Positions 1-64,000 of a stretch of 64,000 bases of DNA are shown here, in pieces. Origin of the DNA: Macrostomum hystrix. Lineage: Eukaryota; Animalia; Platyhelminthes. Numbering within the stretch: the first letter of the stretch is position 1; the number at the start of each line of letters is the position of its first letter. The stretch spans positions 1,054,001 to 1,118,000 of the forward strand of contig CATNEN010000007.1 of the NCBI GenBank assembly GCA_950097015.1, given 5' to 3'. A model generated the notes under the pieces. That model had not been told where the DNA came from. It saw only the letters and a program-made list of their open reading frames with translations, and ran no database searches. Both the position numbers and the translations under genes were made by a program.

Positions 1-339
1 TCCTACGCAGGAAATCTTTCATTTATCGAAAAAACTATTCTCAGTATGGCCTAAATTCTCCATAAGCTCGAAATCCGATATCATCGATCGTGCAACTTCC
101 TAATTAATAGATGGGCGCGGTCTGTAAATATCCCACAGTATTTCTGTCTCCCCACTCAACAGCAAGTCTGCGCAGTCACGCACGAGTGACCAATATCTCG
201 TGTCACAAATGAAAACAGACAAAAAATAATGATACAAAGACAGCTCAGCCAATCTTACTTGTACAATCTAATATTAAAGAACCTGAAGAAATTCTATTGT
301 CTGCTAAATATCGCAATACATGGGTCAAGAAAGACTACC

Positions 340-1070
340 GCCTACCACAACAGTCAGGAGAGTGGGTAGTGCCTACCACAACAGTCAGGAGAGTGGGTAG
401 TGCCTACCACAACAGTCAGGAGAGTGGGTAGTGCCTACCACAACAGTCAGGAGAGTGGGTAGTGCCTACCACAACAGTCAGGAGAGTGGGTAGTGCCTAC
501 CACAACAGTCAGGAGAGTGGGTAGTGCCTACCACAACAGTCAGGAGAGTGGGTAGTGCCTACCACAACAGTCAGGAGAGTGAGCAGTGCCTACCACAACA
601 GTCAGGAGAGTGGGTAGTGCCTGCCACAACAGTCAGGAGAGTGGGTAGTGCCTACCACAACAGTCAGGAGAGTGGGTAGTGCCTACCACAACAGTCAGGA
701 GAGTGAGCAGTGCCTACCACAACAGTCAGGAGAGTGGGTAGTGCCTACCACAACAGTCAGGAGAGTGGGTAGTGCCTACCACAACAGTCAGGAGAGTGAG
801 CAGTGCCTACCACAACAGTCAGGAGAGTGAGCAGTGCCTACCACAACAGTCAGGAGAGTGGGTAGTGCCTACCACAACAGTCAGGAGAGTGGGCAGTGCC
901 TACCACAACAGTCAGGAGAGTGAGCAGTGCCTACCACAACAGTCAGGAGAGTGGGTAGTGCCTACTACAACAGTCAGGAGAGTGAGCAGTGCCTACCACA
1001 ACAGTCAGGAGAGTGAGCAGTGCCTACCACAACAGTCAGGAGAGTGGGTAGTGCCTACCACAACAGTCAG
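340..1070. repeat. 31-bp minisatellite (gtgcctaccacaacagtcaggagagtgggta), ~23 copies, probably intronic to the ZIP13 gene
   Basis: Directly visible tandem array with few variants (gagcagt/gggtagt). ORFs 648-830 and 772-1074 are repeat read-throughs. Confidence 0.97.
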
Positions 1071-1226
1071 TTGACTGCCGAGAGAGAGTTAGGGCTTGCT
1101 AAATTATAATATACCTAGTGTTGCCTTAATAAAAATAGAATAAAACGAAAGTTCTATAACTAAGAAAAACTAATAAAGAGAATCATGTCGAGTCAACAGC
1201 AGTGGAAACCTTTATCATGCGCTTAC

Positions 1227-2506
1227 CTTGACACTGAGAGCATAGCTGGAGCCAACAGCCAAGCCATGAGTGAGATTGTCCACAAAGTTGGCAAACAGAT
1301 TCAGATAGCCTTCGACCTGAAAGTAAATAATTTTATTTATTTATTTACAGATAAGTTTAAAAATATAGTCAAGTAGGAATAGTGCAAATCAATCAGAGTC
1401 ACACCTGAACAGCTGATGCAGGCTCTTCTGCTTTGCCACTAGCATTTCCATTTCTCTTATTCTTCTTCTTGTCCAGCTCGATGGCCACAGTGGGCCTGCT
1501 GCCGCCAAGGTCGGCAAAGACTAGCAGCTTTTCAATAACCAGAAAGGACAGCACACCTATGATGGTCCACAGTCCTACCCAGTTGACTACAGAGCTGTGC
1601 CCGCCTCCTATATTTAATAAGTTTTGTGTAGAAATGCCAAGACTGTTGACATGTTTCTTAGATAGAAAATGGTTCAATGAAAACATAGGCACTAGAAGCT
1701 GACCTGATTGAGCATAGGCTTCAGGAAGGAGGTGAAGAAACACATCACCAAGCATTGAGCCAATACCAAAGCTTAGGAGTCGATGCAACTTTCTGCTGCC
1801 AGCTAAAAAACCATTTTAGTTTTTAGATTGTATTAGTTAATATTTTTTTAGCTATTTGATTTTCATTTGCTTCTGCTCATATAAAACTGTGAAATTGTGA
1901 ACTACTGTCTTTTTAAATGAGTTATATTCAATATCACCATACCTATCTACATATATCCAATTAAAAAAACAATGCTCTTTATAGGGTTTTCCAGTTTAGT
2001 AGCAAACTAAATTAGCTATTTACTAAGATCCTCACAATTATATAATTAAAAATGCCTTAAATAAACACTAGAGCTCTAATCATTAAATAATAAATGAACA
2101 CTATCTGATCTCAGTGAAAATTCCAACCCTAAAGCATTTTGAACATTTGAGATAACTACTATGCAAGCTTTAGAGAATAGGACCAATGTCTTATGGGTTA
2201 ATGGTCAGCAACTCTATATTTAAGAGCTCTACGTAGCACTAAAAGAAGAGAACAACATTGCAACTAGCAGTAGCATGTAGTAGATAAGTAAAAGTTTGGT
2301 CTAAATAATTGACAACACAAAACATGATAATTTACAACTTACCCTTTGACTGTAGATGCTCAGTCAACTCAGTTGGAATAATTAACAATGGGAATATTCC
2401 ACATAGACCAACAATCAAAGATGAAAGAACAGGGAGAAGAAAAACTGATACCTGCGACGAGAGCAGGGAAGACAACATTTCATTAACTGATCTGCTGTAA
2501 TAAGTT
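1227..2506 (-). CDS. SLC39A13: LIV-1 family ZIP zinc transporter, ZIP13-like; partial (3' exons not found, probably upstream of base 1)
   Basis: Exons 2506-2343, 1802-1704, 1607-1405 and 1316-1227, with GT-AG introns and matching phases. Spliced product: ..SSLIVGLCGIFPLLIIPTELTEHLQSKAGSRKLHRLLSFGIGSMLGDVFLHLLPEAYAQSGGGHSSVVNWVGLWTIIGVLSFLVIEK..SAVQVEGYLNLFANFVDNLTHGLAVGSSYALSVK. This matches the ZIP13 motifs as recalled (GLSGVFPLLVIP, LLSFALGGLLGNVFLHLLPEA, GYLNLLANTIDNFTHGLAV). The true start exon is unresolved. Confidence 0.9.
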
Positions 2507-4885
2507 CTAAAAATTGACTTGCTAAGATAAAAATATTCAGCACTAGATTATTCTGTCAAATTTTCGCAATGGCATGTGTTGAATTTTAACACAGCAAGCG
2601 TAGCCATAACACAAACTACCTTATATTGTTGCTTGGTATTGTTAGTGACTAGGTTTAATGACAATATGACTTACTACTTAAAGAATAAAACCTTTGAGGT
2701 TAGTTTTTAATCGATAATTTTTTTAAGTATCCTGCATTGACCTAACACTTAGCTTCTTAGTCAAAGAAACATCAATAAAGAGGAAATAGACTTGCTCGCG
2801 ATTAGCCGGCCGTCAGCAGAATTCAAATTCGGTATTTCTAAATTACACGAACTGTTTACGGTAAAACTAACTATTGAAATCACTATTAAGACGAATAAAA
2901 TAAGCTAAAACGCCATAGACTTCTATGTTTAGACGTTTTCAACATAGCATCTTCCTGTCGAAACCTAGCCATTTCTACCGTTTCCGCCTTCTGAAGAAGC
3001 AAAAATATACTTCAGATATATTTAGACCTGCATTCTCGTGATCGGCGTGACAAGTACAAAGTCATCGGCGTGCGTGTTCCTTGTCTATGTTGAACTAGAG
3101 AATTGATAAATTTATCATCATATAAGTTTTAAGCGGTATCTGCATCATAAGTAATATTGCGCTTTTGCGTTACACAAGTCGTTAATTTGCAATCTTCCTG
3201 TGATAATGTTTATTTAAGAACTATAAATAAATAAATAAATTAATTAATTAAATGCATGCTATCCGATGCTCCATTTTTAATTAGAAAAGAGAGTGAAACC
3301 CTACCTTTTTATTTCCTAAATTCCTTTAAAAAAAGAGCTTTAATTTCTTAAAAAATTGGCCTCCCGACACTTTTTCCACTAGATGAGCAAAATAAAGTAC
3401 AAATTCATTTAGGATTATTTATAATTGTACACTTCACATATCATATATATTCTTGTAAAGTCAAAATGTACTGCGCCATAACAAAGGTTTATTTTCGAAA
3501 TTATTTTACTTACGACACATACCAATGTCAAATACTGCTCTGCGCATCGAAAACATTAGAGCACTGACATGTTAAAGTTACATATTATATAGATCTTAGA
3601 ATAATTACTTCGATCGTATCGTCGGACATTATAATTAACGGATGCAGAGCCTATAGCGAGAAACGAAAAGAAGCTATATATACTAATAAACATTTGCTTC
3701 AGCAAATTACAGTCTTAAACATACAGCTATGGACTGACATTTTTACAGGGTGAATTAGACTTAAAACAGGAATCGGAATGTTATATATAATGGTCTGTTT
3801 ATAAAACCGCATAAAACAGCTGGGAATAGTATTATGAACAAAAGAAGTTCCATAAAATGAGATTTTTAATTAGTCAGCTTGTGCTGTCGTAATTATCAAG
3901 GAGTTGAAAATCACAATAAAACAAGAGAATTAAGCTGAAGATTCTTCAAAATACTGTACAGTGCACAAACAGTTACAGACTTTTGTCCGGTAATGATTAA
4001 AACCGATTTTAAAAAATTCATAAATGGATTTCAAATTTGATTTGTAATAAAGTTTCTGTAACAAAAGACTGAGCTGAAAATAAACTAGCGATACATTAGA
4101 AGAGAGATTATAAAAAACTTCATAAAGCAAAAAAGCTTGCTGGAATGTTCACCACTTGCACTGGCTGTGCTTTAGTAGCACGAAATCACAGCCCTGCATA
4201 CTCACGGCCCAGCCACGCCATAATTCCGACAGTATTTTTCCGACAGAAGCTATATAATAAAATGATTTCCAAAAACACTATGACATCAAGAAAAATAAGA
4301 CGAAGTAAGTATTTAAATAAGCAAATAAAAACTTATGAAGTATTTATGAGCTTAGTGTGAGTATTTACGTGCAGATTTACGACTAAAAAAATTTGCCAAC
4401 TGAAACACAGAAGGCGTACCAATTCAAAATCAAATTTTACTTCAAAGATTTAACAGTTTTTTTACTTTTTTACTAATCAGCTGTCCTGTAGCTACCTTAG
4501 TGCATTTTCAACGAGGCAGTGTGTAAATAAGCATCATTTATAGTTTCTTCAATCGATAAATTTAAACGTTCACCCATATGCATCTACTACTACGAGGCAT
4601 GAATATGATGCACACATTAATTTATATGAAACCTACACAACTTTGCAGCGTCTTTCATTTGAAATTTGCGCCAAAAGTACTACTTGTTTTACTATGCAAA
4701 AGTATTTGTAGTTTATATGGTTCATTAAAAAATCTCTGCTTTCAATTAATTAGCGCAAATTTTAAATGAAAAAAATGCTGCAGAAGAAACAGCCACCACA
4801 ACTATGGCTATATGTACCTTTGATGACTGTTCCTGATTAGCTATTACAAAATAACAGCTATTGAATGAGTCAAACTCCAGCAGGA

Positions 4886-5590
4886 TTAGATGTCGGATGA
4901 CTGGCCCAGTTTTGGCTTCGTCGTCACAGGCGGCGGCAGCGGGTGGCGCTGGTGTTGGTAGGTTTCCTGATAAGCTGGAGGCGCCATGCCCTGGGCTGCA
5001 CGGTTCAGCGAAGACTGAGAGTGAGCCGGTCTGACACCCACAGCCAGCTGGTCATTGCTGCCAGCCCGGTACATGGCGGCTGCGGCGGCTACGGACGAGA
5101 ACTGCTGCACCCCCTGCGGATTGTAGCTGGCGCCACGCTGCTGGAACTGCGGCTGACTGGCCTGCGGCTGGTTCTGGTACTGCGACAAGTACTGCAGCTG
5201 CGCCTGCGACATGTGCTGAGGCGCGGCCTGGGCGCCGCCGTCGTAGGTGCTCGGCGGAGCCGATGAAAAGATCTGCGTGTTTCGCATGACCTGGCCGGCA
5301 GCACTGGGCGGCGGCAAGTAGCCGAAGCCTTGGTCCAATTCGTCCTTGCGTTTCAGGCCCTTGCATAAAATCTTAATCTGCATGGCTAGGGGATAGGCGC
5401 CGATGCCGAGGCCCACTAGGACGAATATCACCCCAAACACCATGAACAAGTCGTAGTTGGACCCATCGAAGCCGTAGGTTCGGCCGAACACAAGAATCAG
5501 GAAGCCGAGCAGGAAGATAACTCCGCCAACGCCAAGAAGTGTGTACAGCTTGCGGTACTTGGCCACTTCGTCCTGTTCCAGGTAGCCCAT
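4886..5590 (-). CDS. Intronless 234-aa membrane protein: N-terminal two-helix hairpin and Q/A/P-rich cytoplasmic tail with a PPxY motif
   Basis: ATG-to-stop GC-rich ORF in AT-rich surroundings. Two hydrophobic segments (LYTLLGVGGVIFLLGFLILVFG; LFMVFGVIFVLVGLGIGAYPLAM) and a PPAY motif. Family not recognised. Confidence 0.8.
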   Translation of the reverse strand: MGYLEQDEVAKYRKLYTLLGVGGVIFLLGFLILVFGRTYGFDGSNYDLFMVFGVIFVLVGLGIGAYPLAMQIKILCKGLKRKDELDQGFGYLPPPSAAGQVMRNTQIFSSAPPSTYDGGAQAAPQHMSQAQLQYLSQYQNQPQASQPQFQQRGASYNPQGVQQFSSVAAAAAMYRAGSNDQLAVGVRPAHSQSSLNRAAQGMAPPAYQETYQHQRHPLPPPVTTKPKLGQSSDI

Positions 5591-8190
5591 GATCGTTTGA
5601 TGAAAGCTTTTTCTTGTAAGAATTATTCGGAAATGAAATTTAATTGTGGAATGCTGGCAAAGCTATGCTATAGTGAATTTGCACCAGCGTAAATAGCAAG
5701 GGCAGATGGGGTTGGCCTGTGGGCTTCCTTCTTTGCTGCCTTCTCTCTGCACACACATTGAACTGCGCTGAGTCAACCCGATCTACTCTTTCTAGACTCA
5801 GCCCGCCTGCCACCCCACTGTAGCCATTCGCAGCACATGGAGCACGGTGTACATTTGATTCTCTTTCCCTTGCCGTCTTCCTTCCCTTTTTAGAGACGAA
5901 AAGCCTTTTACGGGCAAGCTCTTTTTAACTGTACAGTGCTTCAGGAGTTACTGTACAGTTAATTCTTGTTTGCAGCCAGCTACAATGACACGGTCAAAAT
6001 TGTGTTCAATTAAAATGCAAAATTAACAAGCATCGCAGTCTGGTTTTTTATCGACGGAGCAATTAATACAGTCTATAGATTTCAGCAAAAAGCTGGTCCA
6101 TTTTGCCATCTGGCGCTGTCACCAGAAGATATAGAATAGTACTAATATAATACAGAATAATAATTTAATAAGATAAAGATCGAGGGAAGTTTATGCGAGC
6201 ATCAAGCAATAGCCGATAATGAAATCAAAGGAATTTCCAACTGGGACTGGAAATCAACGCATATAGCCGAAAATACACCGTGCCGACAGAACACAATTTT
6301 TTTATAAAATTCAATATAGTATTTTAACAAATACTAATTTAAATAAACAAATACTAAATACTAATACTAATACGTGGAATTAGTTTAATTTAATTAATGG
6401 AATTACCAATAACTAAATCAGGGACTTTTAGAGAATAACTTATGTGTATCATGGACACTGGTTATATGAGCATTACAGACGGATCAAGCCCTAATTTTTT
6501 AATTCCTTCTGATCTCTTTGTACCCCTTCTTGTTGCTCCGTGGCGATCATTTTTGGCACCCTAGCTGGATTTCGCCCGATACGTATCTACTATACATTGA
6601 CTCCAAATATAAAAGAAAATTCAGTGTGTTTATATTTAATTTTCTTTATTTTTGCAGGTGCTGACTAATCAAGCAACTTGTACGAGCAAAGTTAGGCTCA
6701 CGTACAACATTTTTTGTTTGCCGGTGTTGCGGAAGTGCCTTCTCGTTTTTAACTCAACAAAAATACTAATTTTTTATTTTGAAAAACATCAGGAAGTTTT
6801 AAAAAAATTAGGTCGGATCAGCTTTAAAAACAAAAAATCTGTTTAGATTGCGCGAAGAAGGTATTTAGCTTGTGTTGACTTTAAATCCCTTAGCGAACAT
6901 AAAGTTTCTAAGAACAAACTAAGATAACGCGGCATGGTCAGTGTCATGTATACACTTTAGAGTTCACTAGTGGCTTACTAGGCTACGTTTAGTTTTAGCT
7001 ACACTATTTTGGTATTAGAAGTTTTAAAAAGTTTAAGCACTCGTTAAAAACTGAGTTAAAAAGAATAAACGTTTCATTTGTTTCTTCAAATAAAAAGACC
7101 TTCGCACTGCACCTTCGATTTTTATGTCTTGCTTCTACTTGCTTATTTGATTATGTCTATTTGAGGAATAACAAACTGCATGCTAGCTTTTCCATCGATT
7201 TCTTGGTATTTTTACGAAAAAAATATGTTTAACTGTAAGCCCTATGTATAGAAATGGCTAAAGCAAATTTTGAAATTAAATATATTTCTTTGTCTCTCTT
7301 TCTGTGTACATTTTTGAAGGTCAATAGGTACAAAACAAATGCTTTTATGGCTTCCATTTTTTATCAGTACTAAAATTTGTTATATTGCAGTAAGTTCTAG
7401 AAATATTTTTTTGAATACAGAGAACTATTAAGGAAAATAAATACTGTTAAGCAAAGTGTAATGAATAAAAAGCTATATAATAGCTATATACCTAAGATTT
7501 TTCTGTCCCTAGGCAATGTAGTAGAATTAAAATATATTTCTACAAATTTCACTAATCCATGAAGAGTCAGGTATTTTTTTATTATTTTGCAATTAAGGCT
7601 GTGACCCTCTGATTGACATGCCCAGAAATCGAATGAAATGGAAATGCCCAGTGAAGACTAGCTACTAGTTGAAATCTAGTAAGCCCTTTAAGTGAAGACC
7701 ACTTATGCCAAGTAAAAAATAATAAAACTTAAAATGAATAAAATACTGTTTACATTGCTTTCTTGCCTACTCTATGACAAGGTCCTCCTCTCACCTTCTA
7801 GCCTATTTCTTTCTATTTCTATAACACTAACCCTAACCAATCATTTTATCACATTGCCAACCCTTTCTATCCAGTCACAATTGACATAGTAAAAATACAT
7901 AGTCAAGTTCCTTGTGCCCTATCACAGTTGGTTGCTATTCTTCTCTCACTATTATTACTTATTGAAGGCCAAGTAATTGTAATTAGTTTTTTTATTTCTT
8001 ATAAAATAGTATTCTGTAAGAATCTTAATGTCATGCTTTATAGTTCTAATGCCCTCTTATTATAAGAATGAGTTCTTTTAGATCCATTAAGTAGAAATTG
8101 AATACTAAATGTTTGTCTGACATTTTGAATTGCTGCTGAAAAAAGTCTAGGCGGCTATCTTAGTTTTGCCAATGCATTTGAGGCCTACTG

Positions 8191-8325
8191 TGTTCTAGCC
8201 TAATAGTTAGAGCATCAGACTTGTGACTTTAGGCATGGGTTTAATTCCCAACTCCACTTGTTAAGTACCAGCATTAGTTGGGGTAATTAAGGGTGGTCGT
8301 GGCGCCTCCCTCTGTCCATGGAAAT
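8191..8325 (+). mobile_element. Degenerate, internally deleted copy of tRNA-derived SINE family A
   Basis: Decayed A box (tagcctaatag) and B box (ggtttaattcc), followed directly by the family tail (gtaccagcattagttggggtaattaagggtgg..gtccatgga) seen in the copy at 60273. Confidence 0.6.
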
Positions 8326-8379
8326 TACTTCCCATAATACTCCCATTGTATTGCTTTAACGAGTAGATATATTCAGTCT

Positions 8380-8608
8380 ACGCAGCCTACACCTACATCT
8401 GCAGGCTGCATGTGGCGGTTCAGTCCATGGACTGGGGGGGACGCCACACCCACCTTCAATTATCCCAGCTGATGCTGGTACCCATTTAACAGCTGGGTGA
8501 ACTGAAGCAATGCAGAGCTAAGTTCCTTGCTAAAGGACACAAATTGTTCCAGTGGAGTCGGGAATCGAACCCCCGACCTAGACGCTCTAATCACTAGGCT
8601 ACAACACC
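8380..8608 (-). mobile_element. tRNA-derived SINE family A, near full length
   Basis: Reverse complement aligns by eye with 60273-60530: A box tagcctagtg, B box ggttcgattcc, body ttgtgtcctttagcaaggaacttagctctg..cacccagctgttaaatgggtacc. Confidence 0.85.
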
Positions 8609-10632
8609 CTTTGACAGTGTAACTGTAACTATTGCCAAAAATTACAAGTAACTATTATCTTTCCAGTAGAATGCATTTGGTGCACACAAGCACTCTTCAT
8701 GAATGTTGTTATTTTGACTTGTATGAAAAATATTTTGGACAGCTAAACTGATTTATTAATAATGTTTTTTCACTTCACTTATTCTATTTATCATTTGGAA
8801 ATGATCAGTCTGGCAGTGCATTGCGTTTATCACTGACAGATTCTTTCAGTTCATACTGATATTTTTTCAGTTACCATGGCTACCAAATAGTGGTGCACAT
8901 TGTTGCACAATACGAAAATCTAATAGAGAGGTCTTGTGCGGAAACTTTGTTTACAATCTATTTATAGATCCTTTTAATGTGGCCCACAATGGGCTAGGGC
9001 CCTATAGTAGGGCATGGATTCATTTCAATTTCCTCAATCAGTCATTGTGCAATTGCTCAGGACTGTTTACACTGTCAAAGTTTTTATTATATTGACTTGG
9101 CAGTTTTTTTGCATCCTAACTGAGGATGATCGACAGGTTAACTTATTAATGACAGCTAGGTCTTACTTTTGTTTTTGAGGCAGTGAATAAATTAGGACGT
9201 TTTTTATTTTAAATTCCCGCCACTTTTCCTCACGCGCTAGCTAAATATCGTTATTTCACGCAGTGCTCTTTGTCCGTAATATTGCTCTCAAGTGGAAACA
9301 TGCACCCACCCCAATTTCTTTGTATATATAGAGAAAAATATAAATGCGATATTTACCTTCCTCAACCTGCTCAACCTGCTCCCTCGCTCCCCAGTCATAC
9401 CAATAACACTGGTTAAACCTACTATACATTCTCGACGAAATATAAGCCATTAAACTTCCTAAACTCTTTCCCTATTTCGCTATTAAATAGACCGATTTTC
9501 TTAGTTATTTTCCTAATAAGAGGAAAACAGTTAAAATACATTTATCTTCCCAATCCTCGCCCAAAGATCTCTCGTCGGCCTTCCTTACCAAAAACCATCC
9601 TATTATATGATCCCTTTGAAATCCCAATATACCGTCCTAAAATCCCGTCCAAAAGTCCACCTGAAGTCTATCTGAAGTCCACATAAAAGTTCCCTAAATA
9701 CCCCCCTGAAGTCCCTAAACTCCGCCTTTATCCATCATGAGACTGTACTAATCCCGGACCCTATAGAGGAAAGTAAGTGAGAGCGCAAAGGACGTTCACC
9801 AGGCAACTTCAATCCATCCTGATACGCCCCACGGACTGTGTGCCCCAGATCAGTGACCTTAGCCCTCGTGCCAGCAGCAGTAAATTCCGCTCCCATTGTT
9901 AGTAGCTAGTGTCTTGCCGCTCGGGCATTAGCGCTACCTTAGGTATAACCCGAACAGCGTGGAAAATACCTATTCTCACCCTCAACTTACGCTACCACCC
10001 CCCCAAATACTCAGCTCACCAATCCCAAATCCAACAAATAGAGAGAGAGCTGAGAGGTCTGCTACATTTTTCTTTGTTTCAATTTAATTTTCCTTCTCCT
10101 TCTAATCCTCATCAGTCGCCGCACCAGTCGGTCATTTTGTTGCTCATCCTCATATTTAACCATGCATGACAAGACTCAGTGCGAGACTGAACCCAATCGC
10201 TTCATCTGAGTTCAACTCACGCCTTCTGCAATCCAATTTTGTCGGCCAATGAGCACATACTCACTGTTCTCCCCTCTCCTCCACAATCAATTGTGCTCCT
10301 AGAGGCGGGCCGGTGTTCAACTTTGAGTCTAGACTCCGAGCTCAGTGTAAGCTAGGGAGAGAGAAAAACGAAGCCGCTAGGTGAAATATAGACTTGCCTG
10401 CAGTGAAACATATTTGTTCAGCTGATTTCGTATACTGCCTCTCCTGTCTCCATTCTTTTTTTTATAAAAATTCTAATTTTTCTTTAGAGCAAACCAAGCT
10501 GCTTGAATTAACAAAACAAAGCGATATCAATTTGATTTCAGATCTGCCTCCCGATTGGCATTGTGAAGAGTGAAACTAGAAAGCAGACGAATTCTATTAA
10601 CTGGTTAGCTAATCGGCTCCCTTCCAAGCCGA

Positions 10633-12365
10633 ATGTCCATCCATGATTGCCAAACTCTGCTGGCTCTCAAGATGCGGGTGAGTTTTTTGGAACTGAAGTC
10701 TCTACAACTACACTTACAAAGGTAGAAATCAGAGTCAGATAATCATTAAAAGAGAAGATAGAGTATATGCATTCTATAATGCAGTTTCGCATTCTGCAGT
10801 ATCAACAATTTGCAAGCCTCGGTAATTCAATATTTGATTAGCTAGATCTACTTAGCCAGACCCCACTGTAGAGATTTAGTCAAGTACATGGCGGGTACAT
10901 AGCAACTCAAAGCTGTAGATTGCGCGATTCAGTAAATTTTCTAAAGTTATTGATAAAAAACATTATTTTTTATATAGCTAGCGTTATTCTGGGTACAGCA
11001 CTGAATTGAAGCTATATTGTGCCATAGTACATACAGCGAAGCTAGTTGTCTGGCACAGTCTAAAAATAGATATGGGGTATGGGATTGTCTGGAATGGGAT
11101 CTCATGAGATGGGATTTGCTAGATTGGGATCTCATGAGATGGGATTTGCTAGAATGGGATCTCATGATATGGGATTTGCTAGAATGGGATCTCATGATAT
11201 GGGATTTGCTAGAATGGGATCTCGTGAGATGGGATTTGCTAAAATGGAATTTCATGAGATGGGATTCACTAGAATGGAATCTCATGAGATGGGATTTGCT
11301 AGAATGGGATCTCATGAGATGGGATTTGCTAGTATGGAATCTCATGAGATGGGATTTGCTAGAATGGGATCTCATGAGATGGGATTTGCTAGAATGGGAT
11401 CTCGTGCGATGGGATTTGCTAAAATGGAATCTCATGAGATGGGATTTGCTAGAATGGGATCTCATGAGATGGGATTTGCTAGAATGGGATCTCGTGCGAT
11501 GGGATTTGCTAGAATGGGATGTCGTGAGATGGGATTTGCTAGAATAGGATCTCGTGAGATGGGATTTGCTAAAATGGAATCTCGTGAGATGGGATTTGCT
11601 AGAATGGGATCTCGTGAGATGGGATTTGCTAGAATGGGATCTCATGAGATGGGATTTGCTAGAATGGGATCTCGTGAGATGGGATTCACTAGAATGGGAA
11701 CTCATCAAATGGGATTTACTGGAATGAGATAGAATTTAATAGAATGGGATTCCTAGATGTACTAGAATCGGATATTATGCGATATTATTTAGAAGATTGT
11801 TTTGATCACATTTAGTCTCAAAAAACGTCTTCAGGATTAAGAAAACAGTTTTTTTAGAAAATTAGTCCAGTTGATACTCGTGAGTAGGCAAAAAATTAAT
11901 CTAGCTGATGCAAGCAAGTTACTGCGTGGTTATGGTTACCTGCCTTAGCAACCTGATATGGCTAATGGATCATTGCTTTTGACTTAGTATTGGATTATTT
12001 GTGATATTCGGCGGAACAATGGCCCCACTCAATCATTAGATTGCCTGTTTTGTGCCTGAGTTTTTAATGCCATACATGTATGCCAGCCTTTAATAACCTA
12101 CGTGTTTACTAAAGCAAATGATGAGCATGTTTCGCTCATTGATTGTAGGCTAAAGTACACAAATATGCTTTGTCTATGCGTCATGATTTTCACTACTATT
12201 TTAATCTAATCTCACTCTTCCACTATTATTTATCTAATCTCGCTCTCCCTTATCAAATCTCCCCTATCTATGAGATCTCATTCTTTCATATCTAATCTCA
12301 CTTAACGCCATCCCACAGGGCAGCATTCGGTGGTCCCCATTGCAGTCATCCACAATGCCGCAGCC

Positions 12366-12397
<32 letters not shown>

Positions 12398-13532
12398 GAC
12401 AGACAGCTGATCGGCCTTCGGGTCGCTGGAAGCAAGCCTGCTGCCTGCACTCCGGCTGGCTGTACGTCCACGGCGGCCGCTGCGGTCGGCAGCCGCTGAA
12501 GGACCTGTGGCGCTGGCGCGAGTCGGCCGGCTGGCGCCGCGTGCAGCTAAGCGGCTCGGCGCCGCCGCCACTGGAAGGCCACACCATGGTGGCAAGCCGC
12601 GGCCAGCTGTACATCTTCGGCGGTACCTACGGCGGCTATCCCGACTGCCCGCTGTGGATCATCAGCCCGAGATTCGGGCTGAGCCGGCAGTGGGAGGCGA
12701 GCAGCCGGGATCTGGTCCAGATCGGCAGCCGGCGCTGCCACTCGGCCGTCCTGCACCGCGGCGCCATGTGCGTCTTCGGCGGCATCGCCGACGCCCGCGG
12801 CGACTGCAACGAGCTTTGGCTGCTGGACCTGGCCACGGAGAGCTGGCACCTGGCCTGGTCGCCTGTGACTCACAGGGGCGCCGGCCCCACTGGCCGCTAC
12901 GGTCACACCGCCTGCGCCCACGACGGCGCAATGTACGTCTACGGCGGCTTCTCGGGCCTGACGCATTGTCCCAGCGAGCTCTGGCGCTGGTCTTTCCGCA
13001 TCGGCCAGTGGAGCCGCCTGCGCTGCAGCTCATCGGGCGGTGGCCGCGCCGCCTGTCCACCGCCGTTGGCCTTCCACGCTGCCGCCGTCATCCCCGGAGG
13101 CCGGATGCTGATTTTCGGTGGCGAACAACGCGACGGCTCATCGCCGGCCTCGCTGTGGAGCTACCAGTTCGCCGCTGGCTGCTGGTCCGCCGTGGCCTCG
13201 TCCGGTCCTTTGAAGCCGTCTGGCACGGTGCACCACTCCCTGCTGACTGTCAGCGGCGTTGGCGACGCGCTGGAGGACGTTGAAGACTCGAGAGAGCGCC
13301 TGCGAAAGCGTCGTCGGCATCAGCGTCGACTGGAGCGTCGGCGGCAGCGTCGTCGATTGCGGCTCCAAGTGCTCGGCAGCCAGTCGGGCAGTACGACAAC
13401 CACCGAGCTGCTGCTGCCAGCGACGACATCCCCGGAGCGTCGGGCGGTTGACTCATCGCATACTCAGCTGCCTAGTCAGCAGCAGCAGCAGCAACTGCAA
13501 CAACCGCAGTCTAGGGCAACAACTGCCATGAG
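10633..13532 (+). CDS. Kelch-repeat beta-propeller protein (LZTR1/Tea1-like invertebrate kelch family), N-terminal part
   Basis: Main exon 12319-13532, with acceptor cccacag and upstream branch-like cttaac. It encodes six kelch blades with GG dipeptides (LYVHGG, LYIFGG, MCVFGG, MYVYGG, MLIFGG) and a poly-Q run, and ends at donor AG|gtaagt (13533). Probable upstream exon 10633(or 10672)-10677 ends ATG CGG|gtgagt and splices in phase 0. The upstream exon is less certain than the main exon. Confidence 0.85.
11078..11750. repeat. 30-bp minisatellite (atgggatctcatgagatgggatttgctaga, two related 15-mers), ~22 copies, in kelch intron 1
   Basis: Visible tandem array. ORFs 10947-11708, 11017-11547 and 11079-11732 are read-throughs. 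Confidence 0.96.
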
Positions 13533-13640
13533 GTAAGTGCCAGTTGATTACAGTCTTTAGGGAGATCACTCGCTGGCCTTTTTATACGACAGTTCTGATT
13601 ACTCCCTACTCAAATGTTCCGATCATATCAGGCTTCTAAA

Positions 13641-15870
13641 AACACCTCATAACACCCTACTCAAATACGCCTCTCATAACACCCTACTCAAAGACGCTTA
13701 TCATAACACCCTACTCAAAGACCCCTCTCATAACAGCCGTCTCAAAGACCCTTCTCATAACATCCGACTCAAAGACGCCTATCATAACACCCTACTCAAA
13801 GACCCCTCTCATAACACCCTACTCAAAGACGCCTATCATAACACCCTACTCAAAGACCCCTCTCATAACATCCGACTCAAAGATGCCTATCATAACACCC
13901 TACTCAAAGACACCTCTCATAACACCCTACTCAAAGACACTTCTCATAACACCCTACTCAAAGACGCCTATCATAACACCCTACTCAAAGACACCTCTCA
14001 TAACACCCTACTCAAAGACACCTCTCATAACACCCTACTCAAAGACACCTCTCATAACACCCTACTCAAAGACACCTCTCATAACACCCTACTCAAAGAC
14101 ACCTCTCATAACATCCGACTCAAAGACCCCTCTCATAACACCCTACTCAAAGACACCTAACATAACACCCTACTCAAAGACACCTAACATAACACCCTAC
14201 TCAAAGACACCTATCATAACACCCTACTCAAAGACCCCTATCATAACATCCGACTCAAAGATGCCTATCATAACACCCTACTCAAAGACACCTCTCATAA
14301 CATCCGACTCAAAGACCCCTCTCATAACACCCTACTCAAAGACACCTAACATAACACCCTACTCAAAGACCCTATCATAACATCCGACTCAAAGATGCCT
14401 ATCATAACACCCTACTCAAAGACACCTCTCATAACACCCTACTCAAAGACACCTCTCATAACATCCGACTCAAAGACCCCTCTCATAACACCCTACTCAA
14501 AGACACCTAACATAACACCCTACTCAAAGACACCTATCATAACACCCTACTCAAAGACGCCTATCATAACACCCTAGTCAAAGACGCCTATCATAACACC
14601 CTACTCAAAGACCCCTCTCATAACACCCTACTCAAAGACGCCTATCATAACACCCTACTCAAAGACCCCTCTCATAACATCCGACTCAAAGATGCCTATC
14701 ATAACACCCTACTCAAAGACACCTCTCATAACACCCTACTCAAAGACACTTCTCATAACACCCTACTCAAAGACGCCTATCAAAACACCCTACTCAAAGA
14801 CACCTTTCATAACACCCTACTCAAAGACACCTCTCATAACACCCTACTCAAAGACACCTCTCATAATACCCTACTCAAAGACGCCTATCATAACACCCTA
14901 CTCAAAGACGCCTATCATAACACCCTAGTCAAAGACGCCTATCATAACACCCTACTCAAAGACCCCTCTCATAACACCCTACTCAAAGACGCCTATCATA
15001 ACACCCTACTCAAAGACCCCTCTCATAACATCCGACTCAAAGATGCCTATCATAACACCCTACTCAAAGACACCTCTCATAACACCCTACTCAAAGACAC
15101 TTCTCATAACACCCTACTCAAAGACGCCTATCATAACACCCTACTCAAAGACACCTCTCATAACACCCTACTCAAAGACACCTCTCATAACACCCTACTC
15201 AAAGACACCTCTCATAATACCCTACTCAAAGACGCCTATCATAACACCCTACTCAAAGACACCTCTCATAACATCCGACTCAAAGACCCCTCTCATAACA
15301 CCCTACTCAAAGACACCTATCATAACACCCTACTCAAAGACCCCTTTCATAACATCCGACTCAAAGACCCCTCTCATAACATCCGACTCAAAGATGCCTA
15401 TCATAACACCCTACTCAAAGACACCTCTCATAACACCATACTCAAAGACACCTCTTATAACACCCTACTCAAGGACCCCTTTCATAACATCCGACTCAAA
15501 GACCCCTCTCATAACATCCGACTCAAAGATGCCTATCATAACACCTTACTCAAAGACACCTCTCATAACACCCTACTCAAAGACACCTCTCATAACACCC
15601 TACTCAAAGACACCTCTCATAACACCCTACTCAAAGACACCTCTCATAACATCCTACTCAAAGACACCTCTCATAACATCCGACTCAAAGACCCCTCTCA
15701 TAACATCCGACTCAAAGACACCTCTCATAACACCCTACTCAAGGACACCTCTTATAACACTCTTCTCAAAGAACCCCTCAAAGACTCAAAGACACCTCTC
15801 ATGACACCCTACTTAAAGACACTCTTTATTGCACCTTACTCAAAGACTCCTCTAATAAAAGCCTACTCAA
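13641..15870. repeat. 27-bp minisatellite (ataacaccctactcaaagacacctctc), ~80 copies, in kelch intron
   Basis: Visible array with degenerate edges. The rare variant ccctagtc recurs at a 351-bp (13-unit) offset. Confidence 0.97.
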
Positions 15871-15904
15871 AGATTGCTTAAGATTTATTGCAAAAAGTTT
15901 CCCC

Positions 15905-15971
15905 TAGCGCCGAGATGGGAACTCTTGACCTTCCTGACGTCCAAAGCTGTCTCCACTAGGCTACAACCTCT
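15905..15971 (-). mobile_element. SINE family A 5' head fragment
   Basis: Reverse complement begins agaggttgtagcctagtgg, identical to the start of the 60273 copy, and has a decayed B box. Confidence 0.65.
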
Positions 15972-16741
15972 TCCTCCCTACTCACTCAGGATTCTTATAA
16001 AACATAGCAACAGTTTAGTAACTAAGCGAGTCGTAAAGTAAAGTGTACAATATTATAATCTTCAATGGATAGCATGGAAAGCTCAGAGCTGTGACGAGAA
16101 TAAATCTCTGTGGGGTATTCTAAATATTCTTGAATGTTTCCCAAACTCTCTTATCGCATCAACAAAATGGGATTATTCTGCTAGGCTATTTCAGGCAATC
16201 CCGATAAGGCAACCAATAAAGCAAATATGCAGGCATACTGCAGTGCCCTGTGTGCTCACTGTGTACATTGCTCCGAAATCCCAGAGCAGGTAAAAGGCCT
16301 CAATCTCTTCCCTCAGCCGCCCCAATAGCTAATAAAGGCAATCATCCGGTTGCCATGGCAACCGTTGCAGTGTTTTCGGCCTCGACTAAAGTTGACTGGG
16401 TGAACGACGGGACGAGAGTAGATTGGGGAAGAGCAGGGAAGGGAATTGCGAGCAAACTCATTGTGAATTGAGTTTTGGCTTTGTTCTTTTGACTACAAAA
16501 TCTGGGGTGACTTTGACGCGCTGAAAACAATCTTCTCTATTGCCCACTCACTGGGATAAACTCTATAAAGGTCGCGAAAGAATATAGTTTTTGTGTTTTT
16601 TTTCTGTACTTATCGTTTTTTAATTCATATAAATCATATCTCGACTATACTACTGAGAGCATTTCTTTGCTGAGTAGACTGTTTGGAGCATACATTTATA
16701 AATACTTGATTTTTTCTTGGTTATCAATTCTCTCCTTGTAG

Positions 16742-17580
16742 TTCAAATGGTTAGAACTTCGGACTTCTAACTCAGTAGACATGTTATTCTGGTTTTATTC
16801 TTCAAATAAGCAATGCACCGCTCTTCTCCCGCCTCCCGCAGTCAGCGCAGCGCAGCCAGCGCCAAGGATTCCGGCTATTCCAGCTGCCTGCTCGACACCC
16901 TGGAAGACGATGAGCTGGCCTCGGCTGCCAGCAGTTCCATCGCCGTCATTAGAAAAACTAGAAACGCAGAAAACAACGCCAACAGCGACCTGATTGAATT
17001 TGACGGTGACGAATGCGACTGTTGCAATGTGGCAGCTGCGGCCTCCTCTCCGCTGAGGCTCGAGGATCTGGAGGACTGCCCGGATTTGTTCAGCTTGTCT
17101 TCGGCTGCTCTGATTGGTCGCCACGTGCGTGGCGCTACACCCGCCCCGCGCCATGACGAGCTAGAGCTGCAGCCAATCACAGCGGAGCCACCGGCCCCTA
17201 GCGCTGTCTGCGCTGCTGGCACCTGGGCCTTCACCAACCAGTCGCTCTCTGTGTCTTCCTTCGGCTCCCGCTGCGGCCAGCTCGACGCCAGTTGTAACTT
17301 CAGAGCCGAGGATTTCGATTATCAAGACGACGATCTTGTGGATGAAGAGTACTCCGATAGCGACGATGATGGAGCTGCGTGGTCTGAAGACTCCTCAGCT
17401 TCTTCGTCCTCCACGAGGTCTGGGTATTTTCAGCCCCCATCGGCGGAAGCAGCAGTGACAACAGCAGCTGCTGCAGCGGCAGCGGCGGCTGCCACTGTGT
17501 ACTGCCTAGGAGCGCCGGAGAATGGCATCGCCAATCACTGCTTGCTGGTATGGCGCGGCTGCATCACCTACTCATCTTAG
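16742..17580 (+). CDS. Probable terminal exon(s) of the kelch gene: S/D/A-rich low-complexity tail
   Basis: GC-rich ORF 16811-17580 with acceptor ttcttcaaataag. Phase with the 13532 donor is restored only through an 8-nt exon at 16742-16749. The joined CDS is 45+1214+8+770=2037 nt (679 codons). It could instead be a separate gene starting at ATG 16813. Confidence 0.6.
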
Positions 17581-17646
17581 TCAGTAGTATAGTCCGTTCG
17601 TGAAATATCTACGCTAAAGCCCAAATCAACTGGGTCTTTTGACATT

Positions 17647-20540
17647 CTCCCAGATGCTTAGATTAGGAAGGCCATCCTCCCCGATCCTGAGATAAGGAAG
17701 GCCAACCTTCCAGATCCTCAGATTAGGAAGGCCATCTTCTCAGATGCTCAGATTAGGAAGGCAATCTTCTCAGATCCTCAGATTAGGAAGGCAATCTTCT
17801 CAGATCCTCAGATTAGGAAGGCAATCTTCTCAGATCCTCAGATTAGGAAGGCAATCTTCTCAGATCCTCAGATTAGGAAGGCAATCTTCTCAGATCCTCA
17901 GATTAGGAAGGCCATCTCCCCAGATCCTGAGATTAGGAAGGCCATCCTCCCAGATGCTCAGATTAGGAAGGCCATCTTCCCAGATCCTGAGATTAGGAAG
18001 GCCATCCTCCCAGATCCTGAGATTAGGAAGGCCATCCTCCCAGATCCTGAGATTAGGAAGGCCATCTTCCCAGATCCTGAGATTAGGAAGGCCATCCTCC
18101 CAGATGCTCAGATTAGGAAGGCCATCTTCCCAGATCCTGAGATTAGGAAGGCCATCCTCCCAGATCCTGAGATTAGGAAGGCCATCTTCCCAGATCCTGA
18201 GATTAGGAAGGCCATCTTCCCAGATCCTGAGATTAGGAAGGCCATCCTCCCAGATCCTGAGATTAGGAAGGCCATCCTCCCAGATCCTGAGATTAGGAAG
18301 GCCATCTTCCCAGATCCTGAGATTAGGAAGGCCATCTTCCCAGATCCTGAGATTAGGAAGGCCATCCTCCCAGATCCTGAGATTAGGAAGGCCATCTTCC
18401 CAGATCCTGAGATTAGGAAGGCCATCCTCCCAGATCCTGAGATTAGGAAGGCCATCTTCCCAGATCCTGAGATTAGGAAGGCCATCTTCCCAGATCCTGA
18501 GATTAGGAAGGCCATCCTCTCAGATCCTGAGATTAGGAAGGCCATCTTCCCAGATCCTGAGATTAGGAAGGCCATCCTCCCAGATCCTGAGATTAGGAAG
18601 GCAATCTTCTCAGATCCTCAGATTAGGAAGACCATCTTCTCAGATGCTCAGATTAGGAAGACCATCTTCTCAGATGCTCAGATTAGGAAGACCATCTTCT
18701 CAGATGCTCAGATTAGGAAGGCAATCTTCTCAGATCCTCAGATTAGGAAGGCAATCTTCTCAGATGCTCAGATTAGGAAGGCAATCTTCTCAGATCCTCA
18801 GATTAGGAAGGCAATCTTCTCAGATCCTCAGATTAGGAAGGCAATCTTCTCAGATCCTCAGATTAGGAAGGCAATCTTCTCAGATCCTCAGGTTAGGAAG
18901 GCAATCTTCTCAGATCCTCAGATTAGGAAGGCCATCCTCCCAGATGCTCAGATTAGGAAGGCCATCTTCCCAGATCCTGAGATTAGGAAGGCCATCCTCC
19001 CAGATGCTCAGATTAGGAAGGCCATCTTCCCAGATCCTGAGATTAGGAAGGCCATCCTCCCAGATCCTGAGATTAGGAAGGCCATCTTCCCAGATCCTGA
19101 GATTAGGAAGGCCATCTTCCCAGATCCTGAGATTAGGAAGGCCATCTTCCCAGATCCTGAGATTAGGAAGGCCATCCTCCCAGATGCTCAGATTAGGAAG
19201 GCCATCTTCCCAGATCCTGAGATTAGGAAGGCCATCCTCCCAGATCCTGAGATTAGGAAGGCCATCTTCCCAGATCCTGAGATTAGGAAGGCCATCTTCA
19301 CAGATCCTGAGATTAGGAAGGCCATCCTCCCAGATCCTGAGATTAGGAAGGCCATCCTCCCAGATCCTGAGATTAGGAAGGCCATCTTCCCAGATCCTGA
19401 GATTAGGAAGGCCATCTTCCCAGATCCTGAGATTAGGAAGGCCATCCTCCCAGATCCTGAGATTAGGAAGGCCCTCTTCCCAGATCCTGAGATTAGGAAG
19501 GCCATCCTCCCAGATCCTGAGATTAGGAAGGCCATCTTTCCAGATCCTGAGATTAGGAAGGCCATCCTCTCAGATCCTGAGATTAGGAAGGCCATCTTCC
19601 CAGATCCTGAGATTAGGAAGGCCATCCTCCCAGATCCTGAGATTAGGAAGGCCATCCTCCCAGATCCTGAGATTAGGAAGGCCATCTTCCCAGATCCTGA
19701 GATTAGGAAGGCCATCTTCTCAGATGCTCAGATTAGGAAGACCATCTTCTCAGATGCTCAGATTAGGAAGACCATCTTCTCAGATGCTCAGATTAGGAAG
19801 ACCATCTTCTCAGATGCTCAGATTAGGAAGGCAATCTTCTCAGATCCTCAGATTAGGAAGGCAATCTTCTCAGATCCTCAGATTAGGAAGGCAATCTTCT
19901 CAGATGCTCAGATTAGGAAGGCAATCTTCTCAGATGCTCAGATTAGGAAGGCAATCTTCTCAGATCCTCAGATTAGGAAGGCAATCTTCTCAGATCCTCA
20001 GGTTAGGAAGGCAATCTTCTCAGATCCTCAGGTTAGGAAGGCAATCTTCTCAGATCCTCAGATTAGGAAGGCCATCCTCCCAGATGCTCAGATTAGGAAG
20101 GCCATCCTCCCAGATCCTCAGATTAGGAAGGCCATCCTCCCAGATCCTCAGATTAGGAAGACCATCTTCTCAGATGCTCAGATTAGGAAGGCAATCTTCT
20201 CAGATCCTCAGATTAGGAAGGCAATCTTCTCAGATCCTCAGATTAGGAAGGCAATCTTCTCAGATGCTCAGATTAGGAAGGCAATCTTCTCAGATGCTCA
20301 GATTAGGAAGGCAATCTTCTCAGATCCTCAGATTAGGAAGGCAATCTTCTCAGATCCTCAGGTTAGGAAGGCAATCTTCTCAGATCCTCAGGTTAGGAAG
20401 GCAATCTTCTCAGATCCTCAGATTAGGAAGGCCATCCTCCCAGATGCTCAGATTAGGAAGGCCATCCTCCCAGATCCTCAGATTAGGAAGGCCATCCTCC
20501 CAGATCCTCAGATTAGGAAGGCCATCTTCTCAGATGCTCA
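17647..20540. repeat. 30-bp minisatellite (agattaggaaggccatcttcccagatcctg), ~96 copies, starting ~65 nt after the kelch stop codon
   Basis: Visible array with block structure. 19801-20160 is repeated at 20161-20520. Confidence 0.98.
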
Positions 20541-21130
20541 TATCGGTTTATTTCGTCCTCAGAATGTCAGCCGCATATTTTTGTGCTAACATCCAACGCG
20601 GCGAGTTTGTTCCGTCCTTTTGTTTGTTCCGCCATTTGATTGGACTTCTAATTCCATTTTGGCGCTTTCAAATCTAGTGATAGACAGTATATGGTTGTGT
20701 GTTTGTGTGTTTCTTGGGTCAATTTTTCCTGCCATCAGGAAATTGTTGACCAAAGATAAACAAATTACAGGCAATCTGCTTAATTGCGCGAATCTTCTTC
20801 TGTGATTAATTTTTTTGCGAAAAAAAAATTTACAGTTAAAAAAATCTCTATCAAATTTACACTTGGCTTACATTTATTAAGTTTCTATCTGCCAACTAAA
20901 ACTAGTTATATACGTTATAGCTAATATCCATATATATCCATATGCACCTACCAGTAAGTCGTCGGTCTTGGTTACCAATCTGTAATTCAATGCGAGAAGC
21001 TTAGAGATCAAAATTGTTAAGTTGCGTATCACACCAGAAAATTCCGTTAAAAACTGTGAGAGATACATGTGACCAGAGCAATATTGAGCTAGTTTATTGT
21101 TTTGTCCATCTAATGTTATAAAATAACGAA

Positions 21131-21447
21131 TTAAAGGAGGGCTGCGGGCAATGACACATCATTTGGTGACACTAGACCCGCAGCCAGCGAGGAGGCAATT
21201 CTGCCCCATTCTCAGCACACACGCACACAGGTGTGTACATCTGGCCTGACTTTCTCATCGTCAGGCAGTGTACACTCTCACTGTGCCTTGGAGGTTGGCC
21301 CTTAAGGGCGTAAATTGCACGACAAGCCCCCAAGCCTTCTCTCCGCGGCTGCGCCCCAAATAAATGTGGCCTCGCCGTGGAATCGAACTTAGGGACCTTG
21401 GTGCGAGAGGCAAACGCGATAACCGCTCTGCCATCGACCTCCTTTAA
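21131..21447 (-). mobile_element. Family B element: tRNA-like head, TTAA at both ends, short TIR (TTAA|AGGAGG...CCTCCT|TTAA)
   Basis: 21131-21140 ttaaaggagg is the exact reverse complement of 21438-21447 cctcctttaa. The minus strand begins ggaggtcgatggcagagcggtt (A box) and contains aagttcgattcc (B box). Related copies lie at ~24611, ~24901, ~27315 and ~36541. Confidence 0.8.
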
Positions 21448-23269
21448 CCGAGCTTACAAAACTACTGACTATCTACCTAATTGTTTCCTTGACAACAAGC
21501 GGTCCCCTGTGTCTTGACAGCTTTTGTTGTAGCGCTAATGTTTTTCTCTGGTGTACTGAAATATTTCTTCAGTTTTTGCTTGTAATCAAAAATTCAAACA
21601 GCAAAATAGAATTGGCTGGTATATCTTGATTCTTGAGAATCTATTTTCAATTATACTTCACTGTCCTGTGATTTATGCATGCAAACAAAACTACGAGATA
21701 TTATATGGTATTATATGCTATAGAGTGATCGAATTTTTTCAAATGTTTTACATATTATACGTAGGTTTAGTATTTGACATGCAGTCTTAAAATTTCAATT
21801 TAAAAGTTTTTTCTTCCGTCCAGATCGCTTAGTTTTATGAAGCACACTTAATGCTATCCTACATAATAGGGCATTCATATTCAAATTTACGCCAACTTTT
21901 CCTACATTTTTTGATTTGTTGATTCGATTTTTAAACTTGGAAATGTTTAAACAACTACTCGTCGACAGCCAGAAGTCTTAGTAAAATTTTCAAAAAGTAC
22001 AGGGATATAGACAAGAATCCCGCGCCAGCCAATCAAAAACCGCTTCCAGGGTACAAGGCTTGAGGTAAAGCGAATGAAAACCTCTGATGGGGTAGAGAAC
22101 AAAGATAAGAAAATAGCGACAGCCAATCAGCGCGGTGCCACATTAATATATGCTGTGCGCACAAAGAAGCTTCAGTCCACAGTGTATGCTTATCAGTCAA
22201 GTGCAATATTTATTTTACATAGTTGTAAAAGTATCCTGTTCCGTTGTCAACTGTTGCCTTTTTGAAAGTGATTTATCTTTCTATCATTATAAGCTTATTG
22301 TGCCAGAAAATTCCTTATGCGCACAAAAATTGTGTAATTTAATGGCTTTGTGATTGCTTTTGCTTTTCTAAGAAATATTTTGTTACAGATCTACAAACCT
22401 AAATAAATAGTATAAATAATTCTATTTTTCTGCACCACATTCGAATCTCTTTTCTATCTTTTTCTCTTGGCTTACTAAGTTTAGCTAGTGTGTAGATTCT
22501 AACTTAGTCGTTAGAGCTTCAAATTCTGACAGAATGGTCGGGAGTTCTAATCGCAGCATCAGCTGTACAGTGGTTGCACTACACTGCGGCTGTGTTATTG
22601 GCTGTATATATGGTCCAAGAATAGTTAATTATACTATCTCTCTAAGAACTGTAATTACTGCTCAAAAGCCGAAAGTAGTGTTTATCCGTGTTGTTTTAAT
22701 GAAGTAACTGATTTGTATGTACAGCAAATAACTGACCAGTCCTTAGTGCATTTTTAATTACCTCTTGATAACTAAATTCTCCCTGGTATATTTAAATAGG
22801 TCGCAGAGTTAACTCTGCAAGTCAAAATAAGACTGATTTTAGACTAAACCAAAGATTGTATTCGCACTTGATCCACATCGAAATGCCTGTTTCCATGCAC
22901 TCAATTCTGCTCAAATTCAGCCAACTCGCTTGCAGATTCCCCTGAGGCTTCTAATGCAATTCTTCCTTGCTTGTTCCTCTTCCTCTTTCTATCTTTCTCG
23001 TGTCACACCGGCCCCTTAAATCGGGCCCTGGTCTGCTAACTCTGCTACGGGCCTCATTTCCTGCGAGTTAGCTGGGCCCGCTCCTCCGACCAGCAGCCCA
23101 CCTCACCTCCTCCTCCGTCCCCGCCCGCAACCCGCCCTTTCCGTTCTGCTCCGTTTGTTTCAGTTCGTTAGCTTTCTTCTGGGGATAATTCACCTGTGAC
23201 TGGCTATCTCATAGCCTTTTCTACTCCCCAAATCGAACACGTAATGACATCTCTGTTTCCTCGATCATA

Positions 23270-24245
23270 TCTCTCTCCCCGCCTTTTCTCTATTCCTATC
23301 TATCCCCTGATCTTTCCCCCCTGTCTCTCCCCTCCTTTCTCCCTTCTTCTATCTCTCTCCCCTCCGTTCTCCCTGTCTCTCTCCCCTCCATTCTCCCCCT
23401 GTCTCTCTCCCCTCCATTCTCCCCTCTTCTATCTCTCTCCCCTCCGTTCTCCCCCCTGTCTCTCTCCCCTCCGTTCTCCCCCTGTCTCTCTCCCCTCCGT
23501 TCTCCCCCCTGTCTCTCTCCCCTCCGTTCTCCCGGTCTCTCTCCCCTCCGTTCTCCCCCCTGTCTCTCTCCCCTCCGTTCTCCCCTCTTCTATCTCTCTC
23601 CCCTCCGTTCTCCCCCTGTCTCTCTCCCCTCCATTCTCCCCCTGTCTCTCTCCCCTCCGTTCTCCCCCTGTCTCTCTCCCCTCCGTTCTCCCCCCTGTCT
23701 CTCTCCCCTCCGTTCTCCCCCTGTCTCTCTCCCCTCCATTCTCCCCCTGTCTCTCTCCCCTCCTTTCTCCCCGTCTCTCTCCCCTCCATTCTCCCCCTGT
23801 CTCTCTCCGCTCCTTTCTCCCCCCTGTCTCTCTCCCCTCCATTCTCCCCTCTTCTATCTCTCTCCCCTCCGTTCTCCCCCTGTTCTCTCCCCTCCGTTCT
23901 CCCCCATGTCTCTCTCCCCTCCATTCTCCCCCTGTCTCTCTCCCCTCCGTTCTCCCCCCTGTCTCTCTCCCCTCCGTTCTCCCCCTGTCTCTCTCCCCTC
24001 CATTCTCCCCCTGTCTCTCTCCCCTCCTTTCTCCCCGTCTCTCTCCCCTCCATTCTCCCCCTGTCTCTCTCCGCTCCTTTCTCCCCCCTGTCCCTCTCCC
24101 CTCCATTTTCCCCTCTTCTATCTCTCTCCCCTCCGTTCTCCCCCTGTTCTCTCCCCTCCGTTCTCCCCCTGTCTCTCTCCCCTCCATTCTCCCCCTGTCT
24201 CTCTCCCCTCCATTCTCCCCTCTCTCTCCTCTCCATTCTCTCCCC
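23270..24245. repeat. Polypyrimidine/polypurine minisatellite (~tgtctctctcccctccgttctcccccc, variable 24-30 bp)
   Basis: About 1 kb of almost pure C/T on the + strand. The overlapping P/S/L and R/G/E ORFs are compositional artefacts. Confidence 0.95.
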
Positions 24246-24610
24246 TGTTTTTAGATTCAGTGCACAAGCCGCAGTAGTTTTTCATTTTCCGTAATTTTCA
24301 AACAGCCCGCCCGGCCTGTGTTTCTTTCCTTTCACTTTTCCCTAACTCAAATCCCTTCTGGGAAGTCCTGGGATTAGAAATTCCGAATCGAAGACCTGTT
24401 TTGCATTTTCCGACCATACAGCCAGTCGCAAGCATATAGTTTATAGACTACAAAGTGTGTTTCTTCGCAGCTGTTTGACAGCCTAGTTTTAAAATCTGCA
24501 TGACTAGTCTCATGATTAGATTGAAGGAATATTTTGTCTCCGCCTTAATATTTTAGAACTTAAAAGCAATGTCCTTGGTGTCAAGTGCTGAACGTGACGC
24601 TTAAATAAAA

Positions 24611-24841
24611 TTAATAATGGGGCTGTTGTGACCCCCGAGCACACAAACACAGATATTGTACGCATGCACACACTCACACAGGGTGTGTACATCTGTCCTG
24701 GATAACTATCTTATAGCCAGGCACTGTACAATCTCACTGTGACTTGGATATTGACCCTCAAGGGATTGCACAACAATTGCCGCGGATTCGAATTCAGCAC
24801 CTTAGTGCAAGAATCGGACGAGTTACTGTTCCACCACTTAG
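24611..24841 (-). mobile_element. Family B element, diverged and internally deleted copy
   Basis: Shares gtgtgtacatctg..aggca.tgtaca..ctcactgtg.cttgga and a B-box remnant (gattcgaattc). Left end ttaa, right end ccaccacttag. Confidence 0.65.
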
Positions 24842-24900
24842 GCTTGACTATGAACTTTCTGGAAAATAGGAAAATTTGCTGTCCAAATGCCTGACTCAAA

Positions 24901-25210
24901 CTTTAAGTTGCGCGACAGATACTGACTAGAAAGGGTAGACCCAGGTCCTGAGCTCGATTCCGCAGTGAAGCCACATTCATTTGGGGCGCAGCCAGGGGGG
25001 CAAAAGCTTTGGGGCAAACAACGGCCTTGAGGGCCAACCTCCAAGGCACAGTGATAGTGTACTCGTACACTGCCTGACGAAGAAAAAGTCAGGGCAGATG
25101 TACACACCTGTGTGAGTGTGTGCTCAGGAGTCAACGGTAGGAGCAGCATTTTTCTGGCTGGCAGCGGGTCCGCTGTCACCAAATTTTGTGTCAATGCACA
25201 CATCCCTCCA
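24901..25210 (+). mobile_element. Family B element, sense copy immediately upstream of ARH3
   Basis: gagctcgattccgcagtgaagccacattcatttggggcgcagcc..gggccaacctccaaggcacagtga..gtacactgcctgacg..gtcagggcagatgtacacacctgtgtg..tgtcaccaaa matches the reverse complement of 21146-21443. Confidence 0.8.
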
Positions 25211-25295
25211 GCCAATTCTATTATTATAATAATTACATTTTCTAGAAATTAATGGAACCTCCATCGATTGCAGCTTCTCTGGCATCCCCCATCCG

Positions 25296-26684
25296 ATGAT
25301 TCCCTGCTCAAGATTCCGCGGCTGCCTCCTGGCCGCGCTGGCCGGCGACTGTTTCGGCGCTCATTTCGAGTTCTCGCAGCGGCGCTCCAAATTCCAAACA
25401 GTCTGGTCTAAACTGGAAAGCCACCTGCGCCATGCTGGAGCCTCGCAGCTGGATTACACGGACGACACGGCACTGTCTAGGGCTGTCTGCGACTCGCTGA
25501 TCGCCCACAATGGTCTAGTGGAGCCGGCGCACATGGCTCGCACTCTGACTGAGGCCTATTTCGAGCGGCCAGACAGAGGCTACGGAGCGGCCATTGGCGA
25601 CGTTTTTGTGGCCCTGCGCGACACCAACTATGCCCGACCGTTCGGCCCCGCCGCTGCCCAGTTCAACGGCTCCGGCAGCTACGGCAACGGAGGTGCGATG
25701 CGGGCCGCGCCACTGGGTCTGGCAGGCGCCGGCCACAGCCAGGAGGCGGTCGCCAATCAGCTGGTCGACCAGGCCACCCGGCTGACGCATTCAAATCCGC
25801 TGGCCCTTGCCGGAGCCAGACTTCAGGCGACCGCAGTGCGGCTGGCTCTGCGATCCGATGGCGCGGACGCTGCCTGGTCAGCTGGGCTGTATGAGGGGCG
25901 GGAGGTCCCGAGTTCGAATCCTCGACGATTACATATTTTTATGGCCGTATATGGCAATGAGGGTTAACAGTTCAAGGCAGAGGGCAGTTGTACTGTGTGA
26001 GTACTTGTACGTGTTCATGGATAAGTTACTCTCAGCCGTCTGACAAGCTTCAACCCCTTTGATCTATGCCGCTCTTCTAAGGCTTTGCGAAGCTCTCAGC
26101 GCAGAAGCTGCCGGCGTCGACAGGCACTACAATCTCGGCGCTGGTCGCGAGTCCTTCTCCAAATCCATGAGTCTAGTTAAGCAGCTTCTGGCTGAGCATT
26201 ATCAGCCAGCCGCGGTGGACGAGGAGGCCGTGAAGGTCGCCGAGTTGCTGGGCACCGATGTGACAGCTCTACGTAGTGTGCCAACCGCCATCTACTGCGC
26301 ACTGAGGTGGGTTCAAAACATGACTGACAGACAGGAGCTCTGAGACTAAAGTGAGCGGCCCGAGTAGCTTTTGTCAAGAAAAGTATAAAAAAATATTTTC
26401 CGATCAGGTCCCTTCGGCCGAGTCACCAGGTGCACAGCCTGGTGAACAATGTAAATTCTGGCAGCCTCAGACTCACATGCGACCAGATGAAGCTGCTCGA
26501 CTGTCTAACATTTGCCGTGTGTCTGGGAGGCGACACTGACACTATAGCGTCGATGGCCTGCGCCATTGTCGGCGCCGCGCTGGGATTCGAGGCTCTGCCA
26601 GCCGCCCTGCTGTTGGCATGCGAGGTTAGCGACTCCATTGACTGCACTGCTACGAGGCTGCACCGAACTGTCTATAGCAGTTGA
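25296..26684 (+). CDS. ADPRS: ADP-ribosylhydrolase ARH3 (ADP-ribosylglycohydrolase family), 360 aa
   Basis: join(25296-25876, 26082-26306, 26408-26684) = 1083 nt, with two phase-2 GT-AG introns. Contains the ARH3 motifs SRFRGCL..A..GDC.G, YTDDTA, PDRGYGA, AQFNG.GSYGNGGAMR, SVPTAIYC.LR and LGGDTDTIA.MA.AI.GA. Also known as ADPRHL2. Confidence 0.95.
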
Positions 26685-27314
26685 CGAAACTGCAAACAGG
26701 GAATGTTTGAATACGCTTGTACACACTGTCGTTTTTATTGTCATTTATTAATACACTGAAGCCTTCGGGACGCTCTGGTGTTCATTAATATAAATGTCTG
26801 TGTCAGCGACATCAGGCAATTTCGAAAGTAATGGCATGCAAACTATTGACTCTACAAGTCGCGGTAATTTTTTATTCTTCACTGAAAATGACAACACTTA
26901 GGCCAGCCAATCGGCTTGCGACCCGGGGCACAAAAATAGGGGTTGGATGAGAGTCCAGCCAATCAGGAAAAGATGTCATGCTCTGCATTGTCAAGGCGCA
27001 GTAACTTCGAAAAGTTCGCTAATAGTAACTATCTCCCCTTCTTCCATACTAGATGTTCCTTTAGTACGAGTTGACATGACTACACTAGCCTGCTCGCGCT
27101 TCTACTCACAATATCCTCAGTGGAGTCGTTCGCTCGTGACTTGGCTAGTTGTCCAACCAATTTAAGGAGCCGGTTAGTTCAGCGAAGTACATTGGCTAGC
27201 GAACTGGCTAGCCTCTATAGAAAAATATTCCTGATTGGCAAAATTTGTTCTTTGTCTGTTCTGCTGCAGCTTCCTGGTCCCCGTCAGACAGGTTTTTCTA
27301 CTTTTAAAAATGTC

Positions 27315-27630
27315 ATCATTTAGTGACACTAGACCCGCAGCCAGCGAGGAGGCAATTCTGCCCATTTCGCTGACTCCTGACCACACACGCACTCATATAC
27401 TGTACGCAGGCATACACTTACACAGGTGTGTACATCTGCCCTGACCTCATCGTCAGGCAGTGTACATTTCACTGTGCCTTGGAGGTTGGCCCACAAGGGC
27501 ATAAATTGCACGACAAGCCCCCAAGCCTTCTCTCCGCGGCTGCGCCCCAAATAAATGTGGCCTCGCCGTGGAATCGAACTCAGGGACCGTGGTGCGAGAG
27601 GCAAACCGCTCTGCCACCGACCCCCTTGAA
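27315..27630 (-). mobile_element. Family B element downstream of ARH3
   Basis: Near-identical to 21160-21447 over ~290 bp. The right end cccccttgaa corresponds to cctcctttaa. Confidence 0.85.
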
Positions 27631-28107
27631 ATAGCCTGGTCTTTCTACTGTTAACAAATGTATACCTGCATGTACACTGCATCACCTGTAGCAAAAGTTA
27701 CCAGTCATTGGCTGTTAGTCCGTTACTTGCTTGTTAATGTAAATTTGATTAGTTGATCTAAATTGTCTCGCCATGATGGCGCATTGTTTGCGATTTGATC
27801 AGAATTGATGGGCAGGTGTTTTTAATAGATTTAGTTTCCTAAGAAAATTAATTAAGCGTTTTCCTGTTTCTAGATATTTTGCTGCCTGTTGCTTCATTGC
27901 AGAGGAAATTGCCTTAGCTGCAGGACTAGAATAGTGAGAGAAGGAAACTATTAGGCTGTTTGGTTGATATTGACGCTTGAAATGGGAAAACATACAATCA
28001 TACGGACTAGAGGGCGGCCGCACTCAAAGAAACTGACAAGGGAAATAATGACTGACTGACACTGAAGATTGAGACTGAATAAGGTGCGCATGTATGTACT
28101 ACAGACT

Positions 28108-28400
28108 ACTAAAGTACATTATGGACAGACTGATCGAAACTAAAAGTACATCATGTACAGACTGATCGAAACTAAAAGTATATTGTGTACAGACTGATCT
28201 AAACTAAAAGTACATGATGTACAGACTGATCTAAACTAAAAGTACATCATGTGCAGACTGATCGAAACTAAAAGTACATTGTGTACAGACTGATCTAAAC
28301 TAAAAGTACATCATGTGCAGACTGATCGAAACTAAAAGTACATCATGGACAGATTGATCGAAACTAAAGTACCACGTGAAGACTACCGATCTAAACAAAA
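28108..28400. repeat. 32-bp minisatellite (actaaaagtacatcatgtacagactgatcgaa), ~9 copies
   Basis: Visible array. A lone monomer also occurs at 30213-30246. Confidence 0.92.
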
Positions 28401-28833
28401 GTATATCATACGCACCCTTATCGAAACGGAGGTATTATATTAACTAATTTATTATATAAACGAAGATTATATTCTGTAAAATAATTTACAGAATATAATC
28501 TTCAATGACCACTAAAGTGGGCGACAGAAAAAAATTTACTGAGCGTGAAATTATCGTGCGGAAGCGTGAAGTATGGAAAGTTGGTGATTTTAAGGGACAC
28601 ATTTCATGCATGAAGATGAATGAATGAATATGTCTAATTCAATATAATTCAATGCCAGGATGTCGCAAGTGTTCTGCATATGGGTTACCTCAATCTAGAT
28701 CCTTGTCTCTTCAATTAAGCTTTCAAAGCCATCAAGTCTAGCAGAAAAGGGCCCGGCCTCATGTAATATTTAAACGCCAGATTTTAATACAAAACACAAA
28801 GTGAAATTGCGTTGACAAACTATATAGTTAGAA

Positions 28834-29428
28834 CAGGGGTCGGCAAACTCCGGCCCGCGGGCCAGATGCGGCCCTCGAAGCTCCCAAATCCGGCCCGTTG
28901 CCCCTTCTGACATCTACAGTGTCCTGTTTTATCTCTCTCGTGTCTAATCTCTCCTGTTTCTCATCTCTCCCGTGTCTAATCTCTCCTGTGTCTCATCTCT
29001 CCCGTGTCTAATCTCTCCTGTGTCTCATCGCTCTCGTGTCTAATCTCTCCCGTGTCTCATCGCTCTCGTGTATCATCTCTCCCGTGTCTAATCTCTCCCG
29101 TGTCTCATCTCTCCCGTGTCTCATCTCTCCCGTGTCTAATCTCTCCCGTGTCTCATTTCTCCTGTGTCTCATCTCTCCCGTGTCTCATCTCTCGCGTGTC
29201 TAATCTCTCGCGTGTCTCATCTCTCCCGTGTCTCATCTCTCTTGTGTCTAATCTCTCGCGTGTCTCATCTCTCCCATGTCTCATCTCTCCCGTGTCTCAT
29301 CTCTCCCGTGTCTCATCTCTCCCGTGTCTTATCTCTCCCCTATCTCATATTTATACAATCAATGCGGCCCGCTGTCGTCTTTTAGGTTCTCTCTTTGGCC
29401 CGCCAGCAAATAAGTTTGCCTACCCCTG
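28834..29428. mobile_element. Non-autonomous hAT (Charlie-like) MITE with an internal 16-bp minisatellite
   Basis: TIRs caggggtcggcaaact / agtttgcctacccctg. Perfect 8-bp TSD AGTTAGAA at 28826-28833 and 29429-29436. Subterminal ggcccgc motifs. Confidence 0.92.
28921..29350. repeat. 16-bp minisatellite (tgtctcatctctcccg), ~27 copies, inside the hAT MITE
   Basis: Visible array. ORFs 29004-29429 and 29164-29385 are read-throughs. Confidence 0.93.
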
Positions 29429-30283
29429 AGTTAGAAGGTGGAAGGGCCTGAGTAAATAGGGTATCTTATTCGCTTCCGACAAACTGTCTATTATGGATGT
29501 CAGCAGAACCAGCCCGAGCTCATTGTTTCACTGTTCCATCGCGGGCTAAATTTGTCCTAGATTTATCTTCTGTGAGGCTTTTTTGCTTCGGACTACTGAG
29601 AATATTTTATAGCTTAAATTGAAACGAACATTGTCAGGTCGTTCATTGCTAGATTGAATTAGTGCATGTAGTTCATCATAAATATCCATCCATTTTTGTA
29701 TCAACCATCAACCAGAAAACAGAGACTCTCAGTCATGGTGTTAGGAGTCACACAAAATAGACCAGATACATCATCATATTTTATCCTGGAATCAAATATC
29801 ACAGACCTTTCTGGTAATTGACTTTGATAGTAAAGCTTCAAACACTAAGTTAGAGCAGCTTTTCTCGCTGTTCTCCGCGGTAATTAATCACGAGTTCGTT
29901 CAGGGTTCGAGCTAGATGCGATTATTGTCATGCATGTTTAGTTACAGCTCATTGCGTATGATTAATATGCTAATCCGTCTTTATCATCTGGCGCTGCGGG
30001 TTCGTTCACGACAGTTGGGTTTTATAAAAATTTTGTTCGTTTTATTAGCCATGAGCCGACGGATGGCCCGCATTCGGGTCACCCAAAGCCACCGGGAAAG
30101 TTTTATGTCTATGGCCAGAAAGCTCGCTCGTGAGGGCTGAAACGAGGAAAAACGTCGAGGCGATTCACCTCGTTTCAGCCCGAGCAGCCTATCCATATTG
30201 TACAATGACCTAACTAAAAGTACATCATTGACAGATTGATCGAAACAATGGTATAGTAATAAACGGCTATGAGTGCTGCAATG

Positions 30284-30800
30284 TTTTTAACCGAGGGCGC
30301 GTAGCGCCCGAGGTTTAAAACTTTGCAGTACGAATAGCCGTTTATCACTGGCATTGTATACTTTTGGACCACAGACAGTTGGGGCGTGCAACAATCAGTC
30401 TCACGGAGCGGATATAGCCAGCGGTCTCGCGGGGCGTGCAGCAATCGATTATTTTGTCGATTGGTGCACGCCCGAAATGTCTATGGTCCAAAAGTAGACC
30501 GCCTGACTTAGGGCAGCAAGAGAACTCAGTTTGGGAAAGGCTGTAAGACAGCGAGACGAGCTGGCGGGGTTCGGGACATAGACAGTAAAGGCGTGCAACA
30601 ATCAGGCTTCATTGGTGGCTGGGAAAAAACCCCTCCAAAAGTGTACAATGTTAGCGTTGTAGTTAGCGGGCGTGAAACGCGTTTCACGGCCCGCAAGCTG
30701 TGCATATCTATGGAATTCGACCATAGACAACAGCAGAGGGCGGGTTGCCGTTAGTTTCAACCTCGTTTCAACACGCGTAGGCTGACTACGACAACAAACA
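30284..30800. mobile_element. Possible Helentron-type non-autonomous element (HINE-like)
   Basis: Starts with a T-run plus hairpin (ttttaaccgagggcgc-gta-gcgcccgaggttt). Near 30761 there is a complementary-like motif cctcgttt followed by hairpin cgtag-gctga-ctacg. Boundaries are uncertain. Confidence 0.35.
30361..30494. mobile_element. 134-bp inverted-repeat element flanked by TA (Tc1/mariner-type MITE or foldback unit)
   Basis: Arms 30360-30396 and 30459-30495 match at 33/37 positions. TA lies at 30359-60 and 30495-96. Confidence 0.55.
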
Positions 30801-31001
30801 CAGCAGGTCCCGACTGACATGGCCCAAATTCAGGCCAAGCCTTTGAATAAATTGTAATAGGTCGATTTCCCACAATAACTACTTCACTATAACCTATATT
30901 TAATCGTAACCTTTAACCCATCTACAGGATGAAAATTTCAATCTGTTTTTTCAGGTAAAGAAAATCATTCCGCATTCATAGACATTAACTTGGACAACTG
31001 A

Positions 31002-31106
31002 AACACGAATGTAGGATATGAACAGGAACACGAATGTAGGATATGAACAGGAACACGAATGTAGGATATGAACAGGAACACAAATGTAGGATATGAACAG
31101 GAACAC
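31002..31106. repeat. 25-bp satellite, left stub (~4 copies) cut off by the retroelement insertion
   Basis: Same unit (aacaggaacacgaatgtaggatatg) as 33348-36442. Confidence 0.93.
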
Positions 31107-32574
31107 AGGCCCCGAGCCAGAGGCGGGAACTCGACGGGGTCAGCCGCCCAGTCCCCACCCCCGGCCCTGAGCCCAGGCCCAGAGTCACCCTCAACCGGTG
31201 CCGACACCGCACCCTGGGCCGTGGGAGGGGCGCTCGAAGGGCCCTGCTCGATGGAGCTGGGCACCTTAGAGGCCTCCCCCGTAGCCCTTGGTTGCGGCGC
31301 CTGCCCCGGTGGGCCACCGCGCATCTCAGCGCGCAGCTGGGCCATCCTGGCGGTTCGCACCACCTCGGAGGCCCGCTGGAGAAGGCCCCGGCGCTTTGTG
31401 ATGCGCGCGGGGCGACGCTCAGAGCTGCCAGCGATGGCACGCTCTGGCCTTTTTTGGCGAGACGACTGGGCCCTGCCCCCAGTCCCAACCTCGGGGTCCG
31501 AGGACCCTTCAGTGGCCGGTACGGTGGTGGGCCCGGTCTGACCTCGAGATTTATCTGCCTCGAAGGCGAAGATTTTGGTCTTCCACAGACCGATGCAGAT
31601 GTTGGCGCCATCTGGGTAACGGCGTGTCCATTGCTCGGACAGGCCCAGAATGGCGGTAAACCCGGTGCCATCGGGGCGCAGGATCGTGCGTGCACGATCA
31701 GGCCCGCTGTCGGCAGCTCCCGGTTCATCGCGATGAGGCCCATGCGGAGGTCCTCAGCGCTGGTGACGACACTTTTCGCCGGGACGAAAATGCGGTGTCG
31801 CTTGGTCTTTGGTGGCTCGTTCTCCCGGAGGAAGTCGAGGCCAGCCGCCCAGCTCTGCGTGGGCAGCAACTCAAGGAGCCGCCGCCCTGATTCCGCGTCG
31901 CCGGGCCAGACGACGAAGCACGATTCCCTGGTAGCGCTTGCGCCGACCGCCAGGGGCTCGCCCTTCAGTTGGAGTTGCCACAGCATAGCATCTATGTTGC
32001 GGCAAATGTTGCTGAGCTGTTCGCTGCTCAGCCTTTTTCCGTCTCTGCCGGTGATGACAACGGCAGGTTGCCTACGTGCGATGGCGGCGTAGGTGGCATG
32101 TGGTCCCGGGCCCTGTCCGGTGGCGACCCCACCCTCGGGATCAGCGTCGGCGGTGGGCACAGGGCCCTCTGCCTCCGCTTCTCCTTCAGGCCGAGCCGCC
32201 GTCCGGATGGGCGCCGGGACCTCCTTGGCCCGCGACCCTGGCCTCGGGGCGTCGTGGGCTCCGCCCCGTGCAGGAGCCTGGGCAGGAGGCGCAAGGCCCC
32301 CCGCCCCAGCCCCCGCCCTAGGCAGAGCCCCTTCGGCCCCTCTGGTCTGGGCCCGGTCCTCGGTCGATGGAGCCGGCTTGCCGTGGGCCATTAAGCGCCT
32401 ACGACGCTTTGCCGCTCCAGAGGTTGAGGAGCGCTTAGCGCCCCGGTCATCGCGCGAGTTGGGCAGCGCGGTATTTGTGGCGGTCGCGGGGCCAGCTAGC
32501 CCGGGCGCCGCAGCGTGTATGGCCTCGGGCACCATGGTGTCCTCGGCCGGAGCAGTTGGTAGGCTGGAAGCCAT
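31107..32574 (-). pseudogene. ORF1-like protein with DUF4780-like domain; one -1 frameshift near 31690 and a truncated C-terminus
   Basis: ATG 32574 (MASSLPTAPAEDTM..), then an A/P/G/R-rich N-terminus with a basic patch (AAKRRRRL). The domain reads AVVITGRDGKRLSSEQL..CFVVWPGDAESGRRLLELL..TKRHRIFVPAKSVVTSAEDLRMGLIAMNRELPTAGLIVH[fs]TILRPDGTGFTAILGLSEQWTRRYPDGANICIGLWKTKIF. This resembles DUF4780 of R1/LOA ORF1s by eye (R.R.(W/F).P, L...N..LPT). The second frame stays open to the junction at 31107. Confidence 0.65.
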
Positions 32575-32806
32575 TTGAAAGCTGCAATGAGGAGAGGGGC
32601 TTCCTGTAGACACAGGCAGGAATAACCCGCTCAGCCGCGATCCCAAAGCTGAGCGGGGGCAGCCAAAAAAGACAAGTTACAACCCGGGGTGGGATGCCAG
32701 GACCACCGGGAGGAACCGTAGGAGGCCAGACTACTCCCTGGTCAAGCGTCCATCAGCACGGTCAACACTGGGACATTAGAGGGCGCTATTTGGCCAGCGC
32801 CGAGGC

Positions 32807-33075
32807 CTGCGGACTGGCCGCATACCCTGTTAAGGTCAAAGGGTGACACCTTTCCCTCAGAGCCGAAGCCAGAGGTACCTGATCACGCACAGGTGCACGA
32901 AACGCTGCGGACAGGCCGCATACCCTGTTAAGGTCAAAGGGTGACACCTTTCCCTCAGAGCCGTAGCCAGAGGTACCTGATCACGCACAGGTGCACGAAC
33001 GCTGCGGACTGGCCGCATACCCTGTTAAGGTCAAAGGGTGACACCTTTCCCTCCAACCGGGGCTAGAGGTACCCA
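32807..33075 (-). repeat. ~98-bp tandem repeat (2 full copies plus a partial third) in the retroelement 5' UTR
   Basis: Units start at 32807, 32905 and 33002 (ctgcggac.ggccgcataccctgttaaggtcaaagggtgacacctttccctc..). Confidence 0.93.
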
Positions 33076-33115
33076 GTTAGGCCGGAGGCCCTGTATGGGT
33101 CGTCCAGCGCTGTTG

Positions 33116-33342
33116 CCCATTCTGTCCGGCTGCCCTAGGGTCAGCCTTGAACACTCGCGGGACGTGTACCCATGGGTCAGCTGACGGGACAACGTGGAGA
33201 GGATTCCTTCACCCGGAGGCACAGGTCTCCTTCCTGCCAAACCTGCTCAAAAAACGACTGCAGGTGTGAGGCATCGCAGACCTTAGCCCGTAGGCCTGGT
33301 CTGACTCATACCACACAGGCATTGTGTCCCGCCGGTGCGAGC
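33116..33342 (-). ncRNA. HDV-like (CPEB3-type) self-cleaving ribozyme
   Basis: Minus-strand elements in canonical order: P1 GCUCGC (33342-33337); J1/2 160 nt; P2 CCCAU (33176-33172); P3 GGG; L3 UACACGU; P3' CCC; P1' GCGAGU (G1-U wobble); P1.1' GU; P4 UC-AA-GGCUG-A-CCC-UA-GGG-CAGCC-G-GA; J4/2 CAGA (C at 33124); P2' AUGGG (33120-33116). Confidence 0.78.
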
Positions 33343-33347
33343 CAAAC

Positions 33348-36300
33348 ACACGAATGTAGGATATGAACAGGAACACGGATGAAGGATATGAACAGGAACA
33401 CGGATGAAGGATATAAACAGGAACACGAATGTAGGATATGAACAGGAACACGGATGTAGGATATGAACAGGAACATGAATGAAGGATATGAACAGGAACA
33501 CGAATGTAGGATATGAACAGGAACACGAATGTAGGATATGAACAGGAACACGGATGTAGGATATGAACAGGAACACGAATGTAGGATATGAACAGGAACA
33601 CGAATGTAGGATATGAACAGGGACACGGATGTAGGGTATGAACAGGAACACGAATGTAGGATAAGAACAGGAACACAAATGTAGGATATGAACAGGAACA
33701 CGAATGTAGGATAAGAACAGGAACACGGATGAAGGATATGAACAGGAACACGAATGTAGGATATGAACAGGAACACGAATGTAGGATATGAACAGGAACA
33801 CTAATGTAGGGTATGAACAGGAACACGGATGTAGGATAAGAACAGGAACACGGATGAAGGATATGAACAGGAACACAAATGTAGGATATGAACAGGAACA
33901 CGAATATAGGATATAAACAGGAACACGAATGTAGGATATGAACAGGAACACGAATGTAGGATATGAACAGGAACACGAATGTAGGATATGAACAGGAACA
34001 CAAATGTAGGATATGAACAGGAACACGAATGTAGGATATGAACAGGAACACAAATGTAGGATATGAACAGGAACACGAATGTAGGATATGAACAGGAACA
34101 CGAATGTAGGATAAGAACAGGAACACGGATGAAGGATATGAACAGGAACACGAATGTAGGGTATGAACAGGAACACGAATGTAGGATAAGAACAGGAACA
34201 CGGATGAAGGATACGAACAGGAACACGAATGTAGGATATGAACAGGAACACGAATGTAGGATATGAACAGGAACACGAAAGTAGGATAAGAACAGGAACA
34301 CGAATGAAGGATATGAACAGGAACACGAATGTAGGGTATGAACAGGAACACGGATGAAGGATATGAACAGGAACACTAATGTAGGATATGAACAGGAACA
34401 CGGATGAAGGATATGAACAGGAACACTAATGTAGGATATGAACAGGAACACGAATGTAGGATATGAACAGGAACAGGAATGAAGGATATGAACAGGAACA
34501 CGAATGTAGGATATGAACAGGAACACGGATGTAGGATATGAACAGGAACACGAATGTAGGATATGAACGGGAACACGGATGTAGGATATGAACAGGAACA
34601 CGAATGTAGGATATGAACAGGGACACGGATGTAGGGTATGAACAGGAACACGAATGTAGGATAAGAACAGGAACACGAATGTAGGATATGAACAGGAACA
34701 CGAATGTAGGATAAGAACAGGAACACGGATGAAGGATATGAACAGGAACACGGATGTAGGATATGAACAGGAACACGAATGTAGGATATGAACAGGAACA
34801 CGAATGTAGGAAATGAACAGGGACACGGATGAAGGATATGAACAGGAACACGAATGAAGGATATGAACAGGAACACGAATGAAGGATATGAACAGGAACA
34901 CGAATGTAGGATAAGAACAGGAACACGAATGAAGGATATGAACAGGAACACGAATGTAGGATAAGAACAGGAACACGAATGTAGGATATGAACAGGAACA
35001 CGAATGTAGGATATGAACAGGAACACGAATGTAGGATAAGAACAGGAACACGAATGTAGGATATGAACAGGAACACGAATGTAGGATATGAACAGGAACA
35101 CGAATGTAGGATATGAACAGGAACACGGATGTAGGATATGAACAGGAACACGGATGTAGGATATGAACAGGAACACGAATGTAGGATAAGAACAGGAACA
35201 CGGATGAAGGATATGAACAGGAACACGAATGTAGGGTATGAACAGGAACACGAATGTAGGATATGAACAGGAACACGGATGAAGGATACGAACAGGAACA
35301 CGAATGTAGGATATGAACAGGAACACGGATGTAGGATATGAACAGGAACACGAATGTAGGATATGAACGGGAACACGGATGTAGGATATGAACAGGAACA
35401 CGAATGTAGGATATGAACAGGGACACGGATGTAGGGTATGAACAGGAACACGAATGTAGGATAAGAACAGGAACACGAATGTAGGATATGAACAGGAACA
35501 CGAATGTAGGATAAGAACAGGAACACGGATGAAGGATATGAACAGGAACACGGATGTAGGATATGAACAGGAACACGAATGTAGGATATGAACAGGAACA
35601 CGAATGTAGGAAATGAACAGGGACACGGATGAAGGATATGAACAGGAACACGAATGAAGGATATGAACAGGAACACGAATGAAGGATATGAACAGGAACA
35701 CGAATGTAGGATAAGAACAGGAACACGAATGAAGGATATGAACAGGAACACGAATGTAGGATATGAATAGGAACACAAATGTAGGATATGAACAGGAACA
35801 CGAATGTAGGATATGAACAGGAACACGAATGTAGGATAAGAACAGGAACACGAATGTAGGATATGAACAGGAACACGAATGTAGGATATGAACAGGAACA
35901 CGAATGTAGGATATGAACAGGAACACAGATGAAGGATATGAACAGGAACACGAATGAAGGATATGAACAGGAACACGAATGTAGGATAAGAACAGGAACA
36001 CGGATGAAGGATATGAACAGGAACACGAATGTAGGGTATGAACAGGAACACGAATGTAGGATAAGAACAGGAACACGGATGAAGGATATGAACAGGAACA
36101 CGAATGTAGGATATGAACAGGAACACGGATGTAGGATATGAATAGGAACACAAATGTAGGATATGAACAGGAACACGAATGTGGGATATGAACAGGAACA
36201 CGGATGAAGGATATGAACAGGAACACAAATGTAGGATATGAACAGGAACACGAATATAGGATATAAACAGGAACACGAATGTAGGATATGAACAGGAACA

Positions 36301-36442
36301 CGAATGTAGGATATGAACAGGAACACGAATGTAGGATATGAACAGGAACACAAATGTAGGATATGAACAGGAACACGAATGTAGGATATGAACAGGAACA
36401 CAAATGTAGGATATGAACAGGAACACGAATGTAGAATATGAA
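33348..36442. repeat. 25-bp satellite (aacaggaacacgaatgtaggatatg), ~124 copies
   Basis: Visible array. The 372-866 aa SCSCSYPTFVFLFISY ORFs are three-frame read-throughs with 75-nt periodicity. Confidence 0.98.
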
Positions 36443-36540
36443 GTCCACTTTTGGTGGACTTTCAAGAAAATCGGTTTTTCGGCTTGGGAGCTACTAGGCT
36501 ACAACACTGCATGACGATTAAAAATGTAGGGTAGTTTTGC

Positions 36541-36615
36541 ACACCTGAGTGAGTCTGCAGAATGCACACGATTGCCTCCTCGTTGGCTTCCGGTCGACTG
36601 TCGCTAAGAATGGCG
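36541..36615 (+). mobile_element. Family B 3' fragment
   Basis: acacctgagtgagt..attgcctcctcgttggcttccggtcgactgtcgctaa resembles acacctgtgtgcgt..attgcctcctcgctggctgcgggtctagtgtcaccaa. Confidence 0.5.
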
Positions 36616-37468
36616 CCGGTGCTCACTGCTGAATATTATTTCAATTTCGATATCAATATCTGGTAATATAGTTGAGACAGTCTGATCCGGTCTTTGCGAA
36701 ATGCTGTGTTCGTACTAAAGAGTCCCGTCGAACTCTCAGGTTGCCAGGCTTTGCAATAATGCTAAGTAATCGTTAACACCGGCTTAGCGGATCGCGATCG
36801 AGATTGAACCGCTAGGAATTGAAATATTGCGCAGCAATCTAATTAAATGAAACACAGTCTTTCAGCTTATCTCGTCCCACCTGAATACTCCATCCCATTT
36901 AACTCAAGCTCAAGAATTCACCTCGTCCAGTCGATCTCAAGGCATACTCCCGCAAAGTTTCTGGGAACTGTTCAACCACAATAACCTGCAAGTGCGCCGC
37001 TGAAATCAAGAAAGAAAGCGATAGTTCTGCTGTGGCGGCATTTGTTTTGCGGACACTCACATCTAGATGGTATTTAACGAAATATTGAATCCGCACACGA
37101 CGCTGTATTTATCTTGTTGGTCTCATTTTGCGACTGAGTGAAACTTGAGACCTACGGTTCGCGTACTGCTGCTACAGCGACTGGCATGGAGAAAATGCTT
37201 GGACAACACAGAAAAATCTATTGATCTAAGGGGTTCTTATCACATAGCAAAGTTAGTATCTTTTCAACTGTTTCAATAGAGCTCGTGCGTGAACTCTGCT
37301 TGTAGCTTGTCCACTGTCGGCGGTGTTGGCTGTTTAGTTGCATTGATGGCCTTAATCTGAAAGGTTTTCGTACAACTTTAAATTGCCACGAAGTATTTAT
37401 ATCATGAAATCTGAGACAAGCCACGACGTCACTTTACCTAATCAAGGCGTCACTTCGTTGACAAACCC

Positions 37469-38116
37469 TAAGCCGTCACTGAGCCACTTCTTGGACCTGA
37501 AGCCGTCACCGAGCCACTTCTTGGACCTGAAACCGTCACCGAGCCACTTCTTGGACCTGAAGCCGTCACCGAGCCACTTCTTGGACCTGAAGCCATCACC
37601 GAGCCACTTCTTGGACCTGAAGCCATCACCGAGCCACTTCTTGGACCTGAAGCCATCACCGAGCCACTTCTTGGACCTGAAGCCATCACCGAGCCACTTC
37701 TTGGACCTGAAGCCGTCACCGAGCCACTTCTTGGACCTGAAGCCATCACCGAGCCACTTCTTGGACCTGAAACCGTCACCGAGCCACTTCTTGGACCTGA
37801 AACCGTCACCGAGCCACTTCTTGGACCTGAAACCGTCACCGAGCCACTTCTTGGACCTGAAGCCGTCACCGAGCCACTTCTTGGACCTGAAGCCATCACC
37901 GAGCCACTTCTTGGACCTGAAACCGTCACCGAGCCACTTCTTGGACCTGAAACCGTCACCGAGCCACTTCTTGGACCTGAAACCGTCACCGAGCCACTTC
38001 TTGGACCTGAAGCCATCACCGAGCCACTTCTTGGACCTGAAACCGTCACCGAGCCACTTCTTGGACCTGAAACCGTCACCGAGCCACTTCTTGGACCTGA
38101 AGCCGTCACCGAGCCA
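37469..38116. repeat. 30-bp minisatellite (gagccacttcttggacctgaagccgtcacc), ~21 copies, very homogeneous
   Basis: Visible array with only two variable sites. Confidence 0.97.
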
Positions 38117-41100
38117 TCTTTTTGTCATAAGATCGTCATCAAAGCCAGTAATATCGCCGGAGCCTTCCTAAAATGCACATGTGATTGATCGATGCGCCTT
38201 ATATCTATGCGATCATATCTATACAGAGCTAGATATGAAGTAAAATTTAAATTGTTGCCTAAATCACAAAAAGAGTTAGCGTCATACTTACCACTGTCTC
38301 AGACAAAGCAATTGTGCCACTCAGAGCCACTAAAAAAAAAAGAATTCTTGTCTTATATTTCGTTCGCGACACTTTCCAAAGTACATTTTAAAAAACATAA
38401 ATCACCATAATGATTGTCAGAGAATTCTGCCATTCAAGTGTGCGCATAGTTCGCGTTCTTGACCAGTTTTTATTTCATCCTTTTTTTCACAGAACTCATA
38501 AGAAAACTCACAAGTCTGGGCGGGTTGAGATAATAATTTTTAGCCCTACTAATCCTTCTTGAATTTTTTCGCATGTATTGAGCAAGATTTTGGACGAATG
38601 AGATGCATAACTTAGTCGGAGACAAGAGAAACGTGTAAGGTATGAGAGCTGAGCTTGAAATAAAGGGGCAGCGAGGCCAACATTTCTATGATGAGTATTT
38701 TGATCACTCGAAGCTTTGACTCCAACTAAATTATAAATACGAATACTAGGGGACAATACTTACGAGCTATATTGCGTATTGAAGCCCAGTTAAGATTCTC
38801 TCTCGGAAGTGTCCTTTCCTACTCTTCAATTTTTGAAGAACAAATCGTATTTCCTACTCAAGCAGATCGAGATTAAATTATTTGAAAGAATTGCTTTTTT
38901 AATTCATTTTGGAAGGATGCATAAAACTCATGTGAACTGCTACACTTCGGTTTAGCAGGCACACAACGCAGCATTCCTAGAAATCTGGTGTCAGCGGTGG
39001 GAACGGTGAGTTGACTTCTTCGGTGAGAAAACAGCTACTTTCAAGCAATTTGGCCTAGCTGGAGTGAATTATTGAGGCATATGGACAAATCAGAACTGCC
39101 ATTTCGGCCAGCTGAAATTTCAGTGATTTGCATTTTTTACGTATATGCGAGTTTCATACACGCGAAGGGTACCATTTTTCATAAACAGGCAAAAAGCTTT
39201 CTCTACAATGTCTTGCCTAGTATTCTTTTTCCAGATGTGCAAAAGCAATCAAGTCCGTAATGAGGAAAAAGCTAAAATGCGAACCTGTTGTGACTTAGCA
39301 ACTAATTGATGCAACTTTACTCTTTAGTCCACCTGCATTGATCACTTGTTCGTGCCTTATTCAGACTCTGCTATCTGCCTCCTGCCTTGAAATTTTAGCC
39401 TTTCATAGAGACTTCCTTCACCATGTCATTTTACGGCGCGTTCAAAGAACTGCTGCTCCATCGATGCTATTGTCCTCTTTGTGGGAACATTTGAGATTTG
39501 TAGGATTTAGTCATTATTAGTCGCTCCTGTAAAGACTCGGTACGTCACTCTTCTTCGATCTTGTCTATATATTTCTATTCGTTTAGCGAGGAGTAAAACG
39601 CATTGATGGCTTTTGAAATCATTCTGTGGACAGTGACAATGAGCCAGCAAATTAGTGAAGAATACAAGGAAAGGGACGTTAGAAGATTAGAAAGCAGCAG
39701 GTAAAAAAAGTTAGAAAGAGAAGAGGCCGAGTGGAATGCTGAAAGCTCGATAATGACTCTCAACAATGCAACGCGCGAGTTCCGCTCTGACACTAATGGA
39801 AAGCTCTAGCGAATATGGGCTAGTGGATTCTCTCCAACTCATCGCGTCCCGAGCTAGAACCTGACACCTCTTTCTCTCAGAAGGTGTTCTGTGCTGCCTT
39901 GTTTTCATTTGCCTACCGTAAATAGCTTTCCAATTTGCGTAGGTCGAAAAAACTTTACTCTAGTAAAAAATGTGTACTTTTAGACAACAGTGCTGGACAT
40001 GGCAATCGCGGTGCATCCTAGTTGCTTCAGGAACTCGCAAAAATGGTGCAGGTTTGTGCAGGTCTGCATTGTGCGCAATTTTCATAATCAAATCAGCAAA
40101 CTAGCAAATGGTACTTTCAGACGTTACTCCCAAAGTGCCAGAAAATCACAATAGAAAGTGGCAAATTGCTAGACAAAGGCATTTAAACCGTTTGTTAAAA
40201 AAATCTAATTCAGTTTAACAGCGGAAAATGTGACGCGCAAACTCACCGCACAGGCACAGCAGCAGGGCTGGCATTGGTGCCATACTTGACGTCGTCAAGG
40301 TCGAGGTCTACTAACTGCGACAGGCGGCCCGATACAATTTAGCGCTGTTGACTTTTATAGATGTAGCTTGCGACGAGCTCTGATTCGCTGTTCCCCTTCT
40401 GAGCTGTTGTCTCGGCGTCTGTTTGCCTTCCTAATTCTCTAACTGGAGCCTGGCGTTTCAGCTTGACACTCCGAGCGAGTCTCTCAGCCAGCTCAGCTGA
40501 GCTGTTCTTATCGGCCCGGCCTGCACTCGTCCTTGCGGAAGCGCCACTAGGCGACCGCTGATTGGCCAGCCCGTCGACAGCGCTAATACTCCAACGAGTA
40601 GCAGTGGTTTTCATTGGCCTGCGGTGCTGGGCTGAGTGGATTAAAGTCCCATCGCCCTGGCAGGGCTGGGGGTCGCTGTCAGCTTAATCAATCACTTGGC
40701 CAATGTGGCCCGCTAATCCACTTTGGAATTTCCTTATCGCATTATTGCCATCTTGGCTAGCTACTGGCGACCAACTTTGGTACCTGACAATCTATTGAGC
40801 ATTTCGTCATCAAACCAATATCTAGTACCTCATTAGCACTCACTGAAACTGTTTTGCAATCGAGCAATTTATTTAACGAGTTGGCTCATGCTTTCAGTTT
40901 CGATCAGTAATTTCTCCACTAGGAAATTACGAGAGTATTATTAGTACGAGTACTAATAGAGACAGGAACTATAGACTCTAATATTTCAAGCACAGATGAG
41001 AATGACATTGTTGCTGAAATAAACGAAGCTGGAACTGAACGGTGAGATCGCGGCATCTCCACACACAGCGCCTCTCCCTCTAATGGAGGCGGATTGCTGC

Positions 41101-41840
41101 GAAGATTCCTCATAACTCAGCTTCCTAGCTCGATCCACTGTTTGCTGAAATCATGCGATGCCATCCTCACTCCCCTTCGTCTCATAGCGGCCTCTCTATC
41201 TGCGGCTCCCTGCCGCTCGCTAAAAGCATGCAATTTTCTATGGCTTCTGCAGTCTCCATATGGAAATGGTCAGGTGGGTGGCTGGGCAGTTCTCGCACAG
41301 ATAAATACATACCTGATGTGTGATCACCGTCCCAACAGCCCCGGCAAACTTTGGGCCCAGAGTAAAAACAGTCAACGTCAAATAACCCTGAGTTAGCGAT
41401 AGATTACTTATTGCTAGAGATGAGGACAGAAAATGGAAGAATGCCGAGAGGCAACTGCGGAATAGCTCCATGGCTCCCTGATCAGAATTGCTCGGGTGAT
41501 CTGATCTGCTCCACTCTGTGTGGGTGTTCAGTCGATCTGCTCAAATATTGGCTCGATGGAAACAAATTTAGTTCGTTTTGGCAATGCATAAATTTGGATA
41601 TTACCAGCCCTGCTGTGTCTGAAATACAAATCTTTTTCTAAATCGTTAACATATTGTCAGCCTTTTGGTTTGCATCTAGCTTCCTTCATTTCACTCGCAG
41701 TTTTTTGTCGGCAGATGGCAAGAAAGGAGAACAAGGACAAAGTCAACGATGCTCTGACTGTTTCATCATTATTTGGAGGTCCGTAACTAGTGGACAAAGA
41801 GCTGTGAATAAGGGATAAAGAGTGTAAATGGTAGAAATTT

Positions 41841-42702
41841 GTGAATGACTGATGGGAGGTCGTGAATGACAGATGGGAAGGCGTGAATGACAGATGGGAA
41901 GGCGTGAATTACAGATGGGAAGGCGTGAATGACAGATGGGAAGGCGTGAATGACAGATGGGAAGGCGTGAATTACAGATGAGAAGGCGTGAGTGACAGAT
42001 GGGAAGGCGTGAGTGACAGATGGGAAGGCGTGAGTGTCAGATGGGAAGGCGTGAGTGACAGATGGGAAGGCGTGAATGACAGATGGGAAGGCGTGAATGA
42101 CAGATGGGAAGGCGTGAATGACAGATGGGAAGGCGTGAGTGACAGATGGGAAGGCGTGAGTGACAGATGGGAAAGCGTGAGTGACAGATCAAAAAGGCGT
42201 GAATGAGAGATGGGAAGGCGTGAATGAGAGTTTAAGAAAGCGTGAATGAGAGATCAAGAAGGCGTGAATCAGAGATCAAGAAGGCATGAATGAGAGATGG
42301 GAAGGCGTGAGTGACAGATGGGAAGGCGTGAGTGACAGATGGGAAGGCGTGAATGACAGATGGGAAGGCGTGAATGACAGATGGGAAGGCGTGAATGACA
42401 GATGGGAAGGCGTGAATGACAGATCAAGAAGGCGTGAATGGCAGATGGGAAGGCGTGAATGACAGATGGGAAGGCGTGAATGACAGATGGGAAGGCGTGA
42501 ATGACAGATGGGAAGGCGTGAATGGCAGATGGGAAGGCGTGAATGACAGATGGGAAGGCGTGAATGACAGATGGGAAGGCGTGAATGACAGATGGGAAGG
42601 CGTGAATGACAGATGGGAAGGCGTGAATGGCAGATGGGAAGGCGTGAATGACAGATGGGAAGGCGTGAATGACAGATCAAGAAGGCGTGAATGACAGATG
42701 GG
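41841..42702. repeat. 21-bp minisatellite (gaatgacagatgggaaggcgt), ~41 copies
   Basis: Visible array. Confidence 0.97.
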
Positions 42703-45690
42703 ATTGTGTGAGACTGAAGATATGAGCTGTTATTTAGACGGTCAGTGTTGTCATTTTTAATAACTGTCAATATCTATCCAGATGAAGTCTGACTGTGGCT
42801 GCATTGCTGCTTATTAAATGCAGAAGTGCGACAAATAAGAGATTGAGGCATGACCACGGGGCAGCTGAGTTCTCAGGCAATCAATCGTGAGTACTAGACC
42901 AAAAGGTGACTTTGCACTAAAAACTCAGTTCTCATTACGATGGATTTCGCGATTTCCCATAGCAATCATCGCTTTTCTCCTCACTGGACGAGCCTAAAAA
43001 ACTCGATGTAAATATTTAGGAGAGGCTGAGGGAACAACATCCTCACCGACTGTAATAATGGGTTCGCCTGGTGAGTTGTGTCCTGATCCTGTTCACCTTC
43101 TGCTTTTATATTTCTACCTGTTATGCAGTCTATAAATTGGGTGGTACATCATTGCCCCAAGCTCTGCACCAAATGCCAGTCATTCAGCGCTCCTGTCAAA
43201 CATCCGGGCTGCAGTTGTCCCCCGCGTGTAACCACCGCCGCTGCCGGCACCTGATTGCTATTGTTGCCTTGTAAAAAAAGAAACACAATTTCGCCCCGCC
43301 CCAATGGCCTACGTCAACATCCGCTGGGGAGGATGGGGTGGCTGTTGTGAGACTTCCTTCTGCGCAGGGAGAGACAGGCCTAATTTGCATGCAGCGTTGT
43401 TCCTGCCGAGTCAACGGGCAATTCATTTTTTGACAATTATTTCCTTGAATGGAAAGAAAAAGTTTGACTTTGACTTCAACAGCATTTTCTAGAGATTCCC
43501 GCCTTTCTTTGTTCTCTCCGATACCCCTTAAAGCCTGGGCTCATTGTCAGCTTCACATAAAAAAGTTCCTTAACAGTAGGACTACCAAGCCATTTTGCCG
43601 CCCGTTTTTATACCAAGAAATTTTTTGGCAGAGCCTGAATGTTAACAGCGTTGGGTGGTGACTGATTGGTTGACAGACTAGACGTTGGTGTCCTGTGGTT
43701 GAGCTGCGCCTAATATTTAACCTTGATCAGTGAAATTGGAGAAATTCGCGTCAGCGTGTCCATAGTGGCCTAGTTCCAACTGTTGTAGCCCTTGAAGGTC
43801 CAGCAGTCCCTCTGAATAAAGGTAGGTGACCACCGAAGATGGAGATGGTGCAAGGCACATTCGGGTGGCATGCGGATAAATTTTGAAGGCCTGGGAATGC
43901 CGCGCTGAGGCGCCGTGCGAATCTGTGTATAGAGGTGAATGAAATACACTAGCGCTTATGGGAAAATCTGACATTTATGCCAGAACTACTGAATATCTCG
44001 ACGGTCTGTAGAACTGGAGACTTGATTCTTGTTTAAAAGATGTGCAACAAAAAGTTGGCCCGTGTTCTTGAGTTTCCTGTGCTTGCGTTGCTCCGATCAG
44101 GTGCAGCACAAAAAAGCAGGGAGAATTCCCCCTTGTTAGTTCTATACTGTTTAAGGAACATTGTCCTCATTGGGAGTAAGACTTCTGCCTGCTGTTTTTT
44201 TCCAGCACATTGTAAACTGAATAAAGTTAGTTTGCTTTACAGTCTTTTTATTTCACAGAATCATTTTAATCGTTCAGACGAACTTTTTTAGGTAGAATAG
44301 GTAGATCATTTTATAGTGTCCTTCGCTTTCTCTTCGGAGTTTTAAATCAATAATCATATTATTATAAATGGATGAGCATGAAACACAGAGAAGTATATTA
44401 CGACAGTTCATAAATGACTGAGCGTTGAAAGGTGTATCAATAATAAATCTGGTGTTCTCATAGCACGGAGCTTAACGAACTCGAGCGGTCTTGTTGAGAT
44501 CATATTCCTATCTTGAATTAGGCAATTGTGAAATTCAAAATCTGTTACAGTGGCGGTTCTGAATGCCTGCGCTATGAATATTGCATTCGTTTTGTATAAC
44601 TCATAGCATATAAAAATGCTACATATTTCGTTCGGAATCAAATCAAAATTAAATATAAAAATCTGTTGGGAATTTATTAATTAAGCATAGTGAAACGGGT
44701 CTGTGTGGATTTGTAAGGTAGTCGTTTAATTTTTATGTAAAAATAAAAAATGTAAAAACGATTAAAAATTAGCCGTACCTGCGTTTTCTACAAATTTGGA
44801 ACTTCTTCGAATTAAATAGAGACTTGATTAAAACAAAGAAGCTTTGAAATTAAAAAAAGCGATTAACATTTTCTGGTTGTCATGGCAATACAAGCAGTCA
44901 AAATGTCTACCGCTAGACGCTAATAACATTGCTTTTGCTGCAGAAAAAAATATCTTTTTTGTACTTATGTTCGGTAAAAAAATCATAAAGGCAATATTCA
45001 GATGAATTTTATTTGATTTAAGTTATTTTCAGCTACGTTCGGGTGCTGAATATGTTCGTCTATTGAAATAGAGAAGGAAAACCTGAAAAGATTTGGCTTG
45101 GCTGTTGACTATTTTTAGTTCTGCCATTCTTTCGGAAGCATTTCGGCTCTTGTGGACGGACTTCCTGATTTTGTGCAAAAGAAAAATTCTGACTAACTAT
45201 TTCCTGCCAATTTATTTCTTTTGCCTAATTAGAGGTCCCATGAGCAGGTCTAAAACTGCAGGTGTAAGCTGCAGTTGTCTGGTTTGTCATGTCTCCTTTA
45301 CACCTAGAATATTTCAGGATTTATGGTCTTGAAGAGTTAAGCTTTAAAATTACCGATCTGTCCAGTGATTTGTGTACATTAGGTTGAAGGTAATGTTTAT
45401 CAGCTAAATAGTTGTCTTTATTTATATCATAGATGCACAAAAATGATTGGGTTTAAAGCGTTAATGATTGGCTGAAAGCCGCGGGTATGTTGCAGTCGTC
45501 TTAGCCAATCGGAGAGCAGAGAATGTTTTCACCGTTTACGTGGTAACAATCGATTAGAGCGAATCATTATCTAATACCTAAATCTGTGTATGTTTCCTGC
45601 CTAAGTCTGTCTATCTGTCCGCGTGTTACACGTTTTATGCTGAACGCCTGGACCATTTTTACCCAGATTTTGTTAAATTTATTTTAACAA

Positions 45691-46231
45691 AGTTCTCTGC
45701 TGTTTGGGGGACATTAGTTCTCTGCTACTGAGGGGACATTGGTTCTCCGCTGCTGGGGGGACATTAGTCCTCTGCTGCTGGGGGGACATTAGTCCTCTGC
45801 TGCTGGGGGGACATTAGTTCTCTGCTGCTGGGGGGACATTAGTTCTCTGCTGCTGGGGGACATTAGTCCTCTGCTGCTGGGGGGACATTAGTTCTCTGCT
45901 GCTGGGGGGACATTAGTTCTCTGCTGCTGGGGGGACATTATTCCTCTGCTGCTGGGGGACATTAGTCCTCTGCTGCTGGGGGGACATTGGTTCTCTGCTG
46001 CTGGGGGGACATTAGTTCTCTGCTGCTGGGGGACATTAGTCCTCTGCTGTTGGGGGGACATTAGTTCTCTGCTGCTGGGGGGACATTAGTTCTCTGCTGC
46101 TGGGGGGACATTAGTCCTCTGCTGCTGGGGGACATTAGTCCTCTACTGCTGGGGGGACATTAGTTCTCTGCTGCTGGGGGGACATTAGTCCTCTGCTGCT
46201 GAGGGGACATTGGTTCTCCGCTGCTGGGGGG
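45691..46231. repeat. 25-26-bp minisatellite (gggggacattagttctctgctgctg), ~21 copies with a variable G-run
   Basis: Visible array. Confidence 0.96.
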
Positions 46232-47544
46232 AGTAAGTTTTGTCTGCCTAGGTTGCCAGCCAAGAGGTGATTATGTTTGGGCCAACAGGAGTGGGGCGTA
46301 TTAACTTATTGCTTATTTTACTAAACGAGGAATGAAAACTCAGACCAAATGACCTGTTTCAGGTAATAATAATAATATATTTGTTTTTAGTTTGAATTAA
46401 CAAAACGTAATACTACGTTAAAAGTCATTAAATGTCGATGGTTGGAACGGGTCCATTGATAAAAGCCCGAATTGACTTAAAATTTTAGTTTTTTTTCAGG
46501 GAAAGCGGATTCTCCTTTCCTCCCCTCGTCCCTCCCCCTAAAGGGGAGTTTATTTGCTAGTTTAGAGATCAAATGTTTATTTAACAAGCTACCCCTTTAG
46601 AATTAATTGCGGGTAAGCATAGAGTCCCATGGTCTCTTTATTAACATATTATTTGGATTTGAAATAATGTAATGCTTGTGTATTTATAATTTTTTATTGG
46701 TGCACGACAATAAATCACTGTGTTTCTGTCTTGACAGGAATCTTCATGCAGACTTTCAGTGCCACTAATCTTGGGAGCCCGATTGATTTAACTATGTCAC
46801 TTCATCGACACGTTGCAAGCACCTGTTTCCACTAAGCCAGTAGATTAAGGTCTCCTGTAATTAAATTTATGCGGCTAAAAGCATTGGAAATGGCAGAGCG
46901 CATTAACCAAAATGGTTTCACTCGCCTCGCGGTGCTCTCCGCAATATCCACAATTTCCTGCCCCTTGGCCCCCGGGAGCAGCTGGAGCTCGAGCACAGTT
47001 CTCAAAACGAACTCGGCTGGAGGATCCTGAGCAGTTGGGACTCAGCAGTCTATCTATATAAGATAAATTTTGTGACCTCGGAACACTGAAAACTGATTTG
47101 ACCCCGCAGCGTGAGGCGCACTCACATCTGCCACCGTCTTTCTCAATCTCTCCGATGCACGCCTGCGTCAACTTTGGCTCCGGGCAGGGGTTGGGGGCAA
47201 CTGCCCTCATGCTCACACAATTTCTAGCACACTTTACTAATGGACCGAATGGACAATCAGATGTGAGGGATGGGATTGGAGAGAAACGGCGAGATTTCGG
47301 GCGAATCAAAGCATCTACTTTGGAGATTGGAATCTCACTCTGCATTGATTGAATGCGTGCATGAAGTTAATTTTGACCTTCCTTCACCATACCGATGCAC
47401 ACGATTTCTAGTGTCAGTGAGCATATCACTTGCGTCTCACGATTTATTTTAATAGTTCTCGACGAAGCACAAATATCGGCAAAATTTGTCTAGCTAAAAT
47501 AGTCTTTTGCGAGCCTAATTTAAACTCTGTTTCCTGCGATAGTG

Positions 47545-48570
47545 AAAGGAGACGTGTAAGGGGAGAGATGTGAGGGAAGAGGTGTGAGGGAAGAGGTGTG
47601 AGGGAAGAGGTGTGAGGGAAGAGTTGTGAGGGAAGAGGTGTGAGGGAAGAGGTGTGAGGGAAGAGGTGTGAGGGAAGAGGTGTGAGGGAAGAGGTGTGAG
47701 GGAAGAGGTGTGAGGGAAGAGGTGTGAGGGAAGAGGTGTGAGGGAAGAGGTGTGAGGGGACATGTGTCATCGGAGAGGTGTGAGGGAAGAGGAGTGAGGG
47801 AAGAGGTGTGAGGGAAGAGGTGTGAGGGAAGAGGTGTGAGGGAAGAGGTGTGAGGGAAGAGGTGTGAGGGAAGAGGTGTGAGGGAAGAGGTGTGAGGGAA
47901 GAGGTGTGAGGGAAGAGGTGTGAGGGAAGAGGTGTGAGGGGACATGTGTCATCGGAGAGGTGTGAGGGAAGAGGAGTGAGGGAAGAGGTGTGAGGGAAGA
48001 GGTGTGAGGGAAGAGGTGTGAGGGAAGAGTTGTGAGGGAAGAGGTGTGAGGGAAGAGGTGTGAGGGAAGAGGTGTGAGGGAAGAGGTGTGAGGGAAGAGG
48101 TGTGAGGGAAGAGGTGTGAGGGAAGAGGTGTGAGGGGACATGTGTCATCGGAGAGGTGTGAGGGAAGAGGAGTGAGGGAAGAGGTGTGAGGGAAGAGGTG
48201 TGAGGGAAGAGGTGTGAGGGAAGAGTTGTGAGGGAAGAGGTGTGAGGGAAGAGGTGTGAGGGAAGAGGTGTGAGGGAAGAGGTGTGAGGGAAGAGGTGTG
48301 AGGGAAGAGGTGTGAGGGAAGAGGTGTGAGGGAAGAGGTGTGAGGGAAGAGGTGTGAGGGAAGAGGTGTGAGGGGACATGTGTCATCGGAGAGGTGTGAG
48401 GGAAGAGGTGTGAGGGGAGACGTGTGAGGGGAGAGGTGTGAGGGGAGAGGTGTGAGGGGAGAGATGTGAGGGGAGAGGTGTGAGGGGAGAGGTGTGAGTG
48501 GAGAGATGTGAGGACAGAGGTGTGAGGGGAGAGGTGTGAGGGGAGAGACGTGAGGGGAGATGTGAGGGGC
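47545..48570. repeat. 14-bp minisatellite (aggtgtgagggaag) with a periodic variant dimer
   Basis: Visible array. Variant ggacatgtgtcatcgga appears with catgtg at 47761, 47943, 48139 and 48377. Confidence 0.96.
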
Positions 48571-51500
48571 AAACTTTTAATGGACAGGTGTGAGGCGACA
48601 AAAAATTCACAGCTGAGAATAATTGAAGAATGATGATTTTTTAAGAGCGTGTATTAATTAGAGAAAAGCATTGAAAGTTCAACTTTATGAATACAGCTTT
48701 GGCTTCCCAAGTTTTAGCATTCAATTTAGGGCTTCTTATAATTTTGTTCACAGATTTCTAACTTGCCAGCTTACATTCAAGACATAATACTCATTTTTGA
48801 CGTAAAATGCTTTTCGTTTGACACGATTCTAGCTCAATCAATGCCCATGTTTTTTGCTTAGAATTACTGTTGTTTAGTCCTGCTTTGACAAAACCTTAAT
48901 GATAACGTGGTTTCCCTTTCAGTACCGGCAGTTTCGCCTGCACCTGCTACGAATGCCGTCAGTCTGTTGTCCAGTTGCTCAGTATTCGCTCTTTGATTAG
49001 CCCCTTCAACTCTAAATTATGGAGCCTTCGCTATGGTAAAATACGCTGGTAATAGGGTTTTAGAGCTCTGTGCGGCGCGTGTGAAATTCGATACCCTTCA
49101 ATTAGTTTAATAATGCAAAGGTCGCTGAGCTAACGGTCCATTCTTACCTGGCCAACACCTCTGGTGAATGTGGCTGTGAGTCGCATCCGTTTCTTTTTTC
49201 TCTCCTTACGTAACGCACAAAAATATAGTCAGAAATCAGACATAAACTATCCCGTCCTATCCCGTCCTTTATCATCCAAGAACTTTTATTTTGAGTTAGC
49301 AAAATTAATCTAAGCCCGCGATTAGTACAGTACGTTACCGGGCTGCCACGTTGAATTCATGCAACAATGAAATTTAGAAACTTTTGATTAACAATGACCC
49401 TAATGGTTCTCAAGGGCTAGTACAGATTTTCTTGTGAAAGAATGAGTATCTGTCTGGCATCAATGAGCTGACACGGGCCACAGCGGAAGTTGTGACAATC
49501 GATCCAGCCTCTAAAATTGTGACGGAAGGCCACTTCATTAATACTGTACGAGCTCGTATAAGTCTCGACTCAGTATAAAGACGACTACGCGAATGTGCCA
49601 CTTATATAGATTTTTCCTACGTCGGGGCAACAAAGAAAGTAAAGGAATTGAGAGCTAAGCGCAAAAAATGATTAAGGCCGTCTTGGCGATGGTTTAAGAG
49701 TCTCTTGACTTTTCGGACGTCGGACATTCCACGTTATGTAAGCTTTGCGCGCGAATATGCACCCGATGCTGAAACATAAAGCACAAACTTGAAAACCTTG
49801 GAAAACGTGGAATTATGTTGCGAAAAGAAAGGGCCAACAAGCCAAAAGGGCACGAGGCCCGAACACGCGACTTTATTAAATTGGGGTGCTACGTTGGATG
49901 AGCGAGGTGATCGAGATGAGAGGAGCGGAACGGTATGTGCCTTCGACTGAAATTAACGACGAGGGACAAATAAAAAAGGGGGTTAGGCATGCAGCTCGTC
50001 GGGCAAGGCGGAAAGATTAAGGAGGGGACACAATGGATCGATAATTATAATCAGAATATTACATGTAAGGGAAAACAAGAACACAAGGGGTAAGACCAGT
50101 GAATGAAGGGAAGGAGGGAATTGGAGGGCGTTAAGCAGCATGCCCAGGTTTTGCGACACCTCCAGACTGCAGCCGCAACCTCTCTTTTTTCTTGATTCTA
50201 TCGTTACGTGGACAACAAAAGTCATGTAGCTCGTAGACCAAAACGTCTGCTTTAATTTAGCTGACTATGTGTCGATTGCGTTCCAATTTTATTATACAAT
50301 ACGAGCAAAGTATTTTTATTAAATATCGCTATTTCATGTGCAATTTAATGCGCATCGCTCATATTACCTAGCTATGTATGTGTATATGTCATATGTGTAA
50401 GTATATATATTAGAAAGGTATGACCAAGCAAAGCTTTTCCAGGTCAATTCCAGCTATATAGTGATGTACTTTTTAATATAATATTTTGCACTTCGTCACT
50501 CACTTCGTCCTTTAATGCTTTATGTCAATGTAAACATTTATATCAGTGTTACGAAATGATTGTCAATAAATTATCTTCGTCTATGACTTAGTTCCCGCAA
50601 AGGTACTGTTTTCTAACATACTGAAAACGTTATTTTGTTAAAATTGTAAGCAGTATGGAAATTAAGGAGCGCGAGTTTGAATTAAGAAATATCTTATTAC
50701 GGAGAAATTCTAAGTTCTACAAATGACTGTATAACTAACTATATTATTGTATTAAGTTTCCAAAGACTTGCTATGTGCTAGTCATATTTGATCCATTTAT
50801 CATAGACTACACAATTCAGTTATACAATTTACAAGGCACCATTCGCAAAGTAGAAATAAAAAAATGCTCACATTGCAAAAATATGTTTCTGACATTTTCT
50901 GCATTGAATTACATATCCAGCTGTTCTATAATAAGCTAACATTAGCCTTTAGATCTATTTATAGAAATACGGCTATAAGAGTAGCAAGTACCTTGGAATA
51001 AGAAACAAAAAAAACATTTTTTTACTTTTGTATAAAATTTACTTTGTTTCTTATTTGGTGTCAACTTCAGTTTTTTCAATGAACTAGCTTTGCCTTTTAG
51101 TAGCTATCAAATTTTACTTTCCTTAAAAGCCCAAGGGATTATAAAATATAGGCATAACAAGTTGTTGCCTTGTGGTTAGAGGTGCATTACACAACACTTG
51201 AAGGCTGGGATATTGCTTTTGTACCTTGTGTTTACAAATTAGAGTACAATACAAAAGATTCAATATTATAGCTAGCTGTGCTGACTTGTCTTTGTAATTA
51301 GATGTACCTTCCAAATTTTTATTCAGCTTGTGGCTTGCTTCTAAGAGGACCAGTTGCCTCTTAGCTAAATATTTCTACCAAATTAAGTGAAGGTCTCACA
51401 AGAGACTTGTTTTCTGCCATGCTGCATTCTTATTCTTGAATAAAATTAAATAAATCAAATTCATGTTTTAAACAAAAAATGATTTTGCTGATTTTTTAAC

Positions 51501-52156
51501 TTTTTGTATAATTTTTTGAAAATGTCAGGATGTATTTTTCATTTTGGGTCAAACTTCAAGATGCACTTTCAAATTTCAAGATACAAATCCAAATGCACAA
51601 AAACCTTATGCATGTCTTTCTAGACTTATACAGCTGGTTTAGCTGGTGTAGTAAATTATTTTATTTTTTTATAATTAATTATTTTGTAACCACTGTCAAA
51701 TATTATATTTATAATAGCTACAGCTATGCCTAGCTAGATATATTTAAGTTTTTTCATCACTCCTGCAAATTGTTAACACAATGACTCAAATACTTTTTAA
51801 GACATGGTCTGGTTATTTATATATTATCTATGTTTTAAGGCTAGGGTTAGCTAGTTAAACTTCATTTAAGGCCTACTAGAGTTTTTTGAAAATGTTAATT
51901 TTTTTGTGGCTTAGTTATTTATTTATTTATGATCTATTTTATGCTGTTACCATTGTTATTACTAAAATATTTATGTGGAGAAGATCCTAGTTGAAAAATT
52001 GTAAATTCATTTTCAAAAGTTTTGATTCAACCAAAGAAAAAGAATCAATTAAGATATATTTATTTCTAAACATATCATAGCATATTAAAAATCACATTGG
52101 CAAACTTTTTCAGCAAGAAATAAAGAAATAGATTGTCCTGTATCGTTTTGACCAGC

Positions 52157-55100
52157 ATGGATAACAATGGTGTTCTTGATGATGATTTGGCATCTAAAGT
52201 AAGATTTTTGCTTTTTTAAATTTACATTTTTTCATAAAGATAATTTCTTGAAGGACATGGTAATGACAAGCCCAGTATAAGTGAGTATGGGGTGGGGTTG
52301 TTGGCAACAGCATAATTATGGCATGGCATGGAAGATGAAGGGAATATTATTAGGCCTTTAATATAAAAAACAAATCATTTGCATTTACACAGCGCGACAG
52401 GCAGAGCAGTGAGAGGCGTCAGCTGACAGCCACTGCTCGGGAAGTTAAAAGACGCGAAGACGAAAATCGTATTAAACGGGTGAGCAAATCGTTTGCTGGG
52501 TGCTTTGTATTTGATGTGATTCAGGTTCCATTTAAATTGATCTTATTTACCCTCGCATAAGTATATTAATTTCACCATGTTTGAGACTGCTGTAGACTGC
52601 TGACTTCTTTGTGACTTTTTCTTGGAATTAGACACAATTATCTAAGACCATTTGATTCTATAATCCTATATGACAGTTCGCAGCAGAATTAACTTTATCT
52701 ATTCATGACGCTGACTGCTTTGATAAACTTGATAATGACCTATGAATCTATGTCCAAATCATGTCACTCACTCCATGACCACACAAATGATCCAGTGAAT
52801 CAATAACCCAAATGATGCCATCACCTCAAAATCCGTGATTCCGTTCTCATGACCCATTGCTCTTGACCAATTACCTATTGACCTTGACCCATCAAACATT
52901 GACCTTGACCCATCACTCATTGACCTTGACCCCATCGCCCATTGAACTTTACCCATCACTCATTGACCATGACCCCATCGCCCATTGACCTTGACCCATC
53001 AAACATTGACCTTGACCCATCACTCATTGACCTTGACCCCATCGCCCATTGACCTTGACCCATCAAACATTGACCTTGACCCATCACTCCTTGACCTTGA
53101 CCCATCACTCCTTGACCTTGACCCATCACTCATTGACCTTGACCCCATCGCCCATTGACCTTGACCCATCAAACATTGACCTTGACCCATCACTCATTGA
53201 CCTTGACCCCATCGCCCATTGACCTTGACCCATCAAACATTGACCTTGACCCTATCTCCCATTGACATTGATCCTATCACTCATTGACCTTGACCAATCA
53301 CTCCTTGTCCAATCGGCCTGCAGCAAGAGGAGCGCGCAGCGGACGGCGCATCTTACACTTCCTCGTCGAAGCGTGGCGGCGGTAGCGGCGGCGCTATTCG
53401 TCGGGCCAGCGATTTGGAGAGCGCCGATAGCGCCAGCCTTGGCAGCGACCAGCAGCCGGGCAACGCTGCCGACCGACTGAGCGCCCTGGCCGAGCTTCGC
53501 GAACAGCTGGCCGCCATGGAGGCCCAGTACGAGAGGGCACTGTGCAGCAACGCCGAGCTGGCTAGCGAGAAGCAAGTCCTGGCCTATGAGGCTGCCCTCC
53601 TAGCCGACAAGCTGGAAGATGCCGAGGAGGCTAACAGAGAACTGCAGCGGGCGTTTAATGAGAAGCGCAAAGAGAGCGCCTACTTAAAGAATCAGGTTCG
53701 TATGCTAGATTTGTAGACTATCTTCAGGGCTGATGATTGTAGATGTTCAGGGCTGATGATTGTAGATGTTCAGGGCTGATGATTGTAGATGTTCAGGGCT
53801 GATGATTGTAGATGTTCAGGGCTGATGATTGTAGATGTTCAGGGCTGATGATTGTAGATGTTCAGGACTGATGATTGTAGATGTTCAGGGCTGATGATTG
53901 TAGATGTTCAGGGCTGATGATTGTAGATGTTCAGAGCTGATGATTGTAGATGTTCAGGGCTGATGATTGTAGATGTTCAGGGCTGATGATTGTAGATGTT
54001 CAGGGCTGATGATTGTAGATGTTTAATGCTGATGATTGTAGATGTTCAGGGCTGATGATTGTAGATGTTCAGGGCTGATGATTGTAGATGTTCAGGGCTG
54101 ATGATTGTAGATGTTCAGGGCTGATGATTGTAGATGTTCAGGGCTGATGATTGTAGATGTTTAATGCTGATGATTGTAGATGTTCAGGGCTGATGATTCT
54201 AGATGTTCAGGACTGATGATTGTAGATGTTCAGGGCTGATGATTGTAGATGTTTAATGCTGATGATTGTAGATGTTCAGGGCTGATGATTCTAGATGTTC
54301 AGGACTGATGATTGTAGATGTTCATGACATTTGGAATCTTCTGGATCCTACTATTTAGGTACCATAGTTTCATACCTTATTCAGGGCTTATAATTCTAAA
54401 GCCGACTCAAACACCGCAGGTGTCTGAGCTCAGCCACCAATGCGATTATGTGAGGCGCCAGTTGGAACAGCGCGACCAGCTGATTGCCCAGTCTGACTGC
54501 GTACTGCTCGGCGAATTCGACTCCATCGCGCCTAATTCAAACCCCGCAATAGACGGTAATGGGGATTCTTCCTGTGCTGGACTATTGTTGCCAAGGCAAC
54601 TGGCCGAGCGAGTGCAAGCCCTTCCCGGTGCGAGCCTGGACGAAAAGCTGCGGGGTGCCCTAGACGACCTGACAGCTGTCCAAGGCAAGAGGGAGCTGCT
54701 GGAGAAGGAGGTGAGCGCATTTGCTTATCCCTATAGCTAATCCTCAGTAGTGACTCTGGTTAATCGTACATAGTGAGTCTGATTATTCCTCAATAGTGAG
54801 TCTGATTATTCCTCAATAGTGAGTTTGGTTAATCCTCAATAGTGAGTCTGGTTAATCCTCAATAGTGAGTTTGGTTAATCCTCAATAGTGAGTCTGGTTA
54901 ATCCTCAATAGTGAGTTTGGTTAATCCTCAATAGGGAGTCTGGTTAATCCTCAATAGTGAGTTTGGTTAATCCTCAATAGTGAGTCTGGTTAATCCTCAA
55001 TAGTGAGTTTGGTTAATCCTCAATAGTGAGTCTGGTTAATCCTCAATAGTGAGTTTGGTTAATCCTCAATAGGGAGTCTGGTTAATCCTCAATAGTGAGT

Positions 55101-58100
55101 CTGGTTAATCCTCAATAGTGAGTCTGGTTAATCCTCAATAGTGAGTTTGGTTAATCCTCAATAGGGAATCTAGTTAATCCTCAATTATGACTCTGGTTAA
55201 TCCTCAGTAGTGGCTCTGGTTAATCCTCAGTAGTGGCTCTGGTTAATCCTCAGTAGTGACTCTGGTTAATCCTCAGTAGTGGCTCTGGTTAATCCTCAGT
55301 AGTGACTCTGGTTAATCCTCAGTAGTGGCTCTGGTTAATCCTACATAGTGAGTCAGATTATTCCTCAATAGAGAGTCTGGTTAATCCTCAATAGTGAGTC
55401 TTGTTAATCCTCAATAGTGAGTCAGATTATTCCTCATTAGGGAATCTAGTTAATCCTCAATTGTGACTCTGGTTAATCCTCAGTAGTGACTCTGGTTAAT
55501 CCTCAGTAGTGACTCCAGTTAATCCTCAGTAGTGACTCTGGTTTATCCTCAGTAGTGGCTCTGGTTAATCCTACATAGTGAGTCAGATTATTCCTCAATA
55601 GAGAGTCTGGTTAATCCTCAATAGTGAGTCTTGTTAATCCTCAATAGTGAGTCTTGTTAATCCTCAATAGTGAGTTTGGTTAATCCTCAGTAGTGACTCT
55701 GGTTAATCCTCAATAGTGAGTTTGGTTAATCCTCAATAGTGAGTCTTGTTAATCCTCAATAGTGAGTTTGGTTAATCCTCAGTAGTGACTCTGGTTAATC
55801 CTCAATAGTGAGTTTGGTTAATCCTCAATAGTGAGTCTTGTTAATCCTCAATAGTGACTCTGGTTAATCCTCAATAGTGAGTTTGGTTAATCCTCAATAG
55901 TGAGTCTTGTTAATCCTCAGTAGTGACTCTGGTTAATCCTCAATAGTGAGTTTGGTTAATCCTCAATAGTGAGTCTGGTTAATCCTCAATAGTGAGTCTG
56001 GTTAATCCTCAATAGTGAGTCTGGTTAATCCTCAATAGTGAGTTTGGTTAATCCTCAATAGTGACTCTGGTTAATCCTCAATAGTGAGTTTGGTTAATCC
56101 TCAATAGTGAGTCTGGTTAATCCTCAATAGTGAGTCTGGTTAATCCTCAATAGTGAGTTTGGTTAATCCTCAATAGTGAGTTTGGTTAATCCTCAATAGT
56201 GAGTCTGGTTAATCCTCAATAGTGAGTTTGGTTAATCCTCAATAGTGAGTTTGGTTAATCCTCAATAGTGAGTTTGGTTAATCCTCAATAGTGAGTCTGG
56301 TTAATCCTCAATAGTGAGTTTGGTTAATCCTCAATAGTGAGTCTGGTTAATCCTCAATAGTGAGTCTGGTTAATCCTCAATAGTGAGTTTGGTTAATCCT
56401 CAATAGTGAGTTTGTTAATCCTCAATAGTGAGTCTGGTTAACCTCAATAGTGAGTCTGGTTAATCCTCAATAGTGAGTCTGGTTAATCCTCAATAGTGAG
56501 TTGGTTAATCCTCAATAGTGAGTCTGGTTAATCCTCAATAGTGAGTCTGGTTATCCCAATAGTGAGTTGGTTAATCCTCAATAGTGACTCTGGTTAATCC
56601 TCAATAGTGAGTCTGGTTAATCCTCAATAGTGAGTCTTGGTTAATCCTCAATAGTGAGTCTGGTTAATCCTCAATAGTGAGTCTGGTTAATCCTCAATAG
56701 TGAGTCTGGTTAATCCTCAATAGTGAGTTTGGTTAATCCTCAATAGTGAGTCTGGTTAATCCTCAATAGTGAGTCTGGTTAATCCTCAATAGTGAGTTTG
56801 GTTAATCCTCAATAGTAGTGAGTCTGGTTAATCCTCAATAGTGAGTCTGGTTAATCCTCAATAGTGAGTTTGGTTAATCCTCAATAGTGAGTTGGTTAAT
56901 CCTCAATAGTGAGTCTGGTTAATCCTCAATAGTGAGTTTGGTTAATCCTCAATAGTGAGTCTGGTTAATCCTCAATAGTGAGTCTGGTTAATCCTCAATA
57001 GTGAGTTTGGTTAATCCTCAATAGTGACTCTGGTTAATCCTCAATAGTGAGTCTGGTTAATCCTCAATAGTGAGTCTGGTTAATCCTCAATAGTGAGTCT
57101 GGTTAATCCTCAATAGTGAGTCTGGTTAATCCTCAATAGTGAGTCTGGTTAATCCTCAATAGTGAGTTTGGTTAATCCTCAATAGTGAGTTTGGTTAATC
57201 CTCAATAGTGAGTCTGGTTAATCCTCAATAGTGAGTCTGGTTAATCCTCAATAGTGAGTCTGGTTAATCCTCAATAGTGAGTCTGGTTAATCCTCAATAG
57301 TGAGTTTGGTTAATCCTCAATAGTGACTCTGGTTAATCCTCAATAGTGAGTCTGGTTAATCCTCAATAGTGAGTCTGGTTAATCCTCAATAGTGAGTCTG
57401 GTTAATCCTCAATAGTGAGGTCTGGTTAATCCTCAATAGGGAGTCTGGTTAATCCTCAATAGTGAGTTTGGTTAATCCTCAATAGTGAGTCTGGTTAATC
57501 CTCAATAGTGAGTTTGGTTAATCCTCAATAGGGAGTCTGGTTAATCCTCAATAGTGACTCTGGTTAATCCTCAATAGTGAGTTTGGTTAATCCTCAATAG
57601 TGAGTTTGGTTAATCCTCAATAGTGAGTCTGGTTAATCCTCAATAGTGAGTTTGGTTAATCCTCAATAGGGAGTCTGGTTAATCCTCAATAGTGAGTCTG
57701 GTTAATCCTCAATAGTGAGTTTGGTTAATCCTCAATAGGGAGTCTGGTTAATGCTCAATAGTGACTCTGGTTAATCCCTCAGTAGTGAGTCTGGTTAATC
57801 CTCAATAGTGAGTTTGGTTAATCCTCAATAGTGAGTCTGGTTAATCCTCAATAGTGAGTCTGGTTAATCCTCAATAGTGAGTTTGGTTAATCCTCAATAG
57901 GGAGTCTGGTTAATCCTCAATAGTGAGTCTGGTTAATCCTCAATAGTGAGTCTGGTTAATCCTCAATAGTGAGTTTGGTTAATCCTCAATAGGGAGTCTG
58001 GTTAATGCTCAATAGTGACTCTGGTTAATCCTCAGTAGTGAGTCTGGTTAATCCTCAATAGTGAGTTTGGTTAATCCTCAATAGTGAGTCTGGTTAATCC

Positions 58101-61100
58101 TCAATAGTGAGTCTGGTTAATCCTCAATAGTGAGTTTGGTTAATCCTCAATAGGGAGTCTGGTTAATCCTCAATAGTGAGTCTGGTTAATCCTCAATAGT
58201 GAGTCTGGTTAATCCTCAATAGGGAGTCTGGTTAATCCTCAATAGGGAGTCTGGTTAATGCTCAATAGTGACTCTGGTTAATCCTCAGTAGTGAGTCTGG
58301 TTAATCCTCAATAGTGAGTTTGGTTAATCCTCAATAGTGAGTCTGGTTAATCCTCAATAGTGAGTCTTGTTAATCCTCAATAGTGAGTCTTGTTAATCCT
58401 CAATAGTGAGTTTGGTTAATCCTCAGTAGTGACTCTGGTTAATCCTCAATAGTGAGTCTGGTTAATCCTCAATAGTGAGTTTGGTTAATCCTCAATAGTG
58501 AGTCTGGTTAATCCTCAATAGTGAGTCTGGTTAATCCTCAATAGGGAGTTTGGTTAATCCTCAATAGTGAGTCTGGTTAATCCTCAATAGTGAGTTTGGT
58601 TAATCCTCAATAGTGAGTCTGGTTAATCCTCAATAGTGACTCTGGTTAATCCTCAATAGTGAGTCTGGTTAATCCTCAATAGTGAGTCTGGTTAATCCTC
58701 AATAGTGAGTCTGGTTAATCCTCAATAGTGAGTCTGGTTAATCCTCAATAGTGAGTTTGGTTAATCCTCAATAGTGAGTCTGGTTAATCCTCAATAGTGA
58801 CTCTGGTTAATCCTCAATAGTGAGTTTGGTTAATCCTCAATAGTGAGTTTGGTTAATCCTCAATAGTGAGTTTGGTTAATCCTCAATAGTGAGTTTGGTT
58901 AATGCTCAATAGTGAGTCTGGTTAATCCTCAATAGTGAGTTTGGTTAATCCTCAATAGTGACTCTGGTTAATGCTCAATAGGGAGTCTGGTTAATCCTCA
59001 ATAGGGAGTCTGGTCACTCTGTCACCATCCCGCAGGTCCAGCAGCTGCAGGAGGAGTTGAATAGAGCCGACCGCGGCCGCGTTGACGCCGACCAGCTCGA
59101 GAAGCAGCGAGAGGCAGCCAGGCAGCTGGCTGATCACAAGTACAAACTGACCACGGCCCAACAGCAGATCACCGCTCTGCAGGCCGATGTGAGTTGGGAT
59201 TTCCCCCCGATTATTTTGTACATAAAAAATATGTATAAGTATAAGTGCATTAAACATTAGGATTTGATTTGTGATTTGGGATGTGTTTGTTCAAAGTAAG
59301 ATTTTGTGTATGATAAAGAATAGGATTCTTGTTTTTGGGACTTAATTTGTGTTTACTCTAAATTAGAAATTGTTTTTATTATCAGTTGGGATTTGTGTTT
59401 ATTTATGTTTGTGATCCAGGATTCACGTGTCGGTTGATAATGACATCTCACGGTGCAATCTCTCAGGATTTTGTCTGCCTGTTGCTAAGCTGAGCAATGC
59501 TAAATGCAGATTTAACTGTTATTTTTCCAGCTAACCCAGCAAAAAGACAAGGTTCGTATTGCTTGCTCTACTAGACTCGTTTCAAGTGTTTTTTTTCATA
59601 AAAATGGAATGAAAGCCAGTTGGCTGTTTTGCACTGCAGTTATATTGACGGATTTTGGGATTAATTGAAGATGTTGCCAGCATTTTCTGCTACTGGGCTG
59701 ACTTGGTGAGACACTAGTGTTGGGGGCGGTCTGGTTGGTCAGGCAGGGCTACACACACAGCACCTGGGATGTCGCTAAGTGAAAATGCCTTTTGCACAAT
59801 GTCTTGGCGCAATAGTGTTAATGCTAGCTTGGCAATTTAAAATTATAACTAATTCCCTTCCTTACCGCGCCCGCAAAATATTCCGCATCGGCAATTCACA
59901 CAGCGGCAAATGACTGTTATTTCAGTATGCTTTTGCAATCTGCTGTGTTCACTACTATCAAGTAGTGTAGTTTGCTTTTCATTGAGAATGAACCAATTTT
60001 GGTTTGCTTTTACCCGGTGCTTTTATTCTAAAGACTTCAGACTTTAAAATTTATACGATTAATTTGCTAAACCGATGCCGTACTGAAAATGAAATTTGAA
60101 GTTTTAGAAAGATTCAATATAATAACGTTTTGCAGACTTTTAGCGTTCGTACAGGTCACTACCCTTTTTAATATATTCTTTTTAACGGAGATTATGTGAT
60201 TTCTGAGTTGTAGTCAGCTTACTAAAATTCAAATATGATGAAGGAAAGCTAAATTATATATATATATACAACAGAGGTTGTAGCCTAGTGGTTAGGGCGT
60301 CGGACTCACCACTTGAAGGTCGGGGGTTCGATTCCTGATTCCACTGAAACAATTTGTGTCCTTTAGCGAGGCACTTAACTCTGCATTGCTTTAGTTCACC
60401 CAGCTGTTAAATGGGTACCAGTATTAGCTGGGATAATTGAAGGTGGGTGTGGCGTCCCCCCGTCCATGGACTGAACAGCTGTACGCAGTCTTCAGATGCG
60501 CCGCGCAATAGCTGCGGCTGTGCTGTCGGCTGCACATCTGGCCCGATTGGGACAGGTGTAATCAATTATTTATTATTATTAATATATACGTATATAATAG
60601 ATACTTCTCCATAACAAGTGATTAGAGTGTAGATCCCTTCTGTGTGATAAAATGGGGATTCAAATTCCTTAATATTGGAATGGGATTTAGATCCACTCCA
60701 GTGGATTTTAGGGATCTAAATGCATTTTACTAGAAATCGGAATTAGATTCCCATTTTAAGAGGATCTGGGATTTATATCCCCAATGATAAAATAACCATT
60801 TGCATCCCTTGGGATTGGGATTTGGGTCACACGTACTGAATGGGGATTTAGACCCCTTTAGGATTTATCCCTCATTTATTTAAATACCTTCCACTGGAGA
60901 AGGGATATAGATTCCTTCTAGTGGGATCTGGGATTTAGATCCTCAATGATTAAATTATAATTTTAAGGTTCAAGTCTCCCCTTACTTGTCAATAATCCGT
61001 AATCCATTTAACAGTAAAAAGTCCACACGGAGGGCATTTCAGATACCCAAAATACCTAATTGCAGATTAAGCAGAATATGGATTATACCGGTTTTCCCCC

Positions 61101-61330
61101 ACTTGCAGGTAATCCGTCTTGAAGGCCAGGTGAAGCGGCTGACTAAGAAGGCCGAGGAGACAGAAGAGGAGTGCGGGCAGGCCAAGGCGGAGGCCAGGAA
61201 CCAGAAGCGCATAGCCAGGGAGCTGGCTAGCGAAGTTGAGGATCTGAAGTCGCAGAACAACAGCCTGAAGAGAAATCTGGAACGATTGAGGGCGCCAGGC
61301 GGCAGAGGCGGCGACTCAGCGGCTTCTTAG
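52157..61330 (+). CDS. LRRFIP2: Leucine-rich repeat flightless-interacting protein (LRRFIP1/2 family), 388 aa coiled-coil
   Basis: join(52157-52198, 52393-52479, 53324-53695, 54420-54710, 59036-59188, 61109-61330) = 1167 nt, all introns GT-AG and phase 0. Contains EAQYERALCSNAELASEKQVLAYE, QLEQRDQLI, ASLDEKLR, EAARQLADHKYKLTTAQQQITALQADVIRLEGQVKR and NNSLKRNLERLR. These match LRRFIP as recalled ([58 protein letters not shown]). Confidence 0.92.
52850..53300. repeat. ~21-bp minisatellite (cattgaccttgacccatcact) in LRRFIP intron 2
   Basis: Visible array ending ~20 nt before the acceptor at 53322-23. Confidence 0.95.
53722..54324. repeat. 23-bp minisatellite (tagatgttcagggctgatgattg), ~26 copies, LRRFIP intron 3
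   Basis: Visible array. Confidence 0.97.
54735..59013. repeat. 23-bp minisatellite (gttaatcctcaatagtgagtctg), ~185 copies, filling LRRFIP intron 4
   Basis: Visible array occupying ~99% of the 4325-nt intron. Confidence 0.98.
60273..60545 (+). mobile_element. tRNA-derived SINE family A in LRRFIP intron 5
   Basis: Intact A box (tagcctagtgg) and B box (ggttcgattcc) at tRNA spacing, then a body with gtgtcctttagcgaggcacttaactct and cacccagctgttaaatgggtacc, reminiscent of conserved SINE central domains. A second copy lies at 8380-8608. Confidence 0.88.
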
Positions 61331-61802
61331 ATCCGGCTTGTGTGTTTGTTTGTTTGTTTATATATATTGTTTGTTTATGTCAAATCTGTGAATTTTGTCC
61401 ATCAACAATGATAAATGTAAAACTATAAGAGACTAGAGCGAGTCCTTAAATATGTGTTATCCTTCTTGGTTTAAATGCTGATCAGTTGGACTATTCGCAT
61501 CGAATGTTTATTTGTTTTTGTCTAGTTATCTGTCGGATTGCTGAACGCGAGAATCTTTCATTTGATTATTTCCTGTTTTGCCTTCTTTTATAATCAATGG
61601 CTAAATATCTTGCTTAACTTAAAATCATTTTCTGGTGGCATTGTGTTCCGATCAAATCATTCGTTTGTTGACGATTTAGCTTTCTGTATTCTTCCTGATC
61701 CTAAATCCCTCAGTTAATCTAATCTCTCATGCATTTGTTATTTGAATTCTTAATCACTCTTTAATCCCTGAGATCCATAAATCTCTCACCTAGTCTGATT
61801 CC

Positions 61803-62735
61803 TGATCCTTATCCATCAGTCAGATCCCTTATCCGTCAGTCGGATCCCTTATCCATCAGTCAGATCCCTTATCCATCAGTCAGATCCCTTATCCGTCAGT
61901 CAGATCCCTTATCCATCAGTCAGATCCCTTATCCGTCAGTCGGATCCCTTATCCATCAGTCAGATCCCTTATCCATCAGTCAGATCCCTTATCCATCAGT
62001 CAGATCCCTTATCCGTCAGTCAGATCCCTTATCCATCAGTCAGATCCCTTATCCGTCAGTCAGATCCCTTATCCATCAGTCAGATCCCTTATCCGTCAGT
62101 CGGATCCCTTATCCATCAGTCGGATCCCTTATCCATCAGTCGGATCCCTTATCCGTCAGTCGGATCCCTTATCCATCAGTCGGATCCCTTATCCATCAGT
62201 CGGATCCCTTATCCGTCAGTCGGATCCCTTATCCATCAGTCGGATCCCTTATCCATCAGTCGGATCCCTTATCCATCAGTCGGATCCCTTATCCATCAGT
62301 CGGATCCCTTATCCGTCAGTCAGATCCCTTATCCATCAGTCAGATCCCTTATCCGTCAGTCAGATCCCTTATCCATCAGTCAGATCCCTTATCCGTCAGT
62401 CGGATCCCTTATCCGTCAGTCGGATCCCTTATCCGTCAGTCGGATCCCTTATCCGTCAGTCAGATCCCTAATCCGTCAGTCGGATCCCTTATCTGTCAGT
62501 CAGATCCCTTATCCGTCAGTCGGATCCCTTATCCGTCAGTCGGATCCCTTATCCGTCAGTCAGATCCCTTATCCGTCAGTCGGATCCCTTATCCGTCAGT
62601 CGGATCCCTTATCCGTCAGTCGGATCCCTTATCTGTCAGTCGGATCCCTTATCCGTCAGTCAGATCCCTTATCCGTCAGTCAGATCCCTTATCCGTCAAC
62701 TCAAATCCCTTATCCAGCAATCGAATCCCTAAGCC
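61803..62735. repeat. 20-bp minisatellite (cagtcggatcccttatccgt), ~46 copies
   Basis: Visible array downstream of LRRFIP. Confidence 0.97.
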
Positions 62736-63279
62736 GTCAATCTGATTTGTCATCCCTCAGTTAATCGGATCACTCATAGTTCATTGTATCGATCAGCTAT
62801 CCGTATGCGGATTAATTCATCCCTTTTGTAGCAATCAAAGGTTTCCCTACGCGTGTAATTCTCAGTAACTTAATATTCAAAGGCATTGTGAACACTAGGC
62901 TAGTTTCAGTCTACTGTTTTTCGCCTTCAATAATGCGGTCGCGCCAGTGTTTCTGTGCTTTTCTTATTCAAATCATTTCTTCACTTTGCATGCACAAACT
63001 ACGAGCTGCAAGTATTTTGTTAGAACTGTGCAGCCCAGCGTTCAATCATGTCAGTAATAAAGGAGACATTTTTCAAGTAATAGTCGTCATATTTAGTCTT
63101 CCTTTGAATAATTGTTTGTCATTCACCTTTTCCTTGGAATAAAATGAAATTTTTTGTATACTATTTTCAAATTCGCATCATTCATTGATTCAGTTTATTA
63201 AATTCTTATCTAATAAGGTGCTCTATGTTATTCTTGGTAGTATCTGAATTATTGACATATCTGAATAAATAATCACTTT

Positions 63280-64000
63280 TCTTCTCCTTGGTACCGACAT
63301 GGGTAATTATCTTTCTTGTCCTTGGTACCGACATGGGTAATTATCTTTCTTGTCCTTGGTACCGACATGGGTAATTATCGTTCTTGTCCTTGGTACTGGC
63401 ATGAGTAATTACCTTTCCTCCCCTTGGTACCGACATGGGTAATTATCGTTCTTGTCCTTGGTACTGGCATGAGTAATTACCTTTCCTCCCCTTGGTACCG
63501 ACATGGGTAATTATCGTTCTTGTCCTTGGTACTGGCATGAGTAATTACCTTTCCTCCCCTTGGTACCGACATGGGTAATTATCTTTCTTGTCCTTGGTAC
63601 TGGCATGGCATGAGTAATTACCTTTACTCCCCTTGGTACCGACATGGGTAATTATCGTTCTTGTCCTTGGTACCGACATGGGTAATTATCGTTCTTGTCC
63701 TTGGTACCGACATGAGTAATTACCTTTCCTCCCCTTGGTACCGACATGGGTAATTATCTTTCTTGTCCTTGGTACCGACATGGGTAATTATCTTTCTTGT
63801 CCTTGGTACTGGCATGGCATGAGTAATTACCTTTACTCCCCTTGGTACCGACATGGGTAATTATCGTTCTTGTCCTTGGTACCGACATGGGTAATTATCT
63901 TTCTTGCCCTTGGTACCGACATGGGTAATTATCTTTCTTGTCCTTGGTACTGGCATGGCATGAGTAATTACCTTTACTCCCCTTGGTACCGACATGGGTA
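63280..64000. repeat. 34-bp minisatellite with two alternating variants; runs off the window end
   Basis: Variant A ccttggtaccgacatgggtaattatc(g/t)ttcttgt and variant B ccttggtactggcatgagtaattacctttcctcc. Some B copies carry a ggcat duplication. Confidence 0.95.

Follow-up and report, generated by a model that had tools for sequence, protein, structure and literature searches.

A predicted HDV-like self-cleaving ribozyme with a large J1/2 domain at the exact 5' end of a flatworm LINE family

In drz-Agam-2-1, an HDV-like ribozyme, a pinch exerted by a structured J1/2 domain and an extended P2 speeds cleavage almost 1000-fold (PMC4908430). The ribozymes of silkmoth R2 elements carry J1/2 loops of 216-498 nt, and P4 is variable across the class; R2 elements whose RNA is cleaved at their own 5' end typically show variable untemplated bases at the 5' junction (PMC3774820). 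A literature search for LINE-associated ribozymes of flatworms found only the twister variants of Schistosoma (PMC8501958), and a search for Macrostomum ribozymes found nothing relevant. Here we describe a LINE family of a macrostomid flatworm whose first 227-234 nt very probably form a large HDV-like self-cleaving ribozyme that trims its own RNA at the first base of the element, G1. This prediction is supported by the ends of genomic copies, by covariation and by a depletion of polymorphism in the ribozyme core. One copy was recognized in the window, by which we mean the whole 64-kb stretch of DNA analyzed.

The minus strand from 33342 to 33116 holds an HDV-like double pseudoknot in which every helix is present (Table 1). 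The original prediction had ended the ribozyme at 33116, where P2 is indeed found, but the ribozyme runs slightly further, to 33109, by way of an extension of P2. The helices follow each other in the order P1-J1/2-P2-P3-L3-P3'-P1'-J1/4(P1.1)-P4-J4/2-P2', which matches the HDV-like class, and all of them are fully paired. Counted from G1 (33342), P1 comprises positions 1-6/185-190, P1.2 10-18/152-160, P2 167-171/223-227, P3 172-174/182-184 and P4 197-215, and the P2 extension (162-165/231-234) is reached across an A/CAA internal loop. P1.1 is made up of two pairs, A176-U192 and C177-G191 (A-U, C-G), and in J4/2 the sequence CAGA, with C219 (window 33124), fits the consensus C-N-R-A. The L3 sequence UACACGU is one that we take to be similar to the L3 of CPEB3. 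An MFE fold, in which no pseudoknots are possible, recovers the nested helices P1.2, P2, P2 extension, P3 and P4 with z = -2.2.

All the pseudoknot elements named beforehand on the minus strand are thus there, position by position. The P4 hairpin is present as proposed, but its innermost pair would leave a loop of 2 nt and was therefore dropped, which gives GGCUG-A-CC[CUAG]GG-CAGCC. A P1 of 6 bp, which had been noted as shorter than the usual 7, is in fact normal in this class (PMC4908430, PMC3774820). The long J1/2 insert is real and constitutes a peripheral domain closed by P1.2, but it is not unusual, as structured J1/2 domains and loops of 216-498 nt have been published.

Table 1. Coordinates (window positions) of the ribozyme parts, the element copy and its surroundings.
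Feature	Position	Strand	Remarks
25-bp satellite array	33348..36442	.	upstream of the element; same satellite resumes at 31002-31106 downstream
Spacer GUUUG, five bases	33343..33347	-	between satellite and G1; part of neither satellite nor element
Window copy of the retrotransposon	31108..33342	-	first ~2.24 kb of the ~6.25-kb element; ends inside ORF1
P1 5' strand GCUCGC	33337..33342	-	G1 = 33342 = predicted cleavage site and element base 1; two compensatory changes in L036
J1/2 peripheral domain, 151 nt	33183..33333	-	closed by P1.2; 3-nt linker to P1, 1-nt linker to P2
Helix P1.2, 9 bp	33333-33325 with 33191-33183	-	predicted by MFE fold and alignment fold; multibranch interior
Sequence-conserved block in J1/2	33270..33312	-	GGUAUGAG; hairpin CAGACC-A-GGCC-UACG-GGCU-AA-GGUCUG, then CGAUGCC
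P2 extension 5' strand GCUG, bulged A, P2 5' strand CCCAU	33172..33181	-	GCUG 33181-33178; CCCAU 33176-33172
P3 GGG/CCC enclosing L3 UACACGU	33159..33171	-	L3 = 33168-33162; L3 bases 2-3 form P1.1
P1 3' strand GCGAGU	33158-33153	-	pairs with GCUCGC; G1-U wobble
J1/4 GU	within 33151..33158	-	P1.1 partners
P4 hairpin	33128..33146	-	preceded by UCAA
J4/2 GGACAGA	33121..33127	-	candidate catalytic C at 33124
P2 3' strand AUGGG, internal loop CAA, extension 3' strand CAGC	33109..33120	-	AUGGG 33120-33116; CAGC 33112-33109; ribozyme 3' end
98-nt tandem repeats of the 5' UTR	32807..33053	-	2.5 units here, about 2.5 to 7 depending on the element copy

The search with an HDV descriptor that had been proposed as a check retrieved the ribozyme site. 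A strict descriptor, set to the stringency of the observed motif, matched one site only on both strands of the whole 64-kb window, the ribozyme at 33342, and with the start fixed at base 1 it matched 2 of 20,000 dinucleotide shuffles; as it was written after the motif had been seen, this chance estimate is optimistic. With a relaxed descriptor, dozens of spurious matches per kb were obtained. Taken by itself the motif is thus weak evidence; the weight lies in the copy ends and the covariation. Rfam models gave no match at the gathering threshold in the whole window, none at E<=10 in the region 33000-33450 and no HDV-type match at E<=1 in a full-length copy and in L035; a search with the Rfam HDV and CPEB3 models had been suggested, and in that region neither CPEB3 nor any other model matched. 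The ribozyme belongs to no curated Rfam sequence family. A permissive descriptor might also have matched GC-rich sequence by chance, a reading in line with the many spurious matches of the relaxed descriptor and the missing Rfam match; if the fixed-start shuffle rate is scaled by the number of G starts, about 1-3 strict matches per window are expected at this composition.

The location of the motif was analyzed in genomic copies. A 248-nt query that included the ribozyme gave at least 207 candidate matches in the 220-Mb assembly, in which the window spans C7:1054001-1118000, and 30 copies (L001-L030) were fetched. Query base 6, which is 33342, is where the homology to other copies sets in, and in 30 of 30 fetched copies it begins exactly at G1, with unrelated sequences upstream. 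The sister LINE families B and C also begin at G1, and contigs from four other public sequencing runs (run type unspecified) end at G1 with differing flanks. The ribozyme was claimed to lie at the exact 5' end of a retroelement, and the 30 copies and the two sister families bear this out. Full-length cDNA copies thus end where cleavage is predicted; these are ends of DNA copies, not of RNAs. A chance match would have had to fall on this independently defined element end, where shuffles match about 1 in 10,000. The distribution of variation among the 30 copies argues in the same direction, as shared polymorphic columns were found in 0 of 83 core positions and in 12 of the 151 in the J1/2 domain (p=0.0095), and columns with any variation in 5 of 83 and 26 of 151, respectively (p=0.016). 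Evidently, the core is under selective constraint within the family, and such a depletion of shared polymorphism speaks against chance.

Immediately before G1, the 30 copies L001-L030 carry G 12 times and A, C and T 6 times each (p=0.05). This excess of G could be due to untemplated addition or be a trace of reverse-transcribed caps. In the window, the distance from the satellite junction to G1, given earlier as about 5 nt, is five bases, with the satellite end at 33348, and judged by analogy these bases (GUUUG) are probably untemplated 5'-junction bases. Capped LINE RNAs leave a cap-derived extra G, and the G at -1 resembles such a base. The copy ends could thus belong to a conserved structure that is real but not catalytic, since an internal promoter that starts at base 1 also yields a precise common 5' end.

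An ORF2 protein search led, through P0001, to a 6.5-kb Logan contig (L036; ERR14788467) that begins exactly at its homologous G1, and whose ORF2 is 74.5% identical to that of the family of the window copy (family A), whereas the ribozymes are only 59% identical. In the comparison of the window copy with this single divergent homologue, on which the covariation rests, 19 of 19 alignable pairs (P1, P1.1, P2, P2 extension and P3) are canonical in both sequences, and the core pairs show 6 compensatory changes, one one-sided change (G-U to G-C) and no broken pair. From the window copy to L036, P1 has changed from U-A to C-G and from C-G to U-A, P1.1 covaries in each of its two pairs (A-U to C-G; C-G to U-A), and one compensatory change each is found in P2 and in the P2 extension; G1 pairs with U in the window copy and with C in L036. 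When the 3' partner was slid by 1-3 columns as a control, 6-9 of the 19 pairs held, and by permutation the probability of at least 6 double changes from 13 changed positions among 38 is p~1e-4. P1.2 is kept in L036 with 3 further compensatory changes, P3 is invariant between family A and L036, and L3 has the pattern U-N-N-N-C-G-U in both. The covariation check that had been called for therefore left P1, P3 and P1.1 without a broken pair in this one divergent homologue. A chance match gives no account of covariation in the core and in P1.2, and taken together with the element end and the constraint on the core we regard it as a very improbable explanation of the motif.

L036 differs from the window copy elsewhere in the ribozyme. 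P4 is replaced by a different 9-bp hairpin, and J4/2 ends in CUGC, not in C-N-R-A, with the C kept 3 nt before P2 and C instead of A as the last base. L036 fails the strict descriptor, and its MFE fold prefers other pairings in which the ribozyme helices are absent. A genome search with the L036 ribozyme found only old copies of the window copy's own family, and families B and C, whose ribozyme is that of the window copy at ~95% identity, thus add no deep covariation. A further protein, P0002, has an ORF2 that is 56% identical. Another relative, L042 (from P0121), starts inside the 98-nt repeats, without the ribozyme, and in the distant relatives L040 and L041 (ORF2 ~36%) the relaxed descriptor gave dozens of mutually inconsistent matches.

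The block 33312-33270 in J1/2 has hardly changed between family A and L036, in spite of the differences in the core helices, and the base of its hairpin covaries (C-G to G-C). A metagenome scan gave no match to the conserved J1/2 motif. A K-turn in the conserved J1/2 internal loop was considered and rejected by eye, as the unpaired bases of the second strand do not fit. That the block is conserved in sequence, and not only in pairing, is what would be seen for a protein- or factor-binding site, and this again can be explained by a structure without catalytic activity. In L1Tc, a single stretch of 77 nt acts as promoter and as ribozyme (PMC3383444); a promoter may likewise coexist with the ribozyme here, and the two readings are therefore not exclusive. 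A promoter alone, however, does not account for compensatory changes in P1, P1.1 and P2 that keep an HDV double pseudoknot, and a non-catalytic leader would have no reason to mimic the fold at base 1 complete with the U...CG of L3 and the C of J4/2. We therefore consider a conserved but non-catalytic structure unlikely, and favor a self-cleaving ribozyme.

The greater conservation of the J1/2 block in sequence, as compared with the core helices, hints at a second function. To this can be added a comparison of three lineages (L050, L051 and L052; C3:8578000-8585300, C7:8658800-8665800 and C29:8488650-8495600) with window positions 33342-32700. Their ORF2 open frames are 1287, 1273 and 1245 aa long, their ORF2 proteins are 62-75%, their ORF1 proteins 34-46% and their ORF2 DNA 65-74% identical, and the first ~630 nt (ribozyme and 98-nt repeats) are 95-99% identical, all starting at G1. 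By ORF2, L036 lies closer to family A than do B and C, yet its ribozyme is far more diverged. This incongruence between 5' module and ORF2 points to a recent exchange or homogenization of the 5' module between lineages. Possibly, the ~630-nt ribozyme-bearing 5' UTR is a transferable cassette that was recently exchanged or homogenized among at least three LINE lineages and whose J1/2, in addition, has a second sequence-specific function; we offer this combined proposal tentatively, as it is somewhat doubtful. Beyond pinching P1 and P2, J1/2 may serve in binding of an element protein, in cap-independent start of translation or as a promoter at the DNA level.

Full-length copies of the element are ~6.25 kb long and encode ORF1, which in the full-length copy has no Pfam match, followed by APE (PF14529/PF03372), RT (PF00078) and RNase H (PF00075) domains. 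The 3' tail consists of TAAGTCAAG-like repeats, L031 is flanked by a target duplication of ~11 bp, and there are >200 candidate copies. The element is an APE-type non-LTR retrotransposon with RNase H (I/LOA/R1/Ingi-like group), and the nearest named proteins in the ORF2 protein search are from Macrostomum lignano. The 98-nt unit of the 5' UTR is ~93% conserved in the otherwise unrelated L042, and in L036 a diverged version of it can be recognized; its role may be that of a promoter/enhancer monomer or of a protein-binding unit.

The ribozyme core of the window copy is identical to the family majority, and ORF1 is frameshifted relative to L031; judged from its sequence, this copy is a dead, 3'-truncated 5' fragment with an intact ribozyme. 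The proposal that the ribozyme lets the element be excised from read-through satellite transcripts consequently applies to the family but not to the window copy: its ribozyme could still cut satellite read-through RNA, though the truncated and frameshifted product could not retrotranspose. Truncation at the 3' end is unusual for a LINE, and beyond it the satellite resumes in nearly continuous phase (31100-31115, 33343-33352). Microhomology at this 3' breakpoint was looked for and rejected, as the full-length element continues with GGGGCAC and the window with TGTG. A duplication-like overlap, (C/T)GTGT, is seen at the satellite junctions of the window copy.

Minisatellites are a general feature of the region, as the 64-kb window holds at least 20 different arrays with units of 14-34 bp, some of them several kb long (for example 54738-59014, 17648-20540 and 13646-15873). 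A fourth lineage (L047; G000:C7:12486050-12490400), with an ORF2 open frame of 1251 aa and a 5' truncation within the 98-nt repeats, sits inside a 23-bp satellite array; together with the tandem-repeat flanks of L007, L009, L018 and L029 this suggests that there may be a bias towards minisatellites. Elsewhere, a copy consisting of the ribozyme only (L039; G000:C39:113576-116640, minus strand 1586-1360) stops just after the 3' strand of P2 (AAUGGG) and is followed by unrelated AT-rich sequence. In L035, two pairings are present at positions ~4983-5050 (G000:C7:2802982 onward), GGCCUGC/GCAGGCC with 7 bp and GGGGGG/CCCCCC. An HDV-like fold was considered for this segment and discarded, as the standard layout could not be fitted by eye and no Rfam model matched.

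With the observed fold, its coincidence with the copy ends, its covariation and the constraint on its core as the starting point, we propose the following pathway. Transcription from any upstream promoter would give a read-through precursor RNA, in which P1.2 would form first and pinch P1 against the extended P2 (5 bp, loop and 4 bp). The core (P3/L3, the two-pair P1.1, P4 and J4/2 with C33124) would fold and cut 5' of G1, whereby the host or satellite leader would be shed and an RNA with a 5'-OH would be left. This trimmed RNA would be the template for retrotransposition, so that full-length new copies would have G1 as their first base, in some cases preceded by a few untemplated bases. We infer that cleavage is Mg2+-dependent, that C33124 acts as general acid and that the reaction takes place co-transcriptionally.

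Our results add a well-supported predicted HDV-like ribozyme to a macrostomid flatworm LINE family. This ribozyme illustrates how the pinch architecture occurs in nature, here with a peripheral domain that is large and in part conserved in sequence. The presence of one ribozyme/5' UTR module in divergent lineages also makes a clean system for LINE 5'-end swapping and selection. The finding leaves the known mechanism unchanged. CPEB3 and genomic HDV, which we take to share the topology, match in L3 (U-N-N-N-C-G-N) and in the register of P1.1 (L3 bases 2-3 with two J1/4 bases); in contrast to the ribozyme described here they have a short J1/2 and stand outside a retroelement context, and their Rfam models do not match it. 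In the twister-variant LINE ribozymes of Schistosoma mansoni, a self-cleaving ribozyme at the 5' end of a flatworm LINE does the same job, but it belongs to the twister class and not to the HDV-like class (PMC8501958). Pr77/L1TcRz of the trypanosomatid L1Tc likewise is a ribozyme of HDV-like type that takes up the first bases of an APE-type LINE with RNase H (PMC3185411, PMC3383444, PMC4035085). As in the present case, a single conserved 5' hallmark is common to several different elements of the genome, and the shared 5' module recalls this Pr77 hallmark of trypanosomatid elements (PMC4035085). Pr77 is compact, with 77 nt, and has been shown to be promoter and ribozyme, whereas the predicted ribozyme here measures ~230 nt.

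The R2 ribozymes resemble the present one in having a P1 of 6-7 bp, a P2 of at least 5 bp, a variable P4, a J1/4 of 0-2 nt and a J1/2 of up to hundreds of nt, and in both cases cleavage at the element's own 5' end, here predicted, goes together with variable untemplated junctions (PMC3774820). R2, however, is a single-ORF element with a restriction-like endonuclease and is restricted to 28S rDNA, whereas the present element, which has APE, RT and RNase H domains and two ORFs, is found at dispersed sites and in satellites. The mechanism, the architecture with P1.2 and an extended P2 (drz-Agam-2, R2) and the 6-bp P1 were already known, and the ribozyme of this LINE family is a new, well-supported example. 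With the drz-Agam-2 family of Anopheles gambiae it shares the nested double pseudoknot, a J1/2 closed by P1.2 with short linkers, and the extended P2 (PMC4908430). The two show no similarity in sequence or by covariance model. The domain here, of 151 nt, is multibranched and contains a hairpin conserved in sequence, and the element that carries the ribozyme is another one, from another phylum.
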